A stretch of DNA of 64,000 bases from Alphaproteobacteria bacterium (GTDB taxonomy: Bacteria > Pseudomonadota > Alphaproteobacteria > UBA828), in NCBI GenBank assembly GCA_965237415.1, contig CBDEFM010000002.1, positions 2,784,001-2,848,000 on the forward strand, written 5' to 3'. Of the stretch, positions 1 to 64,000 are shown piece by piece. The position numbers and the translations under genes are program-made. The notes under the pieces are model-generated. The model was given only the letters and a program-made list of their open reading frames with translations, was not told where the DNA came from and ran no database searches. Positions within the stretch are counted from its first letter, which is position 1. Each line of letters starts with the position of its first letter.

Positions 1-1
1 C

Positions 2-319
2 GTGCTCTATCGCCGCGCGGGCTCGGGCGCCGGCCGTGCAGCGGACGGCGCGGCGGTGGCGGCGATGCGCGACCTGCTCGGAGCCGCCGTCGCCCAAGGC
101 ACCGGCCGCGCCGCCCGGCTCCCGCAGGGGCTGGGGCCGGCCTACGGCAAGACCGGCACCAGCCAAAAGTTCCGCGATGCGTGGTTTGTCGGCTGGGCCG
201 GCGGGCTCGCTGCAGGCGTCTGGCTCGGCAACGACGACGGCAGCGCGATGGACGAGGTCACTGGCGGCGGTTATCCGGCCGAAATCTGGCGAAGTTTCAT
301 GGTGGAGGCGCTTCGGTAG
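2..319 (+). CDS. Class A penicillin-binding protein, C-terminal transpeptidase fragment (5' truncated by window edge)
   Basis: GKTGTSQ..RDAWFVGW and GVWLGNDD motifs typical of PBP1A/1C C-termini. Confidence 0.85.
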   Translation: MLYRRAGSGAGRAADGAAVAAMRDLLGAAVAQGTGRAARLPQGLGPAYGKTGTSQKFRDAWFVGWAGGLAAGVWLGNDDGSAMDEVTGGGYPAEIWRSFMVEALR

Positions 320-385
320 CCATTTTTCGCTCACGGCGGCCGGTAATCCTTCGATTCCGCGCGCCTGCCGGCGCGACCGGCCGAT

Positions 386-1684
386 TCAGGCCCGGTCGAT
401 GAGGTGGATGAAGGAGCCCGAGACCATGCCGGCGGTCATGCCGGCGTCGCCGAGCGGCGCGCCGGTTGCGTCGCAGGTCGCGAACAGCGGCCGCCCGGCA
501 TCCTCCGCCACCACGCGACAATAGTGGAACTCGTGGCCGCAATAGGCCGTCCCCGCCCTGCCAAGGGGGCCGTCCGCCGTGAGGCGCGCCTGCCGGTAGC
601 CGAGCGCGAGCCGGCGCTCCTGAAAGCTGGTCTCGAGCGGCAGCAGCCCGGCCATGGCGTGGCGGTGGCCGTCGGCGTCGATCAGACCCCGGCCCAGCAC
701 CATGTAGCCGCCGCACTCGCCGAAGAGGACGGCACCGCGCCCGGCTGCATCCCGCAGCCCGTCGAGAAAGCATGCGGCGCCGGCGATGCGGCCTGCGTGG
801 AGTTCGGGGTAGCCGCCCGGCAGGTAGACCGCGTCGGCGCCTGCATCGGGCGCCTCGTCCGCAAGCGGCGAGAACGGCACCACCGTCGCACCTGCGTTCC
901 GCCAATCCTCCATCAGCGCGTCGTAGCAGAAGCCGAAAGCCTCATCCCGCGCCACCGCGATCCTCTGCCCGAGTGGAGGGATCGCCGCGCCCGGCACCGC
1001 CGGTCCCGCTTGCAGAGGGCTGGCGAGGGAAGCAAGGGCCTCCGTATCGACCGATCGCGCCACGACCGCCGCGGCGTCCTCCACCCACGGCCCGTCTCTT
1101 TCGCAGGCCTGCACGAGGCCGAGATGGCGAGACGGCAGGCTCAGCGCGTCCGAGCGCGGCACGGCACCGAGAACCGCGATGGATCGCGCGTCGAGGGCAT
1201 TGCGGAGCAGCCGTTCGTGCGCCGCGCCCGCCACCCGGTTGAGGATGACGCCCGCGACCGCCACGTCCTGGCGGTGATTGACGAAGCCTTCGGCAAGCGC
1301 CGCCACCGAGGCGCCCTGGCCCCGCGCGTCCACCACCAGCACCACGAGCGACCCCAGCTGGGCCGCGAGGTCGGCGGTGGACCCGGTGCCGTCGCGGGCG
1401 CCATCGAAGAGGCCCATCGCACCCTCGCCGATGACGAGGTCCGCGTCCGCGCAGAGCACCGCCACCCGGCGCGCAAGCGTCTCGGGCCGCATCCCCCAGG
1501 GGTCGAGATTGACGCAGTCGTGGCCGCTGGCCATGCGGTGATAGCCGGGGTCGATGTAATCGGGCCCCGCCTTGAAGGCCCGCACAGCACGACCGCCCTT
1601 ACGGAAATGCGCCAGAAGGCCGGCGCACAGCACGGTCTTGCCGCTGCCGGACGCCGGTGCGGCGAGGATGATGGCGGAGGCCAA
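386..1684 (-). CDS. cobB: (Hydrogeno)cobyrinate a,c-diamide synthase
   Basis: SGSGKT P-loop, FKAGPDYIDP, EGAMGLFDG, PSRHLGL, glutaminase motifs GECGGYM and HEFHY; TTG start. Confidence 0.95.
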   Translation of the reverse strand: MASAIILAAPASGSGKTVLCAGLLAHFRKGGRAVRAFKAGPDYIDPGYHRMASGHDCVNLDPWGMRPETLARRVAVLCADADLVIGEGAMGLFDGARDGTGSTADLAAQLGSLVVLVVDARGQGASVAALAEGFVNHRQDVAVAGVILNRVAGAAHERLLRNALDARSIAVLGAVPRSDALSLPSRHLGLVQACERDGPWVEDAAAVVARSVDTEALASLASPLQAGPAVPGAAIPPLGQRIAVARDEAFGFCYDALMEDWRNAGATVVPFSPLADEAPDAGADAVYLPGGYPELHAGRIAGAACFLDGLRDAAGRGAVLFGECGGYMVLGRGLIDADGHRHAMAGLLPLETSFQERRLALGYRQARLTADGPLGRAGTAYCGHEFHYCRVVAEDAGRPLFATCDATGAPLGDAGMTAGMVSGSFIHLIDRA

Positions 1685-1690
1685 AGCGGG

Positions 1691-2392
1691 TCAGCCCGTC
1701 AGCTGCCGCTCGATTTCGATGGCGAGCTTGGTCGGCCCCTGCCTCGGCTCGTAATACTGGATGAACTTGCCGTCCGGCCCCATGAGGTAGAAGAACGACG
1801 CGTGGTCCACGAGGTAGTCGGTGTCATCCGGCCCTTCCGCATGGGAGCGCCGGTAGATGCCGAAGGACTCGAGCGCCTGGCCGATCTCCTCCTCCGAACC
1901 GGTCAGGCCGACCAGCCCCGGAACGAGCGCCGAGACATAGGCGGCGAGCTTTTCCACCGTGTCGCGCTGCGGATCGACGGTGATGAAGAGCGGCTTGACG
2001 GTCGTCCCCTGCGCGTCCAGGTCCTCGATCACCTGCGACATGGTTAGTATGGCGCTCGGGCAGACGTCGGGGCACCACGTGAAGCCGAAATAGATCAGCG
2101 TGTGGGCGCCGTGGAAGTCCTGGTTGGTGCGGGGTGCGCCGGTGTGGTCGATCAGCGCGAATTCGCCGGTAATTTCCTCCGGCGTCAGCGTCATGCGGGA
2201 GACGTGGCTCTGGTCGAAATTGCCGAACAGCGAGCCGTCGTACTGCGAATAGATGAGGATCGCGCCGATAATCAGGATCCAGAGCAACGGGTTGTTGCGC
2301 CGCAGGGCGGGCCTCTGGCCGCCACTTCCGGGCTGCTGACCGCCGCCGCCAGACGGCGGACCCATGCCGAATTTGCCGAGTTCCTTCCACAT
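1691..2392 (-). CDS. SCO1/SenC family copper chaperone with N-terminal membrane anchor
   Basis: FGFTWCPDVCP (CxxxC), FITVDPQRDT, YLVDHAS; hydrophobic LLWILIIGAILIY; ATG at 2392 (alternative 2365) inside the 581-aa ORF. Confidence 0.9.
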   Translation of the reverse strand: MWKELGKFGMGPPSGGGGQQPGSGGQRPALRRNNPLLWILIIGAILIYSQYDGSLFGNFDQSHVSRMTLTPEEITGEFALIDHTGAPRTNQDFHGAHTLIYFGFTWCPDVCPSAILTMSQVIEDLDAQGTTVKPLFITVDPQRDTVEKLAAYVSALVPGLVGLTGSEEEIGQALESFGIYRRSHAEGPDDTDYLVDHASFFYLMGPDGKFIQYYEPRQGPTKLAIEIERQLTG

Positions 2393-2484
2393 GAGCGGGC
2401 TACGTGCGGTCGGCGTTCCCCCAAAGTGACAGACTATCCCCGGAACGGGCCACGCGGCAAGGAATCGGGTCTCTTCGCACTGTG

Positions 2485-3339
2485 TCAGCCCGCCGCGCGG
2501 CGCCAGTGCTGGGCGAGGGCCTGGGCCGCCTCGGCCCGCGCCTCGACTGATGCGGCCGGATCGAGCGCTCGCCTGAGCCGCACCACGTCGCCCACGACCA
2601 CGAGGCAGGGCGCCTCGATGCCCGCACGCTCCGCCGCCGCCGCCGCCTCGGCGAGCGGGGCCTCGACCACGCGCTCGGCCCCGGTCGTGGCGTGGCTGAT
2701 GAGCGCCACCGGCGTGTCGCCCGAGAGGCCATGGTGGGTCAGACGCTCGGCGATGACATCCAGCTGACGGAGCGCCATGTAGAAGATCAGCACCGGCGCG
2801 CCTTGGGCGATGGCCTGCCAGTCGAGCCCGTCCGGCACGCCACCCGCCGCATCGTGGCCGGTGAGCAGCGTCACCGCCGAGTTGGTCGTGCGATGCGTCA
2901 TGGGGATGCCGGCCGCAGCCAGGCCGCCGGCGGCAGCGGTGACTCCCGGCACGAGGCGGAAGGGGATGCGGGCTGCGGCGAGCGCAAGCGCCTCCTCGCC
3001 GCCGCGGCCGAAGACGAAAGGATCGCCCCCCTTGAGGCGCAGCACGCGAAGCCCCTGCCGGGCGAGCCGTATCAGGCGCCCGCAGATATCGGGCTGGTGC
3101 GCGGACGGCTTGCCGCCCCGCTTGCCGGCATATTCGAGCGCAGCACCCGGCCGGGCGAGCGTCAGGATTTCCGGCGAGACCAGGGCGTCGTAGACGACGC
3201 AGTCGGCCTGGCTGAGCGCATTCGCCGCGTGGAGCGTGAGCAGCCCCGGATCGCCCGGTCCTGCGCCTACGAGCCAAACCGATCCGGGCTCGATCGCGGG
3301 CAGGGCTGGCAAGCGGGGGGGCTGCGAAGCGTCGTCCAT
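2485..3339 (-). CDS. cobA: Uroporphyrinogen-III C-methyltransferase (SUMT)
   Basis: VWLVGAGPGDPGLLT, YDALV, RLKGGDPFVFGRGGEE, PGVTA. Confidence 0.95.
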   Translation of the reverse strand: MDDASQPPRLPALPAIEPGSVWLVGAGPGDPGLLTLHAANALSQADCVVYDALVSPEILTLARPGAALEYAGKRGGKPSAHQPDICGRLIRLARQGLRVLRLKGGDPFVFGRGGEEALALAAARIPFRLVPGVTAAAGGLAAAGIPMTHRTTNSAVTLLTGHDAAGGVPDGLDWQAIAQGAPVLIFYMALRQLDVIAERLTHHGLSGDTPVALISHATTGAERVVEAPLAEAAAAAERAGIEAPCLVVVGDVVRLRRALDPAASVEARAEAAQALAQHWRRAAG

Positions 3340-3386
3340 CGCCGCACTCTACACCGGTAGGCGCCCGGTGCGGTATAAGCGGCGGG

Positions 3387-4487
3387 ATGACGGCACGCTC
3401 AGGGAGAGCCGGCGAGCTTAGGCGGGGCTGGACCACCGGCGCCTGCGCCGCGGCTGCGACGCGGGCCGCCTACACCGCGCTGGTCACCGGGCGCTTCCCC
3501 GATCCGGTCTCGGTCACGCTGCCGGGTGGCGAGACGCCCTCCTTCCCGCTGGTTCTCGCCGAGCGCGACCGGAGCCACGGGCGTGCTGCCGTGCGCAAGG
3601 ATGCCGGCGACGACCCCGACGTGACCCACGGCGCACTGGTCGAATCCTGGGTGAGGCCCGCGCCGCCGGGGGCCGGCATCGTGTTCCGGGCGGGCGAGGG
3701 GGTCGGCATCGTGACCCGGCCCGGCCTCAGCCTCCCCGTGGGCGAGCCCGCGATCAACCCGGCGCCGCGCAAGATGATCGCGGCAATGCTGAACGAGCTT
3801 GCGCCCGCACTCGGCGGGCCCGCCGATGTTTCCGTCACCATCGGCATTCCGGACGGCCGCCGCCTCGCGCAGCACACGATGAACGGCCGCCTCGGCATCG
3901 TCGGCGGCCTTTCGGTGCTGGGCACGTCGGGCATCGTGAAGCCCTATTCCTGCGCCGCGTGGATCGCCTCGATCCGCCAGGGGATCGATGTGGCTGCCGC
4001 GACCGGCGCCACCCACCTCGCGGCGGCGACGGGCCGGGTCTCCGAGGAGGCGGCGCGGGCGCTTTACGGCCTCGACGAGGGCGTTCTGATCGACATGGGC
4101 GATTTCGCCGGCGCCACCCTGAAGCTGATCCGGCGCAAGCCGGTGCCGCGGCTCACCATCGCCGGCGGCTTCGGCAAGATCAGCAAGCTCGCCGACGGCC
4201 ACATGGACCTTCATTCTGCGCGCAGCAGCGTCGACCGCGCGGGGCTGATCCGCCGCCTCGCCGCCCTCGGCGCTCCGGACGCGACGTTGGCCGAGGCACG
4301 GACCGCCGGATCGGCAGCCGCGATCCTCGAGATTGCGACCGAGGCCGGACTTCCCCTCGCCGACGCGATCGCCGCGGAGGCCCGTGCGGTGGCCGATACC
4401 GCGCTCGCCGGCGCCCGGCTTCAGCCCCAAGTGGACGTGCTCATCGTCGATCGCACAGGCTGCATCGTTGGTCGCGCCGGCCCCTGA
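3387..4487 (+). CDS. cbiD: Cobalt-precorrin-5B C1-methyltransferase
   Basis: LRRGWTTGACAAAA, KDAGDDPDVTHGA, PAINPAPR, LGIVGGLSVLGTSGIVKPYS, DLHS. Confidence 0.95.
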   Translation: MTARSGRAGELRRGWTTGACAAAATRAAYTALVTGRFPDPVSVTLPGGETPSFPLVLAERDRSHGRAAVRKDAGDDPDVTHGALVESWVRPAPPGAGIVFRAGEGVGIVTRPGLSLPVGEPAINPAPRKMIAAMLNELAPALGGPADVSVTIGIPDGRRLAQHTMNGRLGIVGGLSVLGTSGIVKPYSCAAWIASIRQGIDVAAATGATHLAAATGRVSEEAARALYGLDEGVLIDMGDFAGATLKLIRRKPVPRLTIAGGFGKISKLADGHMDLHSARSSVDRAGLIRRLAALGAPDATLAEARTAGSAAAILEIATEAGLPLADAIAAEARAVADTALAGARLQPQVDVLIVDRTGCIVGRAGP

Positions 4488-5244
4488 GCGGCCACCGCGG
4501 CTGCTGATCCTGGGCGGCACGGCCGAGGGCCGTGCGCTTGCGGCGGCGGCCGAGGCGCGCTTCGGCCCCACTCTCACGGTGATTTCGGCGCTCGCCGGCC
4601 GCACCCGCGCGCCGCTCTTGCCCGCCGGCACTGTCCGCATCGGCGGCTTCGGTGGGGCCGAGGGCTTGGCGTCCTATCTCAGGGAAGAGCGGATCGGCCT
4701 CCTGATCGATGCGACCCATCCGTTTGCCACGCGGATCTCGGCCCAGGCGCGCGACGCGGCGAGAGAGGCCGGTGCCGCGCAGCTCGTGATCGTACGCCCG
4801 CCCTGGCGTCCGCTGCCCGGCGATCGCTGGATCGACGTCGCCACGGTGGAGGAGGCCGCGGCGGCGATCCCGGCCGAGGCCCAGCGCGTGTTCCTCACCG
4901 TCGGCGTCCGCTCGCTCGCGCCCTTCGCCGGGCGCCCGGACCTCTGGTTTCTGGTGCGGCTGGTGGACGAGCCGGCTGAGCCGATTCCTCTTGCCCGCCA
5001 CCAACTGATTTGCGCCCGCGGGCCTTTCGCGGAGGCGGACGAGCGCGCGCTGCTTGAGGCCCACAGCATCGATTGTTTGGTCACCCGCGCGAGCGGCGGC
5101 GAGGCGACCGTGGCAAAGCTCGCGGCGGCGCGGGCGCTCGGGTTGCCGGTGGTGATGGTGCGCCGCCCGCCGCCGCCGCCCGGCCTGTGCGCGTCCTCGA
5201 TCGAGGACGCCCTCGCCTGGATCGCGCAGCAGCTGGGTCCGTGA
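4468..5244 (+). CDS. cobK: (Cobalt-)precorrin-6A/6x reductase
   Basis: LILGGTAEG, GGFGGAEGL, IDATHPFA, RGPF, SGG; start approximate (TTG at 4468, overlapping cbiD end). Confidence 0.92.
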   Translation: MVAPAPERPPRLLILGGTAEGRALAAAAEARFGPTLTVISALAGRTRAPLLPAGTVRIGGFGGAEGLASYLREERIGLLIDATHPFATRISAQARDAAREAGAAQLVIVRPPWRPLPGDRWIDVATVEEAAAAIPAEAQRVFLTVGVRSLAPFAGRPDLWFLVRLVDEPAEPIPLARHQLICARGPFAEADERALLEAHSIDCLVTRASGGEATVAKLAAARALGLPVVMVRRPPPPPGLCASSIEDALAWIAQQLGP

Positions 5245-5259
5245 CTGGCGGTGCCTGGC

Positions 5260-6024
5260 TTACGCCTTGCGCCGCGGGCGCAGCACGTGGTGATGCGTTG
5301 GGTCGTAGAGGTGGCTCTCGTCGAAGTCGGATGCGTCGAGCGCCCGACCGACGAGGATCAGCGCCGTTCGCGTGAGCCCCAAGGCCTTCACCTTGTCCCT
5401 GATGGTGCTGAGGGTGCCGCGCACGATCCGCTCGTCGGGCCAGCTCACGCGGTAGGCGACGACCGCGGGGCAGTCCGCCCCGCGGTGCGGGATCAGCGTG
5501 CGCGTCACCTTCGCGAGGTTGTTGATCGAGAGATGGATGGCGAGCGTGCCGCCGGCGGCGGCGAGGTGCTCCAGCCGCTCGTCGTCGGGCATGGATGAGG
5601 CGCGCACGGCGGTCCGCGTCAGGATGACGGTCTGCGCGACACCGGGGAGCGTCAGTTCCTGTTTGAGCGCCGCCGCCGCTGCCGCATAGGCGGGCACGCC
5701 GGGAGTCACGTCGTAAGGGATGCCGAGGCGGTCGAGGCGGCGCATCTGCTCGGCGATGGCGCCATAGAGGGAGGGATCGCCGGAATGCAGCCGCGCGACC
5801 TCGTGGCCCTCGGTTGCCGCCTGCTCCATCTCCGCCATGATCGCATCGAGATCGAGCGGGGCGGTATCGACGATGCGCGCACCCGCCGGGGCTTCCGCGA
5901 GGATCATCGGCGGCACCAGCGAGCCCGCATAGAGCACGACGGGGCAGCGCCGCAGCAGGGTGAGCCCCCGCACGGTGATCAGGTCCGCAGCGCCGGGGCC
6001 GGCGCCGATGAAGTGGACCGTCAC
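5260..6024 (-). CDS. cobM: Precorrin-4 C11-methyltransferase
   Basis: [43 protein letters not shown]; GTG start overlaps cobJ stop (GTGA). Confidence 0.95.
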
Positions 6025-7856
6025 GCGCTCTTCGTCGCGCAAGGCTTCGCCACCTCGCCGGGCGCATAGCCGCGTGGCGTGTAGAGCCACGCCCGGCCGC
6101 CGCGCTCCAGCCGCCGGGTCTGGCTGCTGCCGATGACGATGACGGTGAGCATGTCGACAGCCTCTGCATCGAAACCGGCGAGGGTGGTGACGTCGACGCG
6201 CTCGCCCTCCCGCCCGAGATTGCGGGCGACGACCACGGGGCAGTCGAGCCGCCGGTGGGTGGCGAGGATATTCCGCGCCTCTGCGAGCCGGCTGCGGCGC
6301 TGCCTTGACGCGGGGTTGTAGAGCGCGACCACGAAGTCGGCCTCGGCGGCGGCCCGGAGCCTCCGCGCGATCACGGGCCAGGGCGTCAGCAGGTCGGAAA
6401 GCGAGATGGCACAGAAGTCGTGGCCGATGGGCGCGCCGGCGCGGGCGGCGGCGGCCTGGAGCGCGCTGACGCCGGGCTCCACGGCAAGCTCGATGCCGCG
6501 CCAGCTCTGGTTGCCGGCCTCGCCGTCCAACAGCTCGAAGAGCAGCGAGGCCATGCCATAGACGCCGGCATCGCCCGATGACACCAGGGCGACGCGGCGC
6601 CCTTCTGCCGCGAGCGCGAGCGCGGCGCGGGCGCGCTCCTCCTCCGCGCCGATGGGGTAGGCGTGGCGCTCGCAGCCCGGCGGGGGCGGCCCCAGCAGGT
6701 CGAGATAGCGGCCGTAGCCGACGAGGTCGGTGGCGCCCGCGATGGCGGCGTCGGCGCCCTGCGTCCGCCATGCCTGAGCGCCGGGGCCGATTCCCACCAC
6801 CGTGACGCGCCCGCGCCCGCGGCCGCAGCGCTCCGGATCGATGATCGCGGCCGCCCTCGCGATGGCACACGTGCCCCGTTCGCTCCTTGCCTTGGGCATG
6901 GCGAGCGTGCCCTCAGCGCCTGCGCAGGCGAGCGCGGCGGCCTCCGCCACGCCGTGGCAGCCGACGGCGCGGAACACGACCTCCGACGGCGCCGTGAGCC
7001 TCGGGGTCTCCCGTTCCAGGGTCGCGGCATCGAAGAGGCGGAGCGGCACGCCCAGCCACGCCGCGACGGCGTTCACCGCCGGCTCGTCTGCCTTCAGGTC
7101 GAGCGAAGCGACGCAGGCGACCGCCTCGGGCGCAAGCCCCCCCGCCACAAGTACGCGCTTGGCCAGGAGGATGAGCTCATTCGGCGCGCAGCCCCGCTCG
7201 CAGCCGAGGCCGAGGGCCAAGACGGCGGGATGCAGCGTGACATCGGCCACATCGTCGCCCGGCACCACGCTCCGGTCTGTGATGCGGAGGGTGAGGCGGC
7301 CCCAGTCCCCGAACGGCGCGCCGCCTGCCGTCAGCCAGTCGGCCGAGGCGGCCTCGGTCACGAGGCGCACCGGCTCGCCCGCGAGCAGCGCGGCGGTGAC
7401 TTCCTTCACCAGGGCACCCTCGCCGAGGCGCCAGCCGGGGGGCGGCGCGTCTAGGGCGAAACCCAGTGCCGTATCGCCTGCAGTGGTGATCGCAGCGCGG
7501 GCGCCGAGGGCCACCGCGATGGTACGGCTGAGCCGGTTCGCGCCGTGATGGCCGCCCAGCAGGGGTACGACGCTCTGGCCGTTCTCCGACACCGCGATCA
7601 CCGGCGGCTCGGCGCTCTTATCCGCGAGATGCGGCGCGAGGAGGCGAATGAGAATGCCGGCGGCGCAGATGCCGACGATCGGCGTTCCTGCGCGGAAGAG
7701 GGCGGGGAGATGGGATGCGAGGCGCTCGTAAGTGACATCGGCGGCGCCGTCGAGGGACGCAGGGCCGTGGATCGCCGCGCCGGGCAGCGCCGCCTTGATG
7801 CGCCGCGCAAGCGCCACCTGGCGCCGGTCCAGGATCACCACCGCGGCCCCGCTCAT
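6021..7856 (-). CDS. cobJ: CbiG/CobE-like domain fused to precorrin-3B C17-methyltransferase
   Basis: N-terminal CbiG motifs ([32 protein letters not shown]); C-terminal [38 protein letters not shown]. Confidence 0.93.
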
Positions 7857-8554
7857 CGCCACGCCGCGCCTCGCTTGTGGACGATGATCATGGAGAAGTA
7901 GGGCGCCGGCGGCTCGACCGCGGCCAGCGGCAAAATCCGCTCTGCCGCCATGGAGGCGCGCTCGACATAGTGCGCGCGCTCCAGAAGGCCCAGCCCCTCT
8001 ACCACGCGGCGTACCTTCTCCAGATGACGGCCCACCTTGACGATCGCAGCCGCATCGCAGTTGGCGAGCTGAGCGGTGAGCCGCTGGGCATCGAGCGGAG
8101 CCGGGATCACCGCGAGCACGTCGTTGCGGGCGGCCAGCGGCAGGCCGAGCGCTGCGGCGCAGGCCATGGGCGAGGAGACGCCAGGGATCACCTCCACCCG
8201 GTGGCGCGCCGCCAGACGCTCGAAGAGATAGAGGAAGGACCCGTAGACGAAGGGGTCGCCCTCGCAGAGCACCGCCACGTTGCGCCCCTCGTCGAGCCGC
8301 GCGCCGAGCGCCGCCGCCGCGTCGTCATAGACCTCCGCCGCCGGGAAGCGGCTGGGCTCCAGCGGCATGCGGATTGCGATCTCCTCCTGCCCGCCGGGGA
8401 GATGGGGCGCGGCGATGCTGCGGGCGAGGCTCTCGCCCTCCGGCGGCGCGGGATAGGCGACCACCTGAGCGCCGCGGAGCGCCTTCAGCGCCTTGAGCGT
8501 GATGAGTTCGGGGTCGCCGGGGCCGACGCCGATGCCGCTGAGCAGGCCTGTCAT
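7853..8554 (-). CDS. cobI: Precorrin-2 C20-methyltransferase
   Basis: GIGVGPGDPELITLKA, LCEGDPFVYGSF, PGVSS, PYFS. Confidence 0.95.
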   Translation of the reverse strand: MTGLLSGIGVGPGDPELITLKALKALRGAQVVAYPAPPEGESLARSIAAPHLPGGQEEIAIRMPLEPSRFPAAEVYDDAAAALGARLDEGRNVAVLCEGDPFVYGSFLYLFERLAARHRVEVIPGVSSPMACAAALGLPLAARNDVLAVIPAPLDAQRLTAQLANCDAAAIVKVGRHLEKVRRVVEGLGLLERAHYVERASMAAERILPLAAVEPPAPYFSMIIVHKRGAAWR

Positions 8555-9759
8555 TCTGTCTTGACGAGCGTGAGTTGGGTCACCGGCATCAGCGGGCGCC
8601 AGGCGAGGTGGCGGCCCACGGGCCTCGCGCGGGAGACCGAGAGGCGTGTCATGGTGCCCGCGCGGCGGGCGCACCAGTCTGCGAGGATCGCCTCGCCGGC
8701 CACGGTGACGGCGTTGGCCACCAGCACACCGCCCGGCGTGAGCCTCGCCCAGCAGGTCTCGATCAGGCCGGGGAGCGAGAGCCCGCCGCCGATGAAGACC
8801 GCGTCCGGCACCGGCAAGAGCTCCAGCGCCTCCGGCGCCGCGCCCTGCTGGACCTTGAGGCGCGGCACGCCGAGGGCCGCGGCGTTGCGGGCGATCCGGG
8901 CGCAACGGTCCGCATCGCGCTCGACGGCGATGGCGTTGGCCGTGCGTTCGCTCAAGAGCCACTCGATCGCCACCGAGCCCGAGCCCGCGCCCACGTCCCA
9001 GAGCAGGGCGCCCGGCCGCGGGTCGAGCGCGCTCACGGTCTGCACCCGGATTTCACGCTTGGTCAGCTGCCCGTCGTTCTCGAACGCACGGTCCGGCAGG
9101 CCGGGCGCGCCGCGAAAGCGCCTCACGCGGCCCTCCGCGCGGCATTCGATGGCGATGGTGTTGAGGTCCGGCACCGTCGGTTCGCGCCAACGGTCGGCGC
9201 GCTCACTCACGCAGGCCTCGTCGCTGCCGCCCATGTGGGCGAAGACGGTGAGCGAGCTCGCGCCGTAGCCCACCTCGGTCAGCTGTGCCGCGACCGCCGC
9301 CGGCGTCGCGCCGTCGTGGGAGAGGACCAGCAGGCGCTGGCCGGGCGCGAGGAAGGCGCGGATGGTCTCCAGGGGGCGTCCGTGCAGCGTCACGCCCACC
9401 ACCTCGTCCGTGCTCCAGCCGAGCCGGGCGCGCGCGAGGCTGAAGGCGGATGGCGCCGGGATCGTCACCATCTCCTCGTCGGGGAAGGCGCGCCGGAGCA
9501 TCGTGCCGATCCCGAAGCAGAAGGGATCGCCGGTGGCGAGCACGACGACGCGCTGGCCCTGCACGGCGCGGATATCGTCCATGGTCTCCGCCAGCGGGCG
9601 GCGCCACGTCATGCGGCGGGCATCGCCATCCGGGATCATCGCGAGATGGCGCTCGCCGCCGACCAGCACCTCCGCCTGCTCGATCAGCACCCGGGCCGCG
9701 GGCGCGAGCGCGTCCGGCCCGTCCTCGCCGAGGCCGATGACGGTGAGCCAGCCGCTCAT
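8551..9759 (-). CDS. cobL: Bifunctional precorrin-6Y C5,15-methyltransferase (decarboxylating), CbiE-CbiT fusion
   Basis: WLTVIGLGEDG, VLATGDP, GQLTKREIR, LWDVGAGSGSV, DAVFIGGG. Confidence 0.95.
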   Translation of the reverse strand: MSGWLTVIGLGEDGPDALAPAARVLIEQAEVLVGGERHLAMIPDGDARRMTWRRPLAETMDDIRAVQGQRVVVLATGDPFCFGIGTMLRRAFPDEEMVTIPAPSAFSLARARLGWSTDEVVGVTLHGRPLETIRAFLAPGQRLLVLSHDGATPAAVAAQLTEVGYGASSLTVFAHMGGSDEACVSERADRWREPTVPDLNTIAIECRAEGRVRRFRGAPGLPDRAFENDGQLTKREIRVQTVSALDPRPGALLWDVGAGSGSVAIEWLLSERTANAIAVERDADRCARIARNAAALGVPRLKVQQGAAPEALELLPVPDAVFIGGGLSLPGLIETCWARLTPGGVLVANAVTVAGEAILADWCARRAGTMTRLSVSRARPVGRHLAWRPLMPVTQLTLVKTE

Positions 9760-10412
9760 GGGTGGCCCTCGCGATCCGGGGGCGAGGCCAGCGCGTTCAC
9801 CGCCGCTGCGGCGACTGCGCTGCCGCCCCGCCGGCCCGACAGGGTGAGGAAGGGCACGCCGTGACCCCCGCTCGCGAGCGCGGCCTTGGCCTCGCTGGCG
9901 CCGACGAAGCCGGGGGGTGTCGCGACGATCGCCGCAGGCCGGGGCGCGCCGTCTGCCAGCAGCTCCAGCAGGCGAAAGAGCGCGGTGGGCGCGTTGCCGA
10001 TCACGCAAACCGCCCCCGCAAGCTGCGGCCGCCAAAGGTCTACCGCCGCCGCCGAGCGCGTGGTCTGGGCGGATGCCGCGCGCTCGGCAAGGCCCGGCGC
10101 GGCGAGCGTGCAGATCACTGCGTTGCCCGCCGCGAGCCTCTGGCGGGAGATGCCGGAGGCCACCATCTGGCAATCGGCGAGGATGGGGGCGCCTGCGGCG
10201 AGCGCAGCGCGCGCCGTCTCCGCCAAGTCCGCCGACCACGCCAGGTCCTCGACCAGATCGGTCATGCCGGAGGCGTGCACCATGCGGTAGGCGACATCCA
10301 CCAGGCCAGCCGGCAGGGCGCTCACGTCGGTCTCCCGCCGGATGATGGCGAAAGAGCGCCGCGTGATCCCCTCCGGGTCGCGCAGATAATCAGCCGCGGT
10401 GGTGGCCGCCAT
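9756..10412 (-). CDS. cobH: Precorrin-8X methylmutase
   Basis: SFAIIRRE, RMVHA, TRSAAAV, IGNAPTAL, GFVGASEAK, GRRGGS. Confidence 0.95.
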   Translation of the reverse strand: MAATTAADYLRDPEGITRRSFAIIRRETDVSALPAGLVDVAYRMVHASGMTDLVEDLAWSADLAETARAALAAGAPILADCQMVASGISRQRLAAGNAVICTLAAPGLAERAASAQTTRSAAAVDLWRPQLAGAVCVIGNAPTALFRLLELLADGAPRPAAIVATPPGFVGASEAKAALASGGHGVPFLTLSGRRGGSAVAAAAVNALASPPDREGHP

Positions 10413-11346
10413 GTCCGTCCGTTCCATGGTCGTGTTCGTGGTGGTGTCCGTGCCCGTGGCCGCCGGCGCGGTCCGCATCGGTGCCGATGCCCTCGACATG
10501 GTGGTGGTGGCCGACCTGGGGCGCGCCGAGGTCGCCCTCATGGCCGATGATCTGCTCGCGATACTTGCAGAGCTGGCAGTTCATGCGGTTGTCGCCTTCG
10601 GGGATCTCGGCGATCCGCGCGAGGAAGGCGTCCACCACCAGCGGGTGGTCGTTGAGGTAGGCGGCCTTGCGGAAGGCGACGTTGGGATGGGCGCGGGCGG
10701 CGGCATCCACCGCATCGTAGATGCGCCGCACCAGCACGCCGGTAAAGAGGAAGTAGGGGAAGACGACGATACGCTTGAAGCCGAAGCCCGCAATCCGCTC
10801 AAGCGCCGGGCCGACCAGGGGCGTGGTGACGCCGCTGTAGCAGGTCTCCGCCCAGCCGAAGCCCAGGCCTTCCCACAGCATGCGGGTGACCTTGGCGATA
10901 TTGCTGTTGGCGTCGGGATCGGAGGTGCCGCGCCCCACCACGACGAGGAGGCTGTCGGCCGGCGCGGCATCGCCGGGCTCCTGTGCGGCCTCGATGCGCT
11001 CTGCCGCGGCCCGCAGCAGCAGCGGATCGACCGCGAGATCGCGCCCGTAGCGGATCGCGAGACCTGGATTGGCGGCAGCGAAGCCATTGAGCACCGAGGG
11101 GATGTCGTTCTTGGCGTGGCCTGCGGCGAAGAGCATGCCGGGCACGGCGTCGATGGCGCTGGCACCCGAATCGCGCAGCGCCTCCAGCGTGCTGCCGATG
11201 GTGGGCCGCGCGAATTCAAGGAAGCCGTGGCTCACCCGTCGCGCCGGCAGGCGCGCGGCGACCACGGCGGCCAAGTGCTCGAACTCCGCGACCGCCGCGT
11301 TGTCTCGGCTGCCGTGGCCGCAGAGAAGCACCGCCGGCTCGCTCAT
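10390..11346 (-). CDS. cbiX: Sirohydrochlorin cobaltochelatase CbiX, long form with Cys motif and His-rich tail
   Basis: CGHGSRD, FLEFARP, AAGHAKNDIP, GRGTSDPDAN, PYFLFTGVL, MNCQLCKY, HHHHVEGIG and poly-His C-terminus. Confidence 0.92.
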   Translation of the reverse strand: MSEPAVLLCGHGSRDNAAVAEFEHLAAVVAARLPARRVSHGFLEFARPTIGSTLEALRDSGASAIDAVPGMLFAAGHAKNDIPSVLNGFAAANPGLAIRYGRDLAVDPLLLRAAAERIEAAQEPGDAAPADSLLVVVGRGTSDPDANSNIAKVTRMLWEGLGFGWAETCYSGVTTPLVGPALERIAGFGFKRIVVFPYFLFTGVLVRRIYDAVDAAARAHPNVAFRKAAYLNDHPLVVDAFLARIAEIPEGDNRMNCQLCKYREQIIGHEGDLGAPQVGHHHHVEGIGTDADRAGGHGHGHHHEHDHGTDGHGGHHRG

Positions 11347-11402
11347 CGCCCGCCTCCATTCCGTCCATTGACCGCAATGCGCGGGCTTTCCATTGTGGGC
11401 CG

Positions 11403-12401
11403 ATGCTCCTCTTCGCCGCGCCCGACTGGCCAATCGGCCCGGGGGTGCCGCTCGTCCTCCTGATCGCCCTCGCGCTCGACGCGCTTATCGGCGACCCGCG
11501 CTGGCTCCCGCATCCTATCCGCCTGATGGGCTGGCTCACCGGTTTCCTCGACCGCACCCTCAATCGGGAGCGCTTGGGCGTGGCCGCCCGCGTGTTTCTC
11601 GGCGCGGTTGCGGTGCTGCTGGTCGTGGGTGTGAGCGCCGTCGCCGGCTGGCTCATCGCCGACCAAGCGTCCGCTCTCGGCTGGGGCTGGCTCGTCGAGC
11701 TCGCGTTGGTGACGATGCTGTTCGCGCAGCGCACCATGGCCGATCACATGGTGCGGGTGGCGCGGGCCCTCGATACCGGCGCAGACCCCGCGCGGGCCGA
11801 GCTGCGCCACATCGTCGGCCGGGACGTAAGCGCCCTCGATGAGCACGGTATCGCCCGCGCGGCGATCGAGAGCGGTGCCGAGAACTATTCCGACGGCGTG
11901 GTCGCACCCGCCTTCTGGTATCTGTTGCTCGGCCTGCCGGGGCTGCTCGCCTACAAGGCGATCAACACGATGGACAGCATGGTCGGCCACCGCTCGCCCC
12001 GCCACCGCGCCTTCGGCCGCGCGGCGGCGCGCATCGACGATGCGGTGAACTGGGTGCCGGCGCGCATCGCGGGCGGGCTGATCGCGGCGGCGGCCGTCGT
12101 CGTTCCCGGTGCCGCGCCGGGCCAAGCGTGGCGCACCATGCTGCGCGACGCCCCCCGGCACAGCTCGCCCAATGCCGGCTGGCCGGAAGCCGCGATGGCC
12201 GGCGCGCTCGGTCTCGCCTTGCTGGGCCCCCGCTACTACGAGGGCGAAGCGGCGGCCGACGAGGCCTGGCTCGGCGACGGCCGCAAGGCCGCGACAGCGG
12301 ATGACGTGCGGCGCACGGTCTGGGTCTTCGCGGCGGCGTGCGCGCTGGTGGCGGTGCTCACCGCCGCCATCGCTGCCGGGACGGCGCTCAGCGGGTCGTA
12401 G
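11403..12401 (+). CDS. cbiB: Adenosylcobinamide-phosphate synthase (CbiB/CobD)
   Basis: DALIGDP..PHP, IVGRD, ESGAENYSDGVVAP, YKAINTMDSMVG, SPNAGWPEAAMA; multiple hydrophobic segments. Confidence 0.95.
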   Translation: MLLFAAPDWPIGPGVPLVLLIALALDALIGDPRWLPHPIRLMGWLTGFLDRTLNRERLGVAARVFLGAVAVLLVVGVSAVAGWLIADQASALGWGWLVELALVTMLFAQRTMADHMVRVARALDTGADPARAELRHIVGRDVSALDEHGIARAAIESGAENYSDGVVAPAFWYLLLGLPGLLAYKAINTMDSMVGHRSPRHRAFGRAAARIDDAVNWVPARIAGGLIAAAAVVVPGAAPGQAWRTMLRDAPRHSSPNAGWPEAAMAGALGLALLGPRYYEGEAAADEAWLGDGRKAATADDVRRTVWVFAAACALVAVLTAAIAAGTALSGS

Positions 12402-12408
12402 CCGAGGC

Positions 12409-13905
12409 TCAGCGCGCACGGGCCACCTCAAGCAGGTGGTCGAGGTCGAGATGGGCCTCGAGATGGGCGGCGAGGGCGTCGAGGGTCTCCTCCACCAGGG
12501 CGTCGTAGGCGATGCTGGCCGTCTCCCGCCGGCGCAGCCGGCCGAGGAAGGCACGGCGGAAGCCATCGGCGGCGAAGAGCCCGTGCAGATAGCAGCCCAT
12601 GACCCGGCCGTTGCCCGAGCGTGCACCGTCCGGCCCGCTTGCAAGCGTGACCAACGGCCGCGCCGTATCCGGCCCCGTGGTGTGGCCTGTGTGCATCTCG
12701 TAGCCTGAGACCGCCTCGCCGCCTTCGCTGGCGCGGCCCGATGCACGAACGAGGCGCTTGCCCTCGCTCATCACCGTTTCGACATCGAGCAGGCCGAGCC
12801 CCGGAGTCTCCCCCGGCGGCCCCTCGATGCCGGCCGGGTCGGCGACGCGGTGGCCCAGCATCTGGTAGCCGCCGCAGAGGCCCACCAGCCAGCCGCCGCG
12901 CCGCACGTGCGCCTGAATGTCGAGCGCCCAGCCCTCGCGGTGCAGCGCCTCCAAATCGCTGCGGGTTGCCTTGCTGCCCGGCAGCAGCACGAGGTCGGCG
13001 TCCCCCGGCAGCGCCCGGCCCGGCGGCACGAGGTCGAGCACGGTATCGGGCTCGGCGCGGAGCGGGTCGAGATCGTCGGTGTTCGAGATGCGCGGCAGGC
13101 GGGGCACAGCGATCTTGATCGCGCGGCCGGTTGAGGCTGCGGGCATGGCCGGCGTGGAATCCAGGCTCACGCTGTCCTCGGCGGGCAGCAGCCGGGCGGC
13201 TTCGAACCAGGGAACGAGGCCGAGCGCGGCCCACCCGGTCTCCCGCTCTATGATCACATTGGCGCCATCGAAGAGCGTGGCATCGCCGCGGAACTTGTTG
13301 ATGACGAAACCCTTGGTGAGCGCGCGCTCGGGCGCCGGCAGCAGCGCCCAGGTGCCGACCAGGCTCGCGATCACCCCGCCCCGGTCCACATCCCCCACCA
13401 GCGCCACGGGCACCTGGGCGGCCAGGGCGAAGCCCATGTTGGCGATGTCGTTCTCCCGCAGGTTGACCTCGGCCGGGCTGCCCGCGCCTTCCACCAGGAT
13501 CAGGTCGGCCTCCTGCCCGAGCCGCCCGAAACTCTCCAGCACGCGGGGCATCAGCGTGGCCTTGAGCGCGTGGTAGTGGCGCGCGTTCGCTGTGCCCGTC
13601 ACCCGGCCCTGGACCACCACCTGGGCGCCGTGCTCGCTTTCCGGCTTGAGCAGTACCGGATTCATGTGGACGCAGGGTTCGATACCGGCGGCGCGGGCCT
13701 GCAGCGCCTGGGCGCGGCCGATCTCGCGCCCATCGCCTGCGACCGCGGCGTTGTTGGACATGTTCTGCGGCTTGAAGGGGCGCACGCGCAAGCCCCGCGC
13801 CGCATAAGCCCGGCACAGGCCCGCGACGAGCAGGGACTTGCCGACGTTGGAGCCGGTGCCCTGAAACATCAAGGCCGGAGGCCTCTGGGCTGCCGCGTCT
13901 GGCAT
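12409..13905 (-). CDS. cobQ: Cobyric acid synthase
   Basis: [52 protein letters not shown]. Confidence 0.96.
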
Positions 13906-14522
13906 CAGAATTCGATGCCCACCTGCGCCTTCACGCCCGCGCGGAAGGGATGCTTGATCTCGGTCATCTCGGTCACGAGGTCGGCCATCTCGATCAGCGC
14001 CGGCTTCGCGTTGCGGCCGGTGACCACGACGTGTTGGTTAGGGTCGCGCGCGGCAAGCCCCGCAAGCACGGCGTCGAGATCGAGATAGTCGTAGCGGAGC
14101 ACGATGTTGAGCTCGTCCAGCACCACGAGGCGGTAGGAGGGGTCGGCCAGGAACTCTTGCGCCGCCTCCCACGCCTTGCGCGCGGCGCCGAGGTCGCGCT
14201 GGCGGTCCTGCGTGTCCCAGGTGAAGCCTTCGCCCATCACGCGGACCGTGATGAGGTCGGGGAAGCGCTCCAGCACGGCGCGCTCGCCGGTCGCCCACTT
14301 CCCCTTCACGAACTGCACCACGCCCACCTTCATGCCGTTGCCGATGGCACGTGCCGCGAGGCCGAAAGCGGCGGTCGACTTGCCCTTGCCCTTGCCGGTG
14401 TGGACGATGAGCAGGCCCTTCTCGATGGTCTTGGTGGCCAGCATGCGCTCGCGCGCCGCCTTGCGCTTGCGCATCTTCTCGGCATGGCGCCGGTCGAGCT
14501 CAGCCTCGGTCTCGTTCGCCAT
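13905..14522 (-). CDS. cobO: Cob(I)yrinic acid a,c-diamide adenosyltransferase
   Basis: [42 protein letters not shown]. Confidence 0.96.
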
Positions 14523-17500
14523 CAGAGTGCCTCCTGCCTGCCGTCGCGGAGCGCCGCGAGCAGGGTATGAGCATGGTTCGCGCGGGGCCGCCAGAGGCTG
14601 CGTTCCTGCGCCTCCAGCAGCCGCTCGGCAAGCTCGCGCAGCGCCGCCGGGTTCGCGTCTTCCATAAAGTCACGCACATCGTCGTCCGCCACATAGGCGT
14701 CGAACACCGCGTCGAAGTGGTGGTCCTTCACGGCGCCGGTGGTGGCGGCGAAGGCGAAGAGGTAGTCCACCGTCGCCGCGATCTCGAAGGCGCCCTTGTA
14801 GCCGTGCCGCATGACGCCCGCGATCCACTTCGGGTTGGTCACGCGCGCCCGGACCACGCGGCCGAGCTCGTCGGCAAGCGTGCGGATGCGGGGGTTGTCG
14901 GGCACCGAGTGGTCGTTGTGATAGAGCGCCGGCGCCCGGCCCGCGTGAACCGTCACCGCCGCCGCAAGCCCGCCCTCGAACTGGTAGTAGTCGTCGCTGT
15001 CCAAGAGGTCGTGCTCGCGGTTGTCCTGGTTCTGCACCACCGCCTCGACCGCGCCGAGGCGGCGTTCGAAGAGCGCGTGCTCTGCCGCGCCCCCTTCGCC
15101 CGCGCCGTAGGCCCAGCCGCCCCAGGCAACGTAGGCCTGGGCGAGGTCGCTGGCGTCCGCCCAGCCGCGCTCGTCGATCAGTGCCTGCAGGCCGGCACCG
15201 TAGGCGCCGGGCTTCGAGCCGAAGACGCGATAGGAGGCCAGGCGCCGGGCCCGGGCCTCGGTCGCGCCGTCTTCGGCGAGCAGGGCGGCATCGGCGGCGA
15301 CCTTGGCGGCGAGCGGGTTGTCGTCCGCGCCCTCGTCGAGGTCGGCGACCGCGCGCACCGCGGAATCGAAGAGATCGATCAGCCCGGGGAAAGCGTCGCG
15401 GAAGAAGCCCGAGACCCGGAGCGTCACATCGACCCTGGGCCGGTCGAGCAGGTCGAGCGGCATGATCTCGAAGCCGGTCACACGGCCCGACGGGCCTTCC
15501 CAACGCGGGCGCGCGCCGATGAGCGCGAGCGCTTGGGCAATGTCGTCCCCGCCCGTGCGCATGTTCGACGTGCCCCAGGCGCTGAGCGCCATCGCCCGCG
15601 GCCAGTCGCCGTGGGTCTGCGCGTAGTGCTCCACCAGGAGCTGGGCCGAGGCCCAGCCCAGCTGCCACGCCGCGGCGGTCGGCACCTGGCGTGTGTCCAC
15701 CGAATAGAAGTTCCGCCCCGTCGGCAGCACGTCCGGGCGGCCGCGCGTGGGTGCGCCGGCGGCACCGGGCGCCACGAAGCGGCCGTCGAGGGCTGTGAGC
15801 AGGCCGGCCGTCTCGGCGTCGGCGCTCGCGTCCAGCGCAGGGCCGATGGTCTCGGTTACTTCGTGCAGCACGGCGGTACTCGCACGCCACTCGGCGGGCA
15901 GGCGCTGGCTGCCGGCGATCAGGCTGGCCGACAGATTCTCCAGGCGCTCCACCGTGTCGCCGGTGCTGCGCCAGGGCACACCGTTGGCAAGCGCCTGGGG
16001 CCGCGGGCCCCGCCAGGGCTCGGCGAGCGGGGCCGAAAGCGGGTCGACGCCAAGCGCGAGATCGTCGGCCAACGCGCGCAGGATGGAGGCCTCTCCCGCG
16101 CCGGGTCCGCGCACGCTCCGCGCGATGGCGCGCAGAAGCTCGTTGCGGCGCTGGGGCTCCGGCGCTTCGCCGAAGATGTGGAGGCCGTCCCGGATCTGCA
16201 TCTCTTTGATTTCGCAGAGATAACCGTCGAGCTTGCGGAGCGCGTCGTCGCTGCCATCCGTGGCCTGGATGCCGCAATCCTGGTCGAGCCCGATGGAGGC
16301 GGAAAGCTCCAGGATGCGCGCGCTCAAGGGCGGGCAGCGGCGCGGATCGACCGAGGCGGCGTCGAAGAACTCGTCCACCAGCCGCTCCAGCTCCTCCAGC
16401 GCGCCGTGGCTGCCGGCGCGGGTGAGCGGCGGCGTCAGGTGATCGACGATCACTGCAGCCCCGCGCCGCTTGGCCTGGCTGCCCTCGCCGGGGTCGTTCA
16501 CGATGAAGGGATAGACGTGCGGGAGCGGACCGAGCGCGGCTTCCGGAAAGCACTCGGCGGAGAGCGCCAGCGCCTTCCCCGGCAGCCATTCCACGTTGCC
16601 GTGCTTGCCCACGTGCACCACCGCATGGGCATCGAAAGACGTGCGCACCCACGCGTAGAAGGCGAGGTAGCCGTGCGGCGGCGGCAGGTCGGGGTCGTGG
16701 TATGACTTCTCAGGGTCGATGTTGTAGCCGCGCGCCGGCTGGATCGCGACGACCACGTTGCCGAATCGCACCGCAGCGAGCGCAAAGCATCCCACATCCT
16801 GGCGGAAGAAGGGGTCTGCTTGCGGCTCGCCCCAGCGCTCGGCGACCGTAGCTTGCACGGGTGCGGGCAACGCGTTGAAAAAGCGTGTGTAATCGGCAAA
16901 GGGGAGCGTGGCCTCGGGCGGTTTGGCGCGGGAATCGGCGGCGTTGGTGGGGCCTGCGGTCAGACGCGCCATAAGCGCCGCGCCGTCCACCGGCCCGTTT
17001 TCCACCCGGTAGCCGGCTTCCTTCAGGGCCTGCATGATCCGCACCGTGCTCGCCGGCGTGTCGAGGCCGACGCCGTTGCCGATGCGCCCGTCGCGGTTGG
17101 GGTAGTTGGCGAGCACCAGAGCCACCCGGCGTTCCGCCGGCGCCGCGCGCGCGAGGCGCACCCAGGCGGCGGCAAGGGCGGCGACGAAGCGGCAGCGCTC
17201 CTCGTTGGGCTCCGACACCACGATGGGCGCTTGCGTCCCCTTATCGAAGCGTGCCTCGGTCTTGAAGGCGACCGCTCTCGTGAGAATCCGCCCGTCGACC
17301 TCGGGCAGCGCCACGTTCATCGCAATGTCGCGGGGCGAGAGGCCGCGCGTGGCCTCCGCCCACTGGCGCTCCGTGGCGCCGGCGATGATCGCCTGCAGCA
17401 CTGGCACGCCGGCTTGGGCGAAGGGGGTTTCCTGCGGCGCGCTGGGGCGGGAGACGGCGAAGCCCGTGGCGTTGAGCACGATTGCGGGCTCGGCGGCGCG

Positions 17501-18262
17501 CATGAGCGTGCCGATCAGCTCCGCCGCCGGCTTGTCTCTCAGGCTGGTGACGAAGATGGGCAGCGGGTCGAGGCCTGTGTCCTGGAGCGCCGCCACCAGC
17601 GCATCCACGGGCGCGAGCGAGCCTCCCTGCAGCAGCGCCCGATAGAAGACCACGCACGCACGCGGCGCACCTGCGCGCCAATGGGCCATCACGTCTTCGA
17701 GCGCGCACACGCCGGCGCCCGGCCAATAGAGGCCCGCGTGCGGCACCGGCCGGGGCGGGCGCCAGTCCGACTCGCGGCCGATCTGCGCGGCGGCGTAGCG
17801 GAGCGCATTCCGGGCATTGTCGATGCCGCCATGGATGCAGTAGCGCCAGAGCGTCTCTGCCGCCTCCGGCGGGAGCGTGCTGCGCCCGGCGAGCCCCGCA
17901 TCCGGTTTGTCGTCGCCGGGCAGCCAGACGATGGGGATGCCATGCGCCGAGCAGACGTCGGTCAGACGCTCGACGCCATAGGGCCAGTAGCTCTCGCCGC
18001 CCAAGAGCCGCACGATCACCAGCCGCGCACCGGCGATCACCTGTTCGGCGTAACGGTCGACCGAGAGGTTATGGCCGAGCTGCATCAGGTTCGCGAGGCG
18101 GAGCGTGGGCGCGCCGTCTTCGAGCCCGGCCTGCGCATGAGCGAAACAGGCGAGCTCGGTATCGGCGGCGGAAAGCAGCACGATATCCCCCGGCGACTGG
18201 CCGAGGTCCACGGCGTCGGCGCCGTCCTCGATGGCGCCCGGCTGCGCGGCGAGCAGGTGCAA
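14522..18262 (-). CDS. cobN: Cobaltochelatase large subunit
   Basis: MHLL start (TTG), LANYP, GVGLDTP, HVGKHGNVEWLPGK, PTGRNFY, WGTSNMRTGGDD, NPKWI. Confidence 0.96.
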   Translation of the reverse strand: MHLLAAQPGAIEDGADAVDLGQSPGDIVLLSAADTELACFAHAQAGLEDGAPTLRLANLMQLGHNLSVDRYAEQVIAGARLVIVRLLGGESYWPYGVERLTDVCSAHGIPIVWLPGDDKPDAGLAGRSTLPPEAAETLWRYCIHGGIDNARNALRYAAAQIGRESDWRPPRPVPHAGLYWPGAGVCALEDVMAHWRAGAPRACVVFYRALLQGGSLAPVDALVAALQDTGLDPLPIFVTSLRDKPAAELIGTLMRAAEPAIVLNATGFAVSRPSAPQETPFAQAGVPVLQAIIAGATERQWAEATRGLSPRDIAMNVALPEVDGRILTRAVAFKTEARFDKGTQAPIVVSEPNEERCRFVAALAAAWVRLARAAPAERRVALVLANYPNRDGRIGNGVGLDTPASTVRIMQALKEAGYRVENGPVDGAALMARLTAGPTNAADSRAKPPEATLPFADYTRFFNALPAPVQATVAERWGEPQADPFFRQDVGCFALAAVRFGNVVVAIQPARGYNIDPEKSYHDPDLPPPHGYLAFYAWVRTSFDAHAVVHVGKHGNVEWLPGKALALSAECFPEAALGPLPHVYPFIVNDPGEGSQAKRRGAAVIVDHLTPPLTRAGSHGALEELERLVDEFFDAASVDPRRCPPLSARILELSASIGLDQDCGIQATDGSDDALRKLDGYLCEIKEMQIRDGLHIFGEAPEPQRRNELLRAIARSVRGPGAGEASILRALADDLALGVDPLSAPLAEPWRGPRPQALANGVPWRSTGDTVERLENLSASLIAGSQRLPAEWRASTAVLHEVTETIGPALDASADAETAGLLTALDGRFVAPGAAGAPTRGRPDVLPTGRNFYSVDTRQVPTAAAWQLGWASAQLLVEHYAQTHGDWPRAMALSAWGTSNMRTGGDDIAQALALIGARPRWEGPSGRVTGFEIMPLDLLDRPRVDVTLRVSGFFRDAFPGLIDLFDSAVRAVADLDEGADDNPLAAKVAADAALLAEDGATEARARRLASYRVFGSKPGAYGAGLQALIDERGWADASDLAQAYVAWGGWAYGAGEGGAAEHALFERRLGAVEAVVQNQDNREHDLLDSDDYYQFEGGLAAAVTVHAGRAPALYHNDHSVPDNPRIRTLADELGRVVRARVTNPKWIAGVMRHGYKGAFEIAATVDYLFAFAATTGAVKDHHFDAVFDAYVADDDVRDFMEDANPAALRELAERLLEAQERSLWRPRANHAHTLLAALRDGRQEAL

Positions 18263-18275
18263 GGCTTAGGCCCCT

Positions 18276-19310
18276 TCAGCCGAGGATTGCGGCTTCGACG
18301 ACCGCCCGGTCGAGGGGCGCGAGGCCGATCACGACGAGGCGGCTCTCCCGCGCCTCGTGCGCGTGCCAGTCGCGGTCGAAGTGGCGGTCGACGCGGGTGC
18401 CGACCGCCTGCACCACCAGCCGCCGCCTGCGGCCGGCCACATCGAGGAATCCCTTGGCACGCAGGACACCGTGCGCGGCTGCCGCGGCGCTCAGCCGCTC
18501 CGCGAAGGCCGCCGGGTCGTCGATGGTGCCGGGCGCCATTACGAAGCTCTCGAACTCGTCGTGGTCGTGCGGCTCGTCGAGGCCGTCATGGTGCGAGCGG
18601 CGGCTTGCGAGATCGGCCTCGGCAGCGGCATCGAGGCCCAGCAGGAGGTCGGGCGGCACGCGCCCGTGCGCCGCCTTGACGATGCGGGCACCCGGCTTCA
18701 AGTACGGCAGCATAAGCGCCTCGCCTTCCTCGGCGCCGCCGGCAGCCAGCAGGTCGGACTTGTTGAGGATCACCATGTCGGCGCAGCCGATCTGGTCCTC
18801 GAAAACCTCGGCCAGTGGCGACTCGTGATCGAGGGCGTCGTCCGCCTCGCGCTGGGCCTGGAGGGCGTCTTCGTCGTCGGCGAAGCGGCCCTCCGCCAGC
18901 GCCGGGCCGTCCACCACCGCGACCACGCCGTCGACGGTGAGCCGGGTGCGGATCTCGGGCCAGTTGAAGGCGGCGACCAGGGGTTTGGGGAGCGCAAGGC
19001 CCGAGGTCTCGATCAGGATGTGCTCGGGCGCGGGGTCGCGGGCGAGCAGCGCCTCGATCGCCGGCACGAAGTCGTCGGCGACGGTGCAGCAGATGCAGCC
19101 GTTGGCGAGCTCGACGATATCGGCCTCGTCGCAGGCCGTATCGCCGCATCCCTGCAGCACCTCCTGGTCGATACCGAGGTCGCCGAACTCGTTGATGATG
19201 AGCGCGATGCGCCGCCCGTTGGCTTCGCTCAGCGCGTGGCGGATGAGGCTGGTCTTGCCGGCGCCGAGGAAGCCGGTGATCACGGTCGTGGGAATTTTTT
19301 GGTCCTGCAT
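18276..19310 (-). CDS. cobW: Cobalamin biosynthesis GTPase (COG0523 family)
   Basis: GFLGAGKT, NEFG, NGCICCT, ETSGLA, His-rich HHDGLDEPHDHDEF; directly upstream of cobN. Confidence 0.95.
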   Translation of the reverse strand: MQDQKIPTTVITGFLGAGKTSLIRHALSEANGRRIALIINEFGDLGIDQEVLQGCGDTACDEADIVELANGCICCTVADDFVPAIEALLARDPAPEHILIETSGLALPKPLVAAFNWPEIRTRLTVDGVVAVVDGPALAEGRFADDEDALQAQREADDALDHESPLAEVFEDQIGCADMVILNKSDLLAAGGAEEGEALMLPYLKPGARIVKAAHGRVPPDLLLGLDAAAEADLASRRSHHDGLDEPHDHDEFESFVMAPGTIDDPAAFAERLSAAAAAHGVLRAKGFLDVAGRRRRLVVQAVGTRVDRHFDRDWHAHEARESRLVVIGLAPLDRAVVEAAILG

Positions 19311-19316
19311 CGCACC

Positions 19317-20234
19317 TCACACTGTCAGGCGGTTCCACCCGGTGCCTTCGTGGCCGAAGCCGAAGTGCGCCGGATGGAGGATTTCGGCCAGGATCTCCAG
19401 GGACTCCACGAGCCGCGGCCCCGGCCGATTGAAATAGGCATTGCCGTCGGTGGCATAGACCGCACCGGCCCGCACGGCACGGAGCTCGCTCCAGGCCGGA
19501 TCGGCGACCAGCGCGCGGCCGTCTTCGATGGTGCGCGGCAGGTCGTAGCCGCAGGGCATGAGCACGATCGCGTCGGGATCGGCGGCGCGCACCGCCTCGA
19601 TGCTAATCCTTGGCGAGTGGCTGCCGTCGGCGCCCAGGGTGTCGATCCCGCCCGCGAGGGTCACCAGTTCCGGCACCCAGTTGCCGGCGGTCATGGGTGG
19701 GTCGCTCCACTCGACGGTGAGGACGCGCTTGGGCGCAAGGGCCTTGGCGCGCTTGGCGATTGCGTCCACCCGCGTCCGCAATCCGTCGCAGACCGGCACG
19801 GCATCGACGCCGAGTGCCGCGCCCACGCGCGCGACATCGTCCCACACGTCGCCCAAGCGCATCGGCGCGAGCGAGACGATCTCGACCGGCGCCTCCAGAA
19901 ACTCTGCCGCCGCAGCCTCGACCTCATTCAGGCCCACCGCGCACACATCGCACTGGTCCTGGGTCACGATGTGGCTCGGCCGCGCGGCGCGCAGGATATC
20001 GGTATCGAGGTCGTAGAGGCTGAGCGCCGCCGCGAGAAGCCGGCCCACCTCCTCGTTGATCGCACCGCTTGGAAGGGTCACGTCAATCCTGGCGCGGGTG
20101 CAGGCCGGCGCCCGCGCGACCTCAGGCGGCCAGTCGCATTCGTGGCTGCGGGCGACGATGCTGCCGGCAAGGCCCAAGGCCGCGACGATCTCGGTCGCGC
20201 TCGGCACCAGCGAGGCGATGCGGGGCTCGCTCAC
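19317..20234 (-). CDS. BtuF-like (helical-backbone) cobalamin-binding protein, no evident signal peptide
   Basis: RIASLVPSATEI, SHECDWP, QDQCDVCA, EWSDP, MPCG, FNRPGPRLVES. Confidence 0.8.
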   Translation of the reverse strand: MSEPRIASLVPSATEIVAALGLAGSIVARSHECDWPPEVARAPACTRARIDVTLPSGAINEEVGRLLAAALSLYDLDTDILRAARPSHIVTQDQCDVCAVGLNEVEAAAAEFLEAPVEIVSLAPMRLGDVWDDVARVGAALGVDAVPVCDGLRTRVDAIAKRAKALAPKRVLTVEWSDPPMTAGNWVPELVTLAGGIDTLGADGSHSPRISIEAVRAADPDAIVLMPCGYDLPRTIEDGRALVADPAWSELRAVRAGAVYATDGNAYFNRPGPRLVESLEILAEILHPAHFGFGHEGTGWNRLTV

Positions 20235-20241
20235 GACGCGC

Positions 20242-20781
20242 TCACGGCTTCAGCGTCAGCGGCAGGCCGGCGGCGACGAAAACCACCCGCTCGGCGGCCT
20301 GGGCCACGGCCTGGTTGAGCCGCCCGGCATGGTCGCGAAAGGCGCGGGCGGTCGCGTTCTCCGGCACGATGCCGAGGCCGACCTCGTTCGAGACCAGCAC
20401 CGTGCGCCCCTCCAGCCGGCCGAGGCAGGCGACGAGGCGCTCGATCTCGGCGGCGATATCGCGGCCCGCCTCCATCAGGTTGCTGAGCCAGAGGGTGAGG
20501 CAATCGACCAGTAGCGCGCTGCCGGCGCGGCCCTCGGCTTCGAGGGTCTCGGCGAGCGCGAGCGGCGCCTCGACCGTGCGCCACCCCGGCCCCCGGCGGG
20601 CGCGGTGCGCTGCGATGCGGGCCGCCATCTCGGCGTCGCGCGCCTGCGCCGTGGCGATGTAGAGCCGGGGGCCCGCATGGTCGTCGAGCAGCGCCTCCGC
20701 ATGGGTGCTCTTGCCCGAGCGGGCGCCGCCGAGAACGAGGGTGATGCGCGCCGGAGCCGGCGCCTGGTCGAGACCCGCCAT
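20242..20781 (-). CDS. cobU: Bifunctional adenosylcobinamide kinase / adenosylcobinamide-phosphate guanylyltransferase (CobU/CobP)
   Basis: LGGARSGKS, YIATA, EM..RI..H, DCLTLWLSN, SNEVGLGIVP, AGLP. Confidence 0.96.
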   Translation of the reverse strand: MAGLDQAPAPARITLVLGGARSGKSTHAEALLDDHAGPRLYIATAQARDAEMAARIAAHRARRGPGWRTVEAPLALAETLEAEGRAGSALLVDCLTLWLSNLMEAGRDIAAEIERLVACLGRLEGRTVLVSNEVGLGIVPENATARAFRDHAGRLNQAVAQAAERVVFVAAGLPLTLKP

Positions 20782-20818
20782 GATCCTCCCTCCGAGGACG
20801 TTGCAGCCCTGCCGCGCA

Positions 20819-21003
20819 GCCGGTCTCCTGGCTCGGGGTCATCGACGGGGCCCGGCCTTCCCGAATCCGAAGGATCAGTGGCCTGCGCGCTTGGCGCCCG
20901 GGTCCGTCTCGCCGCTCACAGTTGCGGGGGCAGCGCCGGACTGGCCCGCTCCTCTCCCAGATGCGGGCGTCACCGGCTTCCCACGCTGCGTGACGGCACC
21001 AAG
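20819..21003 (-). ncRNA. Cobalamin (B12) riboswitch upstream of the cobU-btuF-cobW-cobN-cobO-cobQ operon
   Basis: Minus strand shows GGGAAgccGGTG, TGCCCCCGCAACTGT, GCCACTG, GGGAAGGC and GAGCCAGGAGACC (B12 box) in canonical order, about 40 nt before the cobU ATG; ends approximate. Confidence 0.95.
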
Positions 21004-21034
21004 CTAACGCAGGCGCGCCCGGAATGCCACCTCG

Positions 21035-21313
21035 GGGGCGCGGATGCGCCGCACATGGATTTTCGTGTTCACGGTCTGCGACAACGCCGCCGCCGAGGTC
21101 TGCCCCACCTGGCCGGGCCAGCCCATGAGCGCCCACTGGGGCGTGCCCGACCCCGCCGCGGCGACCGGCACGGATGCGGAGATCCGCTACGCGTTCTCCG
21201 AGACCCACCGCATGCTCTATGCCCGCATCTCGATCTTCACGAGCCTCCCGCTCGCCAGCATCAGCCGGCTCGCCCGGCAGGAACGGCTCGACGAGATCGG
21301 ACAGATGACGTAG
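21035..21313 (+). pseudogene. arsC: 5'-truncated, frameshifted thioredoxin-type (LMW-PTP fold) arsenate reductase remnant
   Basis: FVFTVCDNAAAEVCPTWPGQPMSAHWGVPDPAA is the typical ArsC C-terminal half; upstream DAPHMD lies in another frame (extra T in atggattttcgtg); no N-terminal CX5R loop. Confidence 0.8.
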
Positions 21314-21330
21314 AGGCTTCTTCCACTCGC

Positions 21331-21429
21331 CGTCATGCCCGGACTCGTTCCGGGCATCCATCTTTCTCAGCCGGGTCCGTCGGAGCGTGTGTAAACGCGT
21401 GGATGGCCGGGACAAGCCCGGCCATGACG
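21331..21429. repeat. Alphaproteobacterial REP-like palindromic doublet
   Basis: CGTCATGCCCGGACTCGTTCCGGGCATCCA ... TGGATGGCCGGGACAAGCCCGGCCATGACG: two hairpins in inverted orientation. Confidence 0.8.
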
Positions 21430-21552
21430 TGTTGGGGTGGCGCGCAATTGGATACGAACTTTGGTGACAGAGTGCGAGTTGAATCTTCGTGTTTGGGCTC
21501 CTATATCTGGCTTTAGGGAGGGTGTACGCTCAACAGGAACGGAACGTATCCG

Positions 21553-21804
21553 ATGCCCTCTCGCGCAGCTATTCTCACGAGCCTGGGTCTACCCGATCCG
21601 AAGCCTTTCGAATTTGAACCGCTTCCCAACCGATTCGAGGAACCGAGCATCAAGATCGGCCTCGAAGGCCATGGCGCCGTCGTCGTGAATGTGGATGCCG
21701 CGACGCGCCTCGCCAACGCGATCCGCCCCAAAGTCCCTGACCGGGCAAGTCAGATCGATACCTGTATCGAGCAGGCGGCGCGCTACGCAAGGGACGCATC
21801 CTGA
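21553..21804 (+). CDS. Hypothetical protein (83 aa)
   Basis: ATG ORF with upstream AGGA in lower-GC islet; no recognisable motif. Confidence 0.45.
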   Translation: MPSRAAILTSLGLPDPKPFEFEPLPNRFEEPSIKIGLEGHGAVVVNVDAATRLANAIRPKVPDRASQIDTCIEQAARYARDAS

Positions 21805-21937
21805 GACTTCAGATCAGTCGGCGAGTTCCGTCACCAGGGCGCGCCTCGCCGCATCCGCCGGCGGCTTCTCAAGCCCTCCACTTCCGGTTAAGTTCCCTAA
21901 GCGACCGTCAGGCGTCACTCTATGGTACCACTCACTG

Positions 21938-22450
21938 TCAGCGACATGTGCGAATTCCGTCGGCAACTTTCTCTTGCCAGTCAGGCCCCAACACCTGCCT
22001 CGCATCCAAAGCATTTTGATAGCCAGGATCACCCCTATTCACCATGAAGACCTGCATCTGTGCGCTATTGCGTCCGGACACCACTGTGGTGGGTGGTGTG
22101 TAGGTTTGGAAACTCCCGGACGCAGTTTCTCCGACAATGTTCACAGTTCCGGTAGTGTACGAAGTCGAACCTGGAACTTGGTAGACTTGTACGTTGCTAT
22201 CCGTTCCGACACCACTTAGGAAAAAGCGTTCATAACCCTGCCGCAGCGTTGCGACAGCTGCCATCTGATTTGCAACTCGCAGAGCTCCGTCAGTTCCACA
22301 AATCGGAGCTGCACTGGTCGAAACAACAGCTTGGTTTTTTGCGGTTGGTATTATTTCCGTCCGCGCACAGGCAGTTAACCCAAACATCACGGCCAAAGCA
22401 GCGACAGCGAAGGCGCGCTGTCCCCAGCAGCGTTTATACAAGTTCATCAC
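21938..22450 (-). CDS. Putative lipoprotein
   Basis: Basic N-terminus, hydrophobic stretch, lipobox LTAC; GAGGAGG RBS upstream. Confidence 0.7.
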   Translation of the reverse strand: MMNLYKRCWGQRAFAVAALAVMFGLTACARTEIIPTAKNQAVVSTSAAPICGTDGALRVANQMAAVATLRQGYERFFLSGVGTDSNVQVYQVPGSTSYTTGTVNIVGETASGSFQTYTPPTTVVSGRNSAQMQVFMVNRGDPGYQNALDARQVLGPDWQEKVADGIRTCR

Positions 22451-22593
22451 GTCCTCCTCTTCCGAATCAACTTTCTGAACGACCGCTCCCCAGTAACTCC
22501 AGCGCGAGCGCTTCGGGCTTGCAGTCCGTTGCCGATATCCGGCGGCCTAGGCAACTGAAGGCGGTCTGCAAATGCCCTCGGGCACCGTGCAGA

Positions 22594-23166
22594 CTAGTTG
22601 CCGACAAAGCTCACACTCTCCCACGTGACTTTGTAAGGCCGGACGGCAACATTGATCACAAGTCGTACCGCATCCTCCTCCCGCTCTACCCCTTCGATCG
22701 GCTCGAGCAACATATCGGAAGTAACCGCTACGCGGGTTATCAGACTGTCATCTTGCAAGAGGATGTAAAACGGATTTTGCTCGGACTTTGGTGTTTCCTT
22801 CCCCAATTCTCGTGGGCTCGCCATGCGTAAGGCATCGAAAAGGGTCTTAAGACGATTGTCAATGTCCGTCCCGACCTTCCCCGGCGGACCCTTGCGAAGC
22901 ATCAGAATGTCCAGCGCGCATATTAGGCCGTTGTCCTCTGTGGCGATCGGCTTCCACATGAATCCGTGCTGCTCAAAAGTGGCCCCCCAACATTTTTCGG
23001 GATCTGGGATGCTTGGTCCTTCGGGATATCCACGCATCAATACTGGATGCTCGTTCCAAAGGACTTTGAGTTGCTTATGGAACTCCTGTCGTATGTCGTG
23101 CACATGTCTTGACCGGCCTCCCTTGTGTGAAAGCAACTTTCCCGCGTAGGTCAGCCGAAATTCCAT
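22594..23166 (-). CDS. Hypothetical protein with RusA-like resolvase motifs
   Basis: [13 protein letters not shown] and LQDDSLI resemble the RusA DxDNxxK...DD catalytic pattern; ATG at 23166 after GAGGGAG. Confidence 0.6.
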
Positions 23167-23377
23167 CTCACTCTCCCTCTGCGCGTCCGGCGAACAGCGG
23201 CCCAGTGGCGCGCATATTATGGGGATGTGCTGTCGAGTCACGCCGCGCCCCGATTACGCCAGCGCCATCGTGGCCCATCACCCCGTCGTAACTCTTCCGC
23301 AACCGACAAGATGGCCAGACCCGCAGCGTCATCGGGCGCGCGACGGCGGCGTCAGCACAGAGTGGTGGCGGACGGGG

Positions 23378-23454
<77 letters not shown>

Positions 23455-23521
23455 TCTCGGCGGACCGCAGGGGCGCACCATAGGCCAGGCCGGGCTGCGC
23501 CGGCAATGGCTGGGGCAGGCC

Positions 23522-23727
23522 TCCCTCCTGACCCTAACCCTCTCCTCCCCAGGGAGGAGAGGGGACGAAGCCGGTGCCGCCTGCGTTCCCCCTCCGCCGC
23601 TCCCGGGCCGTAGGCCCGGACGGCGCGACTGCGCCGCGCGCGTATGCGCGTAGCCAAGCGAGCGGAGCGAGCGCCCGGCGACTGAGGGAAATGAACGAAT
23701 CGGGAGAGGGCCAGGGAGAGGTGGGGG
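23522..23727. repeat. Composite REP-like palindromic element
   Basis: ACCCTAACCCTCTCCTCCC-CA-GGGAGGAGAGGG hairpin, complementary GGGAGAGGGCCAGGGAGAGG half at about 23702-23721, GCGAGCGGAGCGAGCG motif between. Confidence 0.55.
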
Positions 23728-23825
23728 CATTTCGCCGCGAGCGTTGTCGGCGACGGACGCGCCCTTGTCGGCGCCGCCCCGTCCGTTATTCTGCCGCCGC
23801 CGTAGGTGCAAGGGAGGGCTGGACG

Positions 23826-24536
23826 ATGGCGTCGATGCTGGTCACCGGTGCGAGCAGAGGGCTCGGCCTCGAGATAGTGCGCCAATTCGTGGAGGACGGC
23901 TGGCGCATCTACGCCTGCTGCCGCAACCCCGACGGGGCGAACGCGCTGGCAGCGCTTGCCGCGGGCTCGGATGGCGCGATCACGCTGCACACCCTCGACG
24001 TGAGCGAGCCTGAGCAGATCGAGGCGCTTGCCGAGGCGTTTCGCGGCACGCCCATCGACATGCTGGTCAACAACGCGGGCCTGCTCGGGTGCACGATCGA
24101 CGAGCAGGGACCGGCCAGCTTCGGCACCATCGACTACGAGGCCTGGGCCGAGGTGCACGAGATCAACACCATGGCGCCGCTCCGCGTCACCGAAGCGTTC
24201 GTGGATCACGTCGCCCAGAGCGAGATGAAGCTGCTCTTCTTCATGTCCACCCACATGAGCAGCATCACCGACCTGGCCGACGGCGGTTTGTATTCCTACC
24301 GGTCGAGCAAGGCGGCGCTCAACCTGCTGGTCAAGGCGCTCTCCATCGATCTCGAGCCGCGCGGGGTGCGCACGATCGCGGTCCATCCCGGCTGGGTGGT
24401 TACCGACATGGGCGGGCCCCAGGCGCCGGTCAACAAGGAGGACAGCATCGCCGGGATTCGCCGGGTGGTGGCGAGCTATGGCGGGGGCCAGACCGGCCGC
24501 TTCTTCCAGTACGACGGCAAGGAGCTGCCCTGGTAG
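23826..24536 (+). CDS. Short-chain dehydrogenase/reductase (CsgA/C-factor-like)
   Basis: TGASRGLG, NNAG, YRSSK (YxxxK), HPGWVVTDMGG, C-terminal DGKELPW. Confidence 0.92.
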   Translation: MASMLVTGASRGLGLEIVRQFVEDGWRIYACCRNPDGANALAALAAGSDGAITLHTLDVSEPEQIEALAEAFRGTPIDMLVNNAGLLGCTIDEQGPASFGTIDYEAWAEVHEINTMAPLRVTEAFVDHVAQSEMKLLFFMSTHMSSITDLADGGLYSYRSSKAALNLLVKALSIDLEPRGVRTIAVHPGWVVTDMGGPQAPVNKEDSIAGIRRVVASYGGGQTGRFFQYDGKELPW

Positions 24537-24577
24537 CAGCCCGCCCGCGAGAATCCGAGACAGGGGAGTATGGAGCG

Positions 24578-25885
24578 ATGGCCGTGGACCTGGCTCAGGC
24601 CGCGAAACAGAAGAAGATTCGCTATTTCCTGATCAGCTTCGTGGACCTGTTCGGCGTGCTCCGGGCCAAGCTCGTGCCAGCCGAGGCGATCGCGGGCATG
24701 CAGGAGGACGGCGCCGGCTTCGCCGCCTTCGCTGCCTGGCTCGACAGCAACCCCGCCGAGCCCGACATGCTGGTCAAGCCGGACCCCGCGACCCTGATCC
24801 AGCTGCCGTGGAAGCCGGAGGTCGGCTGGCTCGCCGGCGACTGCTGGATGAACGGCGAGCCGATGCCGGACACGCCCCGCCTCAAGCTCAAGAGCAAGCT
24901 CGACGAGGCGAAGAAGAAGGGCTACCGGGTCAAGACCGGCGTCGAGGCGGAGTATTTTCTCGTGAGCGCGGACGGCACCGCGATCTCCGACCCGCTCGAT
25001 ACCCAGGCCAAGCCCTGCTACGACCAGGCGGCCCTGATGCGCCGCTACGACGTCGTCTCGGAGATCTGCGACGCCATGCTGAGCCTCGGCTGGGGCCCCT
25101 ATCAGAACGACCACGAGGACGCCAACGGCCAGTTCGAGATGAACTGGGACTATGACGACGCGCTGATCACCGCCGACCGCCACGTCTTCTTCAAGTACAT
25201 GGTCAAGTCGCTGGCCGAGAAGCACGGTCTCCGGGCCACGTTCATGCCGAAGCCATTCTCCAACCTGACCGGCAACGGCTGCCACGCCCATGTCTCGATC
25301 TGGAACAATTCCGGCAAGAAGAACCTCTTCCACGATGCGAAGGGCGAGCTCGGCATATCTCAGCTCGGCTACCAGTTCCTCGGCGGCATCATCCACCGCG
25401 CGCCGGCGCTCTGTGCGATCTGGAATCCCACCGTCAACAGCTACAAGCGGATCAACGCGCCGGTCACCCTCTCCGGCGCCACCTGGTCGCCCAATCTGGT
25501 GGCCTACGGCGGCAACAACCGCTCGACCATGGTGCGTATTCCGGACGCGGGGCGCTTCGAGCTCAGGCTGATGGATGGCGCTGCGAACCCCTATCTGATG
25601 CAGGCGGGTGTCGTCGTCGCCGGGCTCGACGGCATCGAGAACGCGCTCGACCCCGGCGCGCGCACCGATCTCAACCTCTATGCCGAGGGCCACAAGCTGC
25701 GCGGCGCCCGCAGGCTGCCGCTCAACCTGCTCGACGCACTCAGGCTCTTCGAGAAGGACAAGGTCGTGCGCGCGGGATTTGGCGAGGGCTTCGTCAAGAG
25801 CTACGTCAAGCTCAAGACGAGCGAGTGGAACGAGTACGCAGGCACGATCTCGGATTGGGAGCGCAGCAGCACCCTCGATTGTTAG
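24578..25885 (+). CDS. glnT: Type III glutamine synthetase family, probable gamma-glutamylmethylamide synthetase (GlnT/GmaS)
   Basis: YFLISFVDLFGVLRAKLVP, GAGFA, KPCYDQ, DHEDANGQFE, TFMPKPF, GNGCHAH, SGATWSP, DGAANPYL. Confidence 0.88.
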   Translation: MAVDLAQAAKQKKIRYFLISFVDLFGVLRAKLVPAEAIAGMQEDGAGFAAFAAWLDSNPAEPDMLVKPDPATLIQLPWKPEVGWLAGDCWMNGEPMPDTPRLKLKSKLDEAKKKGYRVKTGVEAEYFLVSADGTAISDPLDTQAKPCYDQAALMRRYDVVSEICDAMLSLGWGPYQNDHEDANGQFEMNWDYDDALITADRHVFFKYMVKSLAEKHGLRATFMPKPFSNLTGNGCHAHVSIWNNSGKKNLFHDAKGELGISQLGYQFLGGIIHRAPALCAIWNPTVNSYKRINAPVTLSGATWSPNLVAYGGNNRSTMVRIPDAGRFELRLMDGAANPYLMQAGVVVAGLDGIENALDPGARTDLNLYAEGHKLRGARRLPLNLLDALRLFEKDKVVRAGFGEGFVKSYVKLKTSEWNEYAGTISDWERSSTLDC

Positions 25886-25915
25886 AGCGAGTCCGTCTTC
25901 GACGGACTCGCTCTA
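25883..25915. repeat. Perfect 15-bp hairpin (TAGAGCG...CGCTCTA type REP / bidirectional terminator)
   Basis: TAGAGCGAGTCCGTC-TTC-GACGGACTCGCTCTA, beginning at the glnT stop codon. Confidence 0.75.
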
Positions 25916-26028
25916 GGAGCCTGCGCCGCAGAACGCTTTTGGGCACCTTCAGACACCATAGGTAGTAGTAAAGAATGATCTGATTCCACTACATATAGTA
26001 GGCAATTTCCCACGGCGCAGGCTCCTAG
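25913..26028. mobile_element. Putative MITE-like mini-element with 12-bp terminal inverted repeats and CTAG flanks
   Basis: CTAG|GAGCCTGCGCCG ... CGGCGCAGGCTC|CTAG around an AT-rich interior; no transposase ORF. Confidence 0.6.
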
Positions 26029-26114
26029 GCCGCGGTCGCGGCCCGCCGCGAATGCGGCGCGCCCGCGCAGGCGCCGGCCGAAGGCCGGCTGCCGTGAGCG
26101 ACATAGTCGGTGGC

Positions 26115-26199
<85 letters not shown>

Positions 26200-26278
26200 A
26201 CGTGCGCCAGCCGCGGGACCCCTCATAGCGCGAGAGCGCGTGCAAGGCCACCGCGGTTGATAGCGTTCTTAACGCACA

Positions 26279-26701
26279 GGACCATGGTGCCGTGCACGGC
26301 GCGCGGCTCAAGCGCCAGGATCGCGCTATGAAAGGTGAGAGCGAAACGGCCACGGCAGGCGAAGTGAGCGAGCGTGCGCGATCCTATCCCGCGCGCGTGA
26401 CCTCATATCCCGCGCGCACGACCCTTCGGGCCTGCGCGGCTCAGGCACGCGTGAAATTATCCGATGCGCGTGACCTTGCAGGCATGCGCGACGCGGGCGC
26501 GCGCGACACCATCCCGCGGAATCCCTCTTAATCCCTCTTAATCCCACTTAATCCCACTTATCCCACTTATCCCACTTATCCCACTTATCCCACTTAATCC
26601 CACTTATCCCACTTAATCCCGGCAAATCCCGGATAGGAATTAAGTGTGGTCCGAGTGGGACGGCGGAGCCGGGCCGCGACCGTGGCGAGAGAAGCGGGCT
26701 A
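26279..26701. repeat. Dispersed intergenic element, copy 1, containing ATCCC(A/T)CTT(A) tandem array (26511-26635)
   Basis: Ungapped homology to 53705-53807 and 53839-53914; 13 ATCCC-initiated 9/10-nt units; left end not defined. Confidence 0.85.
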
Positions 26702-28261
26702 ACCGCCCGTTTCGAGAGAGAGCGTGCAGTCGAGCGCCCGCGCGAGCGCCTCGGCCGCCGACTGGGCCTTGCCCGATGCGAGCGGCCGGTGCCGAGCCGT
26801 GAGCCTCAGCACGAGGCGGCCGTCCTCTGCCGCGAGCTCGGATCCGTCGAGCACCGCCGGCTCCCCGCAAGAGAGCCGCTCGGCAAGCCTGAGCGTGAGC
26901 CCCAGCGCGCGGGCCTCGGCCTGCGCCGCCCGGGGCAGCAGCCGGTGCACGGCGCGATCCGCTTCGGCCGGCAGGCTCGACTTGTAGCGCGTGGCGACAG
27001 CAAGCGCGAGGAACACCCGGCCTGGATGGTCGATGCCGACGAAAGGCGCGCGGGAGATGCGCGCGAACGCGTCGGCCGCGCGGAGGTCCGGATGCTGGCG
27101 CCAGGCGATCTCGGAGAGGAAGGCCGCCGCCGGAAGCATGCTCCGATGCGCATCGAAAGCCGGAAGCGTCGCCCGCGCCAGCCATGACTCGAGCGCCTCG
27201 GCATAGGCGAGAGAGCGGCCATCCCGCCGGGCGATCGCCCGGCACGCGTCGTGGAGCGGATCGAGCGCACGGACCGCCGGCGGCAGCCTGTCGAAGAGCA
27301 GCCCCTCGCGCAGACCGAAGGCCGAGAACAGCACGTCGCTCGGCCGGGCGATCTTCAGCAACGCGATCAGAACCGCAGCGCCGCTCGGCACGGTCGCAAG
27401 CCGCCTGGGCCACATGCCTTCCGGCCCCGGCCGCAGCGTACTGGGATCGGCGTCGGCGAACTCTCCGGCGACCCTGCGGGCCTCGGCCGCCGCCATGCGA
27501 TAGTGATGGACGACGGCGATGGGATATTGCTCAGCGGCCATGTGGAGCCGGGCCAGCGCCCGCCACGCACCGCCGACGAGATAGACAGGCTCGCCCCGCA
27601 CCCGATCGAGCCAGGGCAGCGTTTCCAGCCGTTCCGCCGCGAGCGCGGTGCGGCGCCCGGGCTTGAGGCTGCCGAGGCGGAGCACGCCGAGCGGGAGAGT
27701 CGCGTGCTCGGCGAGCCGCCCCTGCTCGAGGCGCACCAGTTCCAGGCTGCCGCCGCCCAGGTCCGCCATCAGCCCGCTCGCCCCCGGGAAGGCCGAGACC
27801 ACGCCGAGAGCCGCATAGCGGGCCTCTTCCTCGCCCGAGAGGACCCTGAGCGAGAATCCGGTCTCGCGGGCCGCTGCCGTGCGGAAGCGCTCGCCGTCGC
27901 GCGCTTCGCGCACCGCCGCCGTCGTCACCGCGTCGAGCGGGGCCACCCCGAGTGCCGTTGCGGCCGCGGAGAACCGGCGCAGCGCATCGAGCGCGGGTTC
28001 CACCGCCTCGGGCGCGAGCGCCCCGGTCTCGGCAAGGGTGGCGCCGAGGCCGCACAGCTCGCGCTCGTTGAAGATGGGTGCCGGTGCCCGGTTGAGCCCC
28101 TCGAACACCACGAGGCGGATCGAGTTCGAGCCGACGTCGAGCACACCGTAAGGTGCGTCGGCTGCCGCATCGGCGCGCGCGCTGGCCAGGAAGCGCTCGG
28201 ACTCGACCGCGAGCGTCGCCGGGTCGGCCGCGAGTTGGGACGCGCCCTGCTGTTGCGTCAC
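26699..28261 (-). CDS. ppx: Exopolyphosphatase Ppx/GppA
   Basis: [42 protein letters not shown]. Confidence 0.94.
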
Positions 28262-30420
28262 GCGTCGGGCGGGTTATCGCCGCCAGAGTCCGCCACGGCG
28301 AGCAGCGGCTCTCGCCGTGCCTTGCCGCGGCCGGAGAGCGACGGGTTGGTCATGAAGAAGCGGTGGGCGTTGAAAGGCTCGCCGTCCGGGCTCAGGCGGG
28401 AGAAGGCGCCATCAGTATCAAGCGTCCAGCTCTGTTCGTTGTCCCTCAGGTTCGCGGTCATGATCTCATCGAGGATTTGCTCGTGAACCGTCGGATTCTC
28501 GATCGGCACCATGATCTCGACCCGCCTGTCGAAATTGCGCCCCATCCAGTCGGCGGAAGAAATGAACACCTTGGCGTTGGGCGAGGGCAGGCCGTGGCCC
28601 GCGCCGAAGCACATGATACGCGAGTGTTCGAGGAAGCGCCCGACGATGCTCTTCACCCGGATGTTTTCCGAGAGGCCCGGCACACCCGGCCTGAGGCAGC
28701 AGATGCCGCGTACCACCAGGTCGATGGAGACCCCGGCGGCGGAGGCGGCGTAAAGTGCCTCGATCACATCGGGGTCCACCAAAGAGTTGAGCTTCACCCA
28801 GATCGCCGCGGGCCGGCCGGCGAGCGCGTGGGCGGTCTCCGCCTCGATCAGCTCGTGGATGGCGCTGCGCATGCCGAGCGGTGCCACCGCGATCTTCTCG
28901 TAGCGCTCAGGCGCCGCGCCTCCCGTGAGATAGTTGAAGAGCAGCGCCGCATCGCGGCAGAGCGCCGGCTCGCAGGTGAAGAACGAGAGGTCCGTGTAGA
29001 TCGCCGCGGTGATCGGATGATAGTTGCCGGTGCCGTAGTGCACGTAGCTGCGCAGGCCGTCGGCTTCTCGGCGGGCCACCAGGGATGCCTTGGCATGGGT
29101 CTTCAGGTCCATGAAGCCGTAGACCACCTGAGCGCCGGCGCGCTCCAGGTCCCGCGCCCGGCGGATGTTCGCCGCCTCGTCGAACCGCGCCTTGAGCTCG
29201 ACCAGCGCGGTGACCGACTTCCCTGCCTCCGCCGCCTCGACCAGCGTGCTGACGATGGGCGAATCGTTGCTGGTGCGATAGAGCGTCTGCTTGATCGCGA
29301 TCACGTCCGGGTCCCGCGCCGCCTGGCGCAAGAACTGAACGACGACGTCGAAGCTCTCGTAGGGGTGATGAACGAGGATGTCCTTGGCCTTGATCGCGGC
29401 AAAGCAATCGCCGCCGAAATCCCGGATCCGCTCGGGAAAGCGCGCACGGTAGGGCGTAAATTCGAGGTCGGCCCTGCCGCACTTGATGAGCATCGCCGTG
29501 TCCGCGAGACCCAGAATTCCACCGACCTTCACGACATCGCGCGGCGCGACCCCGAGCTTGTCGGCCAGGAATTCCAGCATGCGGGCGGGCATCGCCGCGT
29601 TCACCTCGAGCCGGATGACGCTGCCGCGACGCCGCCTCTTCAGCGCGCTCTCGAACGAGCGCACCAGGTCCTCCGCCTCTTCCTCCAGCTCGATGTCGCT
29701 GTCGCGGACGATCCGGAACAGGCCCACCGCGCGCGGTGCGAAGCCGGGGAACAGCCGGTCGAGATAGAGCTCGACCACGTCTTCGAGCGCGATGAAGCGA
29801 ACCTCGCCCCGCTCGCCCTCGGGCAGGCGGATGAAGCGTTCCACCTGGCTGGGGACGCGCACAAGCGACGGGACCAGGCGCCGCGTGCCGCGCTCGACCA
29901 GCTCCAGCGCTAGGCTGAAACCGAGGTTGGGAATGAACGGGAACGGATGGGCCGGGTCGATCGCAAGCGGCGTCAGGACCGGAAAGAGGCGATCGATGAA
30001 GTAGCCGTCGAGCCATTGCCGCTCGTCATCGTGGAGCCGCTCGGGAGACACGATGGCAATGCCCGCGTCGGCGAGCTCGGCGACCAGCCCAATCCAACGC
30101 TCCTGCTGCTGCACCATGAGCCCGTTGGCGCGCTCGTTGACGGCGCGAATCTGCGCTGCGGGGCTCAGGCCATCCTGCGAGAATTCGACGATGCCCGCCT
30201 CGACCTGACCATGCAGGCCGGCGACGCGGACCATGTAGAACTCGTCGAGGTTCGATGCCGAGATCGAGAGAAAGCGCAGGCGCTCCAGCGGCGGGTGGTT
30301 GAGGTTCTCGGCCTCCTCCATCACCCGCGCGTTGAAGGCGAGCCAGCTCAGCTCGCGATTGATGAACTTGTCGGCCGGCGCGAAGCTCTCCGCCTCGGCG
30401 GCCCGCTTGGCCTTGGCCAT
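28258..30420 (-). CDS. ppk1: Polyphosphate kinase 1
   Basis: [63 protein letters not shown]. Confidence 0.96.
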
Positions 30421-30523
30421 TCGGCTGCTCCCGCGCCCCCTCTCTCGGTTTGATTCGCGATTGTCTACAATACGGCTATTGTCGCGGCCAGACAAAAGCG
30501 CGACGGGCCGCGCGCCCTGCGGA

Positions 30524-31228
30524 TCAGGACTCCGGCGGCGTGTCGTACCCACTCTCGCCGAGGGCGAGCACCGCGCGTACGAGCGGCACGGTAACCGGCC
30601 TTCCCTCGGCGAGCGCCGCGCGGTCCAGGCGTTCCACGAGGCTGGCTGCGGCCTCGAAGGTCCGCTCGATGCGCGGCACGACATAGGCCGGCACCTCGGG
30701 CGCCACCGCGATCTGCCTATCCGCGAACAGCTTGAGCATGAGGGCGGCGAGCAGCGCATCGTCCGGCAGGCCGAGCGCCACCGACGGCGCGACTCGAAGC
30801 CTGGAGACGAGATCGGGGAGCGCGAGCGGCCAGCGCGCCGGCGGGGTCAAGGCGGTGAGCAGCAGATGGCCGCCCCGCTCAGCGACGCTGTTGTACGTGT
30901 GCAGGAGGGCGCGCTCGTCGACCGGCCCGCCCAGCCCGTCTAAGACCAGCGCCGCGGCTGCTTGCCCGCCGCCGGGCGCGGCGTGGGCGAGGGACGCCGC
31001 ATCGACCACCTCGGCGCCGCTGCGACGCCGCCACACCTCAGCCAGATGGCTCTTGCCCGAACCCGGCGGGCCGTGGATCACGAGCGCAGGCCCCGGCCAG
31101 CCCGGCCAGCGGTCGAGCCAGGCGACCGCCGCCTCGTTGCAGGGCGCGACGAGGAAATCCTCGCGCCCGAGCGCCGGGCGGACGCCCCAGTCGAAGGTGC
31201 GCTGCCGCCCGAGATTAGCATCGGCCAT
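30524..31228 (-). CDS. hdaA: DnaA regulatory inactivator HdaA
   Basis: N-terminal clamp-motif-like Q-x-[28 protein letters not shown]; typical synteny with ppk/ppx. Confidence 0.88.
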
Positions 31229-31238
31229 TGCCGGCACC

Positions 31239-32453
31239 CTACTCCGCCTCACCTGGCGCAGGCGCGTCGGGCGCTTGCGGCTCAGGCTTCTCGGCGCGGG
31301 GACCCAGCACCCATTCATCCGCCCTAGGCTCGAGAGCCAGATCGCTCTGGTCGAGGGCGAGGCGCAGCTGGTCCGCCGTGCCGTGATAGCGGAGCGTGAG
31401 CCGCCCCTCGCGCAGGGAGAGGGAGTCGATGTCGACCGCGGCAACCATGGCGAGCGCCGCGAGGCGCCGCTGGATGGACACCCATTCGTCGAGGCTCGCG
31501 ATCGGAACGGTCGCCCGAAGCATATGGTCCTCGTCGTAGCGGATCAGGTTGGCAGCCTTCCAGGCATCCTCAAGCAGGGCGACGACCCTGTCGGTGCCGC
31601 GCTCCAGCAGCGCCCGTTCGCTCTCGCCTGTGCGGCCGATCAGTGTTTGCGCGACGGCATGTTCGTCTCCGGCAGCGATCCGGCGCAGCGAGAGCGTAAG
31701 TGCCCGGCCGGCGGCCGATGCCTCGCCGTCTGCGCCCGCCGTGTCGGCCTCAGCTGGCGCGGAAGGCTTCGCGACGGCAGAGGAGCCCGAGAGGCCGGCG
31801 ACCGCGACCGCGACCTCGCTCGTGCCGTAGAGCCGCCCGAGCGCGCCCAACGCCTCCGCATCGGAAGCCAGTGCCCGTTTCGCGGCCACCGCGCCGAGAT
31901 CGATGATGTCGCCGAGCGGCAAGAGGATCGGCACCAGGCCGCCGTGGGGCGGGCGCTCCTCCCACGCCCGGCGCCAGCGATTGCCGTCCTCCCACAGAAA
32001 GATGCCGCCGGGGTCGCGCTGAACCGCCACGACCAGCACCGGCTTGCTCACGGTCTCGGCATAGGCGACGCCGCTCTCCCGCAGCAGGCGGCGCACCTCG
32101 GCGGGGTCGAAATCCACCGTCAGCGACGCGCGATAGCGGGTGGTCGAGACCAGCTCACGGTCGATTTCGAAACCCGCGACCATCGCCGCGACGGAGTCCT
32201 CGGACGGCGCCGGCAGGGACGCACCCTCGACCGTGAGGCGGCGCAGCAGGATCTCAAGTGCGTCGCGCTGACCGGCCGCGATGGCGAGCTCCCGCGCCTC
32301 TGCCGACGACGCAGCCTCGGCATCGATCGGAACATGGGCGACCGTGAACACCGCCTCGCCGCGCGCCGTGCCACAGGCGAGCAACAATGACAGCGCGAGG
32401 GCGCGGGCAACACACCGCGCGGCGGTGGCGAGACGAGCCGATCCACCCATCAT
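31239..32453 (-). CDS. Exported DUF2066-family protein
   Basis: Signal peptide, VFTVAHVPIDAEA..AR..A, Y..SLTVDF, LPLGD; usual neighbour of purMN and hdaA. Confidence 0.75.
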   Translation of the reverse strand: MMGGSARLATAARCVARALALSLLLACGTARGEAVFTVAHVPIDAEAASSAEARELAIAAGQRDALEILLRRLTVEGASLPAPSEDSVAAMVAGFEIDRELVSTTRYRASLTVDFDPAEVRRLLRESGVAYAETVSKPVLVVAVQRDPGGIFLWEDGNRWRRAWEERPPHGGLVPILLPLGDIIDLGAVAAKRALASDAEALGALGRLYGTSEVAVAVAGLSGSSAVAKPSAPAEADTAGADGEASAAGRALTLSLRRIAAGDEHAVAQTLIGRTGESERALLERGTDRVVALLEDAWKAANLIRYDEDHMLRATVPIASLDEWVSIQRRLAALAMVAAVDIDSLSLREGRLTLRYHGTADQLRLALDQSDLALEPRADEWVLGPRAEKPEPQAPDAPAPGEAE

Positions 32454-32588
32454 TCAGACCCTGTCATCCGGTCGGGCGGGCTGCGGCCGGCGGCAGCCAT
32501 GGACCTGTCCGTCAGGGTATCATGGGGTCTGAAGCAAGGCGACGGGCGGCAGTCGCAGGACTGCGGCCGCGGGACGGTAGGGGACGAT

Positions 32589-33242
32589 ATGGCGCGGCTG
32601 AGAGTGGGCGTCCTGATCTCGGGCAGCGGGACCAATCTCCAAGCCCTTATCGACGATTGCGCCCGTGCCGATTCCGGGAGCGAGATCGCGCTGGTGCTCT
32701 CCAACCGGGCCGACGCCTTCGGCCTCACGCGGGCCGCGCGGGCCGGCCGGCTCCATCGGGTCATCGACCACCGGGCGCATGACACGCGCGCTGCCTTCGA
32801 GCAAGAGCTGAGTAATGCGCTGGAAGCAAGCGGCGTCGAGTTGGTCTGCCTCGCCGGCTTCATGCGCGTGCTCACGGCGGAATTCGTCGACCGTTGGCGC
32901 GATCGGCTGATCAACATCCATCCCTCGCTGCTGCCGGCGTTCAAGGGGCTGGATACGCATGCCAGGGCCATCGAGGCCGGCGTACGCATCGCCGGCTGCA
33001 CGGTTCACTACGTGCGGCCTGCGGTGGACAGCGGGCCGATCATCGTTCAGGCGGCGGTGCCCGTTCTGCCGGACGACACGGCGGAGAGCCTGGCGGCCCG
33101 CGTGTTGTGCGAGGAACATCGCTGCCTGCCGCTCGCCGTGCGCCTCATCGCCGCAGGCCGGGTCTCGGTCGCGGGCGAGCGCTGCGTCATCGACGCGGCG
33201 GGACCCGGCGGTGCCCTCATCAACCCCGCACCGGGGCTATAA
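32589..33242 (+). CDS. purN: Phosphoribosylglycinamide formyltransferase
   Basis: VLISGSGTNLQAL, LAGFMRVL, NIHPSLLP, GCTVHYV, DSGPII, EH. Confidence 0.96.
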   Translation: MARLRVGVLISGSGTNLQALIDDCARADSGSEIALVLSNRADAFGLTRAARAGRLHRVIDHRAHDTRAAFEQELSNALEASGVELVCLAGFMRVLTAEFVDRWRDRLINIHPSLLPAFKGLDTHARAIEAGVRIAGCTVHYVRPAVDSGPIIVQAAVPVLPDDTAESLAARVLCEEHRCLPLAVRLIAAGRVSVAGERCVIDAAGPGGALINPAPGL

Positions 33243-33246
33243 GAGA

Positions 33247-33276
33247 AGGGCCCGGAACCGTCCGGCTCCGGGCCCT
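33247..33276. terminator. GC-rich hairpin between convergent purN and phasin genes
   Basis: AGGGCCCGGA...TCCGGGCCCT inverted repeat. Confidence 0.55.
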
Positions 33277-33299
33277 GTGTAGCGGGATGGCAGATGCCG

Positions 33300-33716
33300 C
33301 TAGGCGGCGGACTTGCCGTAGCGCTCGACCACGTTCTCGGCGCGCGCGCGGATCGGCTCCATCGAATCGCCGGCGGTCTTGACCGTCATGTCTGCGATGC
33401 GGTTCCCCGCAGCCATCGTGCGCTCGAAAGCGCTCTTGGCCTGCACGGTCTGGGCGTCGGTGAGCTCCGCCCAGCTGCGCGCACCCATCAGTGCCTCGGC
33501 TGCGCCGGCCTGTGCCGCCATCGCTTCCTTGGCGAAGTCGAACCAGGCGCTGCCGATCGCGCCGTAGCCCTTCGCCGCGATGGTCGAGGCCTCGACGACG
33601 CTGACGAAGCTCGCGCGGCTCTCCTCGGCGATGGTCTCGAACGGCAGAGCGCCGTTCCAGGGTGCCTTCGGGCCGGTCGCGCCGGCCTTGCTCGTGGTCT
33701 CGGTCTTGGTCGTCAT
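33300..33716 (-). CDS. phaP: Phasin (PHA granule-associated protein)
   Basis: Ala-rich helical protein with ARSWAELTDAQ..AKSAFE and PIRAR motifs; TGCA-rich operator upstream. Confidence 0.8.
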   Translation of the reverse strand: MTTKTETTSKAGATGPKAPWNGALPFETIAEESRASFVSVVEASTIAAKGYGAIGSAWFDFAKEAMAAQAGAAEALMGARSWAELTDAQTVQAKSAFERTMAAGNRIADMTVKTAGDSMEPIRARAENVVERYGKSAA

Positions 33717-33777
33717 CGCTTTCACCTCATCGATAGGCGGTTGTTCCCGGCGATGCGCACCGCCCTGCGACGCGCAG

Positions 33778-33842
33778 CGGCGTGCAGCGACTATATTGCA
33801 GTGCAGCATCATGTTGCAGTGCAATATAGTCGCTGCACGCCG
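33778..33842. promoter_or_regulatory. Near-perfect 65-bp palindrome, probable PhaR operator
   Basis: 23-bp perfect arms CGGCGTGCAGCGACTATATTGCA / TGCAATATAGTCGCTGCACGCCG with repeated TGCA, about 60 nt upstream of the phasin start. Confidence 0.7.
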
Positions 33843-33927
33843 TCGGTCAAGGCCCCATTCACGTGAAATTGCTTTGCCTCAGCGCGCCGTTGCCGGTCGG
33901 CCTGGGCTGTGGCAATGTCGCGCCCGC

Positions 33928-33999
33928 GCCGCCGTAGCTCAGGGGTAGAGCACTCCCTTGGTAAGGGAGGGGTCGGAAGTTCAATTCTTCCCGGCGGCA
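33928..33999 (+). tRNA. tRNA-Thr(GGT)
   Basis: GCCGCCGTAGCTCAGGGGTAGAGC, anticodon arm CTCCC-TTGGTAA-GGGAG, GTTCAATTC; followed by CCG instead of CCA. Confidence 0.93.
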
Positions 34000-34097
34000 C
34001 CGGCGTCCTGCCGGGCACAGCGGGGTTGCCGGCCGCGCTTCCCGCCCACGGCCCATCTCGCCTATAATCCCCCTGAAGCGAAACCGCGGGGGTAGGC

Positions 34098-34454
34098 ATG
34101 CAGATCGCCATCACGGGCCGGCACGTCAGCGTCAACGAGAGTTTTCGCGATCAGGTGTCGCAGCGCCTCGAAACGTCGGCTGGAAAATTCTTTTCCACCG
34201 CTATCGACGCGCAGGCCGTGTTCGCCAAGGTGGCGCAGATGATCGAGACCGACCTCATGATCCATGTCGGCCACGGCATCAGGTTCCAGAGCCATGCGGC
34301 GGCGGCCGACATGACGGCAAGCTTCAGCATCGCGGCCGAGCGGCTGGAGAAGCGTATGCGCCGGCATAAGCGGAAGCTGCGTGACCATCACAAGAGCCCG
34401 CGCGGCGCGAAAGCCGTCGACGAAGCCGAGCCTTTCCCGCAGCCGGCCGACTGA
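34098..34454 (+). CDS. hpf: Ribosome hibernation promoting factor / RaiA (short form)
   Basis: MQIAITGRHVSV, RLEKRMRRHKRKLRDHH; directly upstream of ptsN. Confidence 0.88.
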   Translation: MQIAITGRHVSVNESFRDQVSQRLETSAGKFFSTAIDAQAVFAKVAQMIETDLMIHVGHGIRFQSHAAAADMTASFSIAAERLEKRMRRHKRKLRDHHKSPRGAKAVDEAEPFPQPAD

Positions 34455-34528
34455 GCGGCGTCGCGGCCGGGTGCCGGCCGCCGCCAGCAAGCGCTGCCTT
34501 CAACGGCAAACAACAGAGCGATCAGGCA

Positions 34529-34993
34529 ATGGAGATCGCGGATCTCTTGTCATTGAGCGGTGTCTCGGATGGCCTGAAGGCGGGCAGCAAGAAGCAGGCC
34601 CTCCAGGAGCTTTCGGCCATCGCCGCAGCGCAGACGGCGCAGAAGGAGCGCACAGTTCTCGACCTGTTGCTCGCGCGCGAGCGCCTGGGATCCACCGGAG
34701 TCGGTGCCGGCGTCGCGATCCCGCATGCCAAGCTTGCGGGGCTTTCAAAGCCCTCGGCGGTGTTCTCCCGCCTGCGGGAGCCCATCGAGTTCGATGCGGT
34801 CGACGGGCGACCGGTCGATCTCATATTCCTGCTTCTCGCGCCGGATTCCGCAGGGTCGGATCATCTGAAGGCGCTGGCGCTGGTCTCGCGCCTGCTGCGG
34901 GACGAGCGTGTCTGCGCGCGCCTGCGCGGGGCAGACAGCGCAGAGGCGCTCTATGCTATTCTCACCGGTGCGGCGGGCGCCGCCCGGACGTGA
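34529..34993 (+). CDS. ptsN: PTS nitrogen regulatory EIIA(Ntr)
   Basis: SKKQALQ, RERLGSTG, GVAIPHA (phospho-His), FDAVDGRPVDL, HLKALA. Confidence 0.95.
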   Translation: MEIADLLSLSGVSDGLKAGSKKQALQELSAIAAAQTAQKERTVLDLLLARERLGSTGVGAGVAIPHAKLAGLSKPSAVFSRLREPIEFDAVDGRPVDLIFLLLAPDSAGSDHLKALALVSRLLRDERVCARLRGADSAEALYAILTGAAGAART

Positions 34994-35061
34994 GCATCTC
35001 CCGCCTGCGGCGTGGTCGGCGGCCGATTGACAGCGGCCCTGGAGCGCCGCACGGTCGCCCC

Positions 35062-35505
35062 ATGGTTCTCGTCCATGCGAGCTGCGTCGCCCTGGAGGGC
35101 AGGGGCGTGCTGCTGCGCGGCGCCCCGGGTGCCGGCAAGTCCGATCTCGCGCTTCGCCTGATCGAGGGCGGGGCCCAGCTCGTCGCGGACGACCAGGTGG
35201 CGCTGACGAGCAGCGGCGGGGCGTTGCTCGCTGCGCCGCCGGCACGTATCGCCGGGCTGCTCGAAGTGCGCGGGATCGGGATCGTCTCGATGGAGTTCAT
35301 GCCCCAATGCCCGGTCCGTCTCGCGGTCGATCTCGCGGCGGCGCACGCGATCGAGCGTATGCCGGAGGCCGCAATCGTTACTCTTGCTGGCCATCGGGTG
35401 CGGCGCGTGGCGCTTGCCCCGTTCGAGGCGTCGACGCCGGCAAAGGTGAGGCTTGCGCTCGCCGCCGTCGAGCAGGGCACGCAGGCGGCGCGTTCGGCCG
35501 GATGA
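35062..35505 (+). CDS. hprK: HPr kinase/phosphorylase (short alphaproteobacterial form)
   Basis: VHASCV, GAPGAGKSDLA, LVADD, LEVRGIGI. Confidence 0.9.
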   Translation: MVLVHASCVALEGRGVLLRGAPGAGKSDLALRLIEGGAQLVADDQVALTSSGGALLAAPPARIAGLLEVRGIGIVSMEFMPQCPVRLAVDLAAAHAIERMPEAAIVTLAGHRVRRVALAPFEASTPAKVRLALAAVEQGTQAARSAG

Positions 35506-36419
35506 TGGCTACCGATCCCTCCGGCAATCGCGCCCTTGTTCTGGTGACGGGAATGTCCGGCGCCGGCAAGTCGACCGCACTCAAGATCCTGGAAGACCTC
35601 GGCTACGAGGCGATCGACAACCTCCCTCTCTCGCTGCTTTCGGATCTCGTGCGAGAGCGTGACGACGGCAGCCGGCAGGGCGCGCTCGCGCTCGGAATCG
35701 ATTCGCGCACCAGGGGGTTCGACCCCGGTGACATCGAACGTTATCTCGGGCCGCTGCTCGGCGCCGAGGGGCCTGGCGACATCGCCCTGCTGTTTCTCGA
35801 TTGCGAGACGGAGGTGCTGCGCCGGCGTTTCAGCGAAACCCGCCGCCCGCACCCCCTTGCTCACGACCAGTCGGTCGAGGAAGGAATTCGGCGCGAGCGC
35901 GCGTTGCTCGGCTGGCTCCGCGAGCGGGCGGACCTCACACTCGACACCAGTCGGCTCTCCGTCCGCGATCTGCGCAGTGTCGTCGCGGCGCGCTTTCAGC
36001 CAGAGGCCGCGCACGCGCCGGTGATCTTCGTGCTCTCCTTCGCCTACCGCCATGGTGTGCCCTCGGAGGCTGATTTCGTGTTCGACGTCCGCTTTCTCTC
36101 CAATCCCCACCACGTGCCGGCGCTCCGGCCGCTCACCGGGCGCGAGCCTGAAGTCGCGCGCTACGTGCGGGACGACCCGGCCTACGGCCCCTTCTTCGAG
36201 GGCATGGTCTCGATGCTCAGCCCCCTGCTGCCGGCCTTCGAGCGGGACGGCAGGTCCTACCTCACCATCGCGCTCGGGTGCACCGGCGGGCGCCACCGCT
36301 CCGTCGCCGTGGCGGAGCACCTGGCCGAGGCGCTCGGGGGCGGCAACTGGCAGGTCACGGTGCGCCACCGCGATCTCGAAACCGAGGACGCCGCGCCGGA
36401 GCGGCGGGCGGCCGGATAA
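35502..36419 (+). CDS. rapZ: RNase adapter RapZ (YvcJ family)
   Basis: TGMSGAGKS, IDNLP, RFSETRRPHPL, FDVRFLSNP, GCTGGRHRSV. Confidence 0.94.
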   Translation: MMATDPSGNRALVLVTGMSGAGKSTALKILEDLGYEAIDNLPLSLLSDLVRERDDGSRQGALALGIDSRTRGFDPGDIERYLGPLLGAEGPGDIALLFLDCETEVLRRRFSETRRPHPLAHDQSVEEGIRRERALLGWLRERADLTLDTSRLSVRDLRSVVAARFQPEAAHAPVIFVLSFAYRHGVPSEADFVFDVRFLSNPHHVPALRPLTGREPEVARYVRDDPAYGPFFEGMVSMLSPLLPAFERDGRSYLTIALGCTGGRHRSVAVAEHLAEALGGGNWQVTVRHRDLETEDAAPERRAAG

Positions 36420-36423
36420 GCTA

Positions 36424-36831
36424 ATGATCGGGCTCGTTCTGGTTACTCACGGTCGCCTCGCCGAGGAATTCGTCGCGGCGACCGAGCATGTCGTCGGGCC
36501 GCAGGCCCGCACGTGCGCCATCTGCATCGGCCCCGACGACGACATGGAGAAGCGCCGCCAGGAGATTCTCGACGCGATCGCCGCCACCGACGAAGGCGAC
36601 GGCGTGATCGTGCTCACCGACATGTTCGGCGGCACCCCGTCGAACCTCGCGATCTCGGTCATGGAGAGCGCAAATGTCGAGGTCATCGCCGGCGTGAACC
36701 TGCCGATGCTGATCAAGCTCGCGAGTGTGCGCTCGAGCAGCGATCTGCGGAGCGCCGTGGCCGCCGCGCAGGAGGCCGGTCGCACCTATATTCACGTCGC
36801 CGGACGGCTGCTGGAGGGCAGCAAGACATGA
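36424..36831 (+). CDS. PTS mannose-type EIIA (ManX-like)
   Basis: LVTHGRLA, TDMFGGTPSN, GVNLPML. Confidence 0.93.
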   Translation: MIGLVLVTHGRLAEEFVAATEHVVGPQARTCAICIGPDDDMEKRRQEILDAIAATDEGDGVIVLTDMFGGTPSNLAISVMESANVEVIAGVNLPMLIKLASVRSSSDLRSAVAAAQEAGRTYIHVAGRLLEGSKT

Positions 36832-37124
36832 GCGAGGCGGTCGAGCCCGGCGAAGGGAGCCACCAGCGTACATGCCTGATCGGCAACCGGCGCGGCCTTC
36901 ACGCGCGGGCGGCGGCGAAGTTCGTCAAGACCGCATCGCAGTTCGACGCCGATGTCGCGGTCTCCTGCAACGGTACGCGGGTTTCCGGCCTCTCGATCCT
37001 GGGGCTGATGATGCTGGCGGCGGGGCCCGGCACCGAAATCCGGATCGAGACCGCGGGACGGGAGGCCACCGCCGCGCTGGCGGCGCTCGCCAGGCTGGTC
37101 GATGGCGGCTTCGATGAAGACTGA
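36828..37124 (+). CDS. ptsH: HPr/NPr phosphocarrier
   Basis: GLHARAAAKFV (His15), SILGLMML (Ser46). Confidence 0.93.
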   Translation: MSEAVEPGEGSHQRTCLIGNRRGLHARAAAKFVKTASQFDADVAVSCNGTRVSGLSILGLMMLAAGPGTEIRIETAGREATAALAALARLVDGGFDED

Positions 37125-38913
37125 GACAAAGGCTGCCGAGAGGCCTGCGGCCGATAGGCCGCCCGAGCGGCCGGAGCAGCACTTTACCGGCCTCGGCGTC
37201 TCCGCCGGCATCGCGGTGGGGCCTGCGCACGTGGTCGAGCGCGGCCTCATCGACGTGCCCGAATACCGCATCGAAGATGACGCGATCGAGGCCGAAATCG
37301 CGCGCTTCGGCGAGGCCGTCTCCCTTTCCGTGTCGCAGATCCACAGCCTGCAGGCCAAAGCCGAGGCACTGCCCGAGGAGGTTGCGGGCCAGCTGCGCTA
37401 CCTGCTCGATGCGCACCTGCTGATGCTTTCGGGCTCCCGGCTCGTGCGCGGCGTCGAGGCCCGTATCCGGGATGCACGCATCAACGCCGAGGCGGCAATC
37501 CAGATGCAGCTTTCGGAGATCGCCCAGGCCTTCGCCGGGATGGAGGATTCCTATCTCGCCGGCAAGATCGACGATGTGCGCGAGGCGAGCGGGCGCCTCG
37601 TCCGCAACCTGACCCGTGCCGGCTATCAGGCGTTCTCCAGCGTGCCCTCCGGAACCATCATCATCGCCGAGGAGATCACGCCGGCCGATACGGCGCTCAT
37701 GGACCCGGCACGCATCGGCGGCTTCGCTGCGGCGCTCGGCGGGGCCGAGGGGCATACCGCGATCATGGCGCGCTCGCTCGGACTGCCGGCGGTGCTCGGC
37801 GTGTCGGGCCTGGCAGGCGCCGTGCGTTCGGGTGACATCGTGGCGGTGGACGGCGTGCGCGGCGGGCTCGTGATCAACCCCGGCGAGGCGACGATCGCGC
37901 GCCTCGAGCGCCGCCGCCGGGCGCTTGAGCGGCGCAAGCGCCAACTCGCCCGGCTGCGCCAGGTCCCCGCGGTCTCGCGCGATGGCGAGCGCGTGACCCT
38001 GCAATGCAATATCGAGCTGCCCAACGAGATGCCGCAGGCGCAGGAGGTCGGTGCCGAGGGCATCGGCCTCCTGCGCAGCGAGTTCATGTACATGAACCGC
38101 GACGAGCCGCCGAGCGAGGACGAACAATATGTCTCGCTCAAGGAAATCGTCGGCGGCATGAACGGGGCGCCGGTGACGGTGCGGACTCTCGATGTCGGCT
38201 CGGACAAGCTCGCCTACTCCCTCGGCGAGCACATCTCGCCGAGCGTCAATCCGGCGCTCGGGCTCCGCGCTGTGCGCCTTTCGCTCAAGATCCCGGCGCT
38301 GCTTGAGGCACAGATCGCGGCGATTCTCCGCGCCGGCGCCCACGGGCCGGTGCGAATCCTGGTCCCGATGATCACCTCGGTCGAGGAGATCAGGCACGTG
38401 CGGAAGGCCGTGGACAAGATGATCCGCAGGCTGACCCGCGCGCGGGTGCCGATCGCCGATGCGCCGCCGCTCGGTGTCATGATCGAAACGCCGGGCGCGG
38501 CGCTGGCGGCGGATGCGCTGGCCGATGCCTGCGATTTCTTCTCCCTCGGCACCAACGACCTCACCATGTACACGCTCGCGATCGATCGTGGCGACGAGCA
38601 GGTCGCCCACCTCTACGATCCCCTCCACCCCGCCGTTCTCCGGCTTATCCGATTCGCCACCGACGCGGCCCGGCGTGCCGGCATCCCGGTCAATCTCTGC
38701 GGCGAGATCGCGGGCAATCCGCGCTTTACCGCGATGCTGCTGGGTTTCGGCTTGCGCGATCTCTCCATGGCGCCGCCGAATGTCCCGCGCGTGAAGCAGC
38801 GGATCCTCGCGCTCGACGCCTCTGCCGCGGCGCGTCACGCGGAGGAGCTGTTGAGTCAATCCGAGGCGGCCCGCATCGCGCGGCTGATCGACGACTTTCC
38901 CGACGGAGAGTGA
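37114..38913 (+). CDS. ptsI: PEP-protein phosphotransferase (Enzyme I, no GAF domain)
   Basis: [44 protein letters not shown]. Confidence 0.93.
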
Positions 38914-38934
38914 GGACCCGCTTGGCGGCGGGCT

Positions 38935-38990
38935 ACTTCTGATTCCGCGCCCGTTCCGGGCGACTTCTGATTCCGGGCCCGTTCCGGGCG
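38935..38990. repeat. 28-bp tandem duplication
   Basis: ACTTCTGATTCCG(C/G)GCCCGTTCCGGGCG twice, one mismatch. Confidence 0.85.
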
Positions 38991-39088
38991 ACACCTGTTG
39001 TGAGGCCCCGGCGGCGATGCTAAAAGCCGCGCCGGCAGCGGAGAAGACGTCGCGCGCCGAAGCATATGGGTACTCAAGGAATAGCGCG

Positions 39089-40384
39089 ATGAAAGACGGT
39101 GCCGATTACAAGGTGAAGGACCTCTCGCTCGCCGATTGGGGCCGCAAGGAAATTGCCATCGCCGAGACCGAGATGCCGGGGCTTATGGCGCTCCGCGCGG
39201 AGTTCGGCCAGTCCCAGGTGCTGGCGGGCGCGCGCATCGCCGGCTGCCTGCATATGACCATCCAGACCGCCGTCCTGATCGAGACCCTGCGGGCACTGGG
39301 GGCGGAGGTGCGCTGGAGCTCCTGCAACATCTTCTCGACCCAGGACCACGCCGCTGCCGCGATGGCCGAAGCCGGCGTCCCCGTCTTCGCCTGGAAGGGC
39401 GAGACCGAGGAGGAATACGACTGGTGTGTCGGCCGGACCATCGAGGGCCCCAACGGCTGGCGCCCCAACATGATCCTGGATGACGGGGGCGACCTCACCA
39501 AGATCATGCACGACGAGCACCCGTCGCTCATGGCGGGCATCAACGGCATCTCGGAGGAGACCACGACCGGCGTGCTCCGGCTCTACGAGATGGAGCAGCG
39601 CGGCACCCTCGGCGCGCCCGCCATCAACGTGAACGATTCGGTGACGAAGTCGAAGTTCGACAACCTCTACGGCTGCCGCGAGAGCCTGGTGGACGGCATC
39701 AAGCGGGCCACCGACGTGATGATCGCCGGCAAGATCGCAGTGGTGAACGGCTATGGCGATGTGGGCAAGGGCTGCGCGGTGTCGCTGCGCGGGCAGGGCG
39801 CGCGTGTCGTGGTAACCGAGATCGATCCGATCTGCGCGCTGCAGGCGGCGATGGAGGGCTACGAGGTCTCGACCATGGACGACATGGCCGGTGTGGCGGA
39901 TGTCTTCGTCACGGCCACCGGCAATGTCGATGTCATCACCATCGACCACATGCGCCAGATGAAGGACCGCACCATCGTCTGCAACATCGGCCATTTCGAC
40001 TCCGAGATCCAGATCGACGCCCTGACCAACTTCCCCTGGCACGAGGTCAAGCCGCAGGTGGACGAGGTCGAGTTCCCCGACGGCAAGCGCCTGATCGTGC
40101 TCGCCAAGGGCCGCCTGGTGAATCTCGGCTGCGCCACCGGGCACCCTTCCTTCGTGATGAGCTCTTCGTTCTCCAACCAGGTGCTGGCGCAAATCGAGCT
40201 CTGGCAGAACCACGCAAACTACGAGCACCGCGTCTACACCCTGCCGAAGCACCTCGACGAGAAGGTCGCGGCGCTGCATCTCGGCAAGCTGGGCGCGAAG
40301 CTCACCGAACTCTCGGACGCGCAGGCCTCCTATATCGGCGTGTCGCGCGAGGGGCCGTTCAAGCCCGATCATTACCGATACTGA
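39089..40384 (+). CDS. ahcY: Adenosylhomocysteinase
   Basis: [59 protein letters not shown]. Confidence 0.97.
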
Positions 40385-40424
40385 CGATAGGGCGCCGAGC
40401 GCCACGCCGCCCGAGCCGCTCACC

Positions 40425-40898
40425 GTGCGCGTCGAGACCCTCGCGGATACCGAGCGGCTGGGGCAGCGCCTCGCCCCGCACGTATCCCCCGGCGACGTGA
40501 TCGGGCTCTCTGGGTCGCTTGGTAGCGGCAAGACCGCGTTCGCGCGGGCCTTCATCCGCACGCGGCTCGGCCGGGTTGCGGAAGAGGTGCCAAGCCCCAC
40601 CTTCACGCTGGTACAGCTCTACGAGCACACGGCGGGCGCGATCTGGCATTTCGACCTCTACCGACTGGGCGAGGCCGAAGACGCCTACGAGCTTGGCATC
40701 GAGGACGCGTTCTCGGGCGCGATCTCGCTGATCGAATGGCCGGAAAAGCTGGGCGCCATCATGCCCAGCGACTGGCTTCAGGTGCACCTCGCGCCAGGCG
40801 AGGGGGAAGAGGCACGGCTCGTCACGATCACGCCTCATGGCCGCCGCGCTCGTACGCTTGCAGGCGCGCTCGCCCGAGAGCTGGAGCAGGACGCGTGA
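40425..40898 (+). CDS. tsaE: tRNA t6A biosynthesis ATPase
   Basis: GSLGSGKT, VPSPTFTLVQ, HFDLYRL, IEWP. Confidence 0.95.
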   Translation: MRVETLADTERLGQRLAPHVSPGDVIGLSGSLGSGKTAFARAFIRTRLGRVAEEVPSPTFTLVQLYEHTAGAIWHFDLYRLGEAEDAYELGIEDAFSGAISLIEWPEKLGAIMPSDWLQVHLAPGEGEEARLVTITPHGRRARTLAGALARELEQDA

Positions 40899-41917
40899 GC
40901 GATCTGGATCGCGAGCGCGAGCGGCAGCGCCGTGCCTTTGTGACGAATGCAAGCTGGGGCAGTACGACAGAGGCACCGCTCGCGGGCGATGCCTCGGCAC
41001 GGCGCTACACGCGACTCACGCAGGGCGATGCGACGGCCGTGCTTATGGACGACCCGCCGCCGGGGCACTCCGTCGGCGCCTTCGTGCGGATCGCGCGCCT
41101 GCTGCGCGGCATGGGCTACAGCGCCCCCGACGTGCTCGCGGCCGATGAGGTCCGGGGGTTCGCCCTGCTCGAGGATTTTGGCGACGACAGCTTTTCCGCT
41201 CTGCTCGCCAGCCCGGCGCCTGCGTCCCTCGAACGCACGCTCTACGAAGCGGCAACAGATTTTCTGGTCGACCTTCACCGGCAACCGGTGCCATCCGACC
41301 TGCCCCGTTATGATGCAGGCTGGATGCTCGATGACGCGAGGCTCTTCCTGGAGAGCATCGCCGATGAGGCGGCAAGCGCACCCATGGCGGCGGAATTCGA
41401 GGCGGCATGGTGCGGGCCGCTCGAAGAGGCGGCGGCGGGGCCGCAGGCGCTCTGCCTGCGGGATTTTCACGCCGGCAACCTGATGTGGCTGCCCGCGCGC
41501 GGCGACGGGAGCGGCGGGGGCGACGGGTGTGGGCTGGGCCGGGTCGGCCTGCTGGACTTTCAGGACGCGCGGTCGGGCCCCATCTCCTACGACCTCGTCT
41601 CGCTGCTTCAGGACGCGCGGCGCGAGCTCGGCACCGGGTTGGAGGCTGCGATGGTGGTGCGCTACCTGCGTGCTTGGCCCGGCCTCGACGAGGCAGCGTT
41701 CCGCGCGGCCTACGCCATTCTCGGTGCGCAGCGCGCGGTGCGGATCATCGGCGTCTTCGACCGCCTCGCGCGGCGGGATGGCAAGCCCGCCTACCTCGCC
41801 CATCTGCCACGCGTCTGGGGGCACCTCGGCCGCAATCTCGCCCATGCCTCGCTCGCCCCCGTGCGGGCCTGGTTCGACCGCTGGTGCCCCAAGTGCGCGG
41901 AGAACCTCACGCCGTGA
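40895..41917 (+). CDS. amgK: N-acetylmuramate/GlcNAc kinase (aminoglycoside phosphotransferase fold)
   Basis: GDASARRY, LEDFGD, RDFHAGNL, LDFQDA, YDLVSLLQD; between tsaE and murU. Confidence 0.88.
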   Translation: MSDLDRERERQRRAFVTNASWGSTTEAPLAGDASARRYTRLTQGDATAVLMDDPPPGHSVGAFVRIARLLRGMGYSAPDVLAADEVRGFALLEDFGDDSFSALLASPAPASLERTLYEAATDFLVDLHRQPVPSDLPRYDAGWMLDDARLFLESIADEAASAPMAAEFEAAWCGPLEEAAAGPQALCLRDFHAGNLMWLPARGDGSGGGDGCGLGRVGLLDFQDARSGPISYDLVSLLQDARRELGTGLEAAMVVRYLRAWPGLDEAAFRAAYAILGAQRAVRIIGVFDRLARRDGKPAYLAHLPRVWGHLGRNLAHASLAPVRAWFDRWCPKCAENLTP

Positions 41918-42654
41918 GCGCCCGGCCGAAGCACGGAATGGTGCTTGCTGCGGGCCTGGGCACGCGCATGCGCGCGGTGAGCGAGACGATCCCCAAACCG
42001 CTGGTGGCGCTTGCCGGCAAGCCGCTCATCGCCTACGCCCTCGAAAGCCTCGAACGGGCCGGCGTAGACGAGATCGTCGTCAACACCCACTACCTGGCGG
42101 CACAGATCGAATTATATCTTGCCGACTATGCCGCGCGGCCCGGCGCGGCCCGCATCCGCATTTCGCACGAAGAGGATCGGCTGGAGACCGGCGGCGGCGT
42201 CCGCCGGGCGCTCGGATGGCTCGGCGACGACGCCTTCTATGTTCTGAACAGCGATGCCGTCATCGCAGACCGCGGCGCGCCGGCGCTGGCGCGTCTTGCC
42301 GAGGCGTGGGACGGAGAAGCGATGGATGCGCTGCTCCTCCTCTGCCCCCTGGCGCGCGCGCTCGGGTGCGGGGGCGCGGGTGACTTCTTCCGCGATCGCG
42401 ACGGGCGCCTCAGCCGGCGCGGGGCAGCGGCAACCGCGCCCAACATGTTCACCGGCGTACAGCTCCTCCACCCCCGGCTCTTTGTCGGCGGGCCTGCCGG
42501 CGCCTATTCGCTCAACCGCCACTACGACGAGGCGATCCTCGCGGGTCGCCTGTTCGGGCTCGTCCATCGCGGCCACATGCTCCACGCGGGCTCGCCGGAA
42601 GGGCTGGCACAAGCCGAGCGCCATCTCGGCGGCGGGCGGGAAGGGGACGGATGA
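41914..42654 (+). CDS. murU: N-acetylmuramate alpha-1-phosphate uridylyltransferase
   Basis: LAAGLGTRMR, PKPL, VNTHYL, LETGGG. Confidence 0.88.
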   Translation: MSARPKHGMVLAAGLGTRMRAVSETIPKPLVALAGKPLIAYALESLERAGVDEIVVNTHYLAAQIELYLADYAARPGAARIRISHEEDRLETGGGVRRALGWLGDDAFYVLNSDAVIADRGAPALARLAEAWDGEAMDALLLLCPLARALGCGGAGDFFRDRDGRLSRRGAAATAPNMFTGVQLLHPRLFVGGPAGAYSLNRHYDEAILAGRLFGLVHRGHMLHAGSPEGLAQAERHLGGGREGDG

Positions 42655-45653
42655 GCGGGCGAACGGGGGGGGACGTGCGGCCCACCGTCTACACGGTGCC
42701 GCCCCATGAGCCGTTCGTCGACGCGCTCGCGGGTGGCATCCTGTCGGGCCGGACCGTGCCGCTCGACCCCGGCGATCCGCTGGCGCTGAGCCGGCTCACG
42801 ATCCTGCTGCCGACGCGCCGGTCCTGCCGTGCGCTTGGCCTCGCCTTCCTCCGCGCAGCACCGGGGCTGGCGCTGCTGCTGCCGCGCATCCGGCCCCTCG
42901 GCGACATCGACGAGGACGAGATGAGCATCGGCGACGAGGCCGACGAGACGCTGCCCGACGCCGTCTCGCCGCTCGAGCGTCGCCTGCTGTTATCTCAACT
43001 TATCCAGAGGCTCGGCGAGACCCCCGGCGGCGCGGCGCTGACCGGGGCGGGGACCGTGGATCAGGCCGCGCGGCTTGCTCAGGCGCTTGCCAGTCTGCTG
43101 GACGAGATTCAGATCGCCCGGATCGACCCGCAGGGACTGGCCACGCTCGCGCCGGAGGAATACGCGGCCCATTGGCAGCAGGTGCTGCGCTTCCTCTCGC
43201 TCATCACCGACCGTTGGCCTGCGATCCTGGCGGAGCGGGGCCAGATGGATCCGGCCGCACGCCGCAACGCCCTGCTGGAAGATATCGCGAAGCGCTGGGA
43301 GGCGGGGCCGCCGGCCTATCCGGTGATCGGCGCAGGCTCGACCGGGAGCGTCCCTGCCACCCGCGACCTGCTGGCCGCCATCGCACGCCTACCGCAGGGC
43401 GCCGTCGTCCTCCCCGGCCTCGACACGCAAGCGGACGACGAGACGTGGGAGGCCATCGGCCCCACCCATCCCCAATACGCGCTGAAGGGTCTGCTCGCGC
43501 ATATCGGCGTTGCGCGCGAGGCCGTTCAGCCGTGGCCGGCCGAAGAGGGGCCGGGCGCCAGCGCCACCCGTGCCCGCGCCCGATTGATCGCCGACGCCAT
43601 GCGGCCGGCGGAGACCATCACCGCCTGGCGCGCGCGACCGCCGCAGGAGCCCGAGGCGCACCGCAATTTCCACCGCATCGACTGTGCGAGCCCGCAGGAG
43701 GAAGCGGGCGTCATCGCCATCGTCATGCGGCGCGCACTGGAGACCCCCGGCCGCACCGCCGCGCTCGTCGCGATGGACCGCGCGCTGGCCCGTCGGGTCG
43801 CGGCGGAGCTCCGGCGCTGGGGGATCGCGGTGGACGATTCGGCCGGTGTGCCGCTCGGCGAAACGGCGCCGGGCGCGTATCTCAGGCTCACCGCGCGGCT
43901 CGTTGCCGAAGACGCAGCGCCTGTCCCCCTGCTCGCCGCTCTCAAGCACCCGCTTGCGGCCGGCGGCATGGCGCCAGCGGCGTGGCGCCGCTCCGTCAGG
44001 GCCATGGAGCGGGCGATCCTGCGCGGCCCCAGGCCCGCGCCGGGGTTTGGCGGCTTGCGGTCGGCACTGAAGGGGCGCGACCCCGCCACCGACCGCTGGC
44101 TCGCCCGGTTGGAGAAGGGCGCCGCTCCGTTCGCCGCCCTTATGGCGCAGTCGAGCGCCGCGCTCGGCGAGCTCGTGCAGGCCCATGTCGGCTTCTCGGA
44201 ATGGCTCGCGGCCGCGGACAACGAAGACGGGGCCGCGCGGCTCTGGTCCGGTGAGGCCGGCGAGCAGGCGGCGCGCTTCGTCGCGGGACTCGCGGATGCT
44301 GCGTCGGCGCTGCCCCCCGTCGTGCCGCCCACTCACTATCCGGCGCTGCTCGATGCGCTGATGGAGGACCATGTGGTCCGCCCGCCCTTCGGCCGTCATC
44401 CCCGTCTGCAAATTTGGGGTCCCCTGGAGGCTCGCTTGCAGCACGCCGATTGCATGATCCTTGGCGGGTTGAACGAGAGTGTTTGGCCGCCGGCGGCGCG
44501 GGGCGATCCCTGGATGAGCCGCCCCATGCGCGCGGACTTCGGCTTGCCGCCGCCGGAGTTCCGCATCGGGCTCTCGGCCCACGACTTCGTCCAGTGCTGC
44601 GGGGCAGCGGAGGTCTATCTCACCCGGGCACGGCGCATCGAGGGGACGCCGACGATCCCGTCGCGCTGGCTCCAGCGCCTCGATGCACTGCTGGCGGGCG
44701 AGCCCGGCGGCCCGACGGCGCTCCGTACCGTGGAGCCGGCGCTGCTTGCCTGGTGGTCGGCCCTCGACCGGTCTGTGGAGGCACCCGGCTCCCGGCCTGC
44801 GCCGGCGCCCGCGCCGCCGGTCGCGGCACGGCCGAGGCGGCTCTCGGTCACACGGATCGAGACCTGGATCGCCGACCCCTATTCCATCTATGCGCGGGAC
44901 ATTCTCCGCCTCCGGCCCCTCGACCCCGTCGACGCGGACCCGAGCGCGGCGGAGCGCGGCACCGTCATCCACCGGATTCTGGAGGCCTTCGTACGCGCTC
45001 ATCCCGATGCGCTGCCTGCGGATGCCGAAGAGAAGCTGCTCGCGCTCGGCCGGGGGCACTTCGAGGCAGCGGGCGCGCGGCCCGGCGTTCTCGCCTTCTG
45101 GTGGCCGCGCTTCGAGCGCATCGTCCGCTGGTTCCTGGAGATCGAACGGGCGCGCAGACCCGCATTCCAACCGCTTGCGACCGAGGTGGAGGGTGCGCTC
45201 GACCTGGACGCGCCCGGGGGCTCCTTCCGCCTCACGGCGAAGGCGGACCGCATCGACAGGACCGACACGGGCGCGCTGGAGATCATCGATTACAAGACCG
45301 GCGCCGTTCCGAGAAGAAACCAGGTCGTAGACGGCAGGTGCCCGCAGCTCTCGCTGGAGGCGGCGATTGCGGGTGCGGGCGGCTTCGCAGGCGTGGACGC
45401 GGCCGAAGTCGCGGCGCTCGCGTACTGGAAGTTGAGCGGCGCCGAGACCGCCGGCGAGATCACCGCGATCGGCGGCGATGCGGATAAGCTCGCGCGCGAG
45501 GCGGCTGACGGCCTGCGGGCGCTGGTCGCTCGCTTCGACGATTCCGGGACACCCTATCACCCGGTGCCCCGGCCGGCGCTGGCTCCTGCCTGGAACGACT
45601 ACGCCCACCTCGCCCGGCACAAGGAGTGGTCGGTGCCTGGCGGAGACCCATGA
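42651..45653 (+). CDS. addB: Double-strand break repair protein AddB
   Basis: LPTRR, AGSTGS, DDSAG, WGPLEARL, LSVT.IE...DPY, nuclease ADRID..IIDYKTG. Confidence 0.94.
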   Translation: MSGRTGGDVRPTVYTVPPHEPFVDALAGGILSGRTVPLDPGDPLALSRLTILLPTRRSCRALGLAFLRAAPGLALLLPRIRPLGDIDEDEMSIGDEADETLPDAVSPLERRLLLSQLIQRLGETPGGAALTGAGTVDQAARLAQALASLLDEIQIARIDPQGLATLAPEEYAAHWQQVLRFLSLITDRWPAILAERGQMDPAARRNALLEDIAKRWEAGPPAYPVIGAGSTGSVPATRDLLAAIARLPQGAVVLPGLDTQADDETWEAIGPTHPQYALKGLLAHIGVAREAVQPWPAEEGPGASATRARARLIADAMRPAETITAWRARPPQEPEAHRNFHRIDCASPQEEAGVIAIVMRRALETPGRTAALVAMDRALARRVAAELRRWGIAVDDSAGVPLGETAPGAYLRLTARLVAEDAAPVPLLAALKHPLAAGGMAPAAWRRSVRAMERAILRGPRPAPGFGGLRSALKGRDPATDRWLARLEKGAAPFAALMAQSSAALGELVQAHVGFSEWLAAADNEDGAARLWSGEAGEQAARFVAGLADAASALPPVVPPTHYPALLDALMEDHVVRPPFGRHPRLQIWGPLEARLQHADCMILGGLNESVWPPAARGDPWMSRPMRADFGLPPPEFRIGLSAHDFVQCCGAAEVYLTRARRIEGTPTIPSRWLQRLDALLAGEPGGPTALRTVEPALLAWWSALDRSVEAPGSRPAPAPAPPVAARPRRLSVTRIETWIADPYSIYARDILRLRPLDPVDADPSAAERGTVIHRILEAFVRAHPDALPADAEEKLLALGRGHFEAAGARPGVLAFWWPRFERIVRWFLEIERARRPAFQPLATEVEGALDLDAPGGSFRLTAKADRIDRTDTGALEIIDYKTGAVPRRNQVVDGRCPQLSLEAAIAGAGGFAGVDAAEVAALAYWKLSGAETAGEITAIGGDADKLAREAADGLRALVARFDDSGTPYHPVPRPALAPAWNDYAHLARHKEWSVPGGDP

Positions 45654-48600
45654 TGGCTGTGCACGCACCCAGGATGACGCCGGCTCAGCACAGGGCGTCG
45701 GATCCGGCGGCCTCGGTCTGGGTCGGTGCCTCGGCCGGCACGGGCAAGACCAAGGTGCTGACGGACCGCGTGCTGCGGCTGCTGTTGGGGGGCACGGTGC
45801 CCGAGCGCATCCTCTGCCTCACCTTCACCCGCGCGGCCGCCGCCGAGATGGCGCTCCGGATCACGCGCGATCTCGCGCGCTGGACTGTGGCCGACGACGA
45901 CGCGCTCGCCGTTTCGCTCAAGGTGCTGACCGGGGCCGAACCAGCGCAAGCCACGCTCGACCGCGCGCGCCGCCTCTTCGCCGCCGTGCTCGACGTGCCC
46001 GACGGGCTCAAAATCCAGACCATCCACGCCTTCTGCCAGTCGCTGCTGCGGCGTTTTCCCCTCGAAGCGGGCGTCGCCCCCAATTTCGAGATCGCCGACG
46101 AGCGCATGAGTGCGGCGCTCCTTGGCGCGGCGCGCGCGCGCCTGCTGAGCAACGCCCGGCCCGGCATTGACGACGCTCTCGCCTCCGCCCTTGCCACCAT
46201 GACTGCCGTTACCGGCGAGGAGGGCTTCGGTGCCTTGCTGGCAAACGTGAGCCGCGAGAGGGATCGTTTCTCAGCGCTGATAGCGCGTCATGGCGGTATC
46301 GAAGGCGCGATCGGGGCGCTCCGGGCCCGGCTGGGCGTGGCCGAGGGCGGGACACCGGACGGATTTCTCGCCGAGGGGTGTGCCGAGGGCGCGTTCGACG
46401 GCGACAGCCTGGCGAGCGCCGCCCGCGTGCTCGCCGGGGGGACCGTGACGGACCAGAGGCGGGCGCAGACGATTGCGGGATGGCTCGACGCCCACCATGA
46501 GGGGCGGACGGCAGGGTTCGCCGCCTATCGCCGCGCCTATTTCGGCCAGAACGACGCGCCTCTCCAGCGGCTCATCACCAGGAAGCTCGGCGATGCGCAC
46601 CCCGACGCGGCTGAGGCGCTCGGCGAGGAGCAGGCGCGGATCTGCGTTGTCACAGACCGTTGGAACGCAGCCCGCGTTGCCGAGAGCAGCGCTGCTCTTA
46701 TCGAGATCGCGGCCCGTCATCTCTCCTTCTACGGGGCTGAGAAGACCCGTCATGCCGTGCTCGACTATGGCGATCAGATCGCGTTCAGCCGCCGCCTGCT
46801 TGCGCTCGAAGGCATTGCACCCTGGGTGCTCTACAAGCTCGATGGCGGCCTCGACCACCTGCTGATCGACGAGGCGCAGGACACGAGCCCGACGCAATGG
46901 GCCGTGATTGCGGCGCTGGCCGAAGAGTTCTTTGCCGGCGAAAGCGCACGCGCCGCGCCGCGCACGCTGTTCGCAGTCGGCGACGAGAAGCAGTCGATCT
47001 TCAGCTTCCAGGGGGCCGATGCGCGGGCGCTCACCGCTGCCCATCGGCAGTTCCGGGGCCGGGCGAAGGCTGCCGGGCGGCCGTGGGAATCGCTGCCCTT
47101 GGCCGAATCCTTCCGCTCCACCGGCGCGGTGCTTGCCGCGGTTGATGCCGTGTTCGCCCAGCCGGCGGCGCGCGCCGGCGTCACCGCCGAGGCGACACCG
47201 ATCCACCACCGGGTCCATCGCGCGGGCGCTGCAGGCCGGGTCGAGCTGTGGCCCCCCGTCGTGCCCGAAGAGAAGGAGAAAATCGAGCCGTGGACATTAC
47301 CGGTCGTGCGCGAGGGGGCCGACGACCCGGCGGCGCGGCTCGCCGCGCTCATCGCAGAACGGGTCGCATCGTGGACCCAAGAGCCGGCGGAGGCTGGGGA
47401 CGACGCCTGGCTCGAAGCGCGCGGCCGCGCCATCCGGCCTGGCGACGTGCTGGTGTTGGTGCGCCGCCGCGGCCCGTTCGTGGATCACCTGCTGAGGGCC
47501 TTCACGGCGCGCGGCGTGCCGGTGGCGGGGATCGACCGCATGGTGCTGACCGAACAGCTCGCGGTCATGGACCTGATCGCCCTCGGCGATGCCTGCCTGC
47601 TGCCGGGCGACGACCTGACCCTTGCCACGGTGCTCAAGAGCCCGCTGATCGGGCTCGACGAGGATGCGCTGTTCGCGCTTGCGTACGAGCGCGGCGACGC
47701 CAGCCTGTGGGCGACGCTCGCCCGGCGCCGTGGCGAGAACGAGGCATTCGCAGGCGCTTACGAGGCTTTGACCTTCTTCCGCAGCGCTGCGGATAGGATG
47801 GCCCCCTTCGAGTTCTACAGCGAGGTGCTGGGCGCGCGCGGCGGGCGAGCGGCCCTGCTCGGCCGCCTCGGCCCTGAATCGGGGGACGCCATGGAGGAGT
47901 TCCTGGCGCTGGCACTCGCCTATGGCCGCACCCATCCGCCCTCGCTCCAGGGCTTCCTGCACTGGGTCCAGGACGGGCGCGCGGAGATCGCACGCGACTT
48001 CGAGCAGGGCCGGGACGAGGTGCGGATCATGACCGTGCATGGCGCCAAGGGGCTGGAGGCGCCGGTGGTCTTCCTGCCCGATACCATGCGCAAGCCCCTC
48101 GCCAGGGACCCGCTCGTCTGGCTGGAGGAGGAGCGGCCGGATTTGAGCGTCGGCACGCCCGAGGCCCTGCTCTTCGCCGGGCGGGCGAGCCGGGAGGACC
48201 CGCTCACCCGTGCCGTCCGCGCTCACGCCCGCACCGCCCAAGAGGAGGAATACCGCCGGCTCCTCTACGTCGCCATGACGCGTGCGGAGGACCGGCTTTA
48301 CGTTTGCGGCTGGCAGGGCCGGGACACACCGCCCGAGGATTGCTGGTACGCGCTGGTGCGCCAAGGCATGGAGAGCCTGATGGGAGTTGAGACCCTGGCG
48401 GTGCCAAATGGCGCAATGCCGGAGGGCACGGGCCTGGTCTATGCCGAGCCGCAGACGGCGCCGCTCCCGCCACGTGCCGAGCCGGCGCCGGAGGGCGACG
48501 CGGCCCCGCCGCTGCCGCCGGAGCTGCTCGCACCGCCCGGCGCCGAGCCCCCGGCGCCCCGCCCGCTCGCGCCCTCCCGTGCTTTGGCGGAGCCTGCGCC

Positions 48601-49099
48601 GCGTTCGCCGATCGACGGAACCGGGAGTCTCGCCCGCCTGCGCGGCATTGCCGCCCACAAGCTGCTGGAACATCTGCCGGCGCTGGCTACGGCCGATCGG
48701 CCCATTGCTGCGCGTCGCCTGCTCGCGCCCTATGACCTCGACCAGGGAGAGAGGGAGGCGCTGGCGGCGTCCATGATCGATCTCGTTGCCGACCCGGCGT
48801 TCGCCGCGCTCTTCGCCCCCGATGCTTTGGTGGAGGCTCCCATCAGTGCCATCGTGGGCGACCGGGTGATCACGGGTCAGATCGACCGGCTGCTCGTGGG
48901 CGAGCGGGAGGTGACCGCCCTCGACTACAAGACCGGCCGTGCCCCGCCTGAGAACGAAAGCACGGTGCCCGAGGCCTATCGCGTCCAGATGGAGAGCTAC
49001 CGTGCGGCGCTCGCCGCGGTCTTCCCGGACCGCAGGATCACCTGCGGCCTGCTCTTCGTCGATGCCCCCCGCCTGATCTGGCTACAGGAGGCCGCCTGA
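45650..49099 (+). CDS. addA: Double-strand break repair helicase/nuclease AddA
   Basis: ASAGTGKT, LTFTRAAA, TIHAFC, DEAQD, VGDEKQSI, TVHGAKGLE, YVAMTRA, IDRL..DYKTG. Confidence 0.96.
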   Translation: MMAVHAPRMTPAQHRASDPAASVWVGASAGTGKTKVLTDRVLRLLLGGTVPERILCLTFTRAAAAEMALRITRDLARWTVADDDALAVSLKVLTGAEPAQATLDRARRLFAAVLDVPDGLKIQTIHAFCQSLLRRFPLEAGVAPNFEIADERMSAALLGAARARLLSNARPGIDDALASALATMTAVTGEEGFGALLANVSRERDRFSALIARHGGIEGAIGALRARLGVAEGGTPDGFLAEGCAEGAFDGDSLASAARVLAGGTVTDQRRAQTIAGWLDAHHEGRTAGFAAYRRAYFGQNDAPLQRLITRKLGDAHPDAAEALGEEQARICVVTDRWNAARVAESSAALIEIAARHLSFYGAEKTRHAVLDYGDQIAFSRRLLALEGIAPWVLYKLDGGLDHLLIDEAQDTSPTQWAVIAALAEEFFAGESARAAPRTLFAVGDEKQSIFSFQGADARALTAAHRQFRGRAKAAGRPWESLPLAESFRSTGAVLAAVDAVFAQPAARAGVTAEATPIHHRVHRAGAAGRVELWPPVVPEEKEKIEPWTLPVVREGADDPAARLAALIAERVASWTQEPAEAGDDAWLEARGRAIRPGDVLVLVRRRGPFVDHLLRAFTARGVPVAGIDRMVLTEQLAVMDLIALGDACLLPGDDLTLATVLKSPLIGLDEDALFALAYERGDASLWATLARRRGENEAFAGAYEALTFFRSAADRMAPFEFYSEVLGARGGRAALLGRLGPESGDAMEEFLALALAYGRTHPPSLQGFLHWVQDGRAEIARDFEQGRDEVRIMTVHGAKGLEAPVVFLPDTMRKPLARDPLVWLEEERPDLSVGTPEALLFAGRASREDPLTRAVRAHARTAQEEEYRRLLYVAMTRAEDRLYVCGWQGRDTPPEDCWYALVRQGMESLMGVETLAVPNGAMPEGTGLVYAEPQTAPLPPRAEPAPEGDAAPPLPPELLAPPGAEPPAPRPLAPSRALAEPAPRSPIDGTGSLARLRGIAAHKLLEHLPALATADRPIAARRLLAPYDLDQGEREALAASMIDLVADPAFAALFAPDALVEAPISAIVGDRVITGQIDRLLVGEREVTALDYKTGRAPPENESTVPEAYRVQMESYRAALAAVFPDRRITCGLLFVDAPRLIWLQEAA

Positions 49100-49111
49100 A
49101 CGCTAAAGCCA

Positions 49112-49141
49112 GAGCGTTTCCGTCTCACACGGAAACGCTCT
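49112..49141. repeat. AGAGCG...CGCTCT hairpin (REP / bidirectional terminator)
   Basis: AGAGCGTTTCCGT-loop-ACGGAAACGCTCT between convergent addA and SMP-30 gene. Confidence 0.7.
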
Positions 49142-49145
49142 ACCC

Positions 49146-50048
49146 TCAGCCGGCGAAGCGGTGCTCGGGAAGGCCGCGCACACCGAGGCCTGAGACCGCG
49201 AGGATTCCGCCGCCGTGGGGCTGCGGCTTGGAGGCCTCGCCGAAGATTTTCTGAGCCTCGGGGCCGAGGAAGTCGGTGCGCCCCATCGAGGTGAGGTACG
49301 CCACGTCGAGGTTGTCGCCGCCGAACATGATGCTTGTGATGGTCTTGGTCGGCACCGGCACGCGGCGGTCGACCGTGCCGTCCGGCGCGTAGCGCACGAG
49401 CTGGCCCGAGACGATCTGCGCGTTCCAGAGATACCCCTCGGCATCGATCGTGGAGCCATCCGGGATGCCGGGCTCGTCGTGGGTGTTGGCGAAGACCCGC
49501 TTGTTGGAGATCGCGCCGGTCTCGAAATCGTAGTCGTAGGCGTAGATCTCCTGCATGTAGGAATCGGTGTGATAGAAGGTCTTGTTGTCGGGGCTCCAGC
49601 TCGGCCCGTTGTTGCAGATGATGCCACGCTCCAGCTCGTGCACGGTAAGGTCGGGGTCGAGCCTGAAGAGGCCGCAGATCGGCGCTTCGGAGATTTCATC
49701 CTCGCCGCCGGCGAAGAAGCGGCCGCGGCGGTCCACCTTGCCGTCGTTGAAGAGCGAGCGCGGCTCGTCCGCGTCGACGAGGGCGATGAGTTCGGTCTCG
49801 CCGCTATCGAGGTCCATGAAGTAGAACCCGTCGCGCATGGTCAGCACGCCGCCGCCCTGCTCCCGGAGCGCAAAGGCGCCCACCGTCTTCGGCAGCGTCC
49901 AGGTGCGAGTCTTGCCGGTGCGGGGATCGAGGCGCCAGACCTCCTTGTCCAGCATGTCGACCCAATAGAGGACTCCCTCCACCGGGTCCCAGACCGGCCC
50001 CTCGCCGAGATAGTTGCCCGCCTCCACCACGCATTCGATCTTGACCAT
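49146..50048 (-). CDS. SMP-30/gluconolactonase/LRE family protein
   Basis: LGEGPVWD, LYWVD, FNDGKVD, NGPSWSPD, PDGSTIDAEG, FGG. Confidence 0.93.
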   Translation of the reverse strand: MVKIECVVEAGNYLGEGPVWDPVEGVLYWVDMLDKEVWRLDPRTGKTRTWTLPKTVGAFALREQGGGVLTMRDGFYFMDLDSGETELIALVDADEPRSLFNDGKVDRRGRFFAGGEDEISEAPICGLFRLDPDLTVHELERGIICNNGPSWSPDNKTFYHTDSYMQEIYAYDYDFETGAISNKRVFANTHDEPGIPDGSTIDAEGYLWNAQIVSGQLVRYAPDGTVDRRVPVPTKTITSIMFGGDNLDVAYLTSMGRTDFLGPEAQKIFGEASKPQPHGGGILAVSGLGVRGLPEHRFAG

Positions 50049-50169
50049 CGCGGCCTCCCTCAGCCTTCTGACGCTCCTCGCCTGCCGGCGCACGGACGGC
50101 TCGGAGAGGAGCCGGGACGGCACAACTATACGCCTGTAAGCGCTCGCGCGGAGTCCCGGAGGCTGCGCA

Positions 50170-50583
50170 TCAACACGCCATGACCCCGACATGACCGTGT
50201 TCCCCATAGGTGAGCAGGTGGCGGTCACGGGTCACCAACGTGTATCCAAAAGCTCGCGCTGTCGCGGCGAGGATGCGGTCCACCGGATCCGCGGGCGGCG
50301 CATCGGGAAGAGCGCATGATGCGATCAGCACCGGGGGCGGCATTGCCGCGAGCGCCACCCCCGGCAGCGCGAGAACACGATCGAACCACACCTCGGGGGC
50401 GAGCGAGAGAGCGATCTTCGCCTTTGCCGTAAGCATGGCGATTTCCCACGCGGTCATGGGAGACACCGCGAGGTTCCCGCCTTCCGCGTATGCCTCCCTC
50501 AACGCACTTGCGGCCGGCTCCCGCAGCGGATCGCCGTTCGCGATCCAGATCACCGCGCAGGTGTCGAGCAGGAAGACAGACAT
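50170..50583 (-). CDS. vapC: VapC-family PIN toxin
   Basis: FLLDTCAVIW, SPMTAWEI, DPVDRILAATA, LVTRD. Confidence 0.92.
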   Translation of the reverse strand: MSVFLLDTCAVIWIANGDPLREPAASALREAYAEGGNLAVSPMTAWEIAMLTAKAKIALSLAPEVWFDRVLALPGVALAAMPPPVLIASCALPDAPPADPVDRILAATARAFGYTLVTRDRHLLTYGEHGHVGVMAC

Positions 50584-50589
50584 CGCCGG

Positions 50590-51012
50590 CTACCGCCCGG
50601 CCTCCCAATCCGCCTCGGCCGGTGCGGTTAGGTCGGTCCCCGGCTTGATCGTTACCGTGCCCTTGAGGGCGCCGAAAACGGATGAGAATGAACCGGAATC
50701 GCTCATAGCAGGAGACCTCGCCTCGTCTCGAAGTACCCGTCCGCTGGTCTCGGTCGCGGGCCAGTACTGCGTGGATTTCACGAACACCAGCTTCTGGCCC
50801 TCCATGTCCACGTTCTGCGTCTTGTACCCTGCCTCGAGCCACGATCGGGTGATGACACTATTCGCGGGATTGTTGGACCACCACGGTCGATGCTTGAAGG
50901 CCGAGGGCGGCAAATTCGTGCCGATGATCCGCTCAATGTCAGCGAAGGTCATGGGCACGGTCTCTTGCCCCACCTCACGCAGGTGAGCCGCCAGGGGCGC
51001 ATACTTGGACAT
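50590..51012 (-). CDS. Putative antitoxin: MSKY..WW.N domain (DUF7662-like) plus VapB-like C-terminal tail
   Basis: MSKYAPLAAHL..MTFADIERIIG..LP.SA..WWSN..WLEAGY; C-terminal FGALKGTVTI..DLTAP; GAGGAG RBS; 6 nt upstream of vapC. Confidence 0.75.
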   Translation of the reverse strand: MSKYAPLAAHLREVGQETVPMTFADIERIIGTNLPPSAFKHRPWWSNNPANSVITRSWLEAGYKTQNVDMEGQKLVFVKSTQYWPATETSGRVLRDEARSPAMSDSGSFSSVFGALKGTVTIKPGTDLTAPAEADWEAGR

Positions 51013-51030
51013 GCCGACCACTCCTCTTTT

Positions 51031-51074
51031 AGGTAGTATCGGTATATAGCTCATTATACCTAGTAAACCTACCT
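51031..51074 (-). promoter_or_regulatory. AT-rich promoter/operator of the TA operon
   Basis: Minus-strand TATAAT inside nested inverted repeats GGTATA/TATACC and AGGTAG/CTACCT. Confidence 0.55.
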
Positions 51075-51217
51075 TTTTTGTCAGACGAAGGCTCGGCTGG
51101 CGTCCTGGCCGCCCCTCGTGCGCGCTCGAGATCGTTGCCGGGGCCGGTACCGCCGGCCTACTCTCGCGCACCGCCCGGCGCCGCTATGGGAGTGGCGCCC
51201 ATCCGAGACGAAGCGCG

Positions 51218-52468
51218 ATGACCATTGAGGAGGCGCCCGGCCGCGGGCAGGTCCGCGTCATCGGGCTGATCGCACTCGCCCACGGCGCGAGCCACTTCTA
51301 TCAGCTCGCCCTGCCGCCGCTCTTCCCGCACCTCAAGGAGGCGTTCGCGGTCAGCTACACCGAGCTCGGCACGCTGATGACCGTGTTCTACGTGAGCTCC
51401 GGCCTCTCGCAGACTGCGGCGGGTTTCCTGGTCGATCGTTTCTCGGCGCGCACGGTGCTGCTGAGCGGTCTCGCCCTGCTCTGCGTTGCAATCGTGCTGA
51501 TGGGGTTTGCGTCCGCGTTCTGGATGCTGTTTCCGCTCGCCGTGCTCGCGGGGATCGGAAACTGCGTGTTCCACCCGGCCGATCTCTCCATCCTCACCGC
51601 GAGTATCCGCCGCACCCGCCACGGACGGGCCTACGGCTTTCACACGCTTGGCGGCAATCTCGGCTACGCGCTCGCGCCTATCGTCATGGTGGGGCTAGCG
51701 TTGGAGCTGGGCTGGCGGTCGGCGCTCATGGTGGCCGGCGCGGCGGGCCTGATCCTGTTCCTGGTGCTGGCGCTGAACCGGCATCTGTTCCTGGATGCGC
51801 GGGACGAGGCATATCCCGTGCCCGCCCCGCCAGCTGCGGCGGATCGGCCGGCGGCTCCAGTCTGGCGCCGGCCGCTCGCCGCCGTAAGGCAAGGGTTTGC
51901 CCCTCTCCTCTCGGTTCCGGTTCTTCTCTGCTTCGCCTTTTTCGTCCTGTTGAGCGGGGCAACCATCGGGCTCCAATCGTTCTTCCCGGCGCTGATGGAC
52001 CAGCTCTACGGCCTGCCGATCGCCGAGGGCGCACCGCTCCTCTCGGTATTCCTCTTCGGCGCATCGGGAGGCGTACTGCTCGGCGGCTTCCTCGCCGAGC
52101 GTGCGGGCGCACGGCATCAGGTCGTGATTGGCGTGGGCCTTGCATCGGCCGCCGCGTTCTTCGTCGCGATCAGCCTCGGCCTCTTCCCGGCCGCCGCGCT
52201 GGCCGTGCCGTTCGCCCTTGCCGGCATCATGGTCGGCCTCACCATGCCGTCCCGCGACATGCTGGTGCGCGAGAGCGCAGCCGCGTCCGCGCGGGGCCGG
52301 GTCTTCGGATTCGTCTATTCGGGCCTCGATACCGGCGCCGCCGCCGCGCCGCTGATCGTGGGGCTGCTGCTCGACCACGGCGATCCCCGCGCGGTGCTGT
52401 GGTTGATCGCGGCGCTGCTCCTGCTCGCCATCGTCGCCGCCGCTCTGGCGAAAGGGCGAAGAGCATGA
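51218..52468 (+). CDS. MFS transporter (Fsr-like)
   Basis: About 12 hydrophobic segments, GFLVDRFSAR motif A, GNCVFHPAD. Confidence 0.9.
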   Translation: MTIEEAPGRGQVRVIGLIALAHGASHFYQLALPPLFPHLKEAFAVSYTELGTLMTVFYVSSGLSQTAAGFLVDRFSARTVLLSGLALLCVAIVLMGFASAFWMLFPLAVLAGIGNCVFHPADLSILTASIRRTRHGRAYGFHTLGGNLGYALAPIVMVGLALELGWRSALMVAGAAGLILFLVLALNRHLFLDARDEAYPVPAPPAAADRPAAPVWRRPLAAVRQGFAPLLSVPVLLCFAFFVLLSGATIGLQSFFPALMDQLYGLPIAEGAPLLSVFLFGASGGVLLGGFLAERAGARHQVVIGVGLASAAAFFVAISLGLFPAAALAVPFALAGIMVGLTMPSRDMLVRESAAASARGRVFGFVYSGLDTGAAAAPLIVGLLLDHGDPRAVLWLIAALLLLAIVAAALAKGRRA

Positions 52469-52561
52469 ACGTACGCTTCGCGCGCGGCGCCGCGGCGCCG
52501 AGCCATCGGTTACAATCGGCGCGGCCCGTCTCGCGGGCGCCTGCGTCTCCTACGGCAATCG

Positions 52562-53635
52562 GTGAATGACATGGTCAGCTTCGGCTTGTTTTGTCTCATG
52601 GGCTATCGGGACCGGCGGAGCCCGGTCTCCGAGGTGCTCGGCAACGCGGTGCAGATGGTGCAATGGGCGGAGGAGGCGGGCTTCGAGGCAGCGTGGTTCG
52701 CGGAGCACCACTTTTCCAACTATTGCGTCTGCCCCTCGCCGCTGCTGATGGTCAATCACTGCGCGGGGCGCACCACGCGGATCAAGCTCGGGCCCGCGGT
52801 GATCGTGGTGCCGCTCTATCACCCGGTCCGGCTCCTTGCCGAGATCGGCATGACCCAGGCGCTCTTGGGCGAAGAGCGCTTCCTGCTCGGGCTCGGCAGC
52901 GGCTACCAGCCCTACGAGTTCGAGCGTTTCGACGCCGATCTCGGCCAGTCCAAGGCGCAGCTGGAGGAGTTCCTCGCGCTCATGGATCGGGCCTATGCGA
53001 ACGAGACTTTCACCTTCGACGGCGACTTCACCGCCTTGCCCGAGACCAATATCAGCACGCGCCCGCCGGGCGGCGTGCCGCCGATCTGGGTCGCGGGCGA
53101 TTCCGAATCGACGCACAGGCTCGCGGCACAGCGCGGCTTCGTGCCGATCATCACCGGCCGCTGGTTCGGCGCCGACTACCTGGCCGAGCAGCGCGAGCGC
53201 ATCGACGCGTCCTACGCCGCCGAGGGGAGGGGCGGGGAGGCCCACGAGCTCGGGATTCTGCGCTTCGTCTGCGTGACCGAGAGCGACGAGGAAACGCTGG
53301 ACTACCTGATCAATGCCCGCCAGCAGATGCGCTTCGCCGCGGCGCTCCGCAACCGGCAGGAGGCGATGGACGGCGGCATGCTCATCGAACGTCCGTTCTC
53401 CGGCGAACCGCCGCTGGAGGAGATGGCCGCGAACCTGCCGGTAGGCGATGCGGCCACGGTCACATCCAGGCTCGCCGCCGACATCTGCGCCTCCGGCGCG
53501 AGCCATATGATGCTGAACATCCAGGCGGCGGGCTCCACCATGGCGCAGGCCGAGCGGACCATCCGAGCCTTCGCCAGCGAGATCAGGCCCGCCATTGAGC
53601 GCGCGCTTGCCGAGGATCGAGGCGCCGCACCTTAG
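52562..53635 (+). CDS. Luciferase-like (LLM) flavin-dependent oxidoreductase
   Basis: AEEAGFEAAWFAEHHF, PSP, TTRIKLG, HPVRLLAE, GLGSGY, PPIWVA. Confidence 0.9.
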   Translation: MNDMVSFGLFCLMGYRDRRSPVSEVLGNAVQMVQWAEEAGFEAAWFAEHHFSNYCVCPSPLLMVNHCAGRTTRIKLGPAVIVVPLYHPVRLLAEIGMTQALLGEERFLLGLGSGYQPYEFERFDADLGQSKAQLEEFLALMDRAYANETFTFDGDFTALPETNISTRPPGGVPPIWVAGDSESTHRLAAQRGFVPIITGRWFGADYLAEQRERIDASYAAEGRGGEAHELGILRFVCVTESDEETLDYLINARQQMRFAAALRNRQEAMDGGMLIERPFSGEPPLEEMAANLPVGDAATVTSRLAADICASGASHMMLNIQAAGSTMAQAERTIRAFASEIRPAIERALAEDRGAAP

Positions 53636-53914
53636 CCCGCATTTGTTACCGTGGTCTGTGCGCTGGTCTGCCGCGCCCACGACCCTTCGGGCGTGCGCGA
53701 CCCCGGACCTTGGTGCGGTTCTCGGCGCGCGGCGCCTGCGCCAGGATCGCGCCATGCAGCACGAGGACGAGGGGATCATGGCAGACGAGATGAGCGGGCG
53801 TGCGCGACATCCCACTTAATCCCACTTAATCCCGGCGAATCCCGGACAAAAATTGTGCTCTGTCCATGTGGGACTGCGGAACCGGACTGCGAAATTGATC
53901 AGAAATGCAGGTTA
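53633..53914. repeat. Dispersed intergenic element, copy 2, with imperfect terminal inverted repeats and a 4-unit ATCCC array
   Basis: Ends TAGCCCGCATTT / AAATGCAGGTTA; homologous to 26279-26701. Confidence 0.85.
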
Positions 53915-55037
53915 GCTCTTTCCCGCCCCCTCCGCCGGGGCGCCGATGCGGGCCGCGAGAGATGCCGCCAAGAACTGGTCGATCCCACCGTCGAGCACGG
54001 CGTCGGGGTTGCTACTCTCGATCCCCGTGCGCACGTCCTTCACCATGCGATAGGGCTGCAGCACGTAGGAGCGGATCTGGTGGCCCCAGCCGATGTCGCT
54101 CTTCTGCTCGGCGAGCGCCTGCGCCTCGCTCTCGCGCTCCTGCAGCGCGCGCTCGTAGAGGCGGGCGCGCAGCATGGACATGGCCTCGGCCTTGTTGCGG
54201 TGCTGCGAACGCTCGGCCTGGCACTGCACGACGATGTTGGTGGGCAGGTGGGTGATGCGGACCGCGCTGTCGGTCCGGTTGACATGCTGCCCGCCCGCGC
54301 CCGAGGCCCGGTAGGTATCGATCCTGAGGTCCTTCTCGACGATCTCGATGTCGATGGTCTCGTCCACCACGGGGTAGACCCAAACGGAGGCGAAGCTCGT
54401 ATGGCGTCTTGCGCCCGCGTCGAAGGGGGAGATACGGACCAGGCGGTGCACGCCGCTCTCGGTCTTGAGCCAGCCGTAGGCGCTCTCGCCCGAAACCTTG
54501 ATGACGGCCGACTTGATTCCCGCTTCCTCGCCGGGGCTCTCCTCGATCCACTCGACAGCGTAGCCCCGCTGCTCCGCCCAGCGCACGTACATGCGCAGCA
54601 GCATTTCGGCCCAGTCCTGCGATTCGGTGCCGCCGGCCCCGGCATGGACCTCGAGGAAGCCGTCGTTACCGTCGGCCTCGCCCGAGAGCAGGCTCTCCAG
54701 CTCGCGCCGCTTCGCTTCCTTGCGGGTCTGGGCAAGCGCGGCTTCCGCCTCGCCGTAGACCTCCTCGTCGGCCTCCTCGTCGGCGAGCTCGGCGAGCGCG
54801 AGGCCGTCCTCCAGCTCCTGCTCCAGCCGCTGGTAGGTGCCGACCGCCGCATCGAGCCGGGTACGCTCCTGCATCACCTGGCGCGCCCGCTCGGCATCGG
54901 CCCAGAGGTCGGGGTCCTCGGCCTCGCGGTTCAGCGCCTCCAGGCGGTCACGGGCGCCGTCGAGGTCAAAGGTGCCTCCTCAGCAGCGCCAGCGACTGCT
55001 TGATGTCATGGGCAAGCGACAGGATTTCGGCGCGCAT
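53912..55037 (-). CDS. prfB: Peptide chain release factor 2 (programmed +1 frameshift)
   Basis: GGQ and SPF motifs; 23-codon first frame MRAEILS..LRRHL ends at CTT-TGA-C (54971-54965) with AGGAGG 3 nt upstream. Confidence 0.97.
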
Positions 55038-55061
55038 CGGCTGGTCCCCTCCGGTGGGCGC

Positions 55062-57467
55062 TCAATATACGGCGCCCAACCCCTCGAACGGAACCGCGCC
55101 GGTTTCCAGCATGCCATCCGGGCCAGCGCTCTGCCTCAGCGCGGCCCGCTGTGTCGGTTCGGTGCCGGGCAGAAACGCCTCGACGATCACGTCATCGCTG
55201 ACGGGGCCAGGCAACGAGCCGGTCTCGCGCTCGACCCGCACAAAACGGATGCCCGGCGGCACCCGGAAGGGCACGGCCGGCTTGCCGGCCAAGGCCGCGG
55301 CGAAGAAGTCCCGCACGATCGGCGCCGCGACCCGGCCCCCCGATTCCTTCCGCCCCAGCGATTGCGGCTGGTCGAATCCGACATAGGCCACGGCAACCAG
55401 ATCAGGGGTGAAGCCCACGAACCAGGCATCGCGGAACTCGTTGGTGGTCCCTGTCTTGCCGCCGATCGGCGCGCCCAGCTTGCGGAGCGCGCGGCCGGTG
55501 CCGCGCTGCACGGCGCCCTCCAGCATGGATACGACCTGGTACGTGGTGCGTGGATCGGCGATCACGGGGCGCGTGTCGCGCAGCGCGGGCGGCAGCTGGT
55601 GCTGCCATTCGCCAGGCCGGCAACCGTCGCAGTCGCGTGCATCCCGCTGGTAGACCGTGCGGCCGTTGCGGTCCTGAATTCGCTCGACGAAAGCCGGTTC
55701 GATCCTGCGCCCGCCATTGACCAGCATGGCGTAGGCGGTGGCGAGATCGAGCGGCGTCGTCTCCAGCGAGCCGAGGGCGGCCGAGGGCAACTCCGGCAGA
55801 TCCGGGTGGAGCCCGAAGCGTGCGGCGTAGTCGGCGACGGTCTTCATGCCGATGTGCTGGGCCACGCGGAGCGTCATCAGGTTGCGCGATTCCTCGAGCC
55901 CGACCCGGAGCGTGCTGGGCCCGTAGAAACGCTCCGTGTAGTTCTCCGGCTTCCACTTGCGCAGGTGCTCGCCCTGGTCGATCACCACCGGCGCATCGAG
56001 CACGATGGAGGCCGGCGTGTAGCCGTTATCGAGCGCCGCGAGATAGACGAACGGCTTGAAGGCCGAGCCCGGCTGGCGCCGGGCCTGGGTCGCGCGGTCG
56101 AACTCGCTCGTGGCGAAGTCGAAGCCGCCGACCAGCGCCAGCACCCGTCCGGTGTGCGGGTCGAGCGCCACCAGGGCGCCCGAGACTTGGGGAATCTGGC
56201 GGAGCGCGAAGGCTCCGTCCCGACCTTCCAGCGGCTCGGCCGGAACAACATCGCCCGCGCTCAGCACCTGGTGGGCCGCGGTGACTTCGGGCCCGAGCCG
56301 GCCCTTCCCGCGGGCCTTCCGCGCCCACTTGAGGTCGTCGAGCGCGATGACGCCGCGTTCGCCGTTGGCGAAGCCGATGACGGCCCGGCCCGGCTCCACC
56401 GCCAACACCGCTGCGAGGCGCCACGGCGCCGGCACCGGCGAAATCTCCTCCGCTCCGAGCGCCTCTTGCCAGTCGTCCGCCGGGTCGATCCGGGCGAGCG
56501 GGCCTCGCCAGCCGCGGCGGGCGTCATAGGCAACGAGGCCACCGCGCAGCGCCCGGTCGGCCATCGCCTGCAGGGCCGGGTCGACCGTCGTACGGACAGA
56601 GAGGCCGCCTTCGTAGAGCGTATCGTCGCCGTAGCGCGCCAGCAGCCAGCGGCGCACCTCCTCGGCGAAGTGCGGGGCCTCGACGAAGGTCTCGGGCGCC
56701 CGCGCCCTGGTGCGGAGCGGCGCCTGCATGGCGGCCTCGGCCACGGCGGCGCTCACCGCACCGTTCGCGACCATCTGGCCGAGCACCCAGTTGCGCCGCC
56801 CCACCGCCGCCTCGCGCTTGCGCACCGGGTGATAGTTGTTCGGCGCCTTGGGAAGGGCGGCCAGATAGGCGATTTCCTCGAGCGAAAGGTCGTTGAGGGA
56901 GCGGTCGAAATAGTTGAGCGCCGCCGCCGCCACGCCATACGAGCCCGCTCCGAGATAGATCTCGTTGAGATAGAGCTCGAGAATCCGGTCCTTGGTGAAG
57001 GTATCCTCGATCCTCATCGCGAGGATGGCTTCCTTGATCTTGCGCGAGAAGGAGAGCTCGCCCGAGAGCAGGAAGTTCTTCGCCACCTGCTGGGTGATCG
57101 TCGACGCGCCCACCAGCCTGCGGTCGCCGCCCAGATTGACCAGGTTCGTGACCACCGCGTTTGCCACGCTCAGCGGATCGATCCCGAAATGCTCGTAGAA
57201 CGCCTTGTCCTCGGCGGCGAGGAAAGCCTGGATCACCCGGCGCGGCATGGCGACGAGAGGCACGAACAGACGCTTCTCGCGGGCATGCTCGGCGAGCAGC
57301 CGCCCGTCGCCGGCGTGCACCCGGGTCATCACCGGCGGCTCGTAGGCCGCGAGTTGGTTGTGATCCGGCAGGTCGCGGCCATAGTGGAAGAACACGAAGG
57401 CGATGGCACCGCCGGCGAGAGCGGCGAGCAGAACGATGCTGCCCAGGACGATGCCGAGGATCTTCAT
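55062..57467 (-). CDS. mrcA: Penicillin-binding protein 1A
   Basis: AAEDKAFYEH, GASTITQQVAKN, RKIKE, YLNEIY, SAFK, SRN, KTGT. Confidence 0.95.
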   Translation of the reverse strand: MKILGIVLGSIVLLAALAGGAIAFVFFHYGRDLPDHNQLAAYEPPVMTRVHAGDGRLLAEHAREKRLFVPLVAMPRRVIQAFLAAEDKAFYEHFGIDPLSVANAVVTNLVNLGGDRRLVGASTITQQVAKNFLLSGELSFSRKIKEAILAMRIEDTFTKDRILELYLNEIYLGAGSYGVAAAALNYFDRSLNDLSLEEIAYLAALPKAPNNYHPVRKREAAVGRRNWVLGQMVANGAVSAAVAEAAMQAPLRTRARAPETFVEAPHFAEEVRRWLLARYGDDTLYEGGLSVRTTVDPALQAMADRALRGGLVAYDARRGWRGPLARIDPADDWQEALGAEEISPVPAPWRLAAVLAVEPGRAVIGFANGERGVIALDDLKWARKARGKGRLGPEVTAAHQVLSAGDVVPAEPLEGRDGAFALRQIPQVSGALVALDPHTGRVLALVGGFDFATSEFDRATQARRQPGSAFKPFVYLAALDNGYTPASIVLDAPVVIDQGEHLRKWKPENYTERFYGPSTLRVGLEESRNLMTLRVAQHIGMKTVADYAARFGLHPDLPELPSAALGSLETTPLDLATAYAMLVNGGRRIEPAFVERIQDRNGRTVYQRDARDCDGCRPGEWQHQLPPALRDTRPVIADPRTTYQVVSMLEGAVQRGTGRALRKLGAPIGGKTGTTNEFRDAWFVGFTPDLVAVAYVGFDQPQSLGRKESGGRVAAPIVRDFFAAALAGKPAVPFRVPPGIRFVRVERETGSLPGPVSDDVIVEAFLPGTEPTQRAALRQSAGPDGMLETGAVPFEGLGAVY

Positions 57468-57580
57468 CCGTGTGCGGGCCTGGCGGTCTAAGGAGTCGCG
57501 GGCGCTCCAGCCTAGCATCGATTGGGATGGGGGGGCGCACCATCCATTGGACGACAGGAATGAGGCGAGACTGCGGCAGG

Positions 57581-58801
57581 TTAGCAGGGCTCGCGGAAAT
57601 ACGTGTCGAGCGCGTTCAGGATCGCGCCGGCCAGAGCGCGCCGGTGGGTCTTGCTCGTCAGCCGCTCCGCATCCTGGTCGTTCGAGAGGAATCCGAGCTC
57701 GACCAGCACCGAAGGGATGTCCGGTGCCTTGAGAACGCGGAAATCGCCGAACCGGTGCGGGTGCCTGATAAGCGGCGCTACGCGCTCGAGCTCCGGCAGC
57801 AGCGTTGCTGCGAGCGATGCCGAGCAGTTCATCGTGTTCTGCTGGACCAGCGAGATCAGCACCTTGGCCACGTCTTCGTCGTAGCCATCGGTAAGATCGA
57901 CGTCGGCAACGATATCGGCCTTGTTCTCGCGCGCCGCCAGTTCGGCGGTCTCGACATCGGACGCCTCGTCGGAGAGCGTGTAGACCGATGCGCCGCGCAC
58001 GTCGCGGTTCTCCAAACGGTCGAGATGAATGGAGAGGAAGAGATCGGCACCGGCGTTGCGGGCGATGACGACCCGCCGCTTCAGTCGGACTTTGCGGTCG
58101 CCGTCGCGGGTCATCACCACCTGGTATCTGCCGGACTCTACGAGAACGGTCCGAAGCTCGCGGGCAAAGGCCAGCGCCAGCGTCTTCTCCCTCAAGCCAT
58201 TCGTAGCTATCGCACCGGGGTCGCGGCCGCCGTGGCCGGCGTCGATCGCGATCAGATGGCGTACGGGCTTCGGCGCCGGTTTCAGCTTCGGTAACGGCAC
58301 GGGCCCGGCCGGAGCGACTGGTTTGGCTCGCAAGACCGGCTCGACCGGCTTCGGAGGTCGGGCGGCAGCCTCGTACGCTGACAGCGAAATCGGGACGAAA
58401 TCCAGGACCAGCCGATGGGGGGCCGTGCCCTCCGCGTCGGCTGCAAGCATCCGCGCTTGTCGCACGGCGAGCGGCTGGTCGAGGTCGACCACGATGCGCG
58501 TGGTGTCAGGCCGGAACTGGCCGTAGCGCAGCCGCACGACGCCTGAGTGGCCGACGGCGAGAGAGCGCTCCTCCAGTGCCCAGTGCAGCGCCGGCAGATC
58601 GATCACCACGCGGTTGGGCCCCGCAAGAGCAAAAATTTTAAACGTTGTCGGCTCAGTCAGGTCCAGGATCAGCCGGGTCATGCCGTCGTGCTGGCCGACC
58701 CGAACGCCCGTGAGCGAGGATGTGACCTGCGCGCTTGCCGCGACAACCGCGACGAGCAACAACACGAAGACCGCAGCCGCGGCCCCGCGCCGCCATATCA
58801 C
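57581..58801 (-). CDS. amiC: N-acetylmuramoyl-L-alanine amidase (AMIN + Amidase_3)
   Basis: Signal peptide, AMIN-type RVVIDL repeats, IDAGHGGRDPGA, EK, FLSIH, VELGFLSN. Confidence 0.92.
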   Translation of the reverse strand: MIWRRGAAAAVFVLLLVAVVAASAQVTSSLTGVRVGQHDGMTRLILDLTEPTTFKIFALAGPNRVVIDLPALHWALEERSLAVGHSGVVRLRYGQFRPDTTRIVVDLDQPLAVRQARMLAADAEGTAPHRLVLDFVPISLSAYEAAARPPKPVEPVLRAKPVAPAGPVPLPKLKPAPKPVRHLIAIDAGHGGRDPGAIATNGLREKTLALAFARELRTVLVESGRYQVVMTRDGDRKVRLKRRVVIARNAGADLFLSIHLDRLENRDVRGASVYTLSDEASDVETAELAARENKADIVADVDLTDGYDEDVAKVLISLVQQNTMNCSASLAATLLPELERVAPLIRHPHRFGDFRVLKAPDIPSVLVELGFLSNDQDAERLTSKTHRRALAGAILNALDTYFREPC

Positions 58802-58978
58802 CCTGTCGCTCCACGGCCTGCCGGCATCTGCGACTCCCAGACCGGCAATCGTCTTCCTTCATAAAGGCTATAGCCGCGCCACGGCAACGCCTTATGCGTC
58901 GGGGCATGGAGCGGCGGATGCGGTGCTTGCCGCACCGGCTCTCATGCTAATCTTCTCGAGTTGCGAGGGAGAGACGGC

Positions 58979-59755
58979 ATGACGCAGAACGGCGACGGCG
59001 GTGAGGCGGCACCGCGCAAGGCGCGCCGCTCACGCGCCGAGAGCCGGACGCGGCGCGAGCTCGCCGCCTGCTACCGCATGTTCTACCGGCGCGGCATGGA
59101 CGACCTGATCTACACGCACCTTTCGGTGCGGATTCCCGACCGGCGCGACTGCTACCTCTTCATCGGCTTCGGCCAGCTGTTCGACGATGTGACGGCATCC
59201 AGCCTGATGACCGTCGACATCGAAGGCCGCAACGTCGGACGAACGCCGGGGGAGGTCAATCCGGCGGGCTGGGTGGTGCACCGGACCGTCTTCGAGGCGG
59301 TGCCGGAGGCCGAGAGCGTGATGCATCTCCACACGGTGCCAGGAGTCGCCGTGTCGGCGCAGAAGGGCGGGCTGTTGCCGATCAACCAGTTCGCGATCAC
59401 CCATGCCGGCCGGATCGCCTACCACGACTATGACGGCCCCGGTCTCGGGCCGGCCGAGCAGACGACCCTGATTCGCGACCTCGGCGACAAGCGGATGATG
59501 TTCCTGCGCAACCACGGCACACTGACCTGGGGGCGCTCGATCGCCGAGGCGTTCACGCTGATGCACTATCTGGAGCGCACCTGCGAAATCCAGCTCGCCG
59601 CCCAGGCGGGCGGCCAGCCGGTGCTGCCGCCGAAGTCCGTCATCGAGCGGACGGCGGCAATCGGCCAGGGAACCGGCAACGCGGAATGGGCCAGGATCGG
59701 CTTCGAGGCGCTGCTGCGCCGCCTCGACCGGGAGGATCCATCTTACCGGCGCTAG
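58979..59755 (+). CDS. Class II aldolase/adducin family protein
   Basis: YTHLS, VTASSL, MHLHT, LRNHG. Confidence 0.9.
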   Translation: MTQNGDGGEAAPRKARRSRAESRTRRELAACYRMFYRRGMDDLIYTHLSVRIPDRRDCYLFIGFGQLFDDVTASSLMTVDIEGRNVGRTPGEVNPAGWVVHRTVFEAVPEAESVMHLHTVPGVAVSAQKGGLLPINQFAITHAGRIAYHDYDGPGLGPAEQTTLIRDLGDKRMMFLRNHGTLTWGRSIAEAFTLMHYLERTCEIQLAAQAGGQPVLPPKSVIERTAAIGQGTGNAEWARIGFEALLRRLDREDPSYRR

Positions 59756-59788
59756 TGCCGCTTCCGCCCGGCAGGCTATAGTGGCGCC

Positions 59789-61183
59789 ATGGCTACACTC
59801 CTAAAAAACACCGATACGCAAAGCGCGATCGAGGAGCTCGGCGCGCTCCTCGGCGACCGGCTCTCGACATCGCCCGCGGTGTGCGAGCATCACGCGACCG
59901 GCGAGACCTACCATGCGTCGCGCCCTCCGGACGCGGTGGTCTTCCCCGAAACGACGGAGGAAGTTGCGGAAATCGTCCGCATCTGCGCCGCGCATGGCGT
60001 GCCCATGATTCCCTATGGGGTGGGCACCTCGGTCGAGGGCAATGTCTGCGCACTGGAGGGCGGTGTCACCCTCGACATGGGGCGGATGAACCAGGTCCTC
60101 CGGGTGAGTCAGGAGGACCTCGACGTCACCGTCCAGGCCGGTGTCACGCGCAAGCAGCTCAACACCCATCTGCGCGATACCGGGCTGTTCTTCCCCATCG
60201 ATCCGGGGGCGGACGCGACCCTCGGCGGCATGACCGCGACGCGCGCCTCCGGCACCAATGCGGTGCGTTACGGCACGCTCAAGGAGAATGTGCTGGGGCT
60301 CACGGTGGTGCTGCCCGATGGGCAGATCATCAAAACCGGTGGGCGCGCGCGCAAGTCGGCGGCGGGCTACGACCTCACCCGACTCTTCGTCGGCTCCGAG
60401 GGCACGCTCGGCGTGATGACCGAGATCACGCTCAGGCTCTACGGCATCCCCGAGGCGATATCGGCGGCGGTGTGCTCCTTCCCCTCGCTCGAGGCGGCGG
60501 TCAACACGGTGATCCTGACCATTCAGTCGGGCATCCCCATCGCCCGGGTGGAGCTGCTCGACGACATTCAGATGGACGCCTGCAACAAGTTCTCGAAGCT
60601 CGATTACGCGCCCAAGGACACGCTCTTTTTCGAGTTCCACGGCACAGAGCGCGGCGTCGCCGAACAGGTGGAGCAGGTGCGTGAGATCGTTCAGGAGTTC
60701 GGCGGCTCGGACTTCCGCTGGTCGACGAAGCCTGAGGAGCGGAACGCACTCTGGCAGGCGCGGCACGATGTCTACTATGCATGCCTCGCGCTGCAGCCGG
60801 GCAAGAAGGGTTGGGCGACGGATGTCTGTGTGCCGATCTCCCGCCTTGCCGAGTGCCTGATCGAGACCAAGGAGGAGCTCGACGCCTCTCCCCTGCTGGC
60901 CCCGATCGTGGGCCACGTCGGCGACGGCAATTTCCACGTCTGCTTCCTCATCGACCCGGACGATCCGGCCGAGATGGCCGAGGCCAAGCGCCTCAACGGA
61001 CGCATGATCGACCGCGCACTCGCCATGGACGGGACCAGTACGGGCGAGCACGGCATCGGCTGCGGCAAGCTGGAGTATCTGGAGGCCGAGCACGGCGTCG
61101 GTGCCGTCGACCTCATGCGCACGCTCAAGCGGACGGTCGATCCCCATAACCTGATGAATCCGGGGAAGGTCGTCGTCGTCTGA
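59789..61183 (+). CDS. FAD-linked oxidase, D-lactate dehydrogenase (cytochrome)-like
   Basis: PIDPGADATLGGM, YDLTRLFVGSEGTLG, GHVGDGNFH, GEHGIG, MNPGK. Confidence 0.9.
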   Translation: MATLLKNTDTQSAIEELGALLGDRLSTSPAVCEHHATGETYHASRPPDAVVFPETTEEVAEIVRICAAHGVPMIPYGVGTSVEGNVCALEGGVTLDMGRMNQVLRVSQEDLDVTVQAGVTRKQLNTHLRDTGLFFPIDPGADATLGGMTATRASGTNAVRYGTLKENVLGLTVVLPDGQIIKTGGRARKSAAGYDLTRLFVGSEGTLGVMTEITLRLYGIPEAISAAVCSFPSLEAAVNTVILTIQSGIPIARVELLDDIQMDACNKFSKLDYAPKDTLFFEFHGTERGVAEQVEQVREIVQEFGGSDFRWSTKPEERNALWQARHDVYYACLALQPGKKGWATDVCVPISRLAECLIETKEELDASPLLAPIVGHVGDGNFHVCFLIDPDDPAEMAEAKRLNGRMIDRALAMDGTSTGEHGIGCGKLEYLEAEHGVGAVDLMRTLKRTVDPHNLMNPGKVVVV

Positions 61184-61286
61184 CCGCGGGCCTCTGCCCG
61201 CGTCCGTGGCGTGCAGGTAGCGCTTCTTAGAAGGAGCACCAGACGGCCCGATGCGGCGGCGGCTTACCCGTCGCGTGCGCCCTGGG

Positions 61287-62651
61287 TCATTCGAGCACCG
61301 TTCTCGGCAGCCACATGGCGATCTCGGGGAAGGCGATGACCAGCCCGAGCCCGACGAGCTGCAGGATCACGAAGGGGATGATGCCGCGGTAGATCTGTTG
61401 AATGCGCACTTCGGGCGGGGCCACGCCCTTCATGTAAAAGAGCGCGAAGCCAAACGGTGGGGTCAGGAACGAGGTCTGCAGGTTGACCGCCATCAGGATC
61501 GAGAACCAGTAGACGACCTCGAGCTTGGGTACGTGATCGCCGAAGTCGAGCCCCGCCAGGATCGGCGCGAACACCGGCAGGACGATCAGCGTGATCTCGA
61601 TCCAGTCGAAGAAGAACCCCAGCAGGAAGGTCACCAGCATGAGGATGATCAGGATTCCCCAGGGCCCGACGCCGACGGAATAGACGACATCCTCGATCAG
61701 CTGGTCGCCGCCGAGCGAGCGGAACACGTATGAGAACGCCGTCGCGCCGATGAAGATGAAGAACAGCATGCCGTTGGTGAGCGCCGTGCGCTCGACCACG
61801 TCCCGCAGCATCTTCCACGAGAATTTGCCGTTGATCACCGCCAGCAGGAGCGCGCCGAAGGCGCCGACGCCCGCCGCTTCGGTCGGCGTCGCCCAGCCCA
61901 GCACGATCGAGCCCAGCACCAGTAGGATAAGGAATACCGCCGGAATGAGGCCCCTCAAGAGCATGAAGACGAGCTCGCCAGTGCTCTTTGGCCCCGTCTC
62001 CTTGGGCAGCGGCGGCGCGAGATGGGGCTTAAACCGGCACAGCGTGAGGATGTAGATGAAGTAGAGGCCCGCGAGCATCAGGCCGGGGAATACCGCCGCG
62101 ACAAACAGCGTGCCGACGGAGCGGCCCAGTAGATCCGCCATGATGACCAGCATGATGCTGGGCGGAATCAGGATGCCGAGCGTGCCCGATGCGGCGATCG
62201 TGCCGGTGGCGAGCTCCATGTTGTACTTGCGCTGCAGCATGACCGGCAGCGCCATCAGGCTGATCATCACCACCGAGGCGCCGATGATGCCGGTGGTCGC
62301 GGCGAGGATCGTGCCCATCACCGTGACCGCGAGCGCGAGCCCTCCCGGCGTCCGCCGCAGCAGGACCTGGAGGCAATAGAGCAGATCGGCGGCGACGCCG
62401 GATCGCTCCAGCATCGTGCCCATGAAGACGAACATGGGGATCGCCACCAGCACCAGATTGTCGGCGATGCCCCAGATGCGGAGCGGCAGGTTGAAGAACT
62501 GGATGACGTGGAAGACGTCGAGCGCGACGCCGAGGAAGCCAAAGGCCAGCCCGACGCCGCCGAGAACGAAGCCGACGGGGAAGCCCGAAAACAGCAGGAT
62601 CGCCAGCGCTCCGAACATGAACGCCGGCAGATAGTCCTCGATGTAGAACAT
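61287..62651 (-). CDS. dctM: TRAP transporter large permease
   Basis: AIPMFVFMG, GTLGILIPPS, TPTEAAGVGA, NLQTSFLTPPFG. Confidence 0.93.
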   Translation of the reverse strand: MFYIEDYLPAFMFGALAILLFSGFPVGFVLGGVGLAFGFLGVALDVFHVIQFFNLPLRIWGIADNLVLVAIPMFVFMGTMLERSGVAADLLYCLQVLLRRTPGGLALAVTVMGTILAATTGIIGASVVMISLMALPVMLQRKYNMELATGTIAASGTLGILIPPSIMLVIMADLLGRSVGTLFVAAVFPGLMLAGLYFIYILTLCRFKPHLAPPLPKETGPKSTGELVFMLLRGLIPAVFLILLVLGSIVLGWATPTEAAGVGAFGALLLAVINGKFSWKMLRDVVERTALTNGMLFFIFIGATAFSYVFRSLGGDQLIEDVVYSVGVGPWGILIILMLVTFLLGFFFDWIEITLIVLPVFAPILAGLDFGDHVPKLEVVYWFSILMAVNLQTSFLTPPFGFALFYMKGVAPPEVRIQQIYRGIIPFVILQLVGLGLVIAFPEIAMWLPRTVLE

Positions 62652-62678
62652 GCGCTGCGGCTCCCGACCCGGCGCGGC

Positions 62679-63242
62679 CTACTCGGGCCGTTCCGGCTCT
62701 TCTGCGCCCTCGTCGCCGAGAGAGCGACGGAGCTCAGGAGAACCGAACAGCTCCACGAACTTGCGCAGCAGCACGGCGATCGCGGCCAGACCCAGGAGGA
62801 GCATCCCGGCCGGCAGGAAGCCCTTGATCGCCCAACGGTAGGGCAGGCCGGTGGCGGAGTCAGAGGCTTCGCCCACGGCCCAGGAGCGCTCCACGAAGTC
62901 GAGCGCGAAGTAGAAGACGATGGCGCAGTAAGGAAGTGCGAAGACCAGGCAGCCGACAAACTCGATCCAGCGCTGCACCCTGGGGCTGAAGCGCTCATGC
63001 ACCAGGCTGATCCGCACATGGGCGTTCTTCAGGTAGGCGAAGCCCAGGCAGAGCAGGAACAACACCCCGTGCAGGTGCCATTCGCCTTCCTGCAACTTGG
63101 TCGAGCCCAGCACGAGGAAGCGGCGGGTGATGACGTCGAAGATGATGATGATCATCAGCGACACCGAGATCCAGGCGCCGATACGCCCGACCCAGGTCAC
63201 CACCGAATTGAGGACGCCCTCAACTCTCAGGAGGTACCGCAT
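62679..63242 (-). CDS. dctQ: TRAP transporter small permease
   Basis: Four hydrophobic segments, DVITR, EWHL, HVRI; start approximate. Confidence 0.88.
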   Translation of the reverse strand: MRYLLRVEGVLNSVVTWVGRIGAWISVSLMIIIIFDVITRRFLVLGSTKLQEGEWHLHGVLFLLCLGFAYLKNAHVRISLVHERFSPRVQRWIEFVGCLVFALPYCAIVFYFALDFVERSWAVGEASDSATGLPYRWAIKGFLPAGMLLLGLAAIAVLLRKFVELFGSPELRRSLGDEGAEEPERPE

Positions 63243-63364
63243 ACAGTCCGTTACCGCCGCCCCACCGAGACAATAGGGGAGCGCCGGAACGCGGTCTGCA
63301 CCGGTTCCGGCGCCCCTCGGCAAAGGAGAAGCCGCACGCCGTGGCGCGCGGCTTCAGCTCGGCC

Positions 63365-64000
63365 CTAGTTCAGATAGCCGAGCTCCTTCCAGATTGCGTA
63401 CTCGGCGCGGTACGCCGCGTAGGACTCCCAGACCTTGGCGAAGTTCGCGTCACGCGCCACGTCCTCGGCCGCGACCTCGTTCCACTTCTCCTCTAGCGTG
63501 TCCAGGATCTCCTGCGACCAGCGGTGGATCGTCACGCCCTTCTCCTGGAGCTCGACCAAAGCGGCACCCTGGATCGCCTCGCCCTCGGCCAGCCCTTCGC
63601 GGAAGGCATCGCCGCAGACGACCTCGATCTGCGCCCGCTGGGTGTCGCTCAGCGCATCCCAGGCGGCCCTGTTCATGAGCAACTCGAACATCGTCGCCTG
63701 CTGGTGCCATCCGGGGAAGTAGTAGTGCTTGGCGACCTGGTAGAAGCCGAGATTGAGGTCGATCGCCGGCATCGAGTACTCGGTGGCGTCGATGGAGCCG
63801 CGCTCCAGCGCGGGGAAGATATCGCCGCCGGCAATGAGCTGGGTGGAGACGCCGATCTTCTCCATCACCTTGGCGCCGAGGCCGAAGAAACGCATCTTCA
63901 GGCCCGCGAGATCCTCGATGGAGTTGATCTCCTTGCGGAACCAGCCCGACGCCTCGGGCGCGATGACGCCGCAGGGCAGCGACTTCAGGCCGTGCGGCTC
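63365..64000 (-). CDS. dctP: TRAP substrate-binding protein (TakP-like), 5' part beyond window
   Basis: GWFRKEI, LKMRFFG, ALERGSIDATEYS, YYFPGWHQ. Confidence 0.88.
   Translation of the reverse strand, partial: EPHGLKSLPCGVIAPEASGWFRKEINSIEDLAGLKMRFFGLGAKVMEKIGVSTQLIAGGDIFPALERGSIDATEYSMPAIDLNLGFYQVAKHYYFPGWHQQATMFELLMNRAAWDALSDTQRAQIEVVCGDAFREGLAEGEAIQGAALVELQEKGVTIHRWSQEILDTLEEKWNEVAAEDVARDANFAKVWESYAAYRAEYAIWKELGYLN

Follow-up and report, generated by a model that had tools for sequence, protein, structure and literature searches.

Dispersed repeats at unrelated stop codons in an alphaproteobacterial genome: likely deletion derivatives of a terS transcription unit from a domesticated Mu-like system

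In a 64,000-nucleotide stretch of alphaproteobacterial DNA (the window), two unrelated genes, ppx and prfB, end within similar intergenic sequence, and the question raised by this locus is what kind of element reaches exactly to both stop codons. The likenesses on which the original prediction of a dispersed element rested were reproduced throughout, with 78/103 identical positions in the core (26279-26381 versus 53705-53807), 51/76 at the right end (26626-26701 versus 53839-53914), 26/28 in a shared hairpin block, and an equal distance from the last ATCCC unit to the ppx TAG (26699-26701, minus strand) and to the prfB TAA (53912-53914, minus strand). Iterated nhmmer searches of the genome containing the window (G000; 4.75 Mb, 67% GC, 96% complete) returned 79 core and 85 right-end matches, so that the likeness between copy A (beside ppx) and copy B (beside prfB) is far beyond chance. 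The union of two core searches comprised 86 matches, of which 66 lie no more than 1.5 kb from an ATCCC array, nine are copies whose array is variant, broken or missing, five head phage late genes and six are chance matches inside genes, giving about 75 cassette copies with a median nearest-paralogue identity of 85% across the promoter. Each cassette is built from an activator dyad, a -10, an ATG, terS or a deletion remnant of it, hairpins, an ATCCC array of 10-bp period and, often, an IS1380-type end; no description of such a family was found in the openly accessible literature searched. The features of the two copies and their flanks, in window coordinates, are as follows.

26118..26199, minus strand: tRNA gene (RF00005), host flank upstream of copy A
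26270..26271, no strand: left TA of copy A, within its YTAR target (TTAA, 26269-26272), from the empty site in G019
26277..26292, plus strand: 16-bp imperfect dyad of copy A, putative activator site, centre at -43.5 from the A of the ATG at 26328
26316..26321, plus strand: -10-like hexamer CAGGAT of copy A (A2 and T6 kept), without a canonical -35 (copy alignment, sigma-70 scan)
26328..26531, plus strand: ATG of copy A at the inferred +1, then a 67-codon remnant frame from the 5' end of a type-B terS
26411..26438, plus strand: shuffled hairpin module of copy A (genome matches near core or array)
26511..26630, plus strand: 13-unit ATCCC array of copy A, period 9-10
26631..26665, plus strand: AT-rich stretch and linker behind the array of copy A
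26666..26701, minus strand: IS1380-type terminal repeat and right TA of copy A
26699..28261, minus strand: ppx, convergent with copy A (PF02541, PF21697; Pfam Ppx-GppA)
53633..53665, plus strand: left TA and degenerate IS1380-type left end of copy B (empty site in G014, sequence)
53672..53699, plus strand: hairpin module of copy B, here upstream of the promoter
53703..53756, plus strand: dyad (53703-53718), -10 (53742-53747) and ATG (53754) of copy B
53754..53819, plus strand: 21-codon terS remnant of copy B
53809..53843, plus strand: 4-unit ATCCC array of copy B
53844..53914, minus strand: linker, degenerate IS1380-type right end and TA of copy B, the last forming the prfB stop TAA
53912..54877, minus strand: prfB, convergent with copy B (PF03462, PF00472)

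The array of copy A is the longest in the genome, the usual number of units being four or five. The permuted order noticed for the hairpin block holds, since the block lies within the body of copy A and upstream of the promoter in copy B, and 45/46 matches to this module in the genome are no more than 600 nt from the nearest core or array. Elsewhere in the window, a 28-bp tandem repeat at 38929-38992 resembles the cassette hairpin modules with no core nearby, a near-perfect 32-bp inverted repeat (94%) at 33778-33842 lies just upstream of a tRNA gene at 33928, and a cobalamin riboswitch occupies 20801-21005.

Whilst the likeness used to delimit the element is real, its true start lies earlier than first placed, at the TA at 26270-26271 in copy A and at 53633-53634 in copy B. 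Its right end does reach the stop codons, but the last ~34 nt are a separate IS1380-type end that is present at 184 places in the genome, a stand-alone 269-bp MITE included. That the family is mobile and non-autonomous is supported by insertion at TA within YTAR and by empty sites: in G014 the prfB site is empty, two stop codons overlapping there on TTAG, and in G019 a single TA is joined straight to the ppx stop with no element. At prfB a cassette is found in G000 and in the sister species G004, G020 has a cassette with a different array, and G017 and G019 have none; the ppx site is filled in G000, G004 and G017, and holds a remnant end in G014 and another repeat in G020. Since 41 of the 44 sites that can be paired between G000 and G004 are common to both (29/73 G004 cores are unpairable), most insertions are old. 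Other insertion sequences have landed inside cassette copies at G000 C2:1800655-1805427 and C2:1991880-1992870.

The terminal repeat is of IS1380 type. It adjoins NF033539 IS1380-family transposases in three other genomes (G077, G365 and G141), and in G011, G014 and G006 it forms the boundaries of whole IS1380 elements whose flanks are TA, mostly within YTAR. As originally stated, the element encodes no transposase, NF033539 being absent from inside any copy, and a cognate enzyme was not found in G000 among repeated sequences, between paired ends or among IS1380 frames; the two full IS1380 frames of this genome belong to another subgroup (39-40%) and have different ends. Among paired ends the inner bases are complementary in 35/40 and the 4-bp flanks identical in 4/40, for which reason a TA duplication fits. 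The full right end is kept in 33 copies and a left repeat lies within 300 nt in 10/86; copy B has both terminal repeats and copy A only the right one. YTAR stands exactly 7 nt before the core in 6/86 matches (p=2e-6), where the promoter starts CCCGGA like the IS end. Compared with a MITE in the strict sense, the family has the TA duplication, the empty sites and the ends shared with an IS, but lacks inverted repeats at both ends; compared with a member of the IS1380 family, it has neither a transposase of its own nor the 4-5 bp target duplication that characterises that family. The stand-alone 269-bp IS1380-ended MITE (G000 C2:588862-589130; L012:462-731) has about 30 copies, plus 94 unpaired ends, and no match in the plasmid collection.

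The coincidence with stop codons proves ordinary, a side effect of TA targeting. Right ends fall exactly at a stop more often than stand-alone ends do (14/33 against 36/158, p=0.028), and 15% of YTAR sites outside coding interiors are at a predicted stop by our own gene calls. The dedicated targeting of stop codons that had been proposed is not supported, as 19/33 right ends are not at a predicted stop. The right end starts with G or A and hence, after TA, rebuilds TAG or TAA: in copy A the TA and first base G make the ppx TAG, and at the left end of copy B TA and G make the TAG of a luciferase-like gene. Ends at stop codons thus follow from YTAR targeting together with survival at gene ends; the ends of CIR and ERIC repeats also often supply stop codons. 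A different TA-bounded palindromic repeat, at window 25882-25916, gives the TAG of a glutamine-synthetase-like gene, and repeats similar to it occupy the ppx stop in G020.

The core, which went unrecognised in the original prediction, has the architecture of a phage Mu-type late promoter. Across 64 aligned copies its most conserved part is the dyad, with consensus CCG(G/C)ACCATGGTGCGG, and the conserved letters are those of this 16-bp dyad, a CAGGAT-type -10 (A2 and T6 kept) and an ATG that stands at a fixed place at the core end in 61/77; a sigma-70 scan of the core gave no canonical sigma-70 promoter and no canonical -35. Counted from the A of the conserved ATG, taken as +1, the dyad is centred at -43.5, which is the centre given for the dyads of the Mu C site (PMC2582627) and the Mor site (PMC4390567). 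We infer a leaderless start, with +1 at the ATG. The same core, with the ATG at the same offset, lies upstream of a DUF5675-like lysis/holin unit, terL, portal and protease-scaffold-capsid units, opening the gene itself in the lysis and terL units and preceding it by a short leader frame in the portal and protease units. At 11 of the 16 terL loci inspected the motif stands no more than about 110 nt upstream of the gene, the other five including two prophage-type operons, and in G000 genes for a repressor, Gam-like and GemA-like proteins and a late activator (phrog_836) adjoin the lysis unit.

In long copies the core ATG opens a frame of 230-320 codons that matches PF11985 (Mu gp27) and phrog_426 (small terminase). 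G000 has ten such TerS frames, nine beginning at the core ATG and one split by an IS, and 9/10 exceed the Pfam cut-off; both window copies hold remnants only. Four copies are of type A and keep an SRSAVGRY helix, type B has lost the recognition helix, and 50/56 short copies align best to type-B terS starts. By this alignment, copies A and B are deletion derivatives of the terS unit, of 67 and 21 codons respectively, and the alternative envisaged at the outset, of a decayed protein-coding family or a known IS, is thereby partly realised: the body is a deleted terS and the ends are IS1380-type. The terS paralogues are weakly constrained (dN/dS 0.36-1.16). A model of TerS (pLDDT 74, pTM 0.41) gave generic helical matches only in a fold search, no sequence relative was found in the PDB at E<0.001, and the phage collection held two partial DUF3486 matches. 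In G003 the ancestral order is kept, with terS before terL (L157:6108-6485) and no array, and no terS was found beside terL in G000. The G003 operon terS is without the N-terminal DNA-binding part, which is reminiscent of RcGTA TerS; in G007 (L314) a divergent gp26-terS pair has an IS1380-type end directly behind it, a possible model of the capture step.

The late genes that share the promoter are distributed with it across the genus. Among 20 congeners gp27 was found in 17, capsid in 17, portal in 18, TerL in 16, the activator in 15 and the tail tube in 14, and the promoter motif occurs in 17, the same genomes as gp27 and capsid, with 10-57 matches each; G012, G015 and G016 are without motif, gp27, capsid and TerL, and only one of 20 more distant genomes has the motif, once. 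The congeners share kinship, so that this co-occurrence of motif and genes is not independent. The particle genes mostly have one orthologue per congener (about 82% for TerL) and gp27 has 1-15 matches. Against G000, dN/dS is 0.04-0.13 for capsid, 0.22-0.36 for TerL and 0.10-0.25 for portal, with pairwise dS similar to that of prfB, as would be expected of genes that are vertically inherited under purifying selection. The tail operon of G000 lies at C2:1.12-1.13 Mb, its head-tail operon being split, and the tape-measure gene is short (258 aa); in congeners the capsid gene is followed by the tail tube at a distance of about 3 kb. An identical 2.7-kb duplication (G000 C2:23040-25782 and C2:1132026-1134768) splits the head-tail operon and is either a real rearrangement or an assembly error, and a frame behind the capsid gene (L010:9330-10904), 75-88% conserved in three congeners, has no PHROG match. 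PF10123, PF08765, PF04233 and PF10145 gave no match in G000, blanks that are uninformative because PHROGs detect the protease, activator and tape measure.

At C1:186-213 kb in G002 lies a Mu-like prophage that retains A- and B-like genes and has a homologous palindrome before its protease; its identity with the domesticated genes is 44-80%, and it is possibly a sister of the donor. In tblastn searches its A- and B-like proteins gave no match in G000 (96% complete), where the only PF09299 match sits in an IS-like fragment. Viral contigs gave four motif matches, all without -10/ATG and array, and 16 capsid relatives (one at 94%, the rest at 35-43%), none with the motif. Contigs from three RNA runs cover the capsid operon in low patches only, and such contigs give no level, start or strand.

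The arrays are regular: 171/237 spacings are 10 and 65/237 are 9, and 62/64 arrays keep at least four units. What stays constant is one CC(A/G)(C/G) per turn, a spacer of A/T and, behind the array, an AT-rich stretch, and to judge from these letters the array is built like a site around which a ring of protein wraps. Arrays of period 10 also lie behind terS in most of the congener copies that were examined, either continuing the frame or past the stop codon, and their units read ATCCCACTTA, TTGGGCCACT, TTATCTCGGC or TTTGTGCCAG. When 49 of the 51 rows are placed in a tree, unit type goes with TerS lineage, two phage rows without a long match having been dropped and the 'none' array labels reflecting a crude count. 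PMC7947584 describes TerS as setting packaging starts through pac sites, and the array may be a TerS-wrapped, pac-like site from which packaging starts at about 65 chromosomal places, a reading that we consider possible but doubtful. Behind the terS genes of the G002 prophage and of the G003 operon no array was found, and the array is therefore not an inherited pac site; its units also change while the TerS recognition helix hardly does. Even spacing of copies, a sign of genome tiling, was not found (CV 1.16, null 0.98), and this random spacing, like the array-free prophage terS, is against or neutral for pac. G012, which lacks both the promoter motif and the head genes, has two array matches.

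The array might instead be an operator of MraZ, the host cell-division repressor, wrapping it to silence or sense the cassette, or the copies titrating MraZ upon induction. Read on the minus strand it is GTGG-N6-GTGG, which agrees with the general MraZ pattern in PMC12957436, a GTG(G/T)-N6 box with four boxes per octamer; most arrays have 4-5 units, the mraZ promoter of the genus carries RTCCCA and then CCCGG units at period 10, and arrays are over-represented among the top matches of a matrix built on that promoter. However, at the place where the native box, CCAT, has its T, 91/91 native units have T or G (a result of the way of picking) and the arrays have C in 80% of 299, one fixed difference in each box. 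The arrays score 8-15 bits against 42.7 for mraZ, which was in the training set, and fall below several unrelated sites; the native box is constant whereas array units vary between lineages. We consider a MraZ operator unlikely. Within the genus MraZ itself (L277-L295) is 48-98% identical, its box and DRKGR motif being constant.

Between orthologous G000 and G004 copies, promoter letters differ at 16/725 positions and spacers at 47/625 (p=4e-6; 25/40 pairs that are at least 85% alike), a difference with the same direction across all 40 pairs, and ATCCC letters differ at 1/360 against 7-13% beside them (24/34 pairs), a count biased by the arrays having been found by these letters. Promoter and array letters are in this way 3- to 20-fold more conserved than their neighbours, a pattern that gene conversion among copies could also give. 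Recombination between copies is frequent: 15/40 pairs fall under 85% and are mosaic or gapped, several with visible switch points, and in four G004 copies the two flanks map to two different G000 copies, a rearrangement at the element.

Another reading is a neutral or selfish account, in which an IS1380-derived MITE captured a terS unit once and multiplied, most copies being junk homogenised by conversion and only a few type-A terS mattering. The mosaic orthologues and the four copies with exchanged flanks speak for it, as do the relaxed constraint on terS, the random spacing, the lineage-wise clusters in the TerS tree, the range of 10-57 copies per carrier and the other IS inside copies. We nevertheless think it rather improbable as a whole, since in non-mosaic pairs the motif letters (2.2% and 0.3%) lie below synonymous divergence (dS 0.07-0.16), the sharing of nearly all pairable sites makes the copies old and yet they keep promoter and array, and the arrays have a floor of four units. 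Alternatively the copies might work through transcription only, upon induction soaking up activator to set a threshold or sending antisense transcripts into ppx, prfB and other convergent host genes. This would suit the conserved promoter letters and the 29/63 copies that lie between convergent genes, against 239/1628 gaps genome-wide (15%), but the gene ahead is convergent in only 36/63 (p=0.31 against one half), stand-alone MITEs also favour convergent gaps (7/31), and the array is left unexplained; we regard the proposal as improbable. Least likely by far is the alternative that the original prediction allowed for, a non-coding structured RNA or an element of the 3' UTR under selection at stop codons. 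Although local hairpin modules exist, and the element follows ppx and prfB immediately, no terminator-like site having been found, so that transcripts may run into it, folding is no better than that of shuffles (z 0.09 and -0.61), an Rfam search gave no match, the conserved letters are those of a DNA dyad, a -10 and an ATG, and the order of the modules is shuffled.

The reading we favour is that the repeats arose by deletion from the terS transcription unit of a domesticated Mu-like phage system; it is likely as regards their identity and co-regulation, with the pac step set apart. In the proposed mechanism, an IS1380-type transposase acting in trans would have spread the terS unit. To the right it would have used a true end, to the left a second end or, as a look-alike, the CCCGGA with which the promoter starts; IS1380 members are described in PMC9330008 as capturing neighbouring DNA through a look-alike second end. 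That the spread occurred in this way is probable; among the YTAR sites at which insertion is tolerated stop codons are the most frequent, and the end restores TAR there, which would account for the hits at stops. We hold it likely that the copies would be silent until the Mor/C-type activator is made and would then fire with the particle genes, and that type-A copies supply TerS, as no terS lies beside terL. If the pac reading is right, the short copies would serve as packaging start points, from which particles would take chromosomal DNA at about 65 places. This last step would make the system a Mu-derived gene transfer agent whose choice of DNA is written in the host chromosome as about 65 activator-controlled, TerS-wrapped pac cassettes, which we put forward as a tentative and rather unlikely possibility. 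If true, it would amount to built-in lateral transduction, particles packaging the host DNA neighbouring the cassettes; the cassettes would be selfish, each promoting its own packaging, and recombination at them would be explained. The prevailing view is that known gene transfer agents package at random, their TerS having lost specificity; a domesticated Mu-like system that multiplies a specific cassette of terS, promoter and array would add a second path by which phages become gene transfer agents. Pac aside, tens of phage late promoters per genome would stand under one phage activator in 17 species, and the cassettes mark rearrangement breakpoints whether or not they are pac sites.

In relation to known systems, the cassette behaves as an IS1380 module without a transposase would, and its regulon is that of a Mu derivative resembling a GTA; we class it neither as a strict MITE, nor as a member of IS1380, nor as an established component of a GTA. 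TA-ended small intergenic repeats are well known, and Correia/NEMIS, ERIC, RUP and Caulobacter CIR elements are likewise described, in PMC2229807, as short, non-autonomous and intergenic with TA at their ends. The cassette differs from these 100-200 nt stem-loop units in that it originates from a regulated gene and its folding does not exceed chance. Modules mobilised by IS1380 elements (ISEcp1, ISPme1) and IS-derived MITEs resemble it in having an IS1380-type terminal repeat and no transposase inside; here, unlike in the ISEcp1 and ISPme1 modules, the cargo is a phage promoter, terS and an array with no transposase in the module, and in contrast to the IS1380 family the duplication looks like TA and many copies retain one end or none. 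The pac sites of P22 and SPP1 lie within their terS genes, SaPI satellites redirect TerS, and Mu has its own pac at its genome end. Compared by description, the array shares with the P22 and SPP1 sites a repeated DNA signal at the terS 3' end and an AT-rich stretch after it, and differs in that the related prophage terS is without an array. With agents of the RcGTA type the predicted particle system shares head, tail and lysis genes kept by the host in several loci, vertical inheritance, purifying selection and a short tape-measure gene, and no Mu transposase was found. A close parallel for the core is with the late and middle promoters of Mu (Plys, PI, PP, Pmom and Pm, with activators C and Mor), which likewise stand before lysis and head operons and combine a 16-bp imperfect dyad at -43.5 with a -10 but no canonical -35; a late activator is encoded here too. 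The dyad sequence here differs from that of Mu and +1 is placed at the ATG, and where Mu has four late promoters within one genome, about 80 copies are here distributed across a chromosome.
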